Source: an uncultured Acidobacteriota bacterium (GTDB lineage: Bacteria > Acidobacteriota > Thermoanaerobaculia > Gp7-AA8). From it: a stretch of DNA of 64,000 bases. Below are positions 1 to 64,000 of this stretch, in pieces (the first letter of the stretch is position 1; each line of letters begins with the position of its first letter). The notes beneath the pieces were generated by a model, which saw only the letters and a list, made by a program, of their open reading frames with translations, ran no database searches and was not told the DNA's origin. A program made the position numbers and the translations under genes. The DNA lies in NCBI GenBank assembly GCA_963822445.1, contig CAWGHO010000001.1:64001-128000 (forward strand), given 5' to 3'.

Positions 1-1110
1 CTGAATCGGCGCGCGGCTGCGTTGCGCCTGGGCGACCATGTTCACGATCTGCGAGAGCAGCGTGTCCGCGCCGACGCGCTCGGCGCGCATGAGCACAGAG
101 CCGGTCGTGTTGACCGTTGCGCCGATCAGCCGATCGCCCTGCGCCTTCTGAACCGCGACCGGCTCGCCGGTGACCATCGATTCGTCGACGTTCGTGCTTC
201 CCTCGAGGACGAGGCCGTCGACGGGAATCTTCTCGCCCGGCCGGACCTGCAGCGTGTCACCGACTTTCACTTCGTCGAGCGGAACATCGACATGGCTGCC
301 GTTCGCATCGATCCGCCTAGCGGTTTTCGGCGCAAGGCCGAGGAGCGCGCGGATGGCAGCGCCGGTGCGGCTTCGCGCACGCAGCTCCATGACCTGACCG
401 AGGAGGACCAATGTGACGATGGCCGCGGCGGCTTCGAAGTAGACGCCGACGTTGCCGGAGTGATCGCGGAACGCCGGCGGGAAGAGTCCCGGCGCGAGGG
501 TGGCCACGAGGCTGTACAGAAACGCCACCGCCACGCCGAGTCCGATCAGCGTGAACATGTTCAGGTGGCGATTGACGATCGAGGCCCGGGCCCGCTCGAA
601 GAACGGCCAGCCGCCCCACAGCACGACCGGCGTCGCCAGCGCGAGCTCGATCCATGACCCGCGCGCGATCAGCGGTTGACCGAGGAGGTCGTGTCCCGCG
701 GGAAGGTGTCGCAGCATCGCGAAGGCGACGAGCGGCGCGGTCAGAACCACGCTGACCCAGAACCGGCGGCTCATGTCCTTCAGCTCGGACGTGTCTTCTT
801 CGAGCTGCACGGCGCGCGGCTCGAGGGCCATGCCACAGATCGGGCAGCTTCCCGGCGCATCGCGCACGACTTCAGGATGCATCGGGCAGGTCCACTCGCC
901 GGACGTCGACTTCACTTCCGGCTTCTTGCCGCCGCCCACGTACTTCGCCGGGTCAGCGTCGAACTTCACCTTGCAACCGGACGAGCAGAAGTAGATGGTC
1001 TGCCCGTCGTACTCAGAAGTGCCGGCGGCGTGGGCGGGATCGACGGTCATCCCGCAGACGGGGTCGATGTGTGCTGCGCCCGCCACGGGCGCATGGGAGT
1101 GTTCGGACAT
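1..1110 (-). CDS. copA: Heavy-metal (Cu+) P1B-type ATPase with N-terminal YHS and heavy-metal-binding domains; runs off the window
   Basis: Manual translation from ATG at 1110 gives DPVCGM...YFCSSGC (YHS), WTCPMHPE...[12 protein letters not shown] helices, [11 protein letters not shown] and the ESMVTGEP actuator motif. The frame is open to position 1. Confidence 0.9.
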
Positions 1111-1223
1111 ATGACGGGCGTGATTATCAACGGGCGGACGCGAATGTGGCGAGCGCATGGTGGTCTCTCCTTCACTCAGGCAGACGCACCGGGGCGCGGG
1201 GGATTACAGTCGCGCGCCGCGGG

Positions 1224-2747
1224 CTACTTTTCCGCGCTGACCTCAGCTTCGCCCAGCGGCGCCGTCGCCGGCCCATTGAGCACGGCGCCGCGGATGTCGA
1301 AGCGAGATCCGTGGCACGCGCAGTCCCAGCTCTTCTCCGCGGCATTCCAGGCGACGGTGCAGCCCATGTGCGTGCAGGTCGGGTCGAGCACGCACAGCTT
1401 TCCGTCGATGCGGGCCACGGCTGCTTTCTTCCCGTCCGTGGAGACGATCTTCCCTTCTCCCTCGACTACTTCGTCGACGCTCTTCGCTTCCACGTCGAGA
1501 TGGGTGACCTTTTCGATCATCCGCTTCGGGAACACCGTCGCCTTGGTGACGACGTTCTCCAGGATCGCGCTGAGCTTCTTGCGGGCCGGGTCGTAGAGGC
1601 TCGCGTACTCGTTCTCGCGATCGAGCGCGAAGTCGCTGAGCATCAGCGCGGAGAGGGTGCCGTACGTCATCCCCGTGCCCGAGTAGCCGGTCGACATCCA
1701 CACGTTCTTTCCGTGCGAGCTCTCGCCGATGAAGGGCAGCATGTCCGCGGGCTCGTTGATCTGGCCGGACCAGCGGTGGGAGAAGGTCTTCACGCCAAAT
1801 CGCTCGCGACAGTACTGCTCGAGCGCTTCGTAGCGTTCCTCGTCATTCCCTTCCTTACCGACGTCGCGGTCCTCGCCCCCGACGATCAGATACAGCCCTT
1901 TGTCCGTCTCCAGCAGACGGGTGTAGTGATACGGGTAGGCCGTATCCCAGAAGAGCGCATCGGGAATCACGTCGCGCTTGATCGGCGCGGCCACGACGTA
2001 CGTGCGGGTGATGTACATCTTGGCCCAGATGCCACCGCGATCGTTGATGGGGACGTGCGTCGCGAGCAGCACGTGCTTCGCGCGCACACTTCCGACCTCC
2101 CCTTTGATCGCACCGGTGGAAACGTCGTTGATCAGCGTGTTCTCGAAAATGCGCGCGCCGTTGTCGACGGCGGCTTTGGCGAGGGGACGCAGATATTCGC
2201 GAATGTGAAAGATGTACTGATTGCGATAGCGCACCCCGCCCTTCGTCGCGAACGGCACCGGCACTTCCTCGACCCACTCCGTGGCGATGCCCGTCTCCAG
2301 CAGGTACTCCTGCTGTCTCTTCAGGTATTCGACGTCTTTCTCGTCTTCCGTATAGAGATAGCCGTCGACGGCCTTGAAGCCGCAGTCGATTCCCAGCTCT
2401 TCGACCAGCGAGCGGATCAGCGCGATGGACTTCCGAATGGCCTCGGTATTGAGGCGCGCGTCATCGACTCCGTGAGTCTTGATCAGGTCTTTGTAGTCGG
2501 CGTCCGTCGCTTCGATGATGTGCGCGGTCGTGTGGCCGGTCTCCGACATCGCGATCCGCCCCTTGTCGACGAGCACCACCGACTTGCCCGCTTTGGCGAG
2601 CAGGTACGCGGCGGTGATGCCGGTGATGCCCCCTCCGACAATGGCCACGTCGGCGTCGAGGTCTTCCTTCAGCGAGGGATAGTTCGTCGAAGGAGTGGTG
2701 TCGATCCAGATGGAAAGCGATTCGGCGGAGCCTGGCGGGTGTTTCAT
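1224..2747 (-). CDS. FAD-dependent oxidoreductase with C-terminal Rieske 2Fe-2S domain (YhfW-like)
   Basis: VAIVGGGITG FAD motif; CTHMGC...WDCACHGSRF Rieske motif. Confidence 0.88.
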   Translation of the reverse strand: MKHPPGSAESLSIWIDTTPSTNYPSLKEDLDADVAIVGGGITGITAAYLLAKAGKSVVLVDKGRIAMSETGHTTAHIIEATDADYKDLIKTHGVDDARLNTEAIRKSIALIRSLVEELGIDCGFKAVDGYLYTEDEKDVEYLKRQQEYLLETGIATEWVEEVPVPFATKGGVRYRNQYIFHIREYLRPLAKAAVDNGARIFENTLINDVSTGAIKGEVGSVRAKHVLLATHVPINDRGGIWAKMYITRTYVVAAPIKRDVIPDALFWDTAYPYHYTRLLETDKGLYLIVGGEDRDVGKEGNDEERYEALEQYCRERFGVKTFSHRWSGQINEPADMLPFIGESSHGKNVWMSTGYSGTGMTYGTLSALMLSDFALDRENEYASLYDPARKKLSAILENVVTKATVFPKRMIEKVTHLDVEAKSVDEVVEGEGKIVSTDGKKAAVARIDGKLCVLDPTCTHMGCTVAWNAAEKSWDCACHGSRFDIRGAVLNGPATAPLGEAEVSAEK

Positions 2748-2807
2748 GCAGAAGTTTGCATTCCGCAAACGTGCCTGAACGATCAAAGGTGGTAGCGTCC
2801 TCGCTCC

Positions 2808-4205
2808 ATGCGCCAATCCGTCCGTTTCGCCGTCGTCATCACCGCTCTAGCTCTGACCTTTTCCGCCCGTGCCACGTGCGGCGGCGGAGGTGGAGGCGGC
2901 ACGGGCGGGATGATGCCGAACAACGGCACGGCGCCGAAGGCTTACGTCGTTCCCTGGAAGGTCGCCGATGCCAGCGCGGCAACGGCGGCGCTCACGCTGT
3001 ACTGGGCGCCCGCGGCCGCGGCCGAGGTGAAGGGCAGCGATCTCGTGTCCTCACGAACGCTGACGCTCGCGTCCGCGCAGTGCATCGGAATGATGATCAT
3101 CCATCCCGAGGACACGGCGACGCAGGCGAAGTGGGAAGTCGCTGGAAAGGTTCCGATGGCCTTCCTCGCCGGCCCGGACGGAAAGCAGATCGCGAAAGTC
3201 GACGGCGACAAAGGGAAGCTGCGCCTGTCCGACGTCGAAGGCATGCTGAACCGCGAGCTGAAGGCGCGCGAGGGCGCGCTGGACAAGGTGCTCGACGAAG
3301 CGAAACAGAAAGCGGACGGCGGCGACAAAGACACCGCGACCGCGTTGTACACCCAGGTGTGGGAGCAGCGATGCCTCTCGCCCAAAAAGGGCCGCGCCGC
3401 GCAGAAGGCCTTGGGCAAGCTCGGCGTCGAAGTGAAGGATGCAACGCTGCGGATCACCGATCCGATGGTGACTCCGCGCATGAACGCGCGCATGACCGCG
3501 GCGATGGATCGCGCGCTGGCCGCCGAGGTGGTTGATGATTATGAGAAGGCGCGCTCGCTGTATGCCGCGGCGGTGCAGATCGATCCCGCCGATCCTGTTC
3601 CGCATCGTTTCCTCGCCGAGCTCTATCGCCATCACACCGGCGAATGGACGCTGGCGACGCAGACCTTCAATCACCTGCTGAGCATTCAGCCCGATCCGCT
3701 TTCCCGCGCAGTCGCGCTGCACGGCCTCGGCAAGATCACCATCCACATGGGCAACCCCGCCAAGGGTCTGGCGTTCTTCGAGGAATCGGTGGCCGTCTTT
3801 CCGCTGGCACTCACCTATCGCAACCTCGCCGTGTACTGGAACTCCGAGCGCGTGCGCGACAAAGCGAATGTGTACGTCGCGAAGGCGATGGCCATGGCCC
3901 CCGATGATCCGTTCAACCTGATCTTCGCCGCGACGTACATGGCCGACAGCGGCCGCGGCGAAGAAGCACTGCGCATCGCCCGCGAGCACGAGAACATCCT
4001 GGCCGCTTCCTACAACCTCGCCGCCATCTACGCCCTCCTCGGACAGAAGGGCAAAGCCATGGACTTGCTGAAGCGCCACTTCTACACCTACGAGCGCTAC
4101 GACGACGTGCGGGCCATGGAAATGTGGGAAGCGCGCGTCGACTACGTGTTCTCGTCGATCAAGGATGACCAGGACTTCGTGGAGCTGACGAAACTGGCGC
4201 GCTGA
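2808..4205 (+). CDS. Secreted TPR-repeat protein
   Basis: Signal peptide (..FSARA), Cys/Gly-rich N-terminus, TPR-like helices (YNLAAIYALLGQ). Confidence 0.7.
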   Translation: MRQSVRFAVVITALALTFSARATCGGGGGGGTGGMMPNNGTAPKAYVVPWKVADASAATAALTLYWAPAAAAEVKGSDLVSSRTLTLASAQCIGMMIIHPEDTATQAKWEVAGKVPMAFLAGPDGKQIAKVDGDKGKLRLSDVEGMLNRELKAREGALDKVLDEAKQKADGGDKDTATALYTQVWEQRCLSPKKGRAAQKALGKLGVEVKDATLRITDPMVTPRMNARMTAAMDRALAAEVVDDYEKARSLYAAAVQIDPADPVPHRFLAELYRHHTGEWTLATQTFNHLLSIQPDPLSRAVALHGLGKITIHMGNPAKGLAFFEESVAVFPLALTYRNLAVYWNSERVRDKANVYVAKAMAMAPDDPFNLIFAATYMADSGRGEEALRIAREHENILAASYNLAAIYALLGQKGKAMDLLKRHFYTYERYDDVRAMEMWEARVDYVFSSIKDDQDFVELTKLAR

Positions 4206-4208
4206 CCG

Positions 4209-5087
4209 TCACTTTCTGGTGTTGACCCCGAACGTGACGACCTTCCCATCGGGCGAGACCTTGCGCACGCGCGGCAACCACTCGCTCCGATCGTCGGATG
4301 CCGTGTGCAGATACTCGAGCACGTAGAGATCGCGGCCGTGGACGGCGACGGCGGTCGGAGACCAGGGCGCCGGCGCCTTCAACACCGAAGCCAGGCGCCC
4401 CTTGGTGTCGACCCGCAGGACGACGCCGCAACCTGCCGCGGCAACGTAGATCGATCCATCGTGCGCGACAGCAAGGCCGCGAAGGTAAGGCCCGGTCGGC
4501 GCCTCGGTACCCGGAACGACCGAACAGTTCGGCACGACGATATCCGCGATCACCGTCGTGACCCGCCCGCGCGCGTCGACCTTCCGGATCAATCGATCTT
4601 CCGTGTAGTACAGCGAGCCGTCAGGACCGGGAGCGAGTCCGTTCAACCAAGTGATCGTTTCGCCCCCACGCCGAATGGCCGGCAATGTCGCCCGAACGGT
4701 TTTCGCACCGGACGGCTCGATCGCGGTGAGCCGGATGACTCCTCCGCCCGATCCATCGGGGTAGTAGAACTTCCCGTCGCTGCCGATCGTCACCGGAAAA
4801 TCGCTGGAGAGAATGACCGTCGGATTCGCTCCGGCAGAACGAAACTCGCCATTCGGCACGTGCGGCCAGGGCGTGTTCCGGTACCGGCTGGCCGGATCGA
4901 ACGCGAACCAGTGGAAGGCGGGACCCTCGCGGCGCACGACGCGTCCGTCCGGCTCGATGGAGAAGACTCCCCCGCCGGTGTCGACGAAGTAGATGGTGCC
5001 ATTGCTCGACACGGCGATGGCCGCGCCGGGATGGGCGTGGGAAACAGCGGCGGCCAGCAGGGTCAGGAGCAGCAGAGCGGTTCGCAT
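4209..5087 (-). CDS. Secreted NHL/beta-propeller repeat protein
   Basis: Signal peptide; repeated GLAxxxDGSxY blades. Confidence 0.7.
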   Translation of the reverse strand: MRTALLLLTLLAAAVSHAHPGAAIAVSSNGTIYFVDTGGGVFSIEPDGRVVRREGPAFHWFAFDPASRYRNTPWPHVPNGEFRSAGANPTVILSSDFPVTIGSDGKFYYPDGSGGGVIRLTAIEPSGAKTVRATLPAIRRGGETITWLNGLAPGPDGSLYYTEDRLIRKVDARGRVTTVIADIVVPNCSVVPGTEAPTGPYLRGLAVAHDGSIYVAAAGCGVVLRVDTKGRLASVLKAPAPWSPTAVAVHGRDLYVLEYLHTASDDRSEWLPRVRKVSPDGKVVTFGVNTRK

Positions 5088-5125
5088 GAATTGAGGATGC
5101 GCGCCGCGGGTCGAGTGTTAACCGG

Positions 5126-7852
5126 CTACTCCTCCAGCATCTTCTGCCAGTTCACGATCACGCTCAGCGGCGGCTTCCCTTCCTTGATCAGACGCAGGGC
5201 CACGATGGTGCCGTTCGCGGCAACGGTGAACCCGGCGATCCGGTCGCCCATGGCTTCGAATGCGCGTGGCAAATCCACCGCGAACAGCGACCCCGCGCGG
5301 ACCGGCGCCCTCATGATGCGATCCTGATGGAGAAACAGAATGGACCGGCCGTCCTCGCTCCAATACGGCGTGCGCCCTCCCTCCGTCGAGACCTGCCACT
5401 TGGCGGTCGCCTCCGGAAAGTTCGTCACGTAAATCTCCGCGCGTCCGCCTTGGTCCGACTCATAAGCCAGCCATCGGCCGTCGGGCGAAACACGGCCGTT
5501 GATCTCGTTGGCTGGCGTCTGCACGACGGGTACGAAAGCGCCGCCGCGAGCCGCGTCGATCACCTCGATGTCGAAGCCCGTCGCGCTCCGCTGCGTGCTC
5601 ACCACGATCTTGCTGCCGTCCCCCGACCAGTCCGTCGCGATGATGTAGTCCGCACCGGCGCTGAGCGTCTGATGCCCTGCGCCGCCGACGGGCTGCGTCC
5701 ACAGCTCCCGCGTCCTTGTGCGGACATTCCGGCTGGAAGCGATGGCGATCCGTTTTCCATCCGGCGCGAAGACCGCTGAATCATCCCCCGCCGCTTCGGC
5801 GGTGAAGGTGATGCGGCTCCAGGTTCCGCTGTCGAAGTCGAACAGCCAGGGATCGGAGTTCCGCGTCGATGCATCGAAGCGGTTGACGATGATGCTCCTG
5901 CCATCCGGTGCCACTCGCGGCGCGTTGTACGTGCCGGCCTCGCGAATCTCGCGCGGACGGTCGCTGCCGGGATCGAGCTTCAGGAAGTGCATCACCGGCG
6001 AGGGCGGACTGCGGAAAACCAGCGTCGAGCCGCCCGCCGCGAACAGGCCCTGGAACCGCGCCCAGTACCAGTCGACATTCCGTCCGATCGGTACAGACTT
6101 CCCCACCACTTCCATCTTGTCGGAGTCGAACCGCTGGGCCATCAGGTTGGGAACGCGCGCGGTGATGAGCCAGTCATCGATGAGGGCGACGTTGGATCCG
6201 TAGTCGAGAACTTTGCGATCGACGTCGCCGTCGAGCGATCCCGCCCTGAGCACGGCCCGGCCGAGGGTGGACCGGTCTCCGCTCGTGTAGAAGAAGCGCT
6301 TCCCGTCAGGAAAAAAGTGAGGATTCCGATAGAGCGGCCTGGTGACGCTGGCCGGTACGTTCACGGCCAGCGACGGCGTGCCGCCCGTATCCGGCACGCG
6401 CATCAGGGGTGCGTAAGTGTTCGGCGTGAAGATGATCACCCCGAGCCGGCTCCAGCTTCCGCCGCGGCCGTTGGGAGCATCGCAGAGCTCTTCGATCGTG
6501 CCGCTGCTGATCGTGACGGCCTTCAGCTTTCCGCCGCCGAAGAAGCCGACCTTGCTGCCGTCAGGCGACCAGAATGGATAGGTCGCTCCTTCCGTGCCGG
6601 GCAGACGGCGCAGTTCATCACCGGCCAGGTCGCGGATGGCCAGGATGCTCTCTCCTTCGTTCGCGCTCGGCAAAGGATTCGCGGACTTCGCCTCGGTCAG
6701 CACCGCCGCGAGATGGAGCCCATCGGGAGAAACAGCCACGGGCGCGTTGACGACGTTGTCCAGAGGAAGGACGATCTCGGTCTTGAGAAGACGCCGCTCG
6801 TTCGCTGCCAGCCGCGCGTTCAACGCAACGCCGGCACCCGCGAGCGCCGCCGTCCACCCGGTCACCGCAAGAGCGATCATCCACCGCTGTCTTCGGCGTC
6901 GTGCGGTAACGACAGGTAGAGCGATGCCGACCTGAGATCCTGCACCAGCGAGCCACCGCAATTCCTGAGCGATGTCCTGTGCGCTTTGCCAGCGCTCGTC
7001 CGGGTCTTTCTCCAGGCACTTCATCACCACGTGCTCGAACGCGGGCGGTGTCAGCGGCTGCAGTTGCGAGATCGGAGTGGGAGTCCGATCGACGATCGCC
7101 GCGATCAGGCTGCTCCTCGACTTCCCCTCGAACGCCGGTTGGCCGGTGATCATCTCGTAGAGCAATGTGCCGAGGGCGAAGATGTCCGTGCGCTCGTCGG
7201 CCTGGAGTCCGTCGAACTGCTCCGGCGCCATGTATTGCAGCGTGCCGAGAATCGTGCCGCGCTCGGTCACTGGACGTTCGAATCGCAGCTCGGTCGGATT
7301 GTGGTGCTCGGCCGGGAGCACGTAGGTCGGGGCAAGCGGTGCTGCAGAACGGGGAACCGGTCGCGAGCCGGGGCTCGATCGGGGCCCTCGTGTCGACTCC
7401 CGCGCCAGGCCGAAATCCAGGAGCTTCGCGTCCCCCTTGCTGAGCATGACGTTGCCCGGCTTCAGATCGCGATGGACGATTCCGGCGCGATGGGCGCGGT
7501 CCAGGGCCCCGGCGATCTGAGCGCCGTACTTCAGAACATCGGCAAGAGGAAGAGGCCCGCGGTTGATGCGCTGCTCGAGCGACTCCCCCTCCAGCAGCTC
7601 CATGACCAGGTAGTCGTCTCCGACATCGTAAAGACGGCAGATGTGCGGGTGCTCCAGTTGCGAGATCGTTCGCGCCTCATGTCCGAAACGCAGCTTGAAC
7701 TGCGCGTCGTTCGCCAGGTCCGCGGGCAGGACCTTGATCGCCACGGACCGGTTGAGGCGGGTGTCGCGAGCTTTCCAGACCTCGCCCATGCCGCCAGCCC
7801 CGATCAGTTCGACGATCTCATACGGGCCGACACGATTTCCGACGGAGAACAT
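5126..7852 (-). CDS. Hanks-type Ser/Thr kinase with TM helix and TolB-like (PD40) propeller
   Basis: GAGGMGEV, VAIK, HRDLKPGN, DFGLA and GTLQYMAPE motifs; C-terminal SPDG repeats. Confidence 0.93.
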   Translation of the reverse strand: MFSVGNRVGPYEIVELIGAGGMGEVWKARDTRLNRSVAIKVLPADLANDAQFKLRFGHEARTISQLEHPHICRLYDVGDDYLVMELLEGESLEQRINRGPLPLADVLKYGAQIAGALDRAHRAGIVHRDLKPGNVMLSKGDAKLLDFGLARESTRGPRSSPGSRPVPRSAAPLAPTYVLPAEHHNPTELRFERPVTERGTILGTLQYMAPEQFDGLQADERTDIFALGTLLYEMITGQPAFEGKSRSSLIAAIVDRTPTPISQLQPLTPPAFEHVVMKCLEKDPDERWQSAQDIAQELRWLAGAGSQVGIALPVVTARRRRQRWMIALAVTGWTAALAGAGVALNARLAANERRLLKTEIVLPLDNVVNAPVAVSPDGLHLAAVLTEAKSANPLPSANEGESILAIRDLAGDELRRLPGTEGATYPFWSPDGSKVGFFGGGKLKAVTISSGTIEELCDAPNGRGGSWSRLGVIIFTPNTYAPLMRVPDTGGTPSLAVNVPASVTRPLYRNPHFFPDGKRFFYTSGDRSTLGRAVLRAGSLDGDVDRKVLDYGSNVALIDDWLITARVPNLMAQRFDSDKMEVVGKSVPIGRNVDWYWARFQGLFAAGGSTLVFRSPPSPVMHFLKLDPGSDRPREIREAGTYNAPRVAPDGRSIIVNRFDASTRNSDPWLFDFDSGTWSRITFTAEAAGDDSAVFAPDGKRIAIASSRNVRTRTRELWTQPVGGAGHQTLSAGADYIIATDWSGDGSKIVVSTQRSATGFDIEVIDAARGGAFVPVVQTPANEINGRVSPDGRWLAYESDQGGRAEIYVTNFPEATAKWQVSTEGGRTPYWSEDGRSILFLHQDRIMRAPVRAGSLFAVDLPRAFEAMGDRIAGFTVAANGTIVALRLIKEGKPPLSVIVNWQKMLEE

Positions 7853-8076
7853 TGATGAGAGACGGGTTCATATCACACGTGCTTCCCGCGAATACCCGTG
7901 CCGGTACGAGTTCCTCACGAACCCGTAACGCGTACGCCATCAATGCCCTGGTGAGGCCCCTATCCTCCCCGCGAGTGCACAGCAGTTCGTTTACGGTCGT
8001 CATTTCCTGTCTCCTTTCGATGGTGCAGCGCAGCGGCGGCAAAGTCATCTACACCGCGAGTTACCATCAGCATCCG

Positions 8077-8643
8077 ATGAGCGAGACCGAGTCCGTCTCC
8101 CCTGACGTTGCCACGCGCCTCGTCGGCAGTCACCGCCAGTTCCTGGCCTTCCTCGAGCGCCGCCTCGGCGATCGCGCCCTGGCCGAAGACATTCTTCAGG
8201 ACGCGTTCGTGAAGAGCCTGGAGAAGGCGGAGAGCATTCGCGATGACGAGTCGGCGGTGGCTTGGTTTTACCGGCTGTTGCGCAACGCGATCATCGATCA
8301 TCACCGGCGCGCGAGCGTGCGGAACCGTTCGCTGGAAGTGCTGGCCGGCGAGATGAAGGACGCCGTCGAGCCGCCGCCGGAGATTCATGGGGCCATCTGC
8401 GCCTGCGTCGGCGAGCTCGCGGCAAATCTCAAACCGGAGTACGCCGAAGCGATCCGCCGCGTGGAAGTGGAAGGAATGCCCGTGCAGGAATTCGCGGGCG
8501 AGGCAGGCATCACCGCGAACAACGCCGCCGTGCGCGTGTTCCGCGCCCGCGAAGCGCTCCGCAAACAGGTCAAGGCATCCTGCCGCACGTGCGCGGACCA
8601 TGGATGCCTCGACTGCACGTGCGGCAAGTCGTCAACGAAGTGA
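8077..8643 (+). CDS. ECF sigma factor, CorE-like (metal-responsive)
   Basis: AEDILQDAF and WFYRLLRN (sigma2); CAC in the linker; C-terminal CRTCADHGCLDCTC. Confidence 0.85.
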   Translation: MSETESVSPDVATRLVGSHRQFLAFLERRLGDRALAEDILQDAFVKSLEKAESIRDDESAVAWFYRLLRNAIIDHHRRASVRNRSLEVLAGEMKDAVEPPPEIHGAICACVGELAANLKPEYAEAIRRVEVEGMPVQEFAGEAGITANNAAVRVFRAREALRKQVKASCRTCADHGCLDCTCGKSSTK

Positions 8644-8687
8644 CTCGGATCGACGAGCCTGCTGAAGACGCGATGCATCGCGCGCCA

Positions 8688-9215
8688 TTACACCTGCGGC
8701 CGCGCGCGCTCCTCCCGCTGCTTCCGCCACCCATATCGCGTGAGGCCGCGCGGCTTGTAGATCGACAGGACGGTGTTGACCAGCAGCGCCACCAGGGCAA
8801 AAGCGGCGTCGGCGGCGAGCTGAATCCGAAGCCGGCGCAGATCGCCCGCGGCCAGCGCCCCCGAGGCCGCCACGCCCGCGACATACGTGATCGGGCGCAT
8901 GTGCACGAACAGGATCAGCGTCGAGAGCACGGTGATCAGGAACTTGATCAGGACCCAGTAGTGGCGGAACAGACCCCACGGCGTGACGAGCGATTGAACG
9001 AGACCGGTTGCCAGCGACGCGAGGCACAACGGAAGGATCAGATACCAGGCCGTGAGACCCATGGCGACGTACGCCGAGCGGGCGATCTGCGGATCCTCGC
9101 TTCGCAGGCCGGCGACCGACAGCACGAGAAACGCCGCAACGGCGCCGAGCCAGCCCACCGAAGTCGTGACATGCGCGGTCAGCGCGAGCTTGCGGAGACC
9201 GGGCGCCAGCACCAT
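8688..9215 (-). CDS. Four-TM membrane protein (DUF2269-like)
   Basis: LTAHVTTSVGWLG, WGLFRHYWV, LSIYKPRG; TGATG coupling to the upstream ORF. Confidence 0.7.
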   Translation of the reverse strand: MVLAPGLRKLALTAHVTTSVGWLGAVAAFLVLSVAGLRSEDPQIARSAYVAMGLTAWYLILPLCLASLATGLVQSLVTPWGLFRHYWVLIKFLITVLSTLILFVHMRPITYVAGVAASGALAAGDLRRLRIQLAADAAFALVALLVNTVLSIYKPRGLTRYGWRKQREERARPQV

Positions 9216-9367
9216 CACTGCATGTGATTGCGGAACGCGCCGCCGGTGAGATGGAGGATGACGAAGACCAGCACGAACAGCCCGGCCAGGATGGCCAAAA
9301 CGCGCACCCACCGCGGCGCGGCGGGTGGGTGCTCGTCCGGGTCTGGCAGGCGCTTCGAGTCGGGCAT
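9215..9367 (-). CDS. Small single-TM protein (50 aa)
   Basis: PRWVRVLAILAGLFVLVFVILHL; start and stop overlap both neighbours. Confidence 0.6.
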   Translation of the reverse strand: MPDSKRLPDPDEHPPAAPRWVRVLAILAGLFVLVFVILHLTGGAFRNHMQ

Positions 9368-10359
9368 CACTTCCGGATCGGCACGATCGAGATCGCCGTG
9401 TACGTTCCGTCGGCGTTCTCGGTGCCGATGACCTCGACGCGATCGCCCGGGTTCGCCGCCGGCGAGATCCGCACGCTGAGCGGCCAGTTCACGACGACGT
9501 CTTTGTGGTCGGAGTCCCGCGTGATCACCCATTTCGGCGTCTCGATGGACTTGACGATGCCGGTGAACTTCACCGCCTTCGGTGCCTCGATCGACTTGAT
9601 GATCGAGAGCGCCACGTTGGCGTGCGCGGAATCGACGGTGTAGAGCACCTCGACGCGGTCTCCCGCTTTCGGTTCGCCGAGGATCTTGGTCGATGCGTTG
9701 ACGACAAAGGTGGTGTCGTGATCGCGGACGGTGATCACCCAGGCGTCCGTACCGATCGACTTCACCACGCCGCTCGCGGTCTGGGGCCGTGGCGGAATCG
9801 GCGAAATGAGCGTCACCCGCGAGGCGACGAGCGCTCCGCCCACGACGTTGGCCTCGACGATGACAACCGTATTCGCCTGCAGATTGGCGATCGAGCCCTG
9901 CCGGCCGAAGTTCACGAACGTCGTGTTTGCGTCGACTTTGATGGTGCGGTTGAGCAGAAGGAACTGGCTGCCGGCGGTGTCGACGCTCTGCACGGTGCCG
10001 GTGAAAGTCACATCCGCATGGCGAAGGACCGCGATAGCGGTCGCGACCAGCGGTCCGGTCGTAACGGTTCCGGGGTCGCGCAGCGTGGCGATGATCCGCG
10101 CGCCGGGCTGGATGGCCGAGATCGTCGCCGCGCCGTCGTGATCGAGAATCTTGGCGCTGCTGGCGTCGATCATCACGAGTCCGCCGGCCAGGGTGATGAG
10201 AGTTCCGCTCACCGCGCTCACTTCACCGGTCACGCTCGCGCCGCTGCCGATCCCGCGACTGGCGTCGTCCTGCGGCGGCGGTGCCACCGCGCGATTCTTC
10301 GCGACGACGTTCAGAGCGAGGAGCAGCATGAAGAGCGTGGGGAGGAGTCGTTTGGACAT
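9367..10359 (-). CDS. Secreted protein with repeated OB-fold-like units (DUF5666-like)
   Basis: Signal peptide; four G(x)VxSV/I...GDRVEV-type repeats. Confidence 0.7.
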   Translation of the reverse strand: MSKRLLPTLFMLLLALNVVAKNRAVAPPPQDDASRGIGSGASVTGEVSAVSGTLITLAGGLVMIDASSAKILDHDGAATISAIQPGARIIATLRDPGTVTTGPLVATAIAVLRHADVTFTGTVQSVDTAGSQFLLLNRTIKVDANTTFVNFGRQGSIANLQANTVVIVEANVVGGALVASRVTLISPIPPRPQTASGVVKSIGTDAWVITVRDHDTTFVVNASTKILGEPKAGDRVEVLYTVDSAHANVALSIIKSIEAPKAVKFTGIVKSIETPKWVITRDSDHKDVVVNWPLSVRISPAANPGDRVEVIGTENADGTYTAISIVPIRK

Positions 10360-10430
10360 GCGAATAAGTTTACAGCACCAGGGACCATCGACGGCTGCGC
10401 GGGATGTTTCGCAAGAGACGTTCGACGGAG

Positions 10431-11111
10431 TCAGAGGGCTACCCATCGCCGCAGAAGGTTGTGATACACGCCGGTGAGCTGCAGCACCGACGCGTGATCG
10501 GGATGGTCCGCGCCGAGGCGCTGAATCGAAAGATCGAGGTCGAAGAGCAGCGTCCGTTCCCCGTCGTCGCGGACCATGCTCTGAATCCAGAAGAATGACG
10601 AGACGCGTGCGCCTCGCGTTACCGGCCGCACGTGATGGAGGCTGCTGGCCGGATAGAGAATCATGTTTCCCGCGGCGAGCTTCACCGATTGCACGCCGAA
10701 CGTGTCTTCGATCACCAGCTCTCCGCCGTCGTACTCGTCCGGCTCGGACAGGAAGAGCGTCGCGGACAGATCGGTGCGCAGTTGATGGGCCGTCCCGGCG
10801 ACCTGCCGGACCGCGTTGTCCACGTGCGATCCGAAGGATTGGCCGCCGGTGTAGCGGTTGAACAGCGGCGGAAAGACGTGGAGCGGCAGCGCAGCGGAAC
10901 GGAAAAGCGGATTGCGCGCGAGCGCGGCCACGATCGTCTCCCCCACCTGACGCGCGGCCGGATGGCTCTCGGGAACCTGCTCGTTGTCCTTCGCCCGCGC
11001 GGACTGATGCCCGGCCGTGACACGGCCATCGACCCATTGCGCCGCATCGAGCAGAGCCCGGGCCTCGCGTACCTGAGCGGGCGTCAGAACCTCTGGAACC
11101 TGCAGCAGCAT
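10431..11111 (-). CDS. piuC: PKHD-type Fe(II)/2-oxoglutarate hydroxylase
   Basis: [34 protein letters not shown]. Confidence 0.93.
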
Positions 11112-13495
11112 CAGAATCCGAGCTCCGCGTTGATGGAAACGGAGCGGCCCGCGCCGGGGATGTAATGCCCGCCGCCGACGCGATCGACGTAGAGCTCGTC
11201 GGCCAGGTTGTTCACGTTCAGGCGAAGCGTCAGCGCGCGCGAGACATCGTAGGCGGCCATGGCGTTGACCAGCCAGTAGCTCGGCACTTCGGCAGTGTTC
11301 GTGGCGTTCCGGAAAATGGAGTCCATGTACTGCACGCCCGCACCGACGCTGAACCCCGGCCGCAAACGGCCCTCCGTCCAGACGTTGAACGAGTTCTCGG
11401 GCACGAACGCGAGTGCGGCCCCCTGCTCGAGCGCATTGGCCGATGCGGTGAATTCGCTGTCGAGATGCGCGTAGGAAGTGAGGACGGACCAGTGATCGGT
11501 GAGGTTGCCGGTGAAACTGAGCTCGATCCCATCCACCCGCTGTTCCCCATCGAGCACGAATGGCTCCGCGGACGCGCCACGCGTACGCGCGTTCGTCTTC
11601 TCGGTACGGAACACCGCTGCCGTTGCGATCGCGCGGCCGCCGCCGGATTCCCACTTCGCGCCGGCTTCGAGATTGCGGCTCTTCTCCGGTGCGAGGTTCA
11701 CGTTGTTCGCGGAGGTGGGCGTTTCCGAAAGCGCGGCGCCGCCCGCCGACGCTTCAACGGTGGGATTGAATGACGTTGCGTGGCTGACGTACACGCTGGC
11801 GTTCGCGCGCGGCTTGAACACGATTCCCGAGTTCCAGCTCAGCATGCGGTCTTCGCGGCCCAGTCGCGTCCGGACTCCCGTGGTGACGTTCGTCAGCTCG
11901 TAATCGACGTCGACGGAATCCCACCGCAGACCCGCGGTGACCTCCCAGCGCGAGCCGATCTGCAGCGTGTCGAGCGCGTAGATCCCTGCGAGCGAGAGAT
12001 TCGTGTCTTCCGGGTTGCCGTTATTGGCGGGCATCGGGCCGAGCGGGCTCTGACGCGGATCGGGATCCAGGAGATTCGTCTGCGGCTGATTGGTGGTCTG
12101 CGCCTGCCGCCGAATGAAGGTGGTCTCGCGGCCGGCTTCGACGCCGGCAACGAGCGCGTGTTGCACGCCCGCGGTGCGGAAACCACCGGTCACGCTGATC
12201 TGGTTGCTGAGCTGGCCCTGATCCATGAGGCGCTGCTGGAGCTGACGGTTGGGAGGGCGCGGCGCGGTGATCGCGGAGTCGCGGTGATTGTCGGCCCACC
12301 GCGAAACGTTGCGGAGCGTCCATCCTTCGCGAAGATCGCGCTCGAACGTCGCGGTGGCGACATCGCTCTGGACGTTCTCGTAGTCGTATCCGTCGAGACC
12401 GTAGAAGTTCGTCTGGTCCGCCTGCGGGTTGGCCTCGAACGCCGCCCACGGCAGACCGTAGTCGGGAACGTTGTCCTGGGCCAGATGCTGATACGCGAGC
12501 GTGAAGCGGGACGGCTTGCCGATGCCGAGGGACAGCGACGGGGCGATCCCCCAGCTGCTGTTGTGAACCACATCGCGGCCGGGCACGTCGGACGAGGTGT
12601 ACATCGCCGCCACGCGCACGGCAGCGCTCGGGATCGATTGGAGGGGCGCGTTGGAATCGACGGTCATCCGCGAAAAACCGGCAGAGCCCGCACCGAACGT
12701 TGCCCGCGTGAAGGAGTCCGGCTTCGGCGTCTTGGTGACGAGGTTGATCGCGCCGCCCGTGCCGCCGCGTCCCGCGATCGCTCCGGAAGGACCTTTCACC
12801 ACTTCGACCTGCTCGAGGTTGAACGCGTCGCGCGTGTACATGCCCGGCTCGCGCACGCCGTCGAGAAGAATGTCGTTGCCCGCGGCAAAGCCGCGCATGC
12901 TGAACTGATCGCCCGGCGCGACGCCGCCCTCCCCTGCCTGAAAGGTGATGCCCGGCGTGTTGCGGAGGACATCGCGCAAAGTCGTTGCGCCCTGCGCGAG
13001 AAAAACCTCATCGGGAATCACAGCGACCGTGCGCGGGGTGTCGAGCAGCGGTTGGGTGAACTTCGGCGACGCGATCTCGGGCGCCGTCGCGGAGACGTCG
13101 ATCGTGTCGCTCATCACCTGTATGGTGAGGACAGCCGTACGCCGGCCGGTGAAGCGATGGCTGATGCCGCTCTCTGAAAGCAACTGCGTGAGAGCTTCGG
13201 CATCGGACATGAGACCAGTGACGCCGGGACTGCGGAGCGCGTCGAGCACGACACGATCGAACTCGACCCGCACGGTCGCACCGCTGGCAGCCTCGAACGC
13301 ACGAAGAGCCTCGGCGACAGAGGCCGCCGCGATGTCGAACCGCCGGAGCGGTAGTTGCGCTGTCGATCGGGAGCCGCCCGAATCGGCGGTGCCGGTCGTG
13401 GCTTGCGCAAGCGCGAGCCGGGTGCCGAATGCCGTGCACGCGACCATCGCGCCCGCGGCCATCCTGCGAAGTTTTTTCGATCTGCGTCCACTCAT
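11111..13495 (-). CDS. TonB-dependent siderophore receptor (Fiu/PiuA-like) with N-terminal signalling extension
   Basis: Plug [26 protein letters not shown]; terminal Phe. Confidence 0.92.
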
Positions 13496-14661
13496 GCGTT
13501 GCTTTCCTCTTCCAGAAGTTGTGGCGATGGCGCGGATGCGCCGCGTAGTAAGCGAGCAAAACGGCGAAAAGCGAGGGCGAGCCCGGTGTAAGCGAGAACG
13601 ACGACGGCGGCCGAGGCGAGCATGGCCACGAACTGGCCGGGGATGCCTCCCGCCTCGCCGGTGTGAATCCAGCGCAGCCAGGAGCGCGCCTTCTGTCCGG
13701 CTTCCTGCGCGGCGTAGGTCTTGTGCTCGATAAGGCTGGCGGTTTTCGGGTCGATCAGGAGTTGGGAACGCTTGTCCGGCCGCCCGCCGTTGCCCTCATC
13801 GACGGCGAAGGTGACAGGTCCTTTTTGCGAAAGCGGCAGGCGGATGGAGAGCGATTGCCACCGGGGCGCGACTCGCGTGGACTCTGAACGCGCCGCGGTC
13901 GAAAGGCGATCGAGCAGAGCCAGATCGAGCGTTCCACCCGAACGTTCGTTCGCCGGCTGCTGCTGTTTCGGGGGCGTGCTGCCGAGAGCGCGATAGACGA
14001 ATCGCGAGGCCCACGGGTACGAGATCACGACGGCGGAGAACACGATCGCGACGAGCGGCAGGAAGGCCCAGATGCCGAGGACGTGGTGCCAGTTGAAATC
14101 GCGGGCCCGGCCCTGAAGACCGCGTCGGAAGAACATCGCGTTGCGAAATCCCGTGCGGCTACGGCGGCGCGGAATCCAGATCACCAGGCCGGAGAGGACG
14201 ATGAAGAGGAATGCGAGGTTCGCCGCGCCGGTGATGGCCTTGCCGCGCTCGCGCGCCTCCCCTTTCATCGCCAGCCAGCGATGCAGGCTCTTGTTCGCCT
14301 CGAAGAAGCCGCGGACGCGCTTCGCGCCTTCGCCGAGCACGGCGCCCGTGTACGGGTTCATGAAGATCGTCCGTTCGCGGCCGAAGGCAACGGTCACTGG
14401 CGCGAACCGGTCGGCGCGGACGATGACATTGGACGGCTTGGCATCAGGAGCTGCGGCGGACGCCGCGTCGATGATGCGTGAGAGCGGCAGCGGCGGGCGC
14501 TCCGCGTCGGCCTCCGTGGCGCGGAGATCGCGCTCGGCGAAGGCGATGACCTGCCGCTCGAAGGCGAGCAGCACGCCGGTCGCGGACATGACCACGATGA
14601 CGAGGCCGGCCGTGACGCCGAAAGTCAGATGGAGCCAGAAAAGGGTCTTGCGAAGGGCCAT
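13492..14661 (-). CDS. PepSY-associated TM helix protein (PiuB-like)
   Basis: FWLHL, LHRWL, FNWHHVLG and WIHTGE conserved His motifs. Confidence 0.88.
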   Translation of the reverse strand: MALRKTLFWLHLTFGVTAGLVIVVMSATGVLLAFERQVIAFAERDLRATEADAERPPLPLSRIIDAASAAAPDAKPSNVIVRADRFAPVTVAFGRERTIFMNPYTGAVLGEGAKRVRGFFEANKSLHRWLAMKGEARERGKAITGAANLAFLFIVLSGLVIWIPRRRSRTGFRNAMFFRRGLQGRARDFNWHHVLGIWAFLPLVAIVFSAVVISYPWASRFVYRALGSTPPKQQQPANERSGGTLDLALLDRLSTAARSESTRVAPRWQSLSIRLPLSQKGPVTFAVDEGNGGRPDKRSQLLIDPKTASLIEHKTYAAQEAGQKARSWLRWIHTGEAGGIPGQFVAMLASAAVVVLAYTGLALAFRRFARLLRGASAPSPQLLEEESNA

Positions 14662-14686
14662 GGGTCGAGTCGTTCTCAGCGCGCAT

Positions 14687-14709
14687 CAATTGAGACTGAG
14701 TCTCAGTTG
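14687..14709. promoter_or_regulatory. Fur-like iron-responsive operator
   Basis: CAATTGAGACT-G-AGTCTCAGTTG, an 11-1-11 inverted repeat with 1 mismatch, 25 bp upstream of the iron-uptake operon. Confidence 0.7.
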
Positions 14710-14845
14710 CGAACCGAGAAAGTAATCGTCTCAACGGCATTCGTCAAGACCGATCGGGCCGCTGGCGCCACGCCGGCGCGTTCACCGCATGACCACGCGC
14801 GGCGACGGAACCGCTGCCACTACCTGACAGCGGTCCGTCGTCTGG

Positions 14846-16060
14846 TCACAACGACCGCAGAAACGCCAGCAGCTTCGCCTTCTGATCCGCGGGGAGTGCG
14901 GCGAAGCGATTCCGTGCGGCGCGCCCTTGGCCGTCGTGAGCGAGGATGGCCTGGTCGAGCGTCGTCGCGCGGCCATCGTGCAGAAACGTGGTCACGAAAC
15001 GCAGTCCCCACAGCGGCGCGGTCCGCATCTCGTTCCCCGTGGCGGCGCCCATCTCCAATCCGTCGCCCAGCGCCCCCATGTCGTGCAGCAGGAAATCCGA
15101 ATAGGGCTGATACGTCGTTTGATCGAGCGCGCGGATCGGGTGCGAGCCAGTGCGCAGCGACGGAACATGACAGCCGGCGCAGCCGATTCGCGTGAACAGG
15201 TCCTCCCCCGCGGCCGTGTCGCGCGTCGTTCGTCCGCGCGGCGGCGGCGCGAGCGTGGCCATGAACGCCGCAAGCGCCGCGACTCCGTGGCCATCGTCGT
15301 TGATGCCCGGTGCGGGATTGAACGCCAGCTCCGCGCAATTCCCCTGCGGACAACTCTCATTCGGGAAATCGGCGCTGGTCACGCCCAGCTCGTTCAGATA
15401 CGCATCGCCGGAAAACTGCAGAAGCGTCGGCACCTGTCCCTTCCATCCGAACCTCCCGACCGTCTTCATCCCCGCGCGGAAGTTGTCGACCAGAGGAGCG
15501 CGGCCGGCCGTGCCATCTCCGCGCGCCAGCTGCGCCTGCGCCAGGGCGATGAACGTCGCATCCGGCGTCGCGTCGACGAGGCCGAGCCCGAACAGCGGCG
15601 TCGAGCGGCGTTTCACGACCACCGTCGCCTGCGGCGGGACGACCTCCGGCCTGAACGCGTGCGGCGATCCGTCGGCCGGCCCGATGGCCTGATCCTGAAC
15701 GAGCGAGCCGCCGAGGGTTGTGAGGGGATCGAAGATGGCTCCGGTGCGCCGCGCGAACCGGGTCACGAGCCGCGCACTGCCGCCACCGGCGGCGGGCACG
15801 TTGTGGCATTCGACGCACGAACGCTCATTGAAGAGCGGGCCCAGACCTCCAATCACATCCTCCTCTTCGACGAAGTCCTCGTGCCCCTCGTCGAACGCCT
15901 CGCGCTGCTCGGCGGTGAGCCCGCGAAGCGGCTCGCCTGCAGCCGCCGTCCCCCCTCCCCCGCCGTTTCCGTCTCCGGGTCGTCCGGTGCCCGGACGACG
16001 CTGCGCCGCCACACTTCCCGCGAGAACGATGCTCAAGAAAACAATCATCAACTGTCGCAT
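14846..16060 (-). CDS. Di-heme oxidoreductase (DHOR)-family secreted protein
   Basis: Signal peptide; two CxxCH (CVECH, CAGCH); GRFGWK, SDFLLHDMG, RTAPLWG, LHDGRA. Confidence 0.85.
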   Translation of the reverse strand: MRQLMIVFLSIVLAGSVAAQRRPGTGRPGDGNGGGGGTAAAGEPLRGLTAEQREAFDEGHEDFVEEEDVIGGLGPLFNERSCVECHNVPAAGGGSARLVTRFARRTGAIFDPLTTLGGSLVQDQAIGPADGSPHAFRPEVVPPQATVVVKRRSTPLFGLGLVDATPDATFIALAQAQLARGDGTAGRAPLVDNFRAGMKTVGRFGWKGQVPTLLQFSGDAYLNELGVTSADFPNESCPQGNCAELAFNPAPGINDDGHGVAALAAFMATLAPPPRGRTTRDTAAGEDLFTRIGCAGCHVPSLRTGSHPIRALDQTTYQPYSDFLLHDMGALGDGLEMGAATGNEMRTAPLWGLRFVTTFLHDGRATTLDQAILAHDGQGRAARNRFAALPADQKAKLLAFLRSL

Positions 16061-16145
16061 GCGCCGATGGTCGCCGCGACGAAGGCGCGAAGTCATCATC
16101 AGGACGCAATGTGTTTGTAATCGATGTAATCGTGGGCGCGCGCGG

Positions 16146-16589
16146 TCACTCGACATCGTGGACGAAGCGATAACCGATGCCGTGGACGGTGACGATCAGC
16201 TCCGGCCGCGACGGATCGTCTTCCAGCTTGCGCCGCAGAGAGGCGATGCGAACGTCGATGGTCCGCGTCACCGGCGAAGCGCCGTAGCCCCACACCTTGT
16301 CGAGAAGCTCGTCGCGGCTCACCACTTCTCCGCGATGCTCGACGAAGTACTGAAGGAGATGGAGCTCGAGCGCTGTGAGAAGGACCGGCTTCCCGTCGCG
16401 CGTCACCCGCGCGCTACGAAAATCCGCGTGCAGCCGCCGCGACACATACACGTTCGCACGAGTCACCTCGCCACGATTGCGCAGCACGACACAGTCGTAC
16501 CCCTCTGCCGAAAGCCGCTCGCTCAAGGCGCGAACGGCATTCGACTCCGCGGCCACCATCAGCACCGATACACCCTGCTCGCCGCTCAT
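16146..16589 (-). CDS. OmpR/PhoB-type winged-helix protein with truncated receiver region
   Basis: SRDELLDKVWG, RTIDVRIASLRRKLE, TVHGIGYRF; only ~45 aa precede the DNA-binding domain. Confidence 0.7.
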   Translation of the reverse strand: MSGEQGVSVLMVAAESNAVRALSERLSAEGYDCVVLRNRGEVTRANVYVSRRLHADFRSARVTRDGKPVLLTALELHLLQYFVEHRGEVVSRDELLDKVWGYGASPVTRTIDVRIASLRRKLEDDPSRPELIVTVHGIGYRFVHDVE

Positions 16590-16774
16590 ACGGCGACCCT
16601 CCATCACAATCACGATGCCAGGCGATTACAGGAAGGAACGCTCGAAAACCGGGTCGAACTGACCCGGTCCGCCGGGCCATTTTTCCCCTGCTGGACGGCG
16701 AGCGACCCGCTCGCCTCGCGTGGGGCGCCCCGCCCCACGCTCCAGCGGCAGTGCCGGGCGAGGCGGCCGCCCTC

Positions 16775-17362
16775 CTATCCCTCCGGTTCGTCGCTCGCGC
16801 AAGGCGCAGCGCACCCGGCCCCGCGCTCGAACCCGATCGGTGCGCCGTTGCGGGCCAGCTCGATCGAGCAGCAGTCGTCGAACGCGCCGCGCAACTTCGT
16901 TCTCGCGCGCTGCACGCGTGACTTGAGCGTGGACAGCGGGACGCCGAGGGATGTGGCGAGGTCGGTCTGGGCCTCGCCCTGGAGATCGATGCGGCGCAAT
17001 AAGGTCGCATCCGACTCCGCCAGCATGCGCAGCATCGGCTCGAGGCAGTCGCTGAGATCGCCGATGGTGCGATCGGCCGGATCGGCCGCGTCGCTTTCGG
17101 GAAGATCGCCGAACGTGTCGAGATCGATCGACGGCCGGCGCTGGCGGTAATACTCGGCCACCGCATTGCGCGTGACGGTGAAGAGCCAGGCGCGAACGGA
17201 GTCGGCCTCGATCTCGCCGCGCCGTTCCAGCAATTTCACCATCACCGACTGCACGACGTCGTCGGCATCGCCCGGATTCACGCGGCGCGCTACGTACACG
17301 CGCAGGCGCTCTCCCAGCTCATGAAAGGCAGCAGCTACGTCGATGGTCTGAGTTGCTTTCAC
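16775..17362 (-). CDS. ECF sigma factor, SigZ-like
   Basis: DDVVQSV, WLFTVTRN, STLKSRVQRAR, C-terminal DDCC...CAAPC; GTG start inferred. Confidence 0.8.
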   Translation of the reverse strand: MKATQTIDVAAAFHELGERLRVYVARRVNPGDADDVVQSVMVKLLERRGEIEADSVRAWLFTVTRNAVAEYYRQRRPSIDLDTFGDLPESDAADPADRTIGDLSDCLEPMLRMLAESDATLLRRIDLQGEAQTDLATSLGVPLSTLKSRVQRARTKLRGAFDDCCSIELARNGAPIGFERGAGCAAPCASDEPEG

Positions 17363-17473
17363 AGGTTCCCCCGGAAGATAGACGGAAACGGGAGGCGAAA
17401 GACGCATCTTCGGATGAAATGCGTCTTTTCGCGACGCTCTCCGTCTCTTGAGCGAGTGAGACAGGAGACGACG

Positions 17474-18961
17474 ATGCAGACCAGTGAGCTTCCCGTTGCA
17501 GTGATCGGCGGTGGACCGGTTGGGCTTGCCGCGGCCGCACATCTGATGGAGCGCGGCCTGCGGCCGATGGTGTTCGAGGCCGGTCCGCGCGTCGGTCACG
17601 CGATGCGCGACTGGGGGCACGTCCGGATGTTTTCCCCCTGGCGCTACCTCGTCGATCACGCGGCGAAGCGCGCCCTTGACCAGAGCGGCTGGGTGATGCC
17701 GGACGAGCAGGGATTGCCCACCGGACTCGAGCTCGTCGAGCAGTTTCTCGAGCCGCTCGCCTCGCTGCCGTCGATGCAGGCGGCGGTGCATCTCGGAACG
17801 CGCGTCGCCGCCGTGTCGCGGCAGTTCGTGGACAAGGTCAAGACTCCCAACCGCGACGCGATGCCCTTCGTTCTGAGGACCGTCGATGCCGATGGAACGG
17901 AGCGCGACGTGCTCGCCCGCGCAGTCATCGATGCGTCGGGAACCTGGTTCAGGGCGAACCCGATGGGCGCGAACGGCCTCCCCGCTCGCGGCGAGACGGC
18001 GCACGCCGCGCGCATCCGCTATGGCATCCCCGACATCCTCGGCGCTGAGCGCGCGCGCTACTCCGGAACACGAACGCTCGTCGTCGGAACGGGCCATTCC
18101 GCGATCAACAGCCTCCTCGCGCTCGTCGAGCTGATGCGCGACGACGAACGGACGCGCGTGTTCTGGGGCATGCGCCGCACCGCGCCAGGGAACGCGCTCG
18201 GCGGCGGCAACGCCGACGCCCTCTCCGCCCGCGGCGCCCTCGGCACGAAGCTCCGCGCGCAGATCGAAGCCGGCAACGTACGCATCCTCACCGGACTGCA
18301 GATCGGCGCCGTCGAAGAGATTGGCGGCGCGCTCGTCGTGCGCGACGTCGGCGGCGAGGAGGTCGCGCTCGTCGATCAGGTCATCGTCGCCACCGGCGCG
18401 CGGCCCGATCTCGATCTCCTGCGCGAACTGCGTCTCGACCTCGATCCCGCGCTGGAAAGCCCGCGCGTGCTTGCGCCGCTGATCGATCCGAACGAGCACA
18501 GTTGCGGCTCGGTGCGGCCGCACGGCGCGTTCGAGCTCGAACAGCCCGAGCGCGGTCTGTTCATCACCGGCATGAAGAGCTACGGACGCGCGCCGACATT
18601 CCTGCTGGCCACCGGCTACGAGCAGGTCCGGTCGGTTGCGGCGTACATCGCCGGCGACTACGCCGCGGCGCGCGAAGTTCTGCTCGATCTGCCGGAGACC
18701 GGCGTGTGCAACGCGACCATCGGAAGCAACGACACGTCCGCGGCTTGCTGCGGCGTGGAACCTCGAAAGGAGACTGAAATGGCTGAAGTGAATGCAGTTG
18801 CCGAACAGGCGCCCTCGGCGTGCTGCGGAGGACCGGCGCCGAAGGAAGCGGAGGCGTGCTGCGTGAAGGACGCGGACGCGAAAGCCGCGGGGGAATCGGG
18901 ATGCGGCTGCGGCGTGCCGCAGACGGCGCAGAAGAGCGCGCCGGCGTCCTGCTGCGCGTAG
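17474..18961 (+). CDS. FAD/NAD(P)-dependent flavoprotein with Cys-rich tail (type often found near arsenic-resistance genes)
   Basis: VIGGGPVG, HSCGSVRPHG, GMKSYGRAPTFL; AGGAG RBS. Confidence 0.82.
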   Translation: MQTSELPVAVIGGGPVGLAAAAHLMERGLRPMVFEAGPRVGHAMRDWGHVRMFSPWRYLVDHAAKRALDQSGWVMPDEQGLPTGLELVEQFLEPLASLPSMQAAVHLGTRVAAVSRQFVDKVKTPNRDAMPFVLRTVDADGTERDVLARAVIDASGTWFRANPMGANGLPARGETAHAARIRYGIPDILGAERARYSGTRTLVVGTGHSAINSLLALVELMRDDERTRVFWGMRRTAPGNALGGGNADALSARGALGTKLRAQIEAGNVRILTGLQIGAVEEIGGALVVRDVGGEEVALVDQVIVATGARPDLDLLRELRLDLDPALESPRVLAPLIDPNEHSCGSVRPHGAFELEQPERGLFITGMKSYGRAPTFLLATGYEQVRSVAAYIAGDYAAAREVLLDLPETGVCNATIGSNDTSAACCGVEPRKETEMAEVNAVAEQAPSACCGGPAPKEAEACCVKDADAKAAGESGCGCGVPQTAQKSAPASCCA

Positions 18962-18963
18962 TC

Positions 18964-20106
18964 ATGACGAGTCGCCCGACGGTGCTGGCGTCGATCGTTC
19001 TGGCGCTGGCGCTGCTGGGCGACTCGCTCTTGTACGCGGTCCTTCCCCTGCACGCCGCGACGTTTGGAATCTCGCTCGCGTTTGTGGGCGTGCTGCTGTC
19101 CGCGAATCGCGTCATTCGGTTGTTCGTTTATCCCGTTCTTCCGCGCATCGCGGCGACGGGACTGCGGAGGTTCACGTTGACGGCAGCGGCGTTGGGAGGC
19201 CTCTCGACACTCACCTTTGCCTTCGCGAGCGGAGCGTGGGTCTTGCTCGCGTCGCGCATCGCCTGGGGCGTCGCGTTCGGAAGTCTGTCGCTTGCCACGC
19301 TCGCCTACGCGACGTCATTTTCCGAGAACGCCGGCTCACGTGTCGGTCTGTCGCTGTCGCTGCGGGAGCTCGGGCCGTTGTTGTCATTGACCGCGGGAAC
19401 CGCGGCTGTTGCTGCCTTCGGCGTGCGACCAGTTCTCGCCGTCGTCGGCGTGGTGTCGCTCACCGGCGTCATCGTCGCCGGGAGACTGCCGGAGCTCACG
19501 ACGGAAACGCGTGAACCGGGCAGGCCATGGAAGGTCGAGTGGCTGAGTTTCTTCGCCGGACTGGTGACGGACGGGATCTTTCCGGCGACGGTCGGATTGC
19601 TGCTCGCTCGATCGCAGGACGTCGGCGCAGCGCTGATCGGCGCCGGGATGCTGCTTGGCTTCAAGCGGGCCGCCGTTCTCCTGCTCGCGCCGATCGGTGG
19701 TCACGCGGCGGACCGGTTCGGCGGGAAGAACGTCACCGCGGCGGGACTCGCGATCATTGCCATCGGGACGTCGTTCATCGCCTCGGAGCAGGTGATCCTC
19801 GGCGCACTCCTTCTCAGCTGCGGTGCGGCGATCACGATGACTTCGATTCCGATTGCCGTCGCGACACGTGACTCCGGCGATCGTGTCGGCGCACTCGCGC
19901 GTGCGGCCATGGCGCGCGACGCGGGAGCGGCGGCGGGTCCGCTCCTCGCGCTGCCGTTGTTCGATGCGACCGGACCGGCGGTCCTCTATCTGGCGATGAG
20001 CACGCTCCTGGTGAGCACCATCGTTGCACTCTCCATAGGAGGTCCGCACTGCAACCGCGGCCCGAAGGAGACCCATCTATGGCAAGCGGAAACGAGCACG
20101 AAGTGA
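18964..20106 (+). CDS. MFS transporter
   Basis: About 12 hydrophobic segments; GHAADRFGGK loop motif. Confidence 0.8.
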   Translation: MTSRPTVLASIVLALALLGDSLLYAVLPLHAATFGISLAFVGVLLSANRVIRLFVYPVLPRIAATGLRRFTLTAAALGGLSTLTFAFASGAWVLLASRIAWGVAFGSLSLATLAYATSFSENAGSRVGLSLSLRELGPLLSLTAGTAAVAAFGVRPVLAVVGVVSLTGVIVAGRLPELTTETREPGRPWKVEWLSFFAGLVTDGIFPATVGLLLARSQDVGAALIGAGMLLGFKRAAVLLLAPIGGHAADRFGGKNVTAAGLAIIAIGTSFIASEQVILGALLLSCGAAITMTSIPIAVATRDSGDRVGALARAAMARDAGAAAGPLLALPLFDATGPAVLYLAMSTLLVSTIVALSIGGPHCNRGPKETHLWQAETSTK

Positions 20107-20309
20107 AAGGCAAACTCGAGCAGGCCAAAGGCGCGATCAAGGAAGGCTTCGGTGCGCTGACCGGCGACCGCAGTACGGAGATCGAAGGCAAAGCGGAACG
20201 GGCCAAGGGCGCGATCCGCGAGGGCTACGGCCAGTTGAAGAACGACCTCGACACGAACGTCGACAACGATCTCGACAGAGACGCGATCGACGACACGCCG
20301 AGACGCTGA
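20079..20309 (+). CDS. CsbD-family stress protein
   Basis: KGKLEQAKGAIKEGFGALTGD; AAGGAG RBS. Confidence 0.85.
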   Translation: MASGNEHEVKGKLEQAKGAIKEGFGALTGDRSTEIEGKAERAKGAIREGYGQLKNDLDTNVDNDLDRDAIDDTPRR

Positions 20310-20417
20310 ATCTGACGTTACGGCGCCGCCTGCCTCGAGCGGGCGGCGCCACAACGGGTCCGATGCATTAGGATTCTCCCTACAACAGCGATTGGCGCTG
20401 GGGCAACGGAGGTTCTG

Positions 20418-21476
20418 ATGCACCGGATCGTGATCGCTATCGTCCTCGTCTCTTCTCTCAGTGAAAGCGCGGCCCAGACCACCAGCGGCCGCCGCCGTTC
20501 GGTGCGTCATCCCAGCGCGGGCGTGACGGCCCCTCTTGCAGTCTCCGACAACTACTCGGTGCGCGCGGGCGAGAGCCTCACCATTGCCGCGCCCGGAGTC
20601 CTCGCCAACGACACCCTCAACGGCGCGGTGATCGCGAGCGTCGGACCGCTCACGGGAGCCGAGCAGACGACGCTCGGCGGTACGGTCGCGACGGCACATG
20701 GCGGATCGCTGAGTCTCGCCGCGGGCGGCGGATTCACCTACACGCCTTCCGCGGCGTTCAGCGGCAGTGACGCGTTCAAGTACACCATCCGCAATGGCGG
20801 CGGCAGCTCGTCGGCAACTGCCACCATCGACGTCCAGCCGCTGCAGGCGTTGGCGGTGGGCGACTCCTACACCACCGCTCCTGAAAACGCGTTGTACGTT
20901 CCGCCGCCCGGCGTCCTCACCAACGACACGCTCGCCGGAGGCCGAATTGCCAGCTTCGGCTCGAACAGCGGAAGCGAGCAGACCGTCCTCGGCGCGTCGA
21001 CGCCAACATCGTCCGGCGGAACGGTCAGTCTCAATGCCGACGGCAGTTTCTCGTATACGACCCCTCCGACCGTGGACGACGGCTACGGATACACGCGCTC
21101 GTTCGCCGGTCTGGACAGCTTCGCCTACGTGATCCAGCGCGACTCCGTCTCTTCGACGGCATTCGTGAACATCAACGTCACCGTCGACACGTCAGGAGTG
21201 GACTTCGTGGTCACCAGCCCCGGCCACTACTACGCGATCTCCGGCCTGTCCGGCGAGAATCCCATCCTGCAGCTGACCCGCGGAAAGACGTACAAGTTCG
21301 AGATCAACGCGGCCTCGGCCCATCCGTTCGCGATTCTCGATGCGCCGCCCGGCAGCGTGACCAACAACAACATCACCCAGGGCACGCTGACGTTCGTCGT
21401 TCCCATGACCGCGCAGAACTACCGCTATCGGTGCACGACTCACGGCTTCGGGAACGTGATCAACACGGTGCCGTGA
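20418..21476 (+). CDS. Secreted protein with two Ig/cadherin-like domains and a C-terminal cupredoxin-like domain
   Basis: PGVLxND...GxFxY...DxFxY repeats; HPF...YRCTTHGFG. Confidence 0.72.
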   Translation: MHRIVIAIVLVSSLSESAAQTTSGRRRSVRHPSAGVTAPLAVSDNYSVRAGESLTIAAPGVLANDTLNGAVIASVGPLTGAEQTTLGGTVATAHGGSLSLAAGGGFTYTPSAAFSGSDAFKYTIRNGGGSSSATATIDVQPLQALAVGDSYTTAPENALYVPPPGVLTNDTLAGGRIASFGSNSGSEQTVLGASTPTSSGGTVSLNADGSFSYTTPPTVDDGYGYTRSFAGLDSFAYVIQRDSVSSTAFVNINVTVDTSGVDFVVTSPGHYYAISGLSGENPILQLTRGKTYKFEINAASAHPFAILDAPPGSVTNNNITQGTLTFVVPMTAQNYRYRCTTHGFGNVINTVP

Positions 21477-21481
21477 GGCGC

Positions 21482-22575
21482 ATGCCAGTTCCCGTCGAAG
21501 ACCTGCGCGTATCCGCTTACGTGATCCCGACGGCGACGCCGGAATCCGATGGAACGCTCGAATGGGACTCGACGACGCTGGTGCTGGTCGAGCTGGAAGG
21601 CGGCGGCAAGCGAGGCATCGGCTACACCTACGCCGACGTGGCCACGGCCCGGCTGATCGCCGATCGGCTCCGCGCGATCGTCATCGGCGGCGACGCCATG
21701 AACATCCCGGCGTTGTGGTCAGCGATGCGTCGTTCGATCCGCAATCTCGGCCGGCCCGGCATCTGCTCGATGGCCATCGCCGCCGTCGATACGGCGCTGT
21801 GGGACCTGAAAGCGAAAGTGCTCGACGTTCCGCTCGTCACGCTGTTCGGAGCAGTGCGCGAGTCGATCCCGGTCTACGGAAGCGGCGGGTTCACGTCGTA
21901 CACGGTCGCGGAGTTACAAAAGCAATTGGCCGGCTGGACGGCCGCCGGCATCCGCAGTGTGAAGATGAAAGTGGGACGTGACCGCGCCGCCGACCTCGAT
22001 CGCGTTCGCGCGGCGCGCGCGGCGATCGGCGCAGAAGCCGCGCTGTTTGTCGATGCGAACGGCGCGTATGACCGCAAGTTCGCACTCGAACAGGCCGTGC
22101 GGTTCGCGGCGTTCGGGGTGACGTGGTTCGAAGAGCCGGTGTCGTCGGACGATCTGGCAGGCCTGCGCCTGCTGCGCGATCGCGCGCCGGCGGGCATGGA
22201 CATCACGGCCGGCGAATACGGATATGACCTCGTTTACTTTCGACGGATGATCGAAGCCGCTGCCGTCGATGTCGTGCAACCCGACGCCACGCGTTGCGCG
22301 GGATTCTCGGAGTTCCTTCGCGTCGCCGCGCTCTGCGAAGCGAACAACATTCACCTGTCGGCGCACACGGCGCCGACCCTGCACGTCCCGATTTGTTGCG
22401 CGGTCGCGCCAGCGCGGCACGTCGAGTATTTCTTCGACCATGCGCGCATCGAAGAGATGCTCTTTGATGGGTTTCGCGCGCCGGTGGACGGCGTGATGGC
22501 GCCCGATCTCTCTCCCGACCTGGGATTGGCGTGGAGTTCAAACAGGCGGACGCGCGGCGCTTCGAGGTCGCTTGA
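21482..22575 (+). CDS. Mandelate racemase/muconate-lactonizing enolase family protein; apparent frameshift near 22510
   Basis: KMK, DAN, FEEP and GEY motifs; removing one TC from CTCTCTCCC restores PDLSRPGIGVEFKQADARRFEVA*. Confidence 0.85.
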
Positions 22576-22583
22576 CCGCCGGC

Positions 22584-25280
22584 TTACGGCGAGTCGGCAG
22601 CCAATTCTGCTGCGCGTTGCCGCGCCTCCTCGGCTTCGTCTCGCATCCCGACCGCCAGATATCCGCGAGCGGCAGCCTCGAAGCACTCGATCGCCTGTCG
22701 CGCGTACGGATCCAATCTACCGCCCGACAGCTTTGAATACGCGTCCCCGAGGTTGTACTGCGTGTCCGCCCAATCCTTTGGAAAGTCGCCCTCCGTCCAG
22801 ACGCGCAGTGCCGCCTCGTAATAGGCGATTTCCTTCGCCAGGTTTTTGCCCCGATCGTCCGTCGGCAGGTCCGCGTAGGCTTGGGCGAGGTTGTACTGAG
22901 TTACCGCCCAATGCGCTGGGAAGTCACGTTCGCTCCAGATGCGCAGCGTCGCCTGAAAGCAGGTGATCGCCTTCGCCAGATTTGATCCCCGGTCACCCGT
23001 GGGTAGATTCAAGTAGGCAGTGCCGAGGTTGTTCTGCGTCATCGCCCACTTCACCGGAAAGTCGGGCTCGGTCCGGACCAACAGCGCCGCTTCATACGAC
23101 GCGATTGCCTTAGCCAGATTCTCGGCCCGATCACCTGTCAGCAGATCCGTGTAAACGTTCCCGAGGTTGTTCTGCGTCATCGCCCACTGGTCCGGGAAGT
23201 CGCGCTCGGTCCGGACCCGCAGCGCTGCCTCAAAGCACCGGATCGCCTTCGCCAGGTTCTCTCCGCCGTCGCCTGTCGGAAGACTCCAGTAAACGTTCCC
23301 GAGGTTGTTCTGAGTCATTGCCCATTGAGCCGGGAAGTCGCGCTCGGTCCAGACCCCCACCGCTGCCTCAAAGCACGCGATCGCCTTCGCCATGTTCTTG
23401 CTGTGATCGCCCGTCGGGAGATTCATGTAGGCGATGCCGAGGTTGTTTTGTGTTCTCGCCCACTGTTGCGGATCGGCCTCGGAATTGATTCGGCGAAGCA
23501 GCGTCTCCTGCAGACGAACCTCCTCGGAGAAGCGACAGGTTTGGCCCAAATAGGACGCGAATGCCGTCACGGCGCGCGCGAAGAGCGCCGGTTCCTCTCC
23601 TGCGGCATGGGCAACTGCCTGCCGCACGTTCTCGTACTCCTCATCGATCCATCGCCGCGCCGCCATCTGCGTTTCGCCGCCCTTCGCTCGCTGTGCTGCG
23701 TTGGCCCGGACGAGGCCCTCAATGAACCAGCGCGCATGCGCGCCCGCAAGACGTGTCCGCTCCTCCTCGCCGAGCCATCCGAGCAGGAACTGCTGCGTCG
23801 TCGGCAGCATCGAATACCGTCCCGTCTCGCGATCGAACCGCAGGAGCGATGCATCGACCAGCACGTCCAGGCTTTCGATGGCCGCGCCGGCGACCTTCTC
23901 GGCCGCCTCCGCGTCGAAGCCGCCCGTGAAGACGGCCAGCCGCGGCAGCGCTTCGCGTTCCTTCTCCGGGAGACGTTCGAGCGCCCACTCGAGACAGTCA
24001 TCAATGCTCGAATGACGCCCCGGGTACCGGGCCCGGATGTTCTTGATCTCATCGGCCAGCTGCCGCAGCTTTCGCTTCGGCGCGACGGCGGCGACGAGCT
24101 CGATCAGATACGGCAGGCCATCGGTGGCTACGAGCACATCGCGCATCGCAGTGTCGTCGTCCGGCTGCCAGCGTGCGTCCCGCTGCTGCGCGAGCCCGAC
24201 GAAGAGTCGATGGCTTTCGAGCGCAGCGAGGTCGCCTTTCGTCTCCATTGGATCGAGCTCGACGACGCGCTCGCCGGGCACGCCGAGGGCTTGCTGGCTG
24301 GTCACCAGCACGCGAACGCCGGGCGTGGTCGCGAGACGCGGCACGGAGATCGCCGCGCTCTTCACCGACTCGAAGTTGTCGAGCAGCAGCAACCGATCGC
24401 CGCCATGGAGTTGCCGGCAGAGCGCGTCGAGATCGGGTGTATCGACCTCCGTCAGCCCGAGGGCGTCACGCACGGCAACAAGCAATCCCTCCGGCGTGTC
24501 GGCCGCCGTCGCCAGCGACACGAAGACGATCTCCCTCGGCAACCCTCCGCCGCGCGCGAGCAGCGTCTCCACCGCCAGCCTGGTCTTGCCGACGCCGCCC
24601 GTGCCGTGAACCGTCACTAGCCTGCTCGCGCGCAACGCTTCCGCCAACTCGGTCATCTCGCGTTCGCGGCCAACCCACTGAGTCAGCCACGGATAGGGAA
24701 GCGTCTCGTGCGGCTGCTCCGGCGGTGCCGGTTGCAGAGCGTCGTCCCAGAGGATGTCGAAGATCTCGATCCTGGCCGAGACACCTTTCAATGTGTACGG
24801 ACCGTAGCTGTGAAATCGGATGCCCGGAGCGGTCTTGGCGAGAACCTTCGTTTCCCCGGAGCAATAAGCCCGCTCCCCGCTCTTTAGCAGACTCTCCACG
24901 CGTGCAGCGATGTTCACCGCGTGTCCGTCGTAGTCCGGCTTACCGTCGCGCTCGACGTACTTCGCGTCGCCCGTGTGCATTCCGATGCGGACCGCCAGAG
25001 CTTCAGTGTGGTCGCCGGTGCGAATCGGGTCCGTTCGCAGACTTCTCTGGATCGTTGTGGCGCACATCACGGCATCCTCGGGACGCGCGAACGCGACCAT
25101 GAAGGAGTCGCCGTTCGTCTTCACCTCGAAACCCTCGTGCTTCGCGAGCAGATCGCGGATGCGTTGGTTGTGCGGCTCCAGGATGCGCTCGCGGTAGAGA
25201 CGATTCCCCTCCGCCTCGCCGTGCGTAGCGATGACTGTGTCCCGCAACATCGTCGATCCAACGATGTCGGTGAACATCAA
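22584..25280 (-). CDS. Class III adenylate/guanylate cyclase - STAND NTPase - TPR protein
   Basis: FTDIVGST, GDSFM and RIGMHTG (cyclase); GTGGVGKT and LLLDNFE (Walker A/B); ~47-aa WAMTQNNLG repeats. Start uncertain. Confidence 0.88.
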   Translation of the reverse strand: MMFTDIVGSTMLRDTVIATHGEAEGNRLYRERILEPHNQRIRDLLAKHEGFEVKTNGDSFMVAFARPEDAVMCATTIQRSLRTDPIRTGDHTEALAVRIGMHTGDAKYVERDGKPDYDGHAVNIAARVESLLKSGERAYCSGETKVLAKTAPGIRFHSYGPYTLKGVSARIEIFDILWDDALQPAPPEQPHETLPYPWLTQWVGREREMTELAEALRASRLVTVHGTGGVGKTRLAVETLLARGGGLPREIVFVSLATAADTPEGLLVAVRDALGLTEVDTPDLDALCRQLHGGDRLLLLDNFESVKSAAISVPRLATTPGVRVLVTSQQALGVPGERVVELDPMETKGDLAALESHRLFVGLAQQRDARWQPDDDTAMRDVLVATDGLPYLIELVAAVAPKRKLRQLADEIKNIRARYPGRHSSIDDCLEWALERLPEKEREALPRLAVFTGGFDAEAAEKVAGAAIESLDVLVDASLLRFDRETGRYSMLPTTQQFLLGWLGEEERTRLAGAHARWFIEGLVRANAAQRAKGGETQMAARRWIDEEYENVRQAVAHAAGEEPALFARAVTAFASYLGQTCRFSEEVRLQETLLRRINSEADPQQWARTQNNLGIAYMNLPTGDHSKNMAKAIACFEAAVGVWTERDFPAQWAMTQNNLGNVYWSLPTGDGGENLAKAIRCFEAALRVRTERDFPDQWAMTQNNLGNVYTDLLTGDRAENLAKAIASYEAALLVRTEPDFPVKWAMTQNNLGTAYLNLPTGDRGSNLAKAITCFQATLRIWSERDFPAHWAVTQYNLAQAYADLPTDDRGKNLAKEIAYYEAALRVWTEGDFPKDWADTQYNLGDAYSKLSGGRLDPYARQAIECFEAAARGYLAVGMRDEAEEARQRAAELAADSP

Positions 25281-25404
25281 CGTGACTATGCCGGTGGGTG
25301 GTTGGATGATTTGGCTTCCCGCTCACTTTGGGAGTGCCGCATCGGGCAAAATCCCTACCTCACAGCTTAACCTCTCCACGCCAAGCGGACTCCCATCGGG
25401 GCAC

Positions 25405-25517
25405 TCTCGGAGTTCCTCCGCATAGCCGCGACCGGGAAGCGAACACCATTCATCTGTCGGCGCACACGGCGCGGCGTCAAATTCAGGACTGCCGACGCGG
25501 AACGCTTCGCCGTTTAG
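25405..25517 (+). pseudogene. Remnant second copy of the enolase 3' end
   Basis: 25405-25472 is a degenerate copy of 22305-22373; 25473-25517 encodes GVKFRTADAERFAV*. Confidence 0.75.
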
Positions 25518-25575
25518 GAGTGCGGTGGCGGAGCCACCGCTTTGCAAAGCGGCGGCTCTGCCGCCGCACTCCTAA
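25514..25575. repeat. REP-like palindrome
   Basis: TTAGGAGTGCGGTGGCGGAGCCACCGCTTT-GC-AAAGCGGCGGCTCTGCCGCCGCACTCCTAA. Confidence 0.75.
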
Positions 25576-25993
25576 CAATCAACGCCAGGCCTGTCTCTTC
25601 GTCCTTTCTGCGTTGCAACACAACGCTCGACGTGGTCAGAAACAGCTCGAGCGTGGGATGCACGTCGCCGCTCAGGAAATGGCCGCCGATCAGAGCTCCG
25701 TCGCGTTTCCCGAGTGCGACGTGCCCGTGCACGCGCGGCTGACCGTCTTCACCAAGGGCGATGTTGCCGGTGAGCGAAACGATTTCGACCTGCTCGGCGA
25801 TTTCGATCTTCTCGTACTCCTTCGTGTCGGAATTCCAGTAGGCGATCGTGGCGCGCTGGCAGGCGCCGATGGCGGTGAACGACGCGCCGTGAATGGCTCG
25901 TTCGCGAGCGAATGTCGTGAGCGTCTCCCCGATCTCGTCTCCTCGTTCGAAGACGAGCAGGAAGCCGTTTTCGTCGATGGCCTGGAACTTCAT
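25514..25993 (-). CDS. PPC/DUF296 domain protein
   Basis: FTAIGA, EIVSLTGNI, HGHVALG, GGH. Confidence 0.85.
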   Translation of the reverse strand: MKFQAIDENGFLLVFERGDEIGETLTTFARERAIHGASFTAIGACQRATIAYWNSDTKEYEKIEIAEQVEIVSLTGNIALGEDGQPRVHGHVALGKRDGALIGGHFLSGDVHPTLELFLTTSSVVLQRRKDEETGLALIVRSAAAEPPLCKAVAPPPHS

Positions 25994-27603
25994 CAGTGGA
26001 GCTCTCCTCGGCGCCCAAGTTCGGTGATGTGATCGGCGGTCCTGCACGCCAACGCCTGAATGGTCTCCGACGGATTGACGCCGCCGGAAGTGGGAAAGAG
26101 CGAGCCGTCGCAGATCCAGAGATTCGGAACGTCCCAGGAACGGCCGTACGAGTCGGTGACGCTGGTCTGCGGATCAGTGCCCATGCGACAGCCGCCCATG
26201 AGGTGCGCGGTATCGCTCTCCGACCAGATGTCTCGTCCGCCCGCCGCGCGCATAGTTTCGGTCATGTAGCGGACTGCGTGGCCGATCAAACGACGGTCGT
26301 TGTCGGAATACGAGAAGGTGATGCGCGGAATGGGGAGGCCGAGGGCGTCTTTCTCGTCCGCCAGTTCGACGCGGTTCTCGCGCGGCTCGACTTCGCCGAC
26401 CATCTTGAATCCGGCCGAGTGAATGTACTTCGTCGCTTCGCGGCGTAGTTCCATGCCCCACAACCCGCGAACGGTGGCGAGCTTCTTCCCCCACTCCATC
26501 GGCAAGGGTCCCTGACTGCCGAACTGATAGCCGCCGGAGAAATCCTTCCCTTCATCGCAATAGTTCCAGTGCTCGGTGATGGCCATGACCGGCGGACCTT
26601 TGTACGCGCGGATTTCTTCGTCGAACGTTGCCCAGACGCCCTCATTCGAATGCGTCATCAGAGCGCGTCCGACGAGACCGCTGCTGTTTGCGAGACCGTC
26701 GGGAAAGCGGCTCGACGCGGAGTTGAGCAGGAGACGCGGCGTCTCGATGCTGTACGCGGCCACGACCACATGGCGCGCGCGCTGACGGTGCCAGGCTCCG
26801 TCACGGTGATACACAACCTCGGCGACGCGCCCGTCGCTCCCGGTCTCGATGCGTGCGGCCATGGCGTTGTCGCGGATCTCCGCGCCGGCACGCACGGCGC
26901 GAGGAATCCAGGTCACCAGCACGCTCTGCTTCGCGCTCGTGGAGCAACCGATGATGCAGAAGCCGCGGTAGACGCAGGGATGCGCTTCGCCGCGCGGAGC
27001 GGAAAGCGTGGCCAGCGGCGCGGGAACCCAATCGATTCCCATGCGGCTGCACCCGCGCGCGAGCACGAGACCCGCGGCGTTGACCTCGTGCGGACGATAC
27101 GGATAGCGGCCGCGGGGCGGACCCCATGGATACCGCACCGGCCCGGCGATCTTCAGCGCCTCTTCGACTTCGCGGTAGTACGGCTCGAGATCGTCGTACG
27201 TCAGCGGCCAGTCGAGGCCATACCCGAGTTGCGACCGTGAACGGAACCACTCCGGCCGGAAGCGCAGCGAGACCATCGTGAAGTGCACGGTGCTTCCGCC
27301 GACGCCACGGCCGCTGTTGTTGCTGCCGAACTGGATCGGATCGTCGCCGGCGGTGATGCGTTCGTCGGTCCAGTAGAGCTTCTGCTGCTCCTTCTCGTCG
27401 GACGCAAAATCCTCGAGCGGACGCCAGAACGGTCCTGCCTCCAGAGCGACGACGCGAAACCCCGCTTCCGAGAGCCGGCAGACCAGCGTCCCGCCGCCCG
27501 CTCCCGTGCCGATGACGACGAAATCGACGAGGTCATCGGATGCGTACGCGCGCATCGGAATCCACTCGCCTTCGCGGAAGACGTTCGGCGCGCGCGAAGT
27601 CAT
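25993..27603 (-). CDS. GMC-family oxidoreductase, flavoprotein subunit
   Basis: VIGTGAGGG, GVGGST, CVYRGFCIIGC, HLMGGCRMG, NPSETI. Confidence 0.92.
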   Translation of the reverse strand: MTSRAPNVFREGEWIPMRAYASDDLVDFVVIGTGAGGGTLVCRLSEAGFRVVALEAGPFWRPLEDFASDEKEQQKLYWTDERITAGDDPIQFGSNNSGRGVGGSTVHFTMVSLRFRPEWFRSRSQLGYGLDWPLTYDDLEPYYREVEEALKIAGPVRYPWGPPRGRYPYRPHEVNAAGLVLARGCSRMGIDWVPAPLATLSAPRGEAHPCVYRGFCIIGCSTSAKQSVLVTWIPRAVRAGAEIRDNAMAARIETGSDGRVAEVVYHRDGAWHRQRARHVVVAAYSIETPRLLLNSASSRFPDGLANSSGLVGRALMTHSNEGVWATFDEEIRAYKGPPVMAITEHWNYCDEGKDFSGGYQFGSQGPLPMEWGKKLATVRGLWGMELRREATKYIHSAGFKMVGEVEPRENRVELADEKDALGLPIPRITFSYSDNDRRLIGHAVRYMTETMRAAGGRDIWSESDTAHLMGGCRMGTDPQTSVTDSYGRSWDVPNLWICDGSLFPTSGGVNPSETIQALACRTADHITELGRRGELH

Positions 27604-28214
27604 CGTCGTTTCTCTGCTTCCCAGGGATCGCGTTGATCAAATCCGAGCCGTACGTAACCTCGCGGCGAGGCGGGACCGCCGAAGCCGATCTCGCTCCAGG
27701 CGGCCGGATGTGCGTAGTACTCGCCGACGATCTCGTCGAGCAGGAAGTTCGTGAAGAATCGGCGCGGCGGAAGGCCCTCCCAGAGCGCGCTCGCGACCAC
27801 TCCCTGCTGGACGCGGCGGAGAACGTCATCGCGCTCCTCATCGCTCAGCTCGACGAATGAACGCGCAAACACGGCGCGACTCTCGTCGTCGATGGCCGCG
27901 AGTCCGCGGCGCCAGGCCTCGGGCGCCGGCGGCATGTCGGCATAGCGGAATCCCTTCCCTCGCTTCTCGTACAGCCTCTCGTCGATGAACGGGACGATCG
28001 CGACGGGCGCAGCGCCGCGATCCGCTTGCGGAACGATCCGCGCGGCAATCGCCTCGGCGATCCTCCATTCGCGTTCGTCGAAGAAGCGCCGCGGCGGGAT
28101 CTCGCGCAGCCGCCGCGCAACGGCGCGCCGGGTCTGCTCGTTCCATGACGGCGTGCTCCACTTGTCGAGCACGTCGTAGGGATCGAATGGCGACTCGAAT
28201 GTCTTTTCACTCAT
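27600..28214 (-). CDS. Gluconate 2-dehydrogenase subunit 3 family protein
   Basis: YYAHPAAWSEIGFGGPASPRGY; coupled to the GMC gene. Confidence 0.85.
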   Translation of the reverse strand: MSEKTFESPFDPYDVLDKWSTPSWNEQTRRAVARRLREIPPRRFFDEREWRIAEAIAARIVPQADRGAAPVAIVPFIDERLYEKRGKGFRYADMPPAPEAWRRGLAAIDDESRAVFARSFVELSDEERDDVLRRVQQGVVASALWEGLPPRRFFTNFLLDEIVGEYYAHPAAWSEIGFGGPASPRGYVRLGFDQRDPWEAEKRR

Positions 28215-28977
28215 TCATCAGATCCAGCGCTGCCAGACCAGCCAGGGCCATCGCGGAAAACGCGGGCGGCGCCGGGATCGGCGGAGCGGCATGCATGTTC
28301 TGCGTCCAGTTTCTCCATCCACCCATCTCGCGCTGCACGGCCAGCGTGTGCAGCACCGCTCCGCCGACGCCGATGGCGACGGCCGCTTGCAGCAGCAGGC
28401 GTGTCGATCGCGCGGGCCGCGCGCGGATCGCATCCTCCGCAAGCGCGACGGCGGCGAGAGGGGGAATGGTCACCGGCAGGTACATGAACTTGTTATGGAA
28501 CGCTCCGCGGAAGTGGAGCAGCGCTGCTTCTCCCGCCGTGCCCGCGAGACCAATCGCGGTGCTCATCGCCAGAGCTCGCGCGAAGAAGGGCGACGGTCGC
28601 GATCGACGCACATGATCGGCGGCGAGGCCGAACAGGCCGGCGAACGTCAATCCGAAAGGGGCGGCGATTGGCGCGCCGTAGAAGAGATTGAGCCAGCTCA
28701 GTCGTCCTTCACGTCTGATGACGTTGAGAAGATGAAAGCCCGTGCCGATCAGGCCTCCGGCGACAGCGAGCAGATGCGCGGGCGTGGCCGCCGATTGCTC
28801 GCGCGCCGAAACGCTCGTGGCCAGCGTCATCGAGGACAGCAGCGGCGCCGCGAACATGACCCGGTTGTAGAAGCCACCGCGGTAGTGCTCGACCGCGCTG
28901 TCCGCAAGGACGACGACGGAAAGCGTACCGGCGGCAAGATCGAGATTGCGTCTCGCGCCTCGGGTCACGATGCTCAT
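28207..28977 (-). CDS. Membrane protein with internal duplication
   Basis: EHYRGGFYNRVM and LHFRGAFHNKFM halves; multiple TM segments. Confidence 0.7.
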   Translation of the reverse strand: MSIVTRGARRNLDLAAGTLSVVVLADSAVEHYRGGFYNRVMFAAPLLSSMTLATSVSAREQSAATPAHLLAVAGGLIGTGFHLLNVIRREGRLSWLNLFYGAPIAAPFGLTFAGLFGLAADHVRRSRPSPFFARALAMSTAIGLAGTAGEAALLHFRGAFHNKFMYLPVTIPPLAAVALAEDAIRARPARSTRLLLQAAVAIGVGGAVLHTLAVQREMGGWRNWTQNMHAAPPIPAPPAFSAMALAGLAALDLMNE

Positions 28978-29852
28978 CCCTTCCGGAACGTCAGCTCGAT
29001 CCATCCGTGGGCGCGAGAGCGCCCGAGAAGCGGGCCGATCGCCGGCGCGCGCAGCACGCGTTGCGGGACGAAACCATGCTCCGCGGCGAGACGGGAGAGC
29101 GCCGCGGCATCGAAGCCGAAGCGATGCGGCCATCCGAGTAGACCGTTGTACGCGAGAGTAGAGACACTCCGGCACCGAGCATAGAACCCGGCATCCGGCA
29201 CGCGCAGGACGAGCACGCCCGATCTCCGCAAAATGCGACGCGCCTCGTCGAGCGCAACGCGCGGAGCGGCGAGCTGCTCGAAACAATTCCAGATGAATAC
29301 GCCGTCGAACGATGCGCTCTCGAAGTCGCAGCTCTCGAGCGGGTCAGAGCGGACGTCGTATCCGTGGAGCTGCGAAAAGCGTGAGGTGTCGCGGCCGATG
29401 TCCACGCCGACGGCATTCCAGCCCCATTGCCGGGAGACCGCGAGAAACCCGCCGGCATAGCTTCCCACCTCCACGATTCGCGCACCGGAGGGGAGAAGAC
29501 CTCGATAGTCCGTTTCCTTGTCGCGAAAGGCGGCGGTATGAACGGCATGCAGCGTTTCCAACACCGGCCGTTCGTAGCGATCGGCGCGAAAGGCTTCCTC
29601 ATCCGGCGTGTCGTCGCGGATCAGAACCCCGCACGTGTCGCATCGAAGAATCTCAGCCGGCGTTCCCAGCAGAACGTTCGTGACGTCACGCGAGAAAGGA
29701 CGGTTGCGACGAGATGCGAAGAACGCATCGCGCGTCGCTAGTTCTGCGGCGATCTCGTCGCGAGTGCGGAACGTGCTCGCAGGCGATTCGTCACAATGCG
29801 CGCAGACGGTGGTGCGCAGCGGCGCGAATGCGACGGCGGCCGAAGCGTTCAT
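28974..29852 (-). CDS. Class I SAM-dependent methyltransferase with CxxC motifs
   Basis: IVEVGSYAGGF motif I; CAHC and CDTC. Confidence 0.8.
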   Translation of the reverse strand: MNASAAVAFAPLRTTVCAHCDESPASTFRTRDEIAAELATRDAFFASRRNRPFSRDVTNVLLGTPAEILRCDTCGVLIRDDTPDEEAFRADRYERPVLETLHAVHTAAFRDKETDYRGLLPSGARIVEVGSYAGGFLAVSRQWGWNAVGVDIGRDTSRFSQLHGYDVRSDPLESCDFESASFDGVFIWNCFEQLAAPRVALDEARRILRRSGVLVLRVPDAGFYARCRSVSTLAYNGLLGWPHRFGFDAAALSRLAAEHGFVPQRVLRAPAIGPLLGRSRAHGWIELTFRKG

Positions 29853-30676
29853 TCCTGCGCTCGAACCTCGATCCGGCCTTCGCGTACACGGACGTCGAAG
29901 ACCCGCTCGGGAAAGACGGCCGGACCGTCGAGCACGCGGCCATCCTTCAGGCAGAACCGCGAGCCATGCCAGGGGCAGCGGATGCTGTCGTCCTCGATCG
30001 TTCCTTCGGAGAGCGGCCCGCCGAGGTGGGTGCATGTGTCGCGAAGCGCATGGATTGAATCGCCCTGTTTCACGAGCACGATGGCTACGTCGTCGGCCGT
30101 GACGAACTTCTTCGGCGTGCCCTGCTCCGCCGTCGCGGTGTGATCCACCCCGATCTGCTCGCCGTACGTGAGATGGCCTCCGACGTACGCGGAAGACATC
30201 GCCAGACCAAAGGCAGTCATGGAAAGGGCGATGCCCTTAGATCGCGACCGGCCGCGCACCATGAGCGAGATTGCATAGAGGCCGGTGGCCGCCAGATTCA
30301 TGACGCCGTGCGCGAGACCTATCCGTTTCGCGCGGCCGTCGGTCTCGGACCAATCGGTAGCGCCGGCGATGGCTGCGCCGACCGCGCCGACCAGTCCGAT
30401 CTTGATCGCAGTCTCGGAGAATCCCCGGTTGCGTCGCACACCGGCGATCTCCAACGCATCGAGAATCGCGGCCAGCGTCCAGGCGCCGACGGGAAGCTCG
30501 ATCAGCGCGGGATGCAGCGGATGTCCGAGCGCTTTTCCATGGAGGAAGTTCTTGGCTTCGCGACCGGCAGCGCCCGCTGACGCGAACAGCGATCGAATCG
30601 CTTCCTGCAGCGGCGTGGCGAGAGCATCGAGTGATTCCTGATCGCCAAGGGTACGTACGAGTCGTTCGGCAGGCAT
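29849..30676 (-). CDS. DUF2231 membrane domain + Rieske 2Fe-2S protein
   Basis: GHPLHPAL, GATDWS; CTHLGGPL...CPWHGSRF. Confidence 0.88.
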   Translation of the reverse strand: MPAERLVRTLGDQESLDALATPLQEAIRSLFASAGAAGREAKNFLHGKALGHPLHPALIELPVGAWTLAAILDALEIAGVRRNRGFSETAIKIGLVGAVGAAIAGATDWSETDGRAKRIGLAHGVMNLAATGLYAISLMVRGRSRSKGIALSMTAFGLAMSSAYVGGHLTYGEQIGVDHTATAEQGTPKKFVTADDVAIVLVKQGDSIHALRDTCTHLGGPLSEGTIEDDSIRCPWHGSRFCLKDGRVLDGPAVFPERVFDVRVREGRIEVRAQE

Positions 30677-30909
30677 TCCGACCTCTCCGTCGCGCGGCTC
30701 CTGGCCGGCCCGGGATCATCGGGTGCAAATTGCGAGCGCAATTTTCCAACTGTCACGGTTGGAAATGGGTTTTTCGCCGCGCGTCGCGAGAGCGGCAGAG
30801 CGGTAAAAGCACGCTGAGCCATCGGCTCGCTCGCGAAGCGTGCGAAGGCGGGACGCTCGCGGCGCGCGTGCGGTTGTCGCGCGGATCACGCCTCGATGCG
30901 CCCACGATC

Positions 30910-31041
30910 GCGAAGCTGACGCTTCCGCTCAAGGAAGCTACGACACTTCTTCATCTTCTTGCGAAAGAGAACGTTACTGCTGCGAGCGTGTTTCCGAGTT
31001 ACGACGGGGTGATGGCGGCGATTAATGAAAATCGTTGGTAA
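30910..31041 (+). pseudogene. Possible C-terminal fragment of an FRG-domain-associated protein
   Basis: KLTLP...LLHLLAKENVTAASVFPSYDG resembles FRG protein C-termini; no plausible N-terminus upstream. Confidence 0.4.
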
Positions 31042-31089
31042 AGAGCAGACAGCCGCCTAAATACTAGTTCTATGAGAGCGATCGTCAAG

Positions 31090-31470
31090 GGCGGTTCCCT
31101 TCTTTGCTGATCGTTTTTTGTTTCCCCTGACGATCAGCTCCGACCGACCCGAAGAGGACGATCGCGAGCGTTTGCGGGCGGGCGGTACAGTCGGCCGCTG
31201 ACTCATTTCGTGCTGCTCAGAGGATCGTTTAGAAGCAAGTGCAAGCGTTGGGCGATCGCATGGAACGTCGACCATAGTTCTATCTGAGACTCGCGCACGC
31301 TGTGGCGCGGCCATGACGCTTGTTCGGGTCATCCGAGGGGCCTAGAGTTAGGCGAGTGCCTCAGCGGGACTGAGAGCCACCAGGCGGACTAGTATCTCCG
31401 AGACTCACCCTCGATCCGTTGCCTCTCGGATCAGCGAGCAGCCGAGTGACCCCACTCGCGCCGATCCGAC
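31090..31470 (-). ncRNA. Candidate bridge/seek RNA of the IS110 element (boundaries approximate)
   Basis: Structured region with segments matching both target flanks (31388-95, 31346-53) and the IS ends (31312-16, 31277-83). Confidence 0.7.
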
Positions 31471-31472
31471 GG

Positions 31473-32539
31473 CTATGTCGCTTGCATCGCTACTTTCGTT
31501 GGATCCCAGAGCTCTCCTTTCTTCCAGAGGTGTAGCATGATCGCGGCGATTTTTCTGGCCAGGGTGACCTTCGCGAGTTCCGGCCGGACACCATTCGCAA
31601 CGCAACGCTGGTAAGCGTCCTGAAGCGGTCCCGCTTTGAGTGTCGCCGCGTTGGCCGCTCCCTTGAACACGCTCTGAGAAGGCGGTTGTGGTTCCGATTC
31701 AGACCGCGCGTGGCGACCACGTGCCGGCGTCGGCGCAGCACACCACCAGAGAACTCGTGTTCACCGCTTGAGCGCGTTACCACGGCCAGACCGCAGTACG
31801 GCCACAGCTGCCGTTTCGTGCGGAACCGATGAGGGGTGACGATGATGGCCAGCAGGCAAGCCACACGAACGGGACCAAAGAATGGGATCGACTGCAGAAT
31901 GGTCCAACCATAACGCCGCGGTGCTTCAGCGACCATTGCCGCCTTCGCCCGCCGTCTGAGCTGTTTCAGTGTGTCGAGCTCGGTCAACAACTGCTCAGCG
32001 CGAAAGCGCGCACCGGTTGACTCGATCCGCCCTAACCACTCAACGCGGTTCTCGTCGCTGAAGACCGAGCGACCCGGTGTTCGAATGCCTCGTGCGCGGA
32101 ACAACGCTTTGATCCGCAGCATCGTCCGAGTGGCATCGTCGACCAGGTTCATGTAGCAGCGAACCAGCTCCTTCAGGGTGAGCGTGTCGTGCAGCGCGTG
32201 GAACACCGGCGTGAGCGCACCCAGCCGAAGCAGCTCCGACAGGTGGTCGGCATCCAGCTGATCACTTCTCTTCGACACCTCACTTCGGCCACGCGTACAG
32301 CACACCACCATTCTCTCGGCATGCGGCACGATCAGATCGTGCAGCCACTGCGCCTGTGTTCCTTCCTCGAGCGCCACCCGCACACGTGATCCGAGTCCTC
32401 TCACGAGATTCACGATCGCCGATCCCTCCGTCGGTATCGTGGCCCGCATTCGGATCGCGCCATCCTCGCCTCTGACACTCGCAACGATTGTTGCCTGGTG
32501 AACGTCGAGAGCGAGATACTGAATCGCCTGATGTTTCAT
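31473..32539 (-). CDS. IS110 DEDD transposase/recombinase; 1-nt frameshift near 31675
   Basis: LALDVHQ, ALEEG and SDQLDA (DEDD); YCGLAVVTRSSG; C-terminus VFKGAA...LARKIAAI continues in ORF 31473-31670. Confidence 0.9.
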
Positions 32540-32679
32540 GGCAGCCGCTCCTTCCTTTCGTTTGTTGTTTCCAGCTCCAAACTTACAGGAAGGAGCGTGC
32601 TCTCATCATGCGTTAGGCCGACCGCACAGAACGGCAAAAACCGTCTCGATGTAGAATTCGTCCGAGGTCGCAATCACTG

Positions 32680-35355
32680 ATGGGACGATATGCAGATCAA
32701 ATCGCAGAGTTGGAGCTTGTGCGTCAAATCGATCGGAATGTTGGCGTCGACGGCATCTCACGCTCGGACGCGCAGAAGTTATCAGCCCTCGTTATGGAAG
32801 TCGCCGACACCGCCGGCCCGCTCCTGAGTCGCATACCTGTTGTCTTTAAACAGTATACAGAGCATGACCTGGGTCATTCGCGTAATCTGATCGATCTGAT
32901 GGGACGATTCATTCCACCGGACACGCTCCGCAATCTGAATGCGCTGGAGCTTTCGTTGCTAGTTATCGCCGCTCTTCTGCACGATATTGGCATGTTCGTC
33001 ACTGACGCAGAGAAATCTGATGTTCTTTTGTCGGACGCGTTCAGGGCGTTTGTGGCGGCTTCCCCCGAGCGGTTCCGAGTTCTAGAAGCATCATCATTGC
33101 TACCCAACCCGCGGCAGGCCATCGAAGATGCGGCACTGGCCGAGTTCTTTAGAAAACGCCATCCCGAGCGCGCGAAGGCTATCATTCAGAGTCTTTTTGC
33201 TGAACGTCTCGTATTCGCCGATGTAGAACTCGCTCCCCTCGTCGGCGACATCTGTGAGAGTCACGGTTGGCCCGTATACACAAGTGATGATCCTCGGCAG
33301 CCCGAGCGAGCAATCGCGAAGTCGCTGAAACGCATGCAGCCTGTAGGCGGATTACCGTTCAACCCCCAATACACCGCCTGTTGTCTGCGACTCGCCGATA
33401 TTCTCGACTTCGACCGCTCACGTACGCCGTTGGCATTACTTCGCACCATAACGGACGAGGTTTCTCAGCGCGAGTGGCTCAAGCATCTGCAAATCACTGG
33501 TTGGAGCATCCGAGCACACGAGATAGAATTCTACGCAGCGTGCCAGCACCCGGCTCATTATGTCGCGATTATGGAGTTTCTAGAATTGGTCGACCATGAA
33601 TTGCGCGACTGCCGACGACTAATCATGCGTGAAGCGCCGGCCGAAATTTCTGCGAAGTATGCTTTCCATCTGCCGCCCGCCGTCGAGCGAATGTACGTTG
33701 AGATGGCGGACAAGAGCTTCGCCGCCGGCGGATTTCGCTTCCGGCTCGATTACGAACGAATATTCAAGCTGCTTATGGATAGAAGCCTCTACCCTGACGC
33801 TAGCTTGTTCTTGCGGGAGTTGCTGCAAAATTCATTAGATGCCTGTAGGGTGCGTCGTGCAATGATTGAGGCTGAGGGTGCAGCTCAATATTATACGCCG
33901 TGTATTGTCATATCTGTAGGAGCGCGCACTTCGTCAGGTACGATCCTGAGCTTTCAGGACAACGGTATCGGAATGTCGGAAGACATTGTCAGAAACTACT
34001 TTGTGCAGATTGGGCGGAGTTACTACCGCTCGGGAGAGTTTAACGCGGTCCGGCATCTACTCGCGGATGCGGGGATTGAGATTGAAGCGACATCCCAGTT
34101 CGGAATCGGCTTCTTGTCCTGTTTCATGGTTGCGGACCACATTGAAATTGAGACATTTAGAGTCGGTGAGGTGCCGTTACGTGTCACAATCGAGGGGCCA
34201 ACGAAGTATTTTCTGGTTCGTCGTCTCGCTGCACCACCGCCGCCCCAGATTGCCGCTGTCGCCAAGACGTTAGACGAGGACGGCCCTCCGAAGTTCGTCG
34301 GCACGCGCGTCACGATTCGTATGCGTCCTGACGTGGATATTGACGTGCAGGCGCTTTTGGGCCGGTTTGCAGCGAACGTAGAGTGTGACGTCATCATTAA
34401 AGAAAAGAATCGGCGCGTGGTTCAACAGGCATGGATGTGGGAACGCCTGGCGGTTTTGCCGTCGGCGCTGCCCACTTCAGTAGGTCGTTCGGCCTATGGT
34501 GACCTCGTACCCGAGCCCCAGGCTGTCCCTTGGGCGCCTAAGTTTGATGACGTCCTGATGGCGATCGATGTTCCTCTCGACGACACACAATTGCCTGGCC
34601 GCCTGAGAGGCAAGGCGTGGTTCTGGTTTATCAGAGGGCACGACGGCGGTCCAACACCTTCTCGCGGCTTTCTGCGGATCGGAGCTGACATTCGCCCGGA
34701 GGGCTTGCCGAAGATTGCATCATCGTTTATCGACACAATCGCCAAGTATCTCGATGACTATATCGAACAAGACAAACTCGATCTCACTGAAATATCGAGG
34801 CTAATCGGTTCGGGCGCAGGCGCAACTCTAGCGGAATGGTGGGAACAAAGGAAACCTGAACAACGTCGAGCTCTTCTTGCGTGGTACATCCATCCTATTA
34901 AACGTGATACGAAGTGGTTCCAGAGCGGCGATGCCTTGCGAGCACTACTGTCGCGCGATGACGCGTGGCTGAAGCATCCTGTCAGCTATACCGACGGAGT
35001 TGGAAACACCTTCCCACAGAGTATTGCACTACACGGTGTCGAGGTCACAGCGGGCATTACGCGCTGGGACGCGATGGTGGGCTTTGCGCGGAGACTACCG
35101 ATCCTTAAATTCATGGCGGGTTTCCGCGTCGATGTTAGGCGCGATGCACCGACCCCGGCCGCCAATCGATTATTTTTTGATCCGCAGGAGGGAGCCAAGA
35201 TTGCAGTTCCATTGCTTAACGCATACCTACGGCGTGCCCAACACCTTGTCGAAACACATCCGGACGATGCGGATTGGGCCGTTTGGTACTCTAGCTTTAT
35301 AGACGCAACAGAACGGTCCGCTTATGCGTCACAACTCACATATCGGACGGCCTAA
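32680..35355 (+). CDS. HD-CE domain + HSP90-like (GHKL) ATPase; probable gene cassette
   Basis: YTEHDLGHS, LHDIGM, ESHG and LRLADILD; LRELLQNSLDA, DNGIGM and FGIGFLSCFMV. Confidence 0.85.
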   Translation: MGRYADQIAELELVRQIDRNVGVDGISRSDAQKLSALVMEVADTAGPLLSRIPVVFKQYTEHDLGHSRNLIDLMGRFIPPDTLRNLNALELSLLVIAALLHDIGMFVTDAEKSDVLLSDAFRAFVAASPERFRVLEASSLLPNPRQAIEDAALAEFFRKRHPERAKAIIQSLFAERLVFADVELAPLVGDICESHGWPVYTSDDPRQPERAIAKSLKRMQPVGGLPFNPQYTACCLRLADILDFDRSRTPLALLRTITDEVSQREWLKHLQITGWSIRAHEIEFYAACQHPAHYVAIMEFLELVDHELRDCRRLIMREAPAEISAKYAFHLPPAVERMYVEMADKSFAAGGFRFRLDYERIFKLLMDRSLYPDASLFLRELLQNSLDACRVRRAMIEAEGAAQYYTPCIVISVGARTSSGTILSFQDNGIGMSEDIVRNYFVQIGRSYYRSGEFNAVRHLLADAGIEIEATSQFGIGFLSCFMVADHIEIETFRVGEVPLRVTIEGPTKYFLVRRLAAPPPPQIAAVAKTLDEDGPPKFVGTRVTIRMRPDVDIDVQALLGRFAANVECDVIIKEKNRRVVQQAWMWERLAVLPSALPTSVGRSAYGDLVPEPQAVPWAPKFDDVLMAIDVPLDDTQLPGRLRGKAWFWFIRGHDGGPTPSRGFLRIGADIRPEGLPKIASSFIDTIAKYLDDYIEQDKLDLTEISRLIGSGAGATLAEWWEQRKPEQRRALLAWYIHPIKRDTKWFQSGDALRALLSRDDAWLKHPVSYTDGVGNTFPQSIALHGVEVTAGITRWDAMVGFARRLPILKFMAGFRVDVRRDAPTPAANRLFFDPQEGAKIAVPLLNAYLRRAQHLVETHPDDADWAVWYSSFIDATERSAYASQLTYRTA

Positions 35356-35547
35356 CTACTGCCCGAAGCTGTCGCGGCCCGGCTTCGGTCCCGGCGGCCG
35401 AGCCGCCTACATTTTCGCCGGCGTGACGGCGTCACAGCGGTTGCAGTTCGGCAGGCGTTGCGTACACCTTCTTGCCGGCAACCGCTGCGCCGCTTGGGCT
35501 TCGGCACGCGGGCCCTGCCCACGCAGCTTAGGCGATAGACGTTGGGC
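35350..35547 (+). other. attC-like integron recombination site (198 bp)
   Basis: GCCTAAC (overlaps the stop codon)...GCCCGAAGCTG pairs with CAGCTTAGGC...GTTGGGC; one extra base in the left L box; internal hairpins. Confidence 0.75.
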
Positions 35548-35643
35548 GGACGTTGGCGCAAATCATTCGCACCCAGCCGCACACTTCGATGACCTGTTAA
35601 CCTAAGACGTACGAGGAACGTTTTACTGCTGCTCGGAGTATGT

Positions 35644-36676
35644 TTGCTCTCGTTGCCGTTCCTCAACGCGCACGCGAGTGGTCGACGTCGCGCCGTATCG
35701 CCAGGTGGCTCGCTCGTCGGTCCACCTCATCCAGTACGACTCGGAACAATTCCCTCCGATGCCGAGATTGTCTACCATCAGGATCAACTTATTTATGTGA
35801 CGAATCGCCAGCGTACGGTCGTCACCCAAATCACATTTGACAATCCCAGACGGTGGGAGCACGTAGCCCTTTCGCACGATCGGCGCTTCGTAGTAGCCAA
35901 CGAGCAATTGCCGAACCCAGCCGGCGAAGCTGGTGGTTTTTCGCGGCTTTGGATCTTCGACCTGAGGGCCGGAACCGAAGCTCGTCTGCTTCCTGATTTT
36001 CTTACGGCGGGGAATGGCGGCGTCGATTGGGACGCTCAAGGATTCATCTTCTTCGCAGCGAAAGAGAAAAATGTAGTTCCTCATCCAGAGTCTCGTGCCG
36101 ACTTCCTCGCCACTGCGGGAGCCAACGATATCTATCGAATTCGCTACGACGGAAGCAGTCTTCGACGCCTTCTCAACACCTCTCTCGCCGGCGAGGCTGA
36201 TGTCTCCGTCTCGGAGGACGGTTCTCTGGTGACCTTTCGCTCGCAGCCCCTCGACGATGAGACTCACACAGAAGTCTGGTTTGAACGCCGATGGCTCGAA
36301 TCCAGGCCTGGTCTATCGAGGTGGGGCGAATCGGGTTAGCGGCGTCCATGATCCGGAGGTTTCCCCCGACAACTCCTACATTGTATTCAGCAAGGTCAAC
36401 GCGGATGTGCCACCCAACTTTCCTGAGAATCCGGACGCAAACACGGCACATGACATCTGGCGTATAAGGATCGACGGAACCGATGCAAGGCGCTTGACGC
36501 GCGCCGGCCCCATCTCGATCACGCCCCGATTGGAGGGGCGACGAGATACTCTTCCTGCACATCAGCGAAACCGAGCGCTATGCTGGCTTAGCTGTTGTAA
36601 CAGTGGATGCCACGGACCAAACTCCTATACGCCTCGGCTCAGGTCCCCAACATCCCCAAGTGGATTCCGTAGCTAG
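35644..36676 (+). pseudogene. Secreted TolB-like (PD40) propeller protein, frameshifted; probable second cassette
   Basis: SHDRRFV, SEDGSLV and PEVSPDNSYIVF repeats split over ORFs 35644-36339 and 36257-36676. Confidence 0.65.
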
Positions 36677-36695
36677 GTGACTCAACCGATTCGCC

Positions 36696-36720
36696 GCCCA
36701 ACTACTGCCAGGAGCTGTCG
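36696..36720 (+). other. Left arm of a second attC-like site (right arm not found)
   Basis: GCCCAACTACTGCCAGGAGCTGTCG matches 35350-35374 at 22/25 positions. Confidence 0.65.
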
Positions 36721-37015
36721 GCGGGGTTCACCGCTCCCGGCGCTGAGGCGCCTCTTGTCTCCCCGAGACGCACGGCGCCGCATGCATCCGGGGCCTCGCC
36801 ACCGCTGAGGCGACGAATGTCAGACGCACGCAGGTCGGCGTGACTAACTATTTGGATAGCGGCCTTCTTGGTGGCAAACAAATCGGCGCCCCTGTTTGAA
36901 TGACTTACAGATGCAGGCAGGTCCTAGGGCTCCCCAAGAGAGCATCCGAATGCGCACTACCTTTGTGATCAACACAACTTTGAGCGGTGCGTGGTGGTCA
37001 CATCACGATCTGATG

Positions 37016-37309
37016 TCAAAACGGACAGCTGACGTCATACCACACACCACCATAGTAAATCTGGCACTTCGTCCAACCTGTACCCGTGGCGCAATCGGTA
37101 TGAGTCCAAACGCGTGCGCTCGACGGGTAACCCCACCAGTCGGTGGTGTCGTCGCAATAGAAATATCTGTAGCCCGATATGACCGTCCATGAGGTGTTGT
37201 AGTAGTCGTACAGATCTTCGGATGTCCGAGCCTGGGCGACTGGCGTGGTACCTAGCGCGAGAACGAGCGCCAGCACTGCGGCAAAGTAGCTACGCTTCTT
37301 CGTTTTCAT
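37016..37309 (-). CDS. Small secreted Cys/Trp/Tyr-rich protein (DUF6289-like)
   Basis: Signal peptide AQA; AAAGGA RBS; YY..G....CD...WG; 4 Cys. Confidence 0.72.
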   Translation of the reverse strand: MKTKKRSYFAAVLALVLALGTTPVAQARTSEDLYDYYNTSWTVISGYRYFYCDDTTDWWGYPSSARVWTHTDCATGTGWTKCQIYYGGVWYDVSCPF

Positions 37310-37656
37310 GACACGTTTCCTTTCCCACGCACCGCGGGCTAATACTACCTGAAGGCCGGAAGGATGTACGTGGCCGACTCGCTGAGCTTGCTAAGTACCT
37401 CAGCTACGAGTCATTCGGACGGAAGAAACCTGTTGCAGGGAGGTGGGCGATCGCGACAGGCCGAGGGCGTCGAATTTCGTTGCCGAGCACGGTACGCATG
37501 GCGCGCGTCAGCGGGAGAAAGCATAGCGTCAGTGGAGACCGGCGCCCACCTACTGCCAGCAGCGGACGGCGGCCCGCTCCAGATGTACGAACGATGGTAA
37601 GTGTTCCTGCGGCGCCCGTGCAGAATCATGCCGCACAGACGGTCGAGTGGAGCGAG

Positions 37657-37941
37657 CTAATCCGGCTCGCAGATGCCGCAGGACCAAGACGTCGTGCTGC
37701 AAGAGTGAATGGCACCTCCGCAGCTATTGTCGCCCCAGCACGAATAGGTTCCGTCGCACTCCAGGGTGCACTCGCCGACGAGCACAGGGCCCCCTGACGT
37801 GCACTCAGTACCGTGACAGATGACGGGCCGTGTGTAATAGCTGGTGATGTAGCCGAATGGAACCGGCGGGCACGCTGCTTCCAGCGCAAAAGCAGCGAGC
37901 AGAATCGCGAAGGCCAACATAATGCGTCCACGACGTTTCAT
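37657..37941 (-). CDS. Small secreted Cys-rich protein (DUF6289-like)
   Basis: Signal peptide; GGAGG RBS; VGECTLECDGTYSCWG; 10 Cys. Confidence 0.72.
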   Translation of the reverse strand: MKRRGRIMLAFAILLAAFALEAACPPVPFGYITSYYTRPVICHGTECTSGGPVLVGECTLECDGTYSCWGDNSCGGAIHSCSTTSWSCGICEPD

Positions 37942-38204
37942 GGTCTTGTCCCTCCGAAGTTTCCTTTTACTGTGTGTGCTACCTCGCACCGTGGCCAGTC
38001 TGGACAGCTGCTCACTGGCTCAACAAAGTGTTTGGCTTTCATGCCTGACGACGATCATTGGTGCGCCCAGCGGTGCCCGGTCTCTTGCGACGTCCACCGA
38101 AACGCGATGACGGAAAGCGCGTTCACGACGTGCTGCAGCGAACCATCACGACCGGGCATGGTATCATGACGGACACCCAACCACCCTTACCTCCCGGAGG
38201 ATTT

Positions 38205-38507
38205 ATGAGAGCTCGTCGTGCAGCGGTCGTCCTCATCATCGCCACAATCTGCGCGGTGGCCACGCCCACAAGCGAGTCCAACGCCAACGCGAACTGCTAC
38301 TACAACCTCGCCTGGACCACGCAGTACTGGTATCCGAATTCTTGCGGCCCCGGTCCTCACCCGCCCGGGACCATCTGCAACGATGTGCTGACCCTTGCTG
38401 GCGAGTCGGGCGTCGACTGTGCCGGGAATGCCTGGTCGTCGGGCGATACGAATCCGGCCCTTTACCAGACCCATTCCTACGAAGTGTGCGAGCCGATCTG
38501 CGATTGA
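38205..38507 (+). CDS. Small secreted Cys-rich protein (DUF6289-like)
   Basis: GGAGG RBS; signal peptide; AGESGVDCAGNAWSSG; 6 Cys in the predicted mature part. Confidence 0.72.
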   Translation: MRARRAAVVLIIATICAVATPTSESNANANCYYNLAWTTQYWYPNSCGPGPHPPGTICNDVLTLAGESGVDCAGNAWSSGDTNPALYQTHSYEVCEPICD

Positions 38508-38782
38508 TTTTCGTCGGCTGATCGAACGCGTGCTGAGGGCGAACGAAGCCGATCAGTCGATCTTCTGTCGCACTTCTGCAGTACCGCGCTGTAACGCCAG
38601 CAACTGGCGGATGCGTCGAGGATCGCGCTCGACGCCAAACGATCGTTCCCTGCTCATCGTGCGGCCAGCATTAGGGTGAGCCTATGCTTCGCGGGGTCGC
38701 AGGCTTCCAGTTCCGAAATGAAATGGAGGCTGGTCCTGGCGGCCGGCAGATCCAGTTGCTGTTCGAACCTGCCGCGTAGAAG

Positions 38783-38860
<78 letters not shown>

Positions 38861-38953
38861 CCGAGCGCGAGCCGCGAAGACGGCGGATGATAGCGGATCA
38901 TCGCCGACCAGGAAACGCGACGACTGCCCTCTCGAATTGCGCGAGGCGTCGCG

Positions 38954-39775
38954 TCATCGTTCAAGCCGCGCGATCACCGGAGCGTAGTCGATGCCCAGGC
39001 CGCTGTTCTCCGACGCCCAGAGCGTGCAGTTAAGGACGTTCCCGCCGTAGTTGTTCTCCACGTCCAGCGGCGCTCCGCGGGCGATGAGGGCGTCGACGGT
39101 ATCGAGGTGCCCGTAGAACGCCGCCCAGTGCAGCGCGGTCATGCCCTGATTGTCTTTCGCGGCGAGATCGACGTTCTGTTGCGCGAGGAGGTCGGCGATC
39201 TTCGTATGACCGAAGGCAGCGGCCCAGATCAGTGCAAGCTCGATCGCCATCGTGTCCTTCCGCTCCACGAAGTCGTGCACGAGATCTTCCCGGCCCATCG
39301 CCGCCGCGGTTGGGAGCGTGTCGACGCGCGCCCCGCGCCGCACGAGCGCTTCCATCGTGTCGGGATAGTGAAAGGTGATGGCGGTGACCAGCGGCGAGCC
39401 GTCGTCGGCGAGGCCGTTGATCGCCGCGCCGTAATCGAGCAGCAGCTCGGCGAGCGCAACCTGCAATCCGGCGCGCGCGGGATGCACGCTCGACACGGTG
39501 AGGTCGAGCGTCGTCGAATTTCCGGCGTAGGCATCGCTGACCGCGTCGACCTCCGCACCGGCATCGAGCAGCATCCTCGCGATCTCCACGGCATTGGGCG
39601 GCGTCTTCTGCAGCTCATCTTCGACGCCGTTCGCGGAGACGTAATGCAGGAGCGTCGAGCGATGTGATCGCGTGGACCGTTCGCGGATCAACGCTGGATT
39701 TTCGCGAAGGAGTGCGGCGAGCGTGGTCGCATCGCCGGTGATGATGGCGTCGACGGCCCGCTCGAACTCACTCAT
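38954..39775 (-). CDS. Ankyrin-repeat protein
   Basis: TLLHYV, LLDAGAEVD, GMTALHWAAFYGH. Confidence 0.85.
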   Translation of the reverse strand: MSEFERAVDAIITGDATTLAALLRENPALIRERSTRSHRSTLLHYVSANGVEDELQKTPPNAVEIARMLLDAGAEVDAVSDAYAGNSTTLDLTVSSVHPARAGLQVALAELLLDYGAAINGLADDGSPLVTAITFHYPDTMEALVRRGARVDTLPTAAAMGREDLVHDFVERKDTMAIELALIWAAAFGHTKIADLLAQQNVDLAAKDNQGMTALHWAAFYGHLDTVDALIARGAPLDVENNYGGNVLNCTLWASENSGLGIDYAPVIARLER

Positions 39776-41163
39776 TTCTTCGGTACGAGTGCCATCCCGC
39801 ACTTCGGACAAGTCCCCGGAATCGCGCTCACGACCTCCGGATGCATCGGGCAGGTGTACATCGTTCCTTCCTGATGAACCGGCTCGGGCATGAAGCGCGG
39901 GAGCCGCTCCTCGCCGACCTTCCAGGCCAGCGTGCCGCGCGGCGGCTGATACCAGCCCGGATCCTTTCCCTCGGTGAACTCGTCGCGCACTTTGATGATC
40001 GTGAACATGCCGCCCATGTCGATCGGGCCGTATGGACCGACGCCGCCGCGCATGGGGATGCTGTTGCGCGGCGCGGGCATCTGGTGCTCGGACATCTCCC
40101 CCATCCCCTTCTGCCCCATCACCATCGTGCCCGGCACGAGGTCGTTGATCTTGCCGGGCACTTCGCCGGTGTCGACGCCGAGGAGGTTGGGAAGGTCGTG
40201 GCCCATCTGGTTCATCACGTGATGGGTCTTGTGGCAATGGAACGCCCAGTCGCCTGGATTGTCGGCCGTCAATTCGATGTCGCGCGTCGTTCCAACCGGC
40301 ACGTTCACGGTGTTCTCGGGGATCCAGGCCGTCTCCGGAATCGGTCCGCTGTCGGTCGCGGTCACGTAGAAGAGATGTCCGTGGATGTGAATCGGATGGG
40401 AATCCATCGACAGATTCGCCAGGCGGATGCGCACGCGATCGCCCGTGCGGACGATCATCGGCGTCGTCGCCGGGAACACCTTGCTGTTCATGGTGAACGT
40501 GTTGAAGTCGAGCATCACCGTCGGGTCGGGCGTCGCAGTGCCCGGCTTGATCGCCCACTCGTTCAGAAAGATGGCGAAGTCGCGATCGACGCGGCGCACC
40601 CGCTCGTCGCGCGGATGGATGATGAAGAAGCCGTGCATGCCCATGGCGATCTGCACCATCTCGTCGAAGTGCGGGTGGTACATGAGCGTGCCGGTCTGCC
40701 GCAGGGTGAACTCGTAGGCGTACGTTTCACCGGGCTCGATCTTCGGCTGATTGAGACCGCTGACGCCGTCCATCCCGCTGGGGATCAGGAAGCCGTGCCA
40801 GTGAACGGAAGTGCCCTCGGGCAGCTTGTTCGTGACGAGGATGCGGACGCGATCGCCTTCGAATGCTTCGATGGTCGGGCCGGGCGTCACGCCGTTGTAG
40901 CCGAAGCAATTCACGACGAGCCCCGGCGCGAACTCGCGCTGCACCGGCTCGGCGATGAGGTGGAAGACCTTCACGCCGTTGTCCATCCGGTGATGGAGCT
41001 TGTTGCCGTCGGGCACGACCACCGTCGCGCGGCCCGACCGCCGCCGCGCCGGCAAAAGCCGCGGCTCGGCCTCGGCGGAACGCGCCTCAGTGCTCCGCGT
41101 TACGCCGGCCGATGCCGCGATTCCGGCCAGAGTCGCGGCCAGTGCTTTCCGTCTCGAGATCAT
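39772..41163 (-). CDS. Tat-exported two-domain multicopper oxidase with C-terminal heavy-metal-binding domain
   Basis: SRRK signal; HWHG, YHPH, HPIHIHGH, FHCHKTHH; YTCPMHPE. Confidence 0.9.
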   Translation of the reverse strand: MISRRKALAATLAGIAASAGVTRSTEARSAEAEPRLLPARRRSGRATVVVPDGNKLHHRMDNGVKVFHLIAEPVQREFAPGLVVNCFGYNGVTPGPTIEAFEGDRVRILVTNKLPEGTSVHWHGFLIPSGMDGVSGLNQPKIEPGETYAYEFTLRQTGTLMYHPHFDEMVQIAMGMHGFFIIHPRDERVRRVDRDFAIFLNEWAIKPGTATPDPTVMLDFNTFTMNSKVFPATTPMIVRTGDRVRIRLANLSMDSHPIHIHGHLFYVTATDSGPIPETAWIPENTVNVPVGTTRDIELTADNPGDWAFHCHKTHHVMNQMGHDLPNLLGVDTGEVPGKINDLVPGTMVMGQKGMGEMSEHQMPAPRNSIPMRGGVGPYGPIDMGGMFTIIKVRDEFTEGKDPGWYQPPRGTLAWKVGEERLPRFMPEPVHQEGTMYTCPMHPEVVSAIPGTCPKCGMALVPKK

Positions 41164-42457
41164 TCGTGGCTCCCACTCCATTCATCGCGCGCTCGAATTC
41201 ATTGCGCGCCTGCCAGTATTCACGTTGCACGTCCGCCAGCTCCCGCCGCGCCACGGTCTCATCCTGTCGCGCGCGAAGCACGTCGTAGAGGCCGAGGAGC
41301 ATGGTGTTCTGTTCGAGCTTGGTCAGCTCGACGATGCGCGTGCGCCGCGGGACGATCACGTCGCGGTAGTACTCGACGCGTGCGCGGGCCGCGAGCAGCC
41401 GCTCGCGTGCGACGCGGACTTCCGAGGCGGCCTGGACGCCGAGCGCGGCGAGAGTCTGTTCGGCGCGTGTCAGTTCCGCCTGAGCGCGGGCACGCCGCGC
41501 CGTTCCACGATTGAAGATCGGGATGGGGACTTCGATGCCCGGGCCGGTGGTGATCTCCCCTTCCGGCTCGCGCTCGCGATGAACGTCGGCGACGATCTCG
41601 CCCATGCCTTCCAGGCGGGAGAGGCCGAGGAGTTGGCGCAGCGCGTCGAGCTCGCGCGTGGCGACGATCAGATCGAGCCGCCGCGTCGCGAGATCGAGCT
41701 CGGTCATCTCCGGCTCGCGATCGGGAAGCGGCGGAAAGTCGGCGGCGACTGTCCATTCGATCGACGCGTCGCGCAGTCCCATCGCGCGGAGCAGTGCTTC
41801 GCGCGCGACGAGCAGTTCCTCTTCGTCGCGGGACAGCGTGACCTTGGCCTGTTCGTACGCGGCCTGATGATGCTCGAGCTCGAGATCGGTGATGTTGCCG
41901 GCCATGTGTTGCCGCAACGCCAGCTCCGCCGCGGTTCGCGCTGCTTCAGTGGCGGTGCGGCTCGCGCCGAGTTTCTGCGTTGCCGCGAGCAGCGTGTAGT
42001 AGTCATCGCGAACGCCGGCGGCAAGTGCGAGGACTTCCGCGGCCACACGGCTCTTGGCCGCTTCGAACGCGGCGCGTCCTGCCGCACGACGACGCGGAAG
42101 CTGCACGAGATCGAGCAGCGATTGAGCGATCGTGATCTCGAACGGGTTGTACGGCCGCTTGGGAACGCGCCATTCGAACTCGAGGATGGGATTGCTGATG
42201 GTGGTCGCGTCGAGAAGGTCCGCGCGGGCGACGTCGAGCTCGGAGAGCACGACCTCGAGGCGGGGGTTGTTCGTCAACGCCACCGCTACTGCTTCATCGG
42301 CGGTGAGCTCACCGGCCAGAAGCTCGGTCACGCTTCCGCTGGCGAGCGTGAGATTGGTGCGCTCGCGAAAGGTCTGCTGCACCTCGGCCCGACCCGCGTC
42401 GCGGGGAACGCTCACGCAGCCAGTGAATGCGAGGATGAGGATCAGCCCGCGCTTCAC
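41087..42457 (-). CDS. TolC-family outer-membrane efflux lipoprotein (copper-associated)
   Basis: Lipobox AFTGC; ALTNNPRL, PIPIFNRG; overlaps the downstream start, so the end is uncertain. Confidence 0.8.
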   Translation of the reverse strand: MKRGLILILAFTGCVSVPRDAGRAEVQQTFRERTNLTLASGSVTELLAGELTADEAVAVALTNNPRLEVVLSELDVARADLLDATTISNPILEFEWRVPKRPYNPFEITIAQSLLDLVQLPRRRAAGRAAFEAAKSRVAAEVLALAAGVRDDYYTLLAATQKLGASRTATEAARTAAELALRQHMAGNITDLELEHHQAAYEQAKVTLSRDEEELLVAREALLRAMGLRDASIEWTVAADFPPLPDREPEMTELDLATRRLDLIVATRELDALRQLLGLSRLEGMGEIVADVHREREPEGEITTGPGIEVPIPIFNRGTARRARAQAELTRAEQTLAALGVQAASEVRVARERLLAARARVEYYRDVIVPRRTRIVELTKLEQNTMLLGLYDVLRARQDETVARRELADVQREYWQARNEFERAMNGVGATNDLETESTGRDSGRNRGIGRRNAEH

Positions 42458-42951
42458 TACTTCGAGCCCTTCCTGACCAGGGACATCCCGCATTTCGGGC
42501 AGGTGCCCGGTTTCGACGACGTGACCTCGGGGTGCATCGGGCAGGTGTAGACGACGCCAGCGGGGGCTTTCTTCGCGGCGGGCTTCTTCGCGGCCGGTTT
42601 CTTCGGCGAGGCTTTTGGTTTGGGTGCCGGTTCCGGATCGTGGTGGTGATGGATCGCGGCGGGGGCTGGCGCCGCCGGCGCCGGATGCACGTGCGTTTCG
42701 CCGGCGAACTTGGACGCGTCGGCCGCGGACGCGGCGACCACCACGTCGAACTCGTCCGCGGTCAGGGTCGAAGCCGGATTGACAGTGGCCATCTCGCCGG
42801 TCGAGCGCGGTCCGGCCTCGATCGGCAGCGAGACCGAAGCGGGCGGCGCCGCGGTTCCGATGCCCGTGACCGGACCCCACAGGCCGCCCGGCGGGATGAC
42901 GATCTGGGCCATCACCACGGCCGCTGCAAGTACCGTAACTCCCATCATCAC
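42457..42951 (-). CDS. Exported heavy-metal-binding domain protein
   Basis: HHHH; [22 protein letters not shown]. Confidence 0.75.
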   Translation of the reverse strand: MMMGVTVLAAAVVMAQIVIPPGGLWGPVTGIGTAAPPASVSLPIEAGPRSTGEMATVNPASTLTADEFDVVVAASAADASKFAGETHVHPAPAAPAPAAIHHHHDPEPAPKPKASPKKPAAKKPAAKKAPAGVVYTCPMHPEVTSSKPGTCPKCGMSLVRKGSK

Positions 42952-43007
42952 AACTCCTTCACCGCATGCAAGGTGACGGCCGCCGAGGCTGTGCTACCCT
43001 CCGCGCC

Positions 43008-43666
43008 GTGCAACTGTGGACGGCGTTTTTAGAGGCCGGGTGGGTGGGGAAAACCGTCCTGGCCATCCTCCTCATTTTCTCAGTCATCTCCTGGGCGGTC
43101 ATGATCGTGGTCTGGCAGCGCTTCCGGCGCTCGCAGCGCGCTTCCCGCCGGTTCGTCGTCGATTTTCCGCAAGGCCAAACGGCTCGCCGACGTGCAATCG
43201 GCCGTCGGTCCGCTCGCACATGCCGCGCTGGTCGGCCTGTTCCGCGCAGGATACGCGGAGATCGAGGCCCAGATCGCCCACCATGAGGGAAAACAGACGG
43301 TGAAGTCGGTGGAGAGCGTGGAGCGCTCGCTGATCCGGGCGACGCGCATCGAAGCCTGCGCGCCTCTCGCGATTCGTCCCGTTCCTGGCCACTACCGCCG
43401 CGGCCACGCCGTTCATCGGCCTCTTCGGCACGGTCTGGGGAATCATGGAAGCCTTCGGCACCATCGGCGCGACGGGGTCGACGTCCATCACCGCGGTCGC
43501 CCCGGGCATCAGCGAAGCGTTGATCAACACCGCCGCCGGCCTCTTCGCCGCCATTCCCGCGCTTCTTGCATACAACCACTTCGTCGGACGGCTCCGTTCG
43601 GCCAAGGGGGAGATGGAAGATTTCACGCTGGAGTTCCTGAATCTGACGGAACGCAACTTCACGTGA
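43008..43666 (+). CDS. tolQ: TolQ (MotA/TolQ/ExbB); two apparent frameshifts (~43165, ~43360)
   Basis: TM1 [23 protein letters not shown] and [16 protein letters not shown] lie in different frames; first gene of the tol operon. Confidence 0.85.
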
Positions 43667-43688
43667 GACTGGTGCGTCTAACAAAAGC

Positions 43689-44126
43689 ATGGCTTTGAGA
43701 CTGGGTGAGAGCGACGAGATGTCGGACTTGTCGGAGATCAACGTCACTCCGCTCGTCGACGTCATGCTGGTCCTGCTGATCATCTTCATGATCACGGCCC
43801 CGATGCTGCAGCAGGGGCTGGACGTGTCGCTTCCCGAGGCAGAGGGCAAGAGCTTCGAGCTCGCGTCGAACAATCCTTCGAAGATCACCATCAGCAGCGC
43901 GGGTGTGGTGTACGTCGACGGCACGTCCGTCGGCTCGCGGGACCTCGAGCTGACGCTGGGACCGATGCTGCGCTCGAAGCGGATCAAGCGTGCGCTGCTG
44001 GAGGCGGATGAGACCGTGCCGTACGGGAGGGTTGTGGCGGTGCTCGATGTGATGAACCGCGCGGGTGTGCAGCAGCTCGGCATGATCACCCAGCCGAAGG
44101 AGCGGAATGCAGGACCGCGTCGCTGA
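43689..44126 (+). CDS. tolR: TolR/ExbD
   Basis: EINVTPLVDVMLVLLIIFMITAP. Confidence 0.92.
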   Translation: MALRLGESDEMSDLSEINVTPLVDVMLVLLIIFMITAPMLQQGLDVSLPEAEGKSFELASNNPSKITISSAGVVYVDGTSVGSRDLELTLGPMLRSKRIKRALLEADETVPYGRVVAVLDVMNRAGVQQLGMITQPKERNAGPRR

Positions 44127-44844
44127 CGTCCTGGCCCAGCGCGCCGCGCTGGATCGTGGCGCCGGCGTAGGTGTGGCCCTCTCCGTCCTTCTGCACGGCG
44201 GCCTGGCCGCACTGGTGATCTACAGCGCGCTGCACGCATCGCCGCCGATACCGGCGACGATGGTCAACATCCAGTTCGCGAAGATGCCGGCGATGACGAA
44301 GGCCGAGGCTAAGCCGGTGGCGAAGCCGGCGCCGGCCGTCCCCAAGATCGAAGAGCCGAAGCCGGTCATCGCGGAGCCGAAACCGGAGCCCCCGGCGGCC
44401 ACGCCTCCGCCGAAACCAACGAAGAACACCGTGCCGCTCTCCCCTTTCGGCCAATCGACGAAAAAAGGCGCGGAAACTCCGGCCACCGTTCCCCCGCCTA
44501 CCGCCGACCGCCTACCGCCTACCGCCCCGGAAGTTCCGGTCGGCGGCTCCGGCATCACCGGCCTGGAAGGCGGCGACTTTCCGCACACCCTCTATCTGGC
44601 GGGCATGCAGCGGAAGATCGGCGGCAACTGGTTCCGTCCCGCGGTACCGGCGGGAACGCAGGTCGTCATCTATTACCGCATCCAGCGCGACGGCAAGGTC
44701 ACGGACGCGGTCATCGAGACGCCCAGCGGCAACAGCACCTTCGACCGCGCCGCGCTGAGCGCCGTCCGCAGCGCGAATCCACTCAATCCATTGCCTTTTG
44801 CCTACTCCGGCCAGTACCTGGGAGTGCACTTAACCTTCAGATGA
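44107..44844 (+). CDS. tolA: TolA/TonB-family protein
   Basis: TM helix with SxxLH, Pro/Lys-rich linker, SGNSTFDRAALSAV; operon position. Confidence 0.8.
   Translation: MQDRVADVLAQRAALDRGAGVGVALSVLLHGGLAALVIYSALHASPPIPATMVNIQFAKMPAMTKAEAKPVAKPAPAVPKIEEPKPVIAEPKPEPPAATPPPKPTKNTVPLSPFGQSTKKGAETPATVPPPTADRLPPTAPEVPVGGSGITGLEGGDFPHTLYLAGMQRKIGGNWFRPAVPAGTQVVIYYRIQRDGKVTDAVIETPSGNSTFDRAALSAVRSANPLNPLPFAYSGQYLGVHLTFR
44494..44526 (+). repeat. Heptamer tandem repeat inside the tolA linker
   Basis: CCGCCTA CCGCCGA CCGCCTA CCGCCTA CCGCC. Confidence 0.7.
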
Positions 44845-46118
44845 AAAGACTCCTTCTCGTCTCTCTGCTTGCCGTTCCCGCGTTCGCCCAGACCGACGTG
44901 AGCGGGGTCATGAACCCGGAGCTGGCCACGCAGGTCATCCGGATGGCGGTTCCCTTCCCCGAGCTGAATCCGCCCAATGCGCCGTCCCCTTCGCCTGTCG
45001 ATCCGGCCGAGGTGCGGACCGGGTTCTTCGGGCCGCTGACGCGGGACATCGCTTACTCCGGCATCTTCGCCATCGCGCCGCTGCCGCCTGGCGTGCCGGT
45101 CAACGGCGAGCTGCTCAAGCGCATCAACGCCCAGCATCATCTGAAGCTGAACGTCTGGAAGGAGAACGGCGAGTACGTCGTGGAGGCCCGCCTGTTCGAT
45201 GCCGCGGACACCAGACAACTCGAAAAGCGGTATCGCTCCCCCGCCGGCGCGCTGGGCCGCACCGCGCACATGCTCGCCAACGAGCTATTGCGCGCCGTCA
45301 GCGGCAGTCCCGGCGTCTTTCTCTCCCAGATCGCCTTTGCCTCGAATCGCACCGGCAACTGGGAGATCTGGCTGATGGACTGGGACGGCTCGAATCAGCG
45401 CCGCATCACCAATCACGGCGCGCTGTCGATCCTGCCGAGCTGGGCGCCGGACAACGAGCGGATGGTCTACACGTCCTTCGCCCGCGGCACGAGCGACATG
45501 TACATCATCAATCGCCGCGGCGGAAAGACGTTGCGGCTCAACTCCGGTCTGGCGCTCAACACCTCCGCAACCTTCTCGCCGGTCGGCAACGACATCGCCT
45601 TCGTCGGCTCGGTCCGCGGGAACCCGGACATCTATCTGATCAAGGACGACGGCTCGAACGTCCGCCGCCTGACGAACAGCGGCTCGATCGAGTCCACGCC
45701 GGAGTGGAGTCCGAACGGACGGCAGATTTCCTTCACCTCCGGCCGCGGCGGCACACCGCAGATTTACGTGATGGACGCGGAAGGCTCGAACGTGCGCCGC
45801 ATCTCCCACGACGGCAGCTGGAACGACGACGCGAACTGGTCGCCGGACGGCGAGAAGATCGCCTACACCTCGCGCGTCAACGGCCGCTTCCAGATCCGCA
45901 TCGCCAACCAGATCACCGGCGAGAACCGGATCGTGGCCGCCGGAGAAGGATCGAACGAACAGCCGACCTGGTCGCCGGACGGCAAGTGGATCGCCTTCCA
46001 GTCGAACCGCACCGGCAAGTGGCAGGTCTACCGGATGCGCGTCGACGGCAGCGATCTCCTGCAGCTGACCTTCGACGGAGAGAACAAGGAACCCGATTGG
46101 TCGAAGAAACCTGAGTGA
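44841..46118 (+). CDS. tolB: Tol-Pal beta-propeller protein TolB
   Basis: Signal peptide; PxWSPDG repeats; operon position. Confidence 0.92.
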   Translation: MKRLLLVSLLAVPAFAQTDVSGVMNPELATQVIRMAVPFPELNPPNAPSPSPVDPAEVRTGFFGPLTRDIAYSGIFAIAPLPPGVPVNGELLKRINAQHHLKLNVWKENGEYVVEARLFDAADTRQLEKRYRSPAGALGRTAHMLANELLRAVSGSPGVFLSQIAFASNRTGNWEIWLMDWDGSNQRRITNHGALSILPSWAPDNERMVYTSFARGTSDMYIINRRGGKTLRLNSGLALNTSATFSPVGNDIAFVGSVRGNPDIYLIKDDGSNVRRLTNSGSIESTPEWSPNGRQISFTSGRGGTPQIYVMDAEGSNVRRISHDGSWNDDANWSPDGEKIAYTSRVNGRFQIRIANQITGENRIVAAGEGSNEQPTWSPDGKWIAFQSNRTGKWQVYRMRVDGSDLLQLTFDGENKEPDWSKKPE

Positions 46119-46119
46119 G

Positions 46120-46197
46120 AGTCGTTAGTCGTTAGTGATTAGTCGTTAGTAGAACGCGTCCGGGCTACTAACCACTAACGACTAACCACTAACGACT
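46120..46197. repeat. Inverted heptamer microsatellite hairpin
   Basis: Four AGTCGTT-type units + AGTAG, a 12-nt loop, then CTACT + four AAC(C/G)ACT units. Confidence 0.9.
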
Positions 46198-46235
46198 ACG
46201 CACTGATAACATCGGAAAAAGGGAGTGGAACAGCA

Positions 46236-46829
46236 ATGAAAAAGACTTTTGTGGCGACCCTGGTGATCCTCCTGGTCGCGCTCGTGCCCGCATGCAAATC
46301 GCGCAAGACGCCGAAGCCGGTAGTGACCGCCACGGTCGCTGATACGGCACCGCCGGAGATCGCGCCGCCGCCCTTGCAGGACACGACCCCGCGCGTCGAT
46401 CCGCCGACCGATTTCGTCAACGACACCCCGGTGCGCGAAGAGATCATGCCCGCCGATGTCGAAATGGCGAATCGCATGGCTCAGGAGCGCGGCTACATCC
46501 GCGACGCCTTCTTCAACTACGACGAGTCGACGCTCGATGACGCCGCGCAGTCGGCGCTCAACGCGTCCGCGACGTGGCTCAAGAGCGCGCAGGGATCGGG
46601 CTACAAGCTCCTCGTCGAAGGTCATTGCGACGAGCGCGGCACCGAGCAGTACAACCTGGCCCTCGGCGATCGCCGGGCGAACATCGCCCGCGACTACCTG
46701 GTCACCCTCGGCGTCGACGCCAGCCGCATCCGCACGGTCAGCTACGGCGAAGAGCGCCCGTTCGAGGAAGGCCACGACGATTCGGCGTGGGCCCAGAACC
46801 GCCGGGCCCATCTCGTGCTCGTGAGATAG
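46236..46829 (+). CDS. pal: Peptidoglycan-associated lipoprotein
   Basis: Lipobox VPAC; EGHCDERGTEQYNLALGDRRA; NRR. Confidence 0.95.
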   Translation: MKKTFVATLVILLVALVPACKSRKTPKPVVTATVADTAPPEIAPPPLQDTTPRVDPPTDFVNDTPVREEIMPADVEMANRMAQERGYIRDAFFNYDESTLDDAAQSALNASATWLKSAQGSGYKLLVEGHCDERGTEQYNLALGDRRANIARDYLVTLGVDASRIRTVSYGEERPFEEGHDDSAWAQNRRAHLVLVR

Positions 46830-46831
46830 AA

Positions 46832-47683
46832 ATGCGAATCGCTTCCACCATCCTGATCGCAGCCGCGACGCTTCTCGCGTCCGGCTGCATCTCGACCTCG
46901 GACTTCGAGGCCGCTCAGCGGCAGATCGCGGAGCTGCAGGAAGAGCTGGCGTCGATCAAACGCACGGCCTCGAGCAAAGAGGAAGTGCAGAACGTCAACG
47001 TCCGCATCGCCGAGCAGACCGAGCAATTGCTGCGGTCGAACGCGCAGCTCATCGCGCGCGTGGCCTCGATCGAAAGTGAGATCCAGACCACCCAGGGCGG
47101 CATCGAGCAGTCGTCGCATCGCCTCGATCAGCTCACCCAGCAGCTCGGCAAGGCCCAGCGCGACCTCGACGACATGAAGTCGCTGATCGCGGCCATGCAG
47201 GCACAGCCGGCGACCCCGGCAACTGCCGATTCGGCCGCGTCCGCGCCTGCCCCGTCGGGAGGACAGGTCAATGTTCCCGCCCCGCCCGCCGCATCCGGCG
47301 ACCCGATGGAGATCTACCAGGCCGCCTACCGGGACTACCAGCGCGGCAACTTCGACCTGGCCATCGAAGGCTTCCGGGACTTCCTCAGCGTCAACAAAGT
47401 GGCCGATCTGTCCGACAACGCCGAGTACTGGATCGGCGAGAGCCTCTTTTCCCAGAAGAAATATCGCGAGGCCATCGAGCAGTTTGATGTCGTCGTCTCG
47501 AAGCATCCCCGATCCGACAAAGTTCCGGGCGCTCTCCTCAAAAAGGGTTTCTCGTACATCAGCCTCGGCGAACGGGCTCAGGGCGTCGTGCAGCTGCAGT
47601 ACGTCGTGCACGAGCATCCCCGGTCGCAGGAAGCAGCGCTGGCGCGGCAGCGGCTCAAAGCGCTCGGGATCGAAACAAGGTAG
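46832..47683 (+). CDS. cpoB: Tol-Pal protein CpoB/YbgF
   Basis: Lipobox LASGC, coiled coil, TPR (NAEYWIGES); follows pal. Confidence 0.88.
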   Translation: MRIASTILIAAATLLASGCISTSDFEAAQRQIAELQEELASIKRTASSKEEVQNVNVRIAEQTEQLLRSNAQLIARVASIESEIQTTQGGIEQSSHRLDQLTQQLGKAQRDLDDMKSLIAAMQAQPATPATADSAASAPAPSGGQVNVPAPPAASGDPMEIYQAAYRDYQRGNFDLAIEGFRDFLSVNKVADLSDNAEYWIGESLFSQKKYREAIEQFDVVVSKHPRSDKVPGALLKKGFSYISLGERAQGVVQLQYVVHEHPRSQEAALARQRLKALGIETR

Positions 47684-47730
47684 AATGCCGCGTTTTTCGT
47701 AGCACCCATCAATTTCAGTAGGAGCATTTC

Positions 47731-47997
47731 ATGGCGAATATTCGCTCGGCCGAGAAGCAGAGACGGCAGGCCGAAAAAAGTAAGGCGCGGAACCGCGCCG
47801 GCACGTCGAAGCTCAGGAGCGCGCTGAAGAAGGCTCGCACCGGGGTCACCGGCGGCGATGCCGACAAGGACACGCTCGCGGCAGGATTCTCGGCAGTGGA
47901 CAAGGCCGCCAAAAAGGGCCTGATCAAGAAGAACACCGCCAGCCGCTACAAGGCCCGCCTCGCGGCAGCCTCGAAGCGCGGCGCCGCCGAGAAGTAA
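47731..47997 (+). CDS. rpsT: 30S ribosomal protein S20
   Basis: MANIRSAEK...DKAAKKGLIKKNTASRYKARL. Confidence 0.97.
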   Translation: MANIRSAEKQRRQAEKSKARNRAGTSKLRSALKKARTGVTGGDADKDTLAAGFSAVDKAAKKGLIKKNTASRYKARLAAASKRGAAEK

Positions 47998-48053
47998 ACC
48001 CAGACGCATCGACGGTTTCCAGCGGCGCACCTGCGGGTGCGCCGTTTTCGTTC

Positions 48054-48308
48054 ATGAACATCGACGACGAGTTCTCGCTGACCCCCGAGGAAGAACGCCA
48101 GCTGATCGAGGCCCTGATGCAGCGCGCGGCCGAGGATGGAACGCTGGGCCGCGACGACCTGCAGTCGGTGACGCGCCACTTTCTCGAAGACGTGCTCCAG
48201 GGAGCGATGATCCCCGACGAGCTGCTCGACCAGGTCGTTGCCGCCTATCGCGCCCGCGGACGTCTGGCCATGAGCGAGGACGGCGGGCGTTACACGATCA
48301 CCCTCTGA
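48054..48308 (+). CDS. Hypothetical acidic protein
   Basis: Clean 84-aa ORF with host-like codon usage. Confidence 0.6.
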   Translation: MNIDDEFSLTPEEERQLIEALMQRAAEDGTLGRDDLQSVTRHFLEDVLQGAMIPDELLDQVVAAYRARGRLAMSEDGGRYTITL

Positions 48309-48342
48309 AAACAAAAAGGGCGAGGCACGCGGCCTCGCCCTT
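48308..48342 (-). terminator. Rho-independent terminator
   Basis: AAGGGCGAGGC/GCCTCGCCCTT stem with a T-run on the minus strand, between convergent genes. Confidence 0.75.
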
Positions 48343-48365
48343 CGAGTGTTGCCTGCGATTCGTGA

Positions 48366-49250
48366 TTACTTGCCGCTGTTGCGGTTGTTGCGCGGCTCTT
48401 CGACGCGCGCGAACGGATCGAACGGTGCCCAGAAGACGTCGGTCACGAGGAGGCCGTGCTCTTCGCCACCGTGGTTCGGGCTGATCTCGCGCTCGAAGCG
48501 AATGCCGCGGCCTTCGCTGTCCCACGCGACCGGGGTGCCCCAGCTCCACGGCTGGAGATAGTCGTCGCCGAGGCTCGGCAGGGTCTGGCCGCTGCGGCTG
48601 ATCGAGTCGGTCATGACGTCGTAGGTGGAGTACCAGCTGTTCGTCGGATCGGTGTGGTTGTAGATCGAGTCGAGCTGCGCGAAATCATGCGCATTCGGGG
48701 CGCGATTCGACTTCGCGCCGCCCGTGCCGCCGCCGTCCGGATAGGCGGTGTAGTCCATGCACGAGCCGAGGTTGGTGTTGTTGTTGTTCTCGTCCTGGTG
48801 GCCGAGGCCGAAGTCATGGCCGACTTCCTGGCACATGACCAGGTCGCGCCATCCCGGCGTGTTGTAGAACGACTGGGCATAGTACGTGTCGTTCATCTTC
48901 GCGGTGCCCTGGGCGATGTGGTTCGAGCCCTGGCCCGTCAGCCAGATCTGGGCGATTCCCAGCCAGCCGTTCTGACCATAGGCGCCGTTGCAGACTTCGA
49001 TGCGTCCGGCGGTCGGCGCGCAGCTCGAGTTCGTGCCGCCCGAAACCTTCGAGAGATTCAGCTTCGAGGAGTTGTTCCAGTCGTTGATCGCTTCGGTCAG
49101 GTAACCAGACCACGCCGAGGTGGTGTTGTCGCCGACCTTGATGTTCATCGGGAAACCGGTGCTGCTCCAGTGATACTTACGCCACGCATGCCTCGCGGAG
49201 GCCGGAACTGCAAGGGCCACAAGAACCAGGACGATGAGGAAACGACGCAT
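48366..49250 (-). CDS. Secreted metzincin-like protein with a QExxHxxGxxH motif
   Basis: Signal peptide; CQEVGHDFGLGH; SCMDY Met-turn. Confidence 0.75.
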   Translation of the reverse strand: MRRFLIVLVLVALAVPASARHAWRKYHWSSTGFPMNIKVGDNTTSAWSGYLTEAINDWNNSSKLNLSKVSGGTNSSCAPTAGRIEVCNGAYGQNGWLGIAQIWLTGQGSNHIAQGTAKMNDTYYAQSFYNTPGWRDLVMCQEVGHDFGLGHQDENNNNTNLGSCMDYTAYPDGGGTGGAKSNRAPNAHDFAQLDSIYNHTDPTNSWYSTYDVMTDSISRSGQTLPSLGDDYLQPWSWGTPVAWDSEGRGIRFEREISPNHGGEEHGLLVTDVFWAPFDPFARVEEPRNNRNSGK

Positions 49251-49540
49251 CGAATCTCCTTTTGACTACCGTCTGAGTTTCTTTTGGAGGGGCACCGACC
49301 CCTCCGATCCACTACTAGCTGACCGACCACTAAGGCAACGGCTCTGCCATTGGTGCCAAAAATGTCAACTCGTTGTAAGCAAAAAGCTTACGCTCATGAG
49401 TCAGCTTGCGCAAAGGGTCACATCCGATACCAATGGCGCAATTCCTGACCCGCCAAAGGGTACAAGTTAGGACCTTTTGCCGATTTGAGAGGTAGGGATA
49501 CTACTGTCGGTGTCACTCCCACGATGGAGGAGGATTTTCC

Positions 49541-49963
49541 ATGGCATGGCGCGTAGCGAAGAGTCTCGCCAGGTTGCGGGATCAGGTGAACAAGAAGTGG
49601 CCGAAGCGGCGGACCCAGAACGACGGCACGATCGGCGACGAGGCCCACCAGAGCAACACCTCAGATCACAACCCCTGGGTCAAGGACGGCAGCAAGGGCG
49701 TGGTCACCGCTCTCGACATCACCCACGATCCGGCGAACGGCTGCGACGCGGGCAAGATCGCCGAAGCCATCCGGAGCAGTGAAGATCCGCGCGTGAAGTA
49801 CATCATCTGGAACCGCCGCATCTGCAGCTTCCAGAAAGTCGGCACCGCGAAAGCGTGGACCTGGCGGAAGTACACCAAGAAGAACCCACACACCGAGCAC
49901 GTGCACATCTCGGTTCGGTCGATGAAGGAGCAGTACGACGCGACCGAGCCGTGGAAGCTGTAG
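49541..49963 (+). CDS. Putative zinc peptidoglycan peptidase (M15-like, lysin-type domain)
   Basis: GGAGG RBS; DGTIGDxAH, SDHNP, ALDI, YIIWNRRI, NPHTEHVHIS. Confidence 0.6.
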   Translation: MAWRVAKSLARLRDQVNKKWPKRRTQNDGTIGDEAHQSNTSDHNPWVKDGSKGVVTALDITHDPANGCDAGKIAEAIRSSEDPRVKYIIWNRRICSFQKVGTAKAWTWRKYTKKNPHTEHVHISVRSMKEQYDATEPWKL

Positions 49964-50059
49964 TTACGGGGTTACGGGGTTTCGGGGTTACGAGGAGGAA
50001 CCGGCCTCACTCCGAAATCTCATCACCCCGTAACCTCGTAACCCCGCGACCTCGTAACC
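49963..50059. repeat. Inverted octamer microsatellite hairpin
   Basis: Four GTTACGGG-type units, a ~30-nt spacer, then four CC(C/T)CGTAA-type units. Confidence 0.88.
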
Positions 50060-50060
50060 A

Positions 50061-50570
50061 TCAGAATCCTTCCAACAGATTCGTAACCAGCCCTTCCGCG
50101 AACCGGACGGCGATCTCCTGGATGGCGCGGGTCTCCTGGTCGAAGGCGTCGGTGTTGGCGACGTTCACTTCGTAGTTCTCTGTGAAGCGGTACTGGTCGT
50201 TCTTCCAGAGGACCTTGTCGTCGTTGCGGTGATCGAGGAGCTCGATCTTCGCGGTGATCGACACCTGGTAGCGCGTGGCGCGGCCCTGGTCGAAGGCGAT
50301 CGGGTAGATGCCGAAGCTGTCGATCGAGCCGCGGAGGATGACGTGGGCCTGCTTGGAGTCGGTGACGATCTGCAAGCGCCCGCGCGAGACGAACTCCTGG
50401 GCGACGGCCTGCGTCACGCGCTGCTCGAGCTCGACGCGCGTGGTGCGGTTCACGAACGCCGGCACTTCGATCGTGCGGATGGACGGATCGAGAAAGTTGC
50501 TGCGCCCGACCAGCGCGTAGCCGCACGACATCAGGAACAGCAGCGGAGCCAGGAAAAGGATGCGTTTCAT
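50061..50570 (-). CDS. lptE: LPS assembly lipoprotein LptE
   Basis: Lipobox LMSCGY; downstream of leuS. Confidence 0.8.
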   Translation of the reverse strand: MKRILFLAPLLFLMSCGYALVGRSNFLDPSIRTIEVPAFVNRTTRVELEQRVTQAVAQEFVSRGRLQIVTDSKQAHVILRGSIDSFGIYPIAFDQGRATRYQVSITAKIELLDHRNDDKVLWKNDQYRFTENYEVNVANTDAFDQETRAIQEIAVRFAEGLVTNLLEGF

Positions 50571-51338
50571 TCAGCGGCGGTATGTCACGCGCAACTGAAG
50601 GTCGTCAAGCGGCTTCCCCTTCAGTTTTTCGAAGCGCTCCATGTCGTACTCCCAGACCAGCGTGTTCCCCTCTTTGCGCGTGGCGTTGTGGGAGACGATC
50701 GTGAACGGCGCGGTGATGCGGTAGACGACGCGCATGTTGCCGAACGCGTCCCGCACCAGCTTCTCCATCGCCGGATCGAGCTTCGGCGCATCGGCAGCCT
50801 GTTCCTTCACCGACTCCGCCGGATTCAGCGCCTTGCTGCGGAAGGTGATCGTGTCCCCCTTCTCGATCAGCTCGAGGCCTTCGAACGGCGAGTCGACGAT
50901 GTTCTTCTGCGTCGGGTCAGCGCCTTCCTTCGACGGGAACTTCACACCGACGAGGTTATTGATGCGATCGAAGGCGAACTTGAAGTCGGAGACGACCCCG
51001 AACTCCTTCTCGGTGAACTTCATGTCCAGGAGGTCGACGCCTTTCGGCAGCCCTTTTTTGACTTCCTCGCGCGACGGCGGCTCACCCGGACCACTCCCCG
51101 ACTTCGACTTCTTGAACTCGGCCTTCGCCTTGGCCAGCTCCGCGGCGGTGAGCGGCCCTTTCTTGCCTTCCATTTCTTTGGCGAACTGCGCCATCACCAC
51201 GACCATCGGCTCGAGGTCGACGCCGAGGCGGAAGTCGGCCGTGCCGGAGAGATTTTTCTGGAGGTTGATCGACTGCTCGATCTCGAAGCAGCCGGCCGTG
51301 AACAGAAGAAGAACGAGAGCAAACGCTGTTTTTTTCAT
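50571..51338 (-). CDS. Hypothetical lipoprotein
   Basis: Lipobox FTAGC; coupled to leuS. Confidence 0.75.
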   Translation of the reverse strand: MKKTAFALVLLLFTAGCFEIEQSINLQKNLSGTADFRLGVDLEPMVVVMAQFAKEMEGKKGPLTAAELAKAKAEFKKSKSGSGPGEPPSREEVKKGLPKGVDLLDMKFTEKEFGVVSDFKFAFDRINNLVGVKFPSKEGADPTQKNIVDSPFEGLELIEKGDTITFRSKALNPAESVKEQAADAPKLDPAMEKLVRDAFGNMRVVYRITAPFTIVSHNATRKEGNTLVWEYDMERFEKLKGKPLDDLQLRVTYRR

Positions 51339-53827
51339 CGCACCACCACGTTGACCAGTTTCCCCGGGACGTAGATTTTCTTGACGACTTCCTTGCCGGT
51401 CACCCACTGCTGGATCTTGTCGTTTGCGGCCACTGCATCCATGACCTGCTGCTCGCTGGGCGGCGCCGGAACTTCGACCTGTCCGCGCAGCTTACCGTTG
51501 ATCTGCACCGCGATCACGACGACGTCTTCCTGCATCAGCGCGCGATCGGCCACGGGCCATTTCGCCGTCAACAGAAATCCCTCGTTCCCCAGCATCGACC
51601 ACAACTCCTCGGTGATGTGAGGCGCAAACGGATGGAGCAGCTTGAGCAGCACCTCGTACGGCTCGCGCGATGGTGCTTCGCCGAGGGTGTTCGAGAACTC
51701 CATCAGCGCGGAGATGGCCGTGTTGAACTCGAACCGCTCGATGCGCGAGGTCACCGCGTCGATGGTCTGGTGCATCTTGCGGATCACGTCCGGCGATGAC
51801 TCGCCGCCTAGGCGCGTGCCCATGTTCCAGACCCGGCCGAGGAATCGCGATGCGCCGACCACGCCCTCGTCCGACCAGGCCGCTTCTTTTTCGGGTGGCG
51901 CAATGAACAGGGTGTAGACGCGCTCCGTGTCGGCGCCATAGCGCTCGATCAGCTCGTCCGGCGGCACGACATTGAGGCGCGACTTCGACATCTTCGTCAC
52001 CTCGGCCGTGAGCAGCTCCTCGCCGCGATACGGCTTGTCGCCCTTCCACTCCACTTCGGCGGGCGATACCCACGAGCCGTGCGCGTCCTTGTAGCCTTCC
52101 TTGGTGATGACGCCCTGATTGAACAGGCGGGTGAAGGGCTCCTCGAAATCGATCAGCCCCATGTCGTGAATCGTGCGGGTGATGAACCGCGCGTAGAGCA
52201 GATGAAGGATGGCGTGCTCGATGCCGCCGATGTACTGATCGACCGGGAGCCAACGATTGGCCAGGGCCGGGTCGAAGATCTTCTCGTCGTCGCGCGGGGT
52301 GATGAAGCGGAGGAAGTACCAGGACGAGTCGACGAACGTATCCATCGTGTCGGTCTCGCGCCGCGCGGCACCGCTGCATTGCGGACAGGTCGCGTTGACG
52401 AAGGCCTCGTGCTTCGCGAGGGGGTTGCCTTCCCGGCCGGTGAACGGGACGTCCAGCGGCAACGTCACCGGCAGTTGGTCCTCGGACACGGGCTGCAGGC
52501 CGCAGCGATCGCAGTACAGCATCGGGATGGGCGTGCCCCAGTAGCGCTGCCGGGAGATCAGCCAGTCGCGCAGACGGTAGCGCACCGTGCCCTTCCCGAT
52601 CCCCCGCTCTTCGATGATGGCGATGATCTCCTCGATGGCCTGCGGCACCGGGAGACCGGTGATGGGGCCGGAGTCGACGCTGACGCCGGTGTCGTCTTTG
52701 AAGGTGAACGCCTCGTCGAGCGCGTCGAGCTTTTCGCCTGAAGCGGGACCGACCACCACGCGAATGGGCAGGTCGTACTGCTTCGCGAATTCGAAATCGC
52801 GCTGATCGTGCGCGGGGACGGACATGATCGCGCCCGTCCCGTACTGCGGCAGCACGAAGTTCCCCAGCCAGATCGGGATCTCTTCCTCGGTGAACGGATT
52901 GATCGCGTACTTGCCGGTGAACTTCCCTTCCTTCCCCGCTTCCTGCCGCTCCAGCGCGCTCTGATTGCGCACGCCGGTGATCCACTCCTCGATCTCCGCG
53001 CGATCGGGATGCTCGGCGATGAGCGTGGCCACGTCGGGATGCTCCGGCGCGAGGACCATGAACGTCGCGCCGTAGATCGTGTCGGGCCGCGTGGTGAAGA
53101 TGCGGATCGGCTTGTTCAGCGCCGGCATCGGAAACTCGACGTCGGCGCCCAGCGAGCGGCCGATCCAGTTCCGCTGCATCAGCTTCACCTTCTCCGGCCA
53201 GTGCTCGAGCGTGTCCAGACCGGCATCGAGCCGGTCCGCGTAATCGGTGATTTTGAAGAACCACTGCGAAAGCTCGCGCTGTTCGACCAGCGCGCCGCAC
53301 CGCTCGCAGCGGCCGTCGACGACCTGCTCGTTTGCCAGGACTGTCTGGTCCTGGGGGCACCAGTTCACGGGCGCCGTTCCGCGGTACGCGAGACCGCGCT
53401 TGTAGAGCTGGAGGAAGAGCCACTGGTTCCAGCGGTAGTACTCGGGCTCGCAGGAGGCGATCTCTTTCGACCAGTCGTAGAGGATCCCCCAGCGCGCGAA
53501 CTGCCGCTTCATCCGCTCGATGTTGGCCAGCGTCCAGGGCCGCGGATGCGTCCGGTTCTTGATCGCGGCGTTTTCCGCGGGCAGACCGAACGCGTCCCAG
53601 CCCATCGGGTTGAGCGCGGCGCGGCCCTGCATGCGGAAGTAGCGGTAGACGGCGTCGCCGAGGATGTAGTTGCGGCCGTGTCCGACATGGAGGTCGCCGG
53701 ACGGATAGGGAAACATGTTCAGCATGTAGAGCTTGTCACCGGGGGCGCGGACGTCTATTTCGGCCACGCGCGCTTCGGCCCAGCGTTGTTGCCATTTCGG
53801 TTCGATTTCGGTGGGGCTGTATTGCAT
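51335..53827 (-). CDS. leuS: Leucine--tRNA ligase
   Basis: PYPSGDLHVGH, RDWLISRQRYWG, KMSKS. Confidence 0.97.
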   Translation of the reverse strand: MQYSPTEIEPKWQQRWAEARVAEIDVRAPGDKLYMLNMFPYPSGDLHVGHGRNYILGDAVYRYFRMQGRAALNPMGWDAFGLPAENAAIKNRTHPRPWTLANIERMKRQFARWGILYDWSKEIASCEPEYYRWNQWLFLQLYKRGLAYRGTAPVNWCPQDQTVLANEQVVDGRCERCGALVEQRELSQWFFKITDYADRLDAGLDTLEHWPEKVKLMQRNWIGRSLGADVEFPMPALNKPIRIFTTRPDTIYGATFMVLAPEHPDVATLIAEHPDRAEIEEWITGVRNQSALERQEAGKEGKFTGKYAINPFTEEEIPIWLGNFVLPQYGTGAIMSVPAHDQRDFEFAKQYDLPIRVVVGPASGEKLDALDEAFTFKDDTGVSVDSGPITGLPVPQAIEEIIAIIEERGIGKGTVRYRLRDWLISRQRYWGTPIPMLYCDRCGLQPVSEDQLPVTLPLDVPFTGREGNPLAKHEAFVNATCPQCSGAARRETDTMDTFVDSSWYFLRFITPRDDEKIFDPALANRWLPVDQYIGGIEHAILHLLYARFITRTIHDMGLIDFEEPFTRLFNQGVITKEGYKDAHGSWVSPAEVEWKGDKPYRGEELLTAEVTKMSKSRLNVVPPDELIERYGADTERVYTLFIAPPEKEAAWSDEGVVGASRFLGRVWNMGTRLGGESSPDVIRKMHQTIDAVTSRIERFEFNTAISALMEFSNTLGEAPSREPYEVLLKLLHPFAPHITEELWSMLGNEGFLLTAKWPVADRALMQEDVVVIAVQINGKLRGQVEVPAPPSEQQVMDAVAANDKIQQWVTGKEVVKKIYVPGKLVNVVVR

Positions 53828-53859
53828 AGGGAGGGGGAGTATAGCGAGCGAATATACTG

Positions 53860-55488
53860 ATGACTCCCGTGCGACTCCTCGCCGTGCTGCTGTTTCTGTC
53901 CGCCTCGCTATCGGCGCAGACGCTGAGCGAGACATTCGAGGTTCACGTCCTCGAAGTCGAAGCGGTCGTTCTCGATCGCGATGGCGAGCCCGTTCGCGGC
54001 CTGACCCGCGCCGACTTCGAAGTGAAGATCGACGGACAACCGGTCGACATCTCGAACTTCTACGCCGTCGATCGCGGCGGAATCGTCGATGAGACACCGG
54101 ACCCCGCGGGAAGCGAATCCGACAACCGCATTCCGACGCGCCTCGTGGTCGTGTTCGACGACCTCCACCTCCGCCAGGCCGGCCGCAAACGCGCTCTCGA
54201 TGCGCTCAAGAATTACGTGCAGTCGTCGATGGACGAGAAAACGACGACGATGCTCATCCGCTGGAACGGGACCATGCGGACGCGCGTGGAGTCGAGCGGC
54301 GATGCCCGCACGCTGATGCGCGCGATCGGCGAGCTGGAGCGCGAAACCGCGCTGCTCCTGCACGCCGACTCCGAGCGGCGCCGGGTGATGCGCCAGATCG
54401 ACGACGTCATCCTCCATCCCGTCCCCGGCTATCAGGACACCCAGGCCACGATCGCGCTGCGCGCCGCGGTGCGTTACGTGGAAGAGCGGACGCGCGACGC
54501 GGAGAACACGATGAAGGCGCTGTCGTCGCTGATCTCGCTGCTCTCCGGCTTCGAAGGGCGGAAGACCCTGCTCTTCATCTCCGAATCGATGCCGCAGCAG
54601 CCGGGCGTGGAAGTCCTCAACTACGCGCGGCAGGTCCTGACCCGCAATCCCGTGTTCGGATTCGACCTCGAGCGCGAATCAGGCGGCGCCGCCCTCAGCG
54701 ACTTCCGGTACGACCAGGGCAATGCCTTCCGCGAGCTGGTGTCGCTGGCCCAGAGCGCGGGGGTGGTGTTCTCGTCGCTCGATCCCGGCGGCGTGCGCGC
54801 GAATGAAGGAACCGGCGCCGAGTACGCGACCGGACTGGGGCAGCTGGACGCGCTCTTCATCCGCGGCAACGATTCCTCCGGCGCGCGAATGATCGCGAAC
54901 GAGACCGGCGGCCGCTACGTCTCGAATCAGAACGACCTGAAGAACGCCATCGCCATCCTCACCGACGACGTGACGACGTACTACTCGATCGGCGTCCGCC
55001 CGCAGGATCGGAAGCGGGTCGTGAATGTGTCGGTGCGCGTGCGCGGACGCGATGATCTGCGCGTTCTCACGCCGCGCCGGCGCGACGTCACCTCCGGTCA
55101 CGAAGCAATCGCCTCCGCGATCCGCGCCCGCCTCTACTCACGCGAAGAAACGAACCCCCTCGGCATCCGCCTGTCCGTCGGCACACCCTGGCCTCGCGGC
55201 CAGCGTTGCGTAGCATCGATCGGGATCACCGTGCCGACCGCGAAGCTCGCTCCCATTTCCGGGAACGAGATCGCCGTTCACGCGATGGTGGTCGATGACC
55301 GCGGCAAGGAGTCGAAGGTGCGCAGCAGCACGCACGCGATCAACACCGCCGGCGAGTCGACGTCGATTCCCATCGAGTTCGGTCTGAACGCCCGGCGCTA
55401 TGTGATGTCGTTCGCCATCATCGACAAGATGACCGGCGAGACGAGCTACATGCAGGGCTCGATCGACGCGTCGGTCTGCGGACGCTGA
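53860..55488 (+). CDS. Secreted VWA-domain protein (Acidobacteria type)
   Basis: VLDRDGEPVRGLTRADF, GRKTLLFISE, IANETGG, YYSIG. Confidence 0.85.
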   Translation: MTPVRLLAVLLFLSASLSAQTLSETFEVHVLEVEAVVLDRDGEPVRGLTRADFEVKIDGQPVDISNFYAVDRGGIVDETPDPAGSESDNRIPTRLVVVFDDLHLRQAGRKRALDALKNYVQSSMDEKTTTMLIRWNGTMRTRVESSGDARTLMRAIGELERETALLLHADSERRRVMRQIDDVILHPVPGYQDTQATIALRAAVRYVEERTRDAENTMKALSSLISLLSGFEGRKTLLFISESMPQQPGVEVLNYARQVLTRNPVFGFDLERESGGAALSDFRYDQGNAFRELVSLAQSAGVVFSSLDPGGVRANEGTGAEYATGLGQLDALFIRGNDSSGARMIANETGGRYVSNQNDLKNAIAILTDDVTTYYSIGVRPQDRKRVVNVSVRVRGRDDLRVLTPRRRDVTSGHEAIASAIRARLYSREETNPLGIRLSVGTPWPRGQRCVASIGITVPTAKLAPISGNEIAVHAMVVDDRGKESKVRSSTHAINTAGESTSIPIEFGLNARRYVMSFAIIDKMTGETSYMQGSIDASVCGR

Positions 55489-55489
55489 C

Positions 55490-56030
55490 ATGCATCCCGA
55501 GCAGCAACGCGCGCTCGACTACCTCGCGCGAAAAGGGACGAACGCGACGGTCGAGGAATTGCGGCAGCAGGTTCGCCATGCCTTCAGCGCGATCGAGGCG
55601 GAGCTGGACGCCGTGACGTATGGATGTGCGCGACACCGCGCCGGCTCCCGGGAAATGGTCGCCTCATCAGATCCTCGATCATCTGATCCTGAGCCACGGC
55701 CCGGCGATGCCTCAACTGGCGAGCCTGCTCGCGGGAATCACTCCCGAAGGTGTGGCCATCCCCGCCGATCTCGACACACCTCCTCATCTGCTGAAGTCGT
55801 GGGAGGAGCTCCGCGCGCAACTCGGCGCGATTCACGCGGAGATCCAGGACCTGATCGCTCGCGCGGATGACAACGTGTCCCTCGAGCCGAAGGCGCTCAT
55901 CGAGATGGTGGTGAAGGTCGACGGCCAGCCCGTGCACTGGCACGCCGAGGTGGACTGGAAGGCGTTCGTGCAGGGCATCCGGGTGCATGTGCTCGAGCAT
56001 CGGGAGCAGCTGCGGCGGACAATCGGTTGA
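55490..56030 (+). CDS. DinB-family protein; apparent frameshift near 55620
   Basis: PAPGKWSPHQILDH and HVLEH in a second frame; N-terminus in the frame starting at 55490. Confidence 0.65.
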
Positions 56031-56043
56031 CCCATAAGGACTG

Positions 56044-56062
56044 GTATGACTTATCATCATAC
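56044..56062. promoter_or_regulatory. Probable autoregulatory operator of the TA module
   Basis: GTATGA-N7-TCATAC immediately upstream of the RHH antitoxin. Confidence 0.55.
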
Positions 56063-56064
56063 TC

Positions 56065-56304
56065 ATGGGTAAGGCCAAGATCGCCATCACCGTAGACGAG
56101 CAGGCGCTCGCCGAAATCGACCGTCTCGTTGAACAGGGCGTGTTTCCCAACCGAAGCAAGGCCATCGAGGATGCGGTTCAGGATCGAATTGCGAAGCTGC
56201 ATCGATCGCGGCTCGCCCGTGAGTGCGCAAAGCTGGATGTAAGCGAGGAGCAGGCTCTGGCAGACGAAGGTTATGCCGGCGAGACTGAATGGCCAGAATA
56301 CTGA
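56065..56304 (+). CDS. Ribbon-helix-helix antitoxin
   Basis: KIAITVD...[10 protein letters not shown]; overlaps the toxin gene. Confidence 0.85.
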
Positions 56305-56627
56305 GGGGAGAAATCTACTGGGCTGGGCTCAACCCCGCTGTTGGGCACGAACAAGGCGGACAGCGTCCCGTTCTCGTCCTCAGTCACGATGTCTTCAACG
56401 ACCGGTCCGGGATCGTCATTGCCATCGCCATCACCAGTCAGCAGCCCAAAGCGGGATTTCCGCTCACGCTGGAGATCACGACGGCGAAGTTGCCGAAACG
56501 CTCATGGGCTCGAATCGGGCAGATACGCACGCTTTCAGTCGAGCGACTTGGCAAGCGGATGGCGCGCATCGCCCCTGAAGAGTTGGAACGGATCGTCGAA
56601 GGACTCAACGAGATCATCGCCGACTAG
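56289..56627 (+). CDS. mazF: PemK/MazF-family endoribonuclease toxin
   Basis: [31 protein letters not shown]. Confidence 0.92.
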
Positions 56628-57064
56628 TTCCCCTCATACACAAACGTCGCCGGCCCATCATTCTCCAGGCTGACCACCATCATTTCCCGGAAGCGTCCCG
56701 TCTTCACCTCGATGCCGGTCGACGCGAGATCGGCGAGGAAGAGGTCGAAGAGCTCGCGGGCGCGGTTGGGCTCTTCGGCGTTGTCGAAGCTCGGGCGGCG
56801 GCCGCGGGCGAGTGAGCCGGCCAGGGTGAATTGGGACACGGCCAGAATCGCGCCGCCGCTTTCGGCCACGTCGTGGTTCATCTTCCCCGCGTCGTCGCTG
56901 AAGATGCGCAGCTCGCGGATCTTCTTTGCCGCGTCGCACATGGTCTGCTCGGTGTCCCCTTTTTGGACGGCGGCGAGGATCAGGAGACCGGCGCCGATCT
57001 CCGAGACGACCTCCTCGCCGACGGTCACGGAAGCGCGGCGAACGCGCTGAATCACGCACTTCAT
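56624..57064 (-). CDS. dtd: D-aminoacyl-tRNA deacylase
   Basis: VSQFTL, GRRPSF, NDGP. Confidence 0.95.
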   Translation of the reverse strand: MKCVIQRVRRASVTVGEEVVSEIGAGLLILAAVQKGDTEQTMCDAAKKIRELRIFSDDAGKMNHDVAESGGAILAVSQFTLAGSLARGRRPSFDNAEEPNRARELFDLFLADLASTGIEVKTGRFREMMVVSLENDGPATFVYEGN

Positions 57065-57181
57065 CGGGACCGATTCTACCGGCCGTAGAAAACGCTTCCC
57101 TGGCGCACGGCAGCAGTTAGAATCCGCCATTCCACGCTGCGCCGCTTCCCTCCACACGAAGCGCGAAGGAGAAATCACCAC

Positions 57182-57616
57182 ATGATCAACAAAGTCATTC
57201 TGGTCGGGCGTCTGGGAAAGGATCCCGAGATCCGCTCCACACCCCAGGGCACCTCGGTCGCCAAGTTTTCGCTGGCCACCGACGAGAAGTTCACCGACCG
57301 CGCCGGCGAGAAGCAGGAGCGGACCGAGTGGCACAACATCGTGGCCTGGGGAAAGCTCGGCGAGATCTGCGGCCAGTACCTGAAGAAGGGCAAGCTCGTC
57401 TACATCGAGGGCTCGATCCGCACCGACAGCTGGGACGACAAGGAGTCGGGCCAGAAGAAGTACCGCACCGAGATCGTGGCCAGAGACATGAAGATGCTCG
57501 ACCGCCGCGATGAAGCCGGCGGAGGCGGTGGCGGCTACAGCTCGTCCCGCGGCGCCGGCAAGTCCGCTCCGTCCGGCGGCGACATGATGGAGGACGACGA
57601 GGAAGTGCCGTTTTAA
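57182..57616 (+). CDS. ssb: Single-stranded DNA-binding protein
   Basis: [16 protein letters not shown]; acidic DDEEVPF tail. Confidence 0.97.
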
Positions 57617-57621
57617 GAAAT

Positions 57622-57715
57622 GGTTGCTGAGTTGCTGGGTTGCTAGGTTGCTGAGTTAGAAGCAAGCGACTCGGCGGAGCACCCAGCAACTCAGCAACCG
57701 AGCAACTCAGCAACC
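57622..57715. repeat. Inverted octamer microsatellite hairpin
   Basis: Four GTTGCTGA-type units, a ~23-nt spacer, then four TCAGCAAC-type units. Confidence 0.9.
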
Positions 57716-57719
57716 CACA

Positions 57720-58907
57720 ATGATCAAACTCCTCCCCCTCCTCCTCACCCTCGCCGCCGCCCTCCCCTCTCTCGCCGAGCCTGCGTGGATCAACGTCGAC
57801 TCGAAGATTTATGCGCGCGAGCGGAGTGTGTTGCTCAGCCTTCCCAAGTCGTACATGGCCGGCGGGAAGCGCTATCCGGTGCTGTACGTCACGGATGCGA
57901 CGCAGCAGGGACTGCACACGGCGGCGACGGTGGAGGCGCTGAGCGCGATCGGGCGGATGCCGGAGATGATCGTCATCGGCGTGTGGCATCAGGACCGGAT
58001 CAACGAGCTGACGCCGACCAGGGTCCCCCAGGCGACGGTCGACGGCGATGTCCTCCGCTTTCCGACGAGCGGCGGCGCGGCGAAGCTCCTCGCCTTCCTC
58101 GAGACCGAGCTCATTCCGGAGATCGATAAGCGCTACCGCACCGAGCCCTTTCGCATTCTCGGGGGGCACTCGTACGGCGGCATGTTCGCGCTCGACGCGC
58201 TCTTCACGAATCCGAAACTCTTCAACACCGTCATCGCCATCAGCCCGACGGTGTGGTGGGACAACAAATACATCCTTCGCCGCGCGCAGCAGTTCGTGCA
58301 GGCGAATCCCGAGGTGAAGTCGACGATCGCCCTTGCCGTCGGGAAAGAGTCCGCGTCGATGAACGCCGGCTTCGAAGAACTGAAGGCCGTCTTCACCCAG
58401 CCGCCGAAGAGCACGTCCGTGCACACGTTCTACTTCGAGAACGAGGATCACTTCAGCACGCCGATCCCGGCGACGTACTCCGCGCTGCGCAAGATCTTCG
58501 CGCCCTGGCTCTTCAAGATCGAATCGCCTGATGACCCGATGAAGCTGTGGGCGCGCGCGCAGGCTCACGCGCAGGAGCTGAGCAAGCAATACGGCTACCG
58601 CGTGGGTGTCGCCGAGGACACGGCGAACGAGATCGGATACATCCTTCTTCGCGCAAGGCGGTTCGAACAGGCTCTGGAAGTCTTCCAGGCAAACGTCGCC
58701 GCGAATCCCGCCTCGGCCAACGCGTACGACAGCCTCGGCGACATGTACAACGCCGCCGGCGACACGCAGAAGGCCTGGCAGAACTACGAGCGCGCCGTGG
58801 CGCTGGCCAAGAGCAGCAAGGATCCGCTCCTCGGTGCGTTCGAACAGAAGCTGGCCGATTTCAAGCGACGCAATCCGGCGATGTTTCCGCCGCAGATCCG
58901 GCGGTAG
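57720..58907 (+). CDS. Secreted alpha/beta hydrolase (IroE/Fes-like esterase) with TPR
   Basis: YPVLYVTD, GHSYGG nucleophile elbow, NAYDSLGD. Confidence 0.85.
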   Translation: MIKLLPLLLTLAAALPSLAEPAWINVDSKIYARERSVLLSLPKSYMAGGKRYPVLYVTDATQQGLHTAATVEALSAIGRMPEMIVIGVWHQDRINELTPTRVPQATVDGDVLRFPTSGGAAKLLAFLETELIPEIDKRYRTEPFRILGGHSYGGMFALDALFTNPKLFNTVIAISPTVWWDNKYILRRAQQFVQANPEVKSTIALAVGKESASMNAGFEELKAVFTQPPKSTSVHTFYFENEDHFSTPIPATYSALRKIFAPWLFKIESPDDPMKLWARAQAHAQELSKQYGYRVGVAEDTANEIGYILLRARRFEQALEVFQANVAANPASANAYDSLGDMYNAAGDTQKAWQNYERAVALAKSSKDPLLGAFEQKLADFKRRNPAMFPPQIRR

Positions 58908-58910
58908 CGG

Positions 58911-59420
58911 CTAGACCCGGTACCGCTCGCGCAACACCTTCAGATGGTGCCGCTCGTGGCCGGCGATGATGAACGCCAGCGCGCACACGGTGACCGGGCT
59001 GTTGTTCGCGGTGCCGCGGCGATTCCAGTCCTCCTCGCGGAGGTTACGGAAGAAGACGATGTTCGCGCGGCGATTCAGCGCGTACAGCTCGGCCAGGTCG
59101 CCGATCTTCCAGTCGTCGAAGTTCGCGTTCTTCATGTACTCGTTCTCATCGAACCCCGGCAGCGAGCTCTGATCGCCGCGGGCGATGCACAAGGCCCGGT
59201 AGCCGAAGACGCGCTCGGCATCGGTGACGTGGCCGAACACTTCCTTCACGCTCCACTTCCCTTCGGCATACCGATACGCGCCACGGGCATCGTCGATCGA
59301 GGCCATGAGCTTCTGCGTCTCCGACGACTGCGTCTCGATCACCGAGAGCACATCCTCCTCGGGCACGAGCGAGACGTAGTTCGCGTAGAACGAGGCGTAG
59401 TCGGTCGGCTCTGGTCGCAT
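58911..59420 (-). CDS. DinB-family protein
   Basis: YAEGKWSVKEVFGHVTDAER; GHERHH. Confidence 0.88.
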   Translation of the reverse strand: MRPEPTDYASFYANYVSLVPEEDVLSVIETQSSETQKLMASIDDARGAYRYAEGKWSVKEVFGHVTDAERVFGYRALCIARGDQSSLPGFDENEYMKNANFDDWKIGDLAELYALNRRANIVFFRNLREEDWNRRGTANNSPVTVCALAFIIAGHERHHLKVLRERYRV

Positions 59421-59425
59421 GGGCG

Positions 59426-59800
59426 TCAGTCTAATCGGATGAAGGTCTTGTAGTGATCGCGGGTGTACCAGGTTTCACCGTTCCGACCCTTCACCACGCG
59501 GCGTGCTCCGCGATTCTTCGCGCCGGGCGTGGGGACGGTGTACTCGCGGTAATAACCGTTCGGTTGCTGGGGCAGACGGCGCTCGCGATTGCCGAATGTC
59601 GCGCCGTCCTGCCGGTAGGGAAACGGACCCCCGCGATCGATGAGGGCCAGGGTTGCGTCGAGTTGGGTCTGTTCGTCGCTGCGCACCTCGGTGCGCTGCT
59701 GCGGGCGGTCCGGCGATTCCGTTTTGCCGTTCCACCACGCGACGATCGCGACGGCGATGACCACGGCCAGGGCTGCGAGAGGGCTGGTTTTTCTTCGCAT
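59426..59800 (-). CDS. Guanyl-specific ribonuclease (RNase Sa/barnase-like)
   Basis: FGNRERRLP, YYREYTV, RGARR, YTRDHY. Confidence 0.9.
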   Translation of the reverse strand: MRRKTSPLAALAVVIAVAIVAWWNGKTESPDRPQQRTEVRSDEQTQLDATLALIDRGGPFPYRQDGATFGNRERRLPQQPNGYYREYTVPTPGAKNRGARRVVKGRNGETWYTRDHYKTFIRLD

Positions 59801-60162
59801 CACCAGACGAACACGAGATGGATGTCGGATTCGCAGTCCTGCGCCGCGGAAAGCCAGGCGTCGACGAGCATCCCCGCCACGGAAGGCGCATCGCGCCACA
59901 GACTCGCCGCGTCGTGGACGAGGAGCACGACGTCGCTGTCGACCTCGCGCAGGCACTCGTCGAAGGCGTCCCAGTTGTGGCCGAAGTAGTCGGGAAACTG
60001 GAGTGCCGAGGCGAGGGACCGGAAGAGGTCTTCCTCGCTTGCCCAGCCGCGGATCTCGCGCACGACGTCCCCGGCATCGGCGCGCAGTGCCGCCGCCGAT
60101 TCACCCGTCGCGAAATGCACCGGCAACGCGCCGACGATCATCGGCGGGGAGGGTAACACCAA
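59800..60162 (-). CDS. Barstar-family inhibitor
   Basis: LQFPDYFGHNWDAFDECL. Confidence 0.88.
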   Translation of the reverse strand: MVLPSPPMIVGALPVHFATGESAAALRADAGDVVREIRGWASEEDLFRSLASALQFPDYFGHNWDAFDECLREVDSDVVLLVHDAASLWRDAPSVAGMLVDAWLSAAQDCESDIHLVFVW

Positions 60163-60168
60163 CGAGCG

Positions 60169-62451
60169 TTAAGCCACGCGCACGACGACAAACGTGACGT
60201 CATCATTCGGCGCGCCCTCACCATTCCACTCCCGCGCCTTCGCGGCCAGCGACGCGATCACGTCATCCGCGGTCGCACCTTTCGCGGCCTCGGCAAACGC
60301 ATCCACCGTCGCGGTGTAGCCGAGCTGCTGTCCGGCTTCGTTCATCAGCTCCGGGAACCCATCGGTGAGGAACAGCACCGTATCGCCGGACTGCAGCTCG
60401 ACGTTGCTCTCGCCGTAATCCGTTCCGAGTGTTCCAAGGGGCGTCGCGCCGTGTGAAACCTCTTCGACTTCACCGGTCGCGCGCCGATGGACGAGTACCG
60501 GCGGCATGCCTGCCGAGGCGATCGTCAGGCGGCGTTTCTCGAAGCGGCCGAGCGAGAGGGCCATGGCCATGCGTCCGAGCTCCATCCGCTTGATCGTCTC
60601 CGCGGCGCTGCTGAGAAAGCTCGCCGGCGATGTGTCTCCCACGTACGCGGCGAAGAGTGTCTTCACCACCGTCACCATCGTGCCGGCCTTGGCGCCGTGA
60701 CCCGTCGCGTCGCCGACGGTCACCGACAGCACGTCGCCGAAGAGATGAAAGTCGTAGTAATCGCCGCCGACTTCGGTCGCCGTCTGAATGAACACCGCCA
60801 CGCCGTAGGCCTCGTGCTGCGGCACTTCCTTCGGCAGCATGGACAACTGGAAGCGCCGCGCGTCCTCGAGCTCGACCGACTTGCGCTCGTACTCGACCGC
60901 GAAAAGGCGCTGCTGCAACTCCTGTTCTTTGCGGGCCCGCTCCTGCTCGAGGAGCTTCTGCTGGTTGACGCTCAGGTCCTCGGCCATCCGATTGAACGCC
61001 CTCGCGAGCTGCCCCAGCTCGTTCTTGGTCTTCACCGGAAGGCGCGTCATCAGATCGCCGTGCGCGATGCGCTCCGCGCCGTCGGTCACGAGCTTGACGT
61101 CGCGGGTCAGGTGATTCGAGAGCGGCACGATGCCGATGAGCGCGAAGGCGATGAGCCCGAGTCCCAGCGCGAAGTTGCGCGCGGCCGTGTTTTTGAGATC
61201 GCCGAAGTTCTCGCCGACCGGGCGGGCCACGCCGATGCGCAGACCGCTCTGCGGATCGGTCGACGTCGACACGATCCAGCCCTCGATGCCCTTGACCGAG
61301 CGATTCTCGCGGATGCGCTTGGGAATCTGCAGGCGATCGAGGGTCTCGCGATGCGCGGGCGTGCGGGTGTAGACGTTGCCCTCACGATCGACGGCGAACG
61401 GGATCTCGCTGCCATCCTCGGTCGCGCTGCCGAGCACGCGCTGAATCACGTCCTCGGGGCTGACGCGCGCGGTGATCTGCCCGACCACTTCCCCCTTCTG
61501 CCGGACGGGCACGTTGTACTTCTTGCCGAGAATCAGCGAGGTGCGTTTGTCTGTCGCTTTCGTTCTCGCGGCGTCACTCGCCGTGCGCGCGCGAACGGCC
61601 GTCTGCGCGGCGGTGATCGCAGGCGCGACCGCCTCGGCGGCGGCCGGCGCGGGTGGCGCTGGCGGTGCCGGCTCTCCGCTCGCGACGCGACGGCGATCTT
61701 CCCGGGCGATGCGCTGCCGCTCACGAATGGTCGCGCGGTACTCGGCCATCGCCGCGCGCGACTGCGCCATCTGGGCTTCGTACTTCTTGCGATCCTCCTC
61801 GACGACTTCATTGAGCTTCTTCTGCACCGAGCGCAGTTCTTCTTCGACGTCGTCGCGCTCATCCTCGGGAAGGTTGAGATTGGCCATCTGCGAACCGAGA
61901 CGCGCGATCTCGTTGATCAGCTCATGCTGCTCTTCCGACATCACATGGCGCGGGATGGTCGGAGCTTCGGGAAGATCGATGACAAGAGGACGCTGCGGCA
62001 TCATCGGCGTGTGCATGGCGATGACCATGCGCGAGGAGTCCTGGGCCGGGATGTTGCCGTTCGCGTCGGGGTTCGGATTTGGATTCGGGTTCCCGCTCGA
62101 CTTCGCGGCCTTGCGATCGACCTCGGCGATGACGTGCGGCTCGGCGATGGGCTGAAACTCGAGCGCGTCGACGAAGCTCGCCGCCTCCCCCATCGCCGTG
62201 GCGATGTTGCCGGCATCGGGCGCGCCGGAGCTCGGGAGCGGCAGCGCGGAGACGAAGGTCATCCGCTGGTCGAGCTCGGCGCGGATCGCGCCGAGGCGGC
62301 GGTCCATCTGCTGGGTCAGGCGGTCGGCTTCGCGGCGGTACGCGGTCTCCAGGGCACGGCGCGACGAGTGGTACGAGTACGTCACGATCGCCGCGAGCGG
62401 AACGACCGCGAGCACAAACGCCGCGAGGATGAGCTGGGTCCGGATCCGCAT
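60169..62451 (-). CDS. Membrane HAMP + SpoIIE/PP2C phosphatase
   Basis: Two TM helices, NELGQLARAFNRM, GGDYYD, GDATGHG, TDG, DDVT. Confidence 0.9.
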   Translation of the reverse strand: MRIRTQLILAAFVLAVVPLAAIVTYSYHSSRRALETAYRREADRLTQQMDRRLGAIRAELDQRMTFVSALPLPSSGAPDAGNIATAMGEAASFVDALEFQPIAEPHVIAEVDRKAAKSSGNPNPNPNPDANGNIPAQDSSRMVIAMHTPMMPQRPLVIDLPEAPTIPRHVMSEEQHELINEIARLGSQMANLNLPEDERDDVEEELRSVQKKLNEVVEEDRKKYEAQMAQSRAAMAEYRATIRERQRIAREDRRRVASGEPAPPAPPAPAAAEAVAPAITAAQTAVRARTASDAARTKATDKRTSLILGKKYNVPVRQKGEVVGQITARVSPEDVIQRVLGSATEDGSEIPFAVDREGNVYTRTPAHRETLDRLQIPKRIRENRSVKGIEGWIVSTSTDPQSGLRIGVARPVGENFGDLKNTAARNFALGLGLIAFALIGIVPLSNHLTRDVKLVTDGAERIAHGDLMTRLPVKTKNELGQLARAFNRMAEDLSVNQQKLLEQERARKEQELQQRLFAVEYERKSVELEDARRFQLSMLPKEVPQHEAYGVAVFIQTATEVGGDYYDFHLFGDVLSVTVGDATGHGAKAGTMVTVVKTLFAAYVGDTSPASFLSSAAETIKRMELGRMAMALSLGRFEKRRLTIASAGMPPVLVHRRATGEVEEVSHGATPLGTLGTDYGESNVELQSGDTVLFLTDGFPELMNEAGQQLGYTATVDAFAEAAKGATADDVIASLAAKAREWNGEGAPNDDVTFVVVRVA

Positions 62452-62527
62452 CTGGTCGATGGTAAGACGAACGAAACTACGAAAAGTTTAGTGGAGGGTG
62501 TACGGCGGGCGGGACTCCCGCCGTACG

Positions 62528-64000
62528 TCACTGCATCTTCACCACCGGATCCCCTGTCGCCATGTCCGTGACCACGAGGAACGGCACGATCGAGCCGTTC
62601 CCGCCGATCACTTCGAATTCGACCGTGAGGTCGTGCAGGTCGCCGTAACCGTCGCGCTCGGTGCCGGTGAAGGAGCGCAGCAGCTCGGGCAGGAGCACTT
62701 GCTGTCCGGGGCCGAGATGGAACGTGCGCGTCGTCGTCGCAGTGACCAGCGAGTAGCTTTCGCCGATCAGGATGCGCGCCCGAACGGATACCGGCACGCC
62801 GCTCGTCTCGACGAGGCCGTAGCTCGTGCGGAAGGCCGTCGAGTCCTCGATGCTGGAGAAGACCTGGGATTGGCCGAGGCGGAGGCCCTGGGTCGCGGCG
62901 ACGACGGGGATGGCCGTGCCGAAGCTCCCGTAGTGCGAGCGCGCGGTGACGATCACCGAGCCGCGAATGGGAATGACCACAACGTGTGCAGTCGCTGCCG
63001 AGGTGGTTCCTCCGACATCGGGCAAGGTGATGGTCGTGCGCGGGGCGACGGTGATCGCACGCTCCGAGACGCCGCCGGTTGCGCCGACAACCTGCAGCGT
63101 CGCCCGCGCCTCGGTGACCAGCGGATTGAAGATCACCAGATCCGTGGCCGCGCGTCCTGCGGGCAACGTTTCCGGTCCGATGTCCATGCTTCTGACGCCG
63201 CGCCTTTTCCCACCGCCCGTTCCACGCGCGTCCGCGAAGGGAACGCGCACCGCGTCATCGCCCGCGTATCCGTAGTACCGGCTCCAGTCGACGACGCTCC
63301 AGCTGTCGCCGGTCGCGGCGTTGGTGATGCGCGCGTACGCCGTGATCGCGCCCGGCCCGCCGTTCGTGATGATCGCCGTCGCCGCGTTCGCTGGAATCGC
63401 ACCGCGCAGCTCGAGCAATCCGTACCCGTTCACGTTCTCGCTCCGGGCGCTGCCGGCGGCGTTCCCACTCGCATCGAGAAATTCGATGGCCACGCGCGAC
63501 GGGCCTCCACCAGTCTCCTGCACGAACAGATCAGCGCCGGCGACGACACCGGTCAGATAAATGCGCTGGTCGGCGGCGAGGGAACGATCGGCGCGGAAAA
63601 CCGGAATCGCGCCGCTGTACGTCCCCGCATCCGTCACCGCCGTGACCTTGGCCTCGGTGGCGATGCTCGCCCACTTCTGGCTGCGGATCTGGAGCGTGCC
63701 GACGCCGTTGGTGACGCCGTAGATATTCGCGGCGAGGTTGACGAAGTTCACCGATTCCGAGGTGCGCAAGGGCTGCAGCGAAGCGATGCTCGTTGCGGCG
63801 CCGCTCGAGAAATACAGCTTGAGATCGCCGATCGCGTTTCCGCTGAACGCATTCACCAGCGACACGTCGGAGCGCGCGTTGCCGCGATTGGCGATTCCGG
63901 GGATGAACAGCGGCATCTCGCCGGCGTTCAATCCGGGGATCGAGCCCGGCGTCACCGGCACCTTGGTCGTGTCGATGATGGTGACCTTCGAGACCGAGAC
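62528..64000 (-). CDS. Large beta-rich, probably secreted protein; N-terminus outside the window
   Basis: Frame open to the window edge; repeated beta-sandwich-like units ending TGDSW/TGDP. Confidence 0.65.
   Translation of the reverse strand, partial: VSVSKVTIIDTTKVPVTPGSIPGLNAGEMPLFIPGIANRGNARSDVSLVNAFSGNAIGDLKLYFSSGAATSIASLQPLRTSESVNFVNLAANIYGVTNGVGTLQIRSQKWASIATEAKVTAVTDAGTYSGAIPVFRADRSLAADQRIYLTGVVAGADLFVQETGGGPSRVAIEFLDASGNAAGSARSENVNGYGLLELRGAIPANAATAIITNGGPGAITAYARITNAATGDSWSVVDWSRYYGYAGDDAVRVPFADARGTGGGKRRGVRSMDIGPETLPAGRAATDLVIFNPLVTEARATLQVVGATGGVSERAITVAPRTTITLPDVGGTTSAATAHVVVIPIRGSVIVTARSHYGSFGTAIPVVAATQGLRLGQSQVFSSIEDSTAFRTSYGLVETSGVPVSVRARILIGESYSLVTATTTRTFHLGPGQQVLLPELLRSFTGTERDGYGDLHDLTVEFEVIGGNGSIVPFLVVTDMATGDPVVKMQ

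Follow-up and report, generated by a model that had tools for sequence, protein, structure and literature searches.

Between positions 31069 and 32611 of the window (the whole stretch of 64,000 nucleotides under analysis) lies what is read here, with a probability of a little under nine in ten, as a copy, now decayed, of an RNA-guided insertion sequence (IS) of the IS1111 type. The anatomy of the element, the covariation of its target guides with the flanking DNA, the strand-specific covariation of the helices, the integron context and the frameshift in the recombinase gene are all matters of direct observation. The clade to which the copy belongs lives in integron recombination sites, where it occupies either end of the attC hairpin.

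Members of IS1111 that target attC have been known since 2008-2009, and both the mechanism and the attC-targeting lifestyle are already published. The novelty lies in a remote clade, at most 30% identical to any plasmid-borne relative, in which one guide has been naturally reprogrammed and of which a sub-lineage, including this copy, is aimed at the first-cassette junction.

Relatives and boundaries of the element

A scan of one genome per species yielded 188 stretches encoding relatives, of which the best 80 were retained, corresponding to 79 loci with 52-68% identity; this is a non-random sample in which kin are not mutually independent. One of them, the L013 element, is 68% identical across 285 matched residues. 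The hosts of these best 80 of 188 were mostly represented by metagenome-assembled genomes and comprised Thermoanaerobaculia, other Acidobacteriota, and Gemmatimonadota. The alignment of the RNA region was built from 57 distinct copies, and two loci that are tandem partial copies (L016 and L023) were kept in the counts of guides against flanks.

The IS body (31069..32611, minus strand, 1543 bp) was delimited by direct reading and by the ends of its relatives. At the left junction, the sequence runs ...CGCCTAAATACTA-GT before the IS starts with TCTATGAGAGC; at the right junction, the IS ends with GCTCTCATCATGC and is followed by GT-TAGGC. Read at greater length, the left side is ...GCCGCCTAAATACTA-GT followed by TCTATGAGAGCGATC, and the right side is ...GTGCTCTCATCATGC followed by GT-TAGGCCGACC. 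The left copy of the core dinucleotide GT is located at 31067..31068 (AC on the transposase strand), and the second copy begins the R-box/core site GTTAGGC (32612..32618, plus strand) that opens cassette 1. AC was found at both junctions in every relative, and the relatives share the ends of this copy, with GCATRTTGARAGC at the left end and, at the right end of all of them, ...CTYTCATAGA, then AC, then a variable flank. In transposase orientation, their left flanks end in RYYYAAC in nearly all cases, most often as GCCTAAC. The original prediction had placed the junctions here and had restored the target by removing the IS and keeping a single GT core; both the direct reading and the recurrence of the same ends in relatives bear this out.

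Two subterminal inverted repeats of 8 bp were identified by direct reading and in the relatives, namely ATGAGAGC (31072..31079, plus strand) at the right end in transposase orientation, where the relatives conserve TGARAGC, and GCTCTCAT (32599..32606, plus strand) at the left end. They lie 3 and 5 nt from the IS ends, are conserved, and fall within the IS1111 range of 7-17 bp. The hexamer TTGACG (31083..31088, minus strand) in the right end, where CCCTTGAC is conserved among the relatives, is likely the -35 element of a predicted junction promoter. The IS is present as a single copy in its own genome; three other IS110-family genes of that genome were considered as further copies and set aside as unrelated (25% identical).

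The recombinase gene and family assignment

The gene for the DEDD transposase (31473..32539, minus strand) is spread over two frames. The main frame, 32539-31490, has 349 codons and carries both DEDD_Tnp_IS110 (PF01548, 29.7 bits against a cut-off of 29) and Transposase_20 (PF02371, 44.3 bits against a cut-off of 21.3), and the conserved C-terminus of the transposase continues in the second frame, 31670-31473. When joined, the two frames of this frameshifted gene give a protein of approximately 345 aa (the IS1111 criterion is 330-350 aa). The NF033542 model scored 112.1 bits, under its cut-off of 140, with a query that ended at the frameshift. Where the IS1111 motif G..P....S/T-G is expected, GLAVVTRSSG was read, the proline being missing at its usual place, and a sequence search of the PDB returned 0 hits, so that no similarity to any solved structure was detected. 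The non-coding DNA amounts to about 400 nt on the 3' side of the gene, from the stop codon at 31473 to the IS end at 31069, and about 70 nt upstream of it. A long 3' non-coding region and subterminal repeats are described as marks of IS1111 elements (PMC11187229, PMC11208160), and these features, together with the profile matches, uphold the earlier assignment of the element to the IS1111 type of the IS110 family.

The gene is broken, with one base absent at 31674/31675 relative to close copies. Contigs from four of four soil runs, in which the copies are mostly 90-99% alike, carry an extra base after 31674, and this copy therefore has either a 1-nt deletion or an assembly error. The IS copy is probably inactive because its recombinase is frameshifted and it stands alone in its genome.

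A predicted guide RNA downstream of the recombinase gene

The region downstream of the recombinase gene very probably encodes, on the transposase strand, a seekRNA or bridge RNA composed of two internal-loop modules, as judged from comparison of the aligned sequences. Bridge RNAs with target and donor loops have been predicted in 93% of IS1111 elements (PMC11208160). Folding of the 57 aligned copies with RNAalifold returned two such modules, and a count over these 57 sequences gave 30 pairs with 97.8% of the cells paired, 18 of the pairs having changed on both sides. The covariation score was 0.286 against 0.139 in shuffles, none of 500 of which reached the observed value, and it was at most 0.077 when the partners were slid by 1-3 columns. 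At two positions, 54 of the 57 sequences have G-U, which is compatible with the transposase strand only.

The target-binding module (31333..31414, minus strand) consists of an outer stem, a short helix AGUCU/AGG, an internal loop that holds the two putative target guides, and an inner hairpin with a CAGU loop. The donor-binding module (31269..31331, minus strand) is built in the same manner, with an outer stem TGACC/GGTCG, an internal loop and an inner hairpin. That the non-coding region has the architecture of a bridge or seekRNA, as originally predicted, is thus supported by two covarying modules and by target guides that track the flanks. The particular hairpin and enclosing stem that had been named are indeed present in the sequence; the helices with compensatory changes are shifted relative to them, to TCGAGGG/CCCTCGG and GCCTGG/CTGAGGC. 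The single-sequence fold of the whole non-coding region, which had been suggested as a check, was not significant when compared with shuffles (z -1.48), and Rfam returned 0 matches at E values up to 1 in 2701 nt.

That the whole region folds no better than its shuffles counts in favour of a rival reading, in which the internal matches work as DNA (protein-binding copies of the target, for instance) or are a product of chance, and guide RNA is uninvolved. This reading is highly improbable: the guides covary with the flanks, the helices show compensatory changes together with strand-specific G-U pairs, and the same architecture has been demonstrated experimentally to be RNA in ISEc11, ISKpn4, ISPa11, and IS621 (PMC11187229, PMC11208160). 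On the guide-RNA reading, and by analogy with published work on IS1111 and IS110 elements, the RNA would be made, bind the recombinase, and direct insertion.

Predicted target guides and donor guides

The first target guide, ATACTAGT (31388..31395, minus strand), is complementary to the core plus the right flank, ACTAGTAT, and the second, GCCTAAC (31347..31353, minus strand), is identical to the left flank plus the core and has the form of the integron inverse core RYYYAAC. In the target-binding module, the 5' side of the loop ends in GT. All four guide segments that the original prediction had spelled out are present where it had placed them. In the 64 kb, the first segment, ATACTAGT, occurs twice, once in the flank and once in the non-coding region, against 0.06 occurrences expected (1 of 100 shuffles reached two). 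The second, GCCTAACT, was likewise counted twice, where 0.36 would be expected (two copies were reached in 3 of 100 shuffles), its other copy being the attC at 35350, not the flank.

Homologous copies had been proposed as the place to look for covariation between guides and flanks, and in about 60 relatives both target guides were found to covary. When guide 1 was compared with the reverse complement of the right flank in 56 distinct pairs, the mean match was 7.55 of 10 positions against 4.76 in 2000 shuffles, the largest shuffled mean being 5.41. Runs of at least 7 were seen in 25 of the 56 pairs (shuffled mean 1.0, largest 7); in the other 31, the runs were shorter than 7 and some matches were poor. 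Guide 2 was compared with positions -7 to -3 of the left flank in 60 pairs, 44 of which matched at all five positions (shuffled mean 13.3, largest 21). Among the 33 flanks other than GCCTA, 21 were matched 5/5 by their own guide 2, with examples such as GGATGAC, GCGAAAC, TCCCTAC, and ATCAAAC. The correspondence of segments 1 and 2 with the flanks is therefore far beyond chance. Segment 1 (31395-31388) stands as a flank-matching guide in the form proposed; for segment 2, the seven bases GCCTAAC (31353-31347) covary with the flanks and the extra T of GCCTAACT falls outside the guide. This T was considered as a guide base and rejected, as the relatives read AACC, AACT or AACG and their flanks mostly continue with G.

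There are also misses, in that two relatives (L066 and L068) share the guide of this copy yet occupy an ordinary attC, with a match of 3/10. The scaffold of the target-binding module follows the protein tree and the guide does not: the scaffold of this copy is nearest to those of the protein's own relatives (74% vs 67.5%), while its guide is common to the distant copies L055 and L066. It follows that the guide evolves apart from the scaffold. Acquisition of the target module from the Gemmatimonadota group was considered and rejected on the same figures.

With respect to the donor side, ATAGAAC (31277..31283, minus strand) is identical to the right IS end plus the core and is taken as a donor guide. 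The equality proposed for this fourth segment holds in 57 of 57 aligned copies, and as the right IS end is likewise invariant, there is nothing to covary; the invariance fits a guide and offers no variation to track. The third segment, TCATG, which had been put forward as a weak match to the other IS end, did not stand, as it is not conserved, the family having CAGG there as part of a helix. Only the 4-nt GCGT (31316..31319, minus strand), complementary to the core and the two bases that begin the left end, was noted by reading as a candidate for the second donor guide. Variation between GC and GG left ends among the relatives is tracked by neither TCATG nor GCGT.

A mechanism can be proposed in which the 5' side of the target-module loop (AUACUAGU) would pair with the right flank on its top strand, the core AC included, and the 3' side (GCCUAAC), carrying the sequence of the left flank plus the core, would pair with the bottom strand. 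On the donor side, AUAGAAC repeats the right IS end together with the core. The complex of recombinase and RNA would then join the junction of the circular IS to the target, with strand exchange at the 2-nt core. Across the clade, the 3' guide would remain fixed on RYYYAAC and the 5' guide would change with the inner sequence of the attC or attI family.

Integron sites used by the clade

Many of the relatives' right flanks continue as attC hairpins that end in ...GTTAGGC about 90-140 nt away. A strict home-made test for attC was passed by 12 of 61 distinct right flanks, compared with 2 of 61 shuffled ones, and six further right flanks match the 197-201-bp attC type of the genome studied here. 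Two of these six (L007 and L012) match it in one polarity and four (L009, L010, L013, and L016) in the other; matches in both polarities mean that both ends of the attC hairpin are used. That guide 2 is fixed on RYYYAAC and guide 1 changes with the attC or attI family leads to the conclusion that the clade lives in integron recombination sites.

As inferred from neighbouring open reading frames (ORFs), the relatives lie antisense to the cassettes in 42 cases and sense in 5 (of 57), and by GC3-GC2 in 41 and 18, respectively (of 59), both measures being noisy in GC-rich DNA. These orientation calls were discarded as evidence, with L012 being called antisense while its homology to attC gives a sense polarity.

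Some relatives are found beside integrase genes. Between the L055 copy and the stop codon of a full integron integrase (TIGR02249, 427.5 bits) there are 78 nt; the L044 copy is 216 nt away from an ORF that is integrase-like by reading only, and the L136 copy is 70 nt away from an integrase remnant. A metagenome scan with the right IS end joined to ACTAGTA as the query gave 38 stretches, approximately 21 of which are family members as judged by reading the context of the end. Among 11 metagenome contigs that were chosen for the ACTAGTA flank and include the RNA region, guide 1 ends in CTAGT in 9, and TACTAGT is present in 3. Sites of this type in the metagenomes mostly read GCCTAAC, followed across the junction by TAGTATTAG[GA]CTGC..GCAGCCTAA, which is one of the two ends of a hairpin site about 52 nt in length. 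When 15 distinct sites of this kind were folded, 12 found a partner with the relaxed GTT and 3 with the strict GTTRRRY.

The site interrupted by this copy

The left half of the target (31055..31066, plus strand) is made up of an L-box-like GCCTAAA (31055-31061) and a 5-nt spacer TACTA (31062-31066), and the interrupted site as a whole reads GCCTAAA-TACTA-G/TTAGGC, with an L box and an R box (GTTRRRY) in the form of a simple site; the slash marks the crossover position. In attI1, the spacing between the boxes is N5. The L box of attI1 is CCCTAAA, R'' is RYYYAAC, R' is GTTRRRY, and crossover takes place after the first base of R' (PMC12901181). The claim of an integron-type target is thus sustained by GCCTAAA, 5 nt and GTTAGGC, with an L box close to that of attI1, and so is the claim that the IS entered at the integrase crossover, its core GT overlapping the published position between G and TT. 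By analogy with published IS1111 and IS110 work, this copy would have landed where the integrase would cross over, and the split site would be dead for the integrase.

The site also heads a cassette array, as had been proposed. The ORF of cassette 1 (32680..35355, plus strand) starts 62 nt after GTTAGGC, encodes 891 aa with HD-CE plus HATPase_c_3, and has its stop codon inside R'' (GCCTAAC) of the attC of this cassette (35350..35547, plus strand). This attC, a 198-bp hairpin of the order R''-L''...L'-R', is of the same long type and polarity as the attC sites on C2, the contig outside the window that carries the genome's integrase. A second, degenerate attC (about 36696..36825, plus strand) starts with GCCCAAC and ends with GTCAGAC, and the IS is antisense to the two cassettes of the array. 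The genome's own integron on C2 is of the reverse type, with an array of at least 87 attC-like intervals behind the 3' end of the integrase. Upstream of the interrupted site lies a P-loop-like ORF fragment (30631-31041) with no family match. The empty site, a search for which had been proposed, is absent from the genome itself, and its 15-mer is absent from 124 genomes of the family.

There is no complete attC at the insertion site, and three origins of the interrupted site have to be weighed. One possibility is that it belongs not to attI but to a mini or truncated attC, of which it would be the L'-R' end; in that case an upstream cassette was once present and the distal half of the attC has been lost. 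This is a plausible account that falls somewhat short of even odds: in metagenome contigs, the string GCCTAAC plus TAGTATTAG[GA]C is met again as the end of the hairpin site of about 52 nt, with the proportions of relaxed and strict folds given above, the P-loop-like fragment lies upstream, and an integrase is not nearby. Against it, a hairpin partner for the interrupted site, strict or relaxed, whether RYYYAAC or L'', is missing within 215 nt on the inner side, and GTTAGGC/GCCTAAC occurs only four times in the 64-kb window.

A second and tentative reading, with the odds leaning against it, holds that a reverse integron, with its integrase co-oriented with the cassettes, has decayed here and left the site as its simple site of attI type; on this view, attI would be the address of the sub-lineage whose guide reads ...CTAGT. 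The resemblance of the L box to that of attI1, the reverse type of the genome's own integron, and the same arrangement at 78, 216, and 70 nt from the 3' end of an integrase in L055, L044, and L136 speak for it. On the other side, L044 and L055 have guides that agree with their own sites at only 5/10 and 8/10, sites of this guide type are for the most part hairpins on 7-13-kb contigs that lack an integrase, and the window holds neither an integrase gene nor a remnant beside the site, the only hit (E 0.036) lying within another gene. The designation attI is unproven for this site because no integrase gene or remnant adjoins it. Literature searches turned up no description of attI as the target of an IS1111-type element.

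Lastly, the two cassettes might have inserted at a secondary, attG-like position in the chromosome, so that the target would have as its left half ordinary chromosomal DNA that resembles an L box by accident. Insertion at attG has been published (as cited in PMC12901181), and synteny with relatives of the genus breaks off at about 30665-30713, immediately to the left of the array. The left half nevertheless matches guide 1 over 8 contiguous bases, and its TAGTAT context recurs at integron sites elsewhere, which would be unlikely for random chromosomal DNA; this origin is accordingly regarded as quite improbable.

Comparison with known systems

The attC-targeting IS1111 elements published to date include ISPa21, ISPst6, ISKpn4, and ISPa25 (PMC11187229, PMC3001079), whose seekRNAs match both target strands, with the top-strand match located 5' of the bottom-strand match (PMC11187229). 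The clade described here resembles this IS1111-attC group in being of the IS1111 type, with a predicted RNA from the 3' non-coding region that has two short matches to attC in the same order (PMC11187229), and in inserting into cassette arrays antisense to the cassettes (PMC3001079). In addition, the 82-nt target module is about the size of the 82-nt peak seekRNA of ISKpn4. The clade differs in its hosts, which are soil Acidobacteriota and Gemmatimonadota, and in its use of both ends of attC, whereas the group has been described near the 5' end (PMC3001079); unlike that group, the present copy sits at a GTTAGGC core without a full attC. The best plasmid-borne hits of the IS110 family are 22-30% identical to the transposase, and Klebsiella, Escherichia, and Pseudomonas are outside the ten commonest organisms among these plasmid hits. 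The non-coding region found no match among plasmids.

With the IS621/IS110 bridge RNA, the predicted RNA shares a target loop and a donor loop, each with two guides on opposite strands, a common 2-nt core, and natural programmability (PMC11208160); it differs in lying in the right end, 3' of the gene, and the element has longer subterminal repeats, as reported for IS1111 (PMC11208160). The ISEc11/ISXne4 pair offers a parallel for natural redirection, in which the target-detecting part of the seekRNA is replaced and the rest is kept (PMC11187229). In contrast to that pair, one guide of the present clade stays on the integron core and the other varies among many attC families; ISSso6, a relative of ISEc11, is 22.7% identical. 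Group IIC-attC introns are likewise mobile elements specialised on attC and inserted antisense to cassettes (PMC3001079), but they are retroelements with a ribozyme and a reverse transcriptase, and nothing of the kind was found here.

These elements extend the attC-targeting, RNA-guided IS from clinical Proteobacteria to the large chromosomal integrons of soil Acidobacteriota and Gemmatimonadota. They also constitute a natural series of about 60 elements with one guide constant and the other reprogrammed, which is useful for the pairing rules of IS1111-type RNAs and the mismatches that are tolerated. The present copy suggests that such elements can split the integrase crossover junction, and they may thereby immobilise cassettes. 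A far-reaching version of this view would have a deep-branching RNA-guided IS lineage of soil phyla reach the integron site independently of the clinical IS1111-attC group, with one guide hard-wired to RYYYAAC and the other adapted to each family of attC or attI in turn; the sub-lineage to which this copy belongs, directed at the first-cassette junction and the integrase crossover, would block cassette capture and freeze the array, and so act as an antagonist or regulator of the integron, not a mere passenger. Taken as a whole, this scenario is speculative and rather unlikely.

The flanks differ among the copies in the soil-run contigs. One soil-run contig, a loose end, carries a different guide 1, which fits the long attC type of this genome.

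The right end of the insertion sequence and its relatives

At the right end of the IS1111-type element, a σ70-like outward-facing promoter matching the consensus at 9 of 12 positions (window 31061-31088, minus strand) is formed by TTGACG, contributed by the IS end itself, and TAGTAT, lying in the flank. The TTGAC of this end is kept in the relatives of the element and probably serves as the -35 box of a junction promoter in the circular IS form.

At two loci carrying such relatives in other genomes (L016, 3990-4279; L023, 4002-4089), full copies have next to them tandem partial duplicates that take in the right end of the element and its non-coding region. In L136, a metagenome contig recovered by scanning for the right end joined to ACTAGTA, the neighbouring integrase is a remnant only, located 70-336 nt to the right of the IS end, in which residues 18-60 and 277-336 of the integron integrase of locus L055 are fused inside approximately 270 nt. 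The 18-nt search pattern was also common to four AT-rich metagenome contigs (L106, L113, L118, and L124), where it sits in an unrelated conserved context, TAATTTCTAAAGCT.TCATAGAACTAGTAGGATATTAAATAA, that may represent another repeated element.

Surroundings of the target site and the host integron

Upstream of the target site, a 136-codon ORF (window 30631-31041, plus strand) encoding a P-loop-like motif, SGKSTL, stops 13 nt short of the site. No family match was found for this ORF; since short stretches of its sequence, 30-65 nt long and 79-93% identical, turn up in other genomes of the genus, the ORF may represent either the fragment of a gene or an old cassette. The first cassette of the array encodes an 891-aa protein (window 32680-35355, plus strand) with an HD-CE domain (178.6 bits) and an HSP90/MORC-like ATPase domain. 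A weak PADLOC match of this protein to the C-terminal part of a DRT UG24 protein (E 1.4e-6) suggests that the cassette may be defence-related.

Outside the window, the same genome harbours a very large integron (contig C2, 2118113-2227000), whose integrase lies upstream of its attC-like intervals and in the same orientation. These intervals number at least 87 and belong to an unusually long type, measuring 197-201 bp. Several clusters of attC without an integrase also occur elsewhere in this genome, on contigs C1 (at ~228 kb and ~1.228-1.232 Mb) and C3 (at ~159 kb and ~1.33-1.357 Mb).
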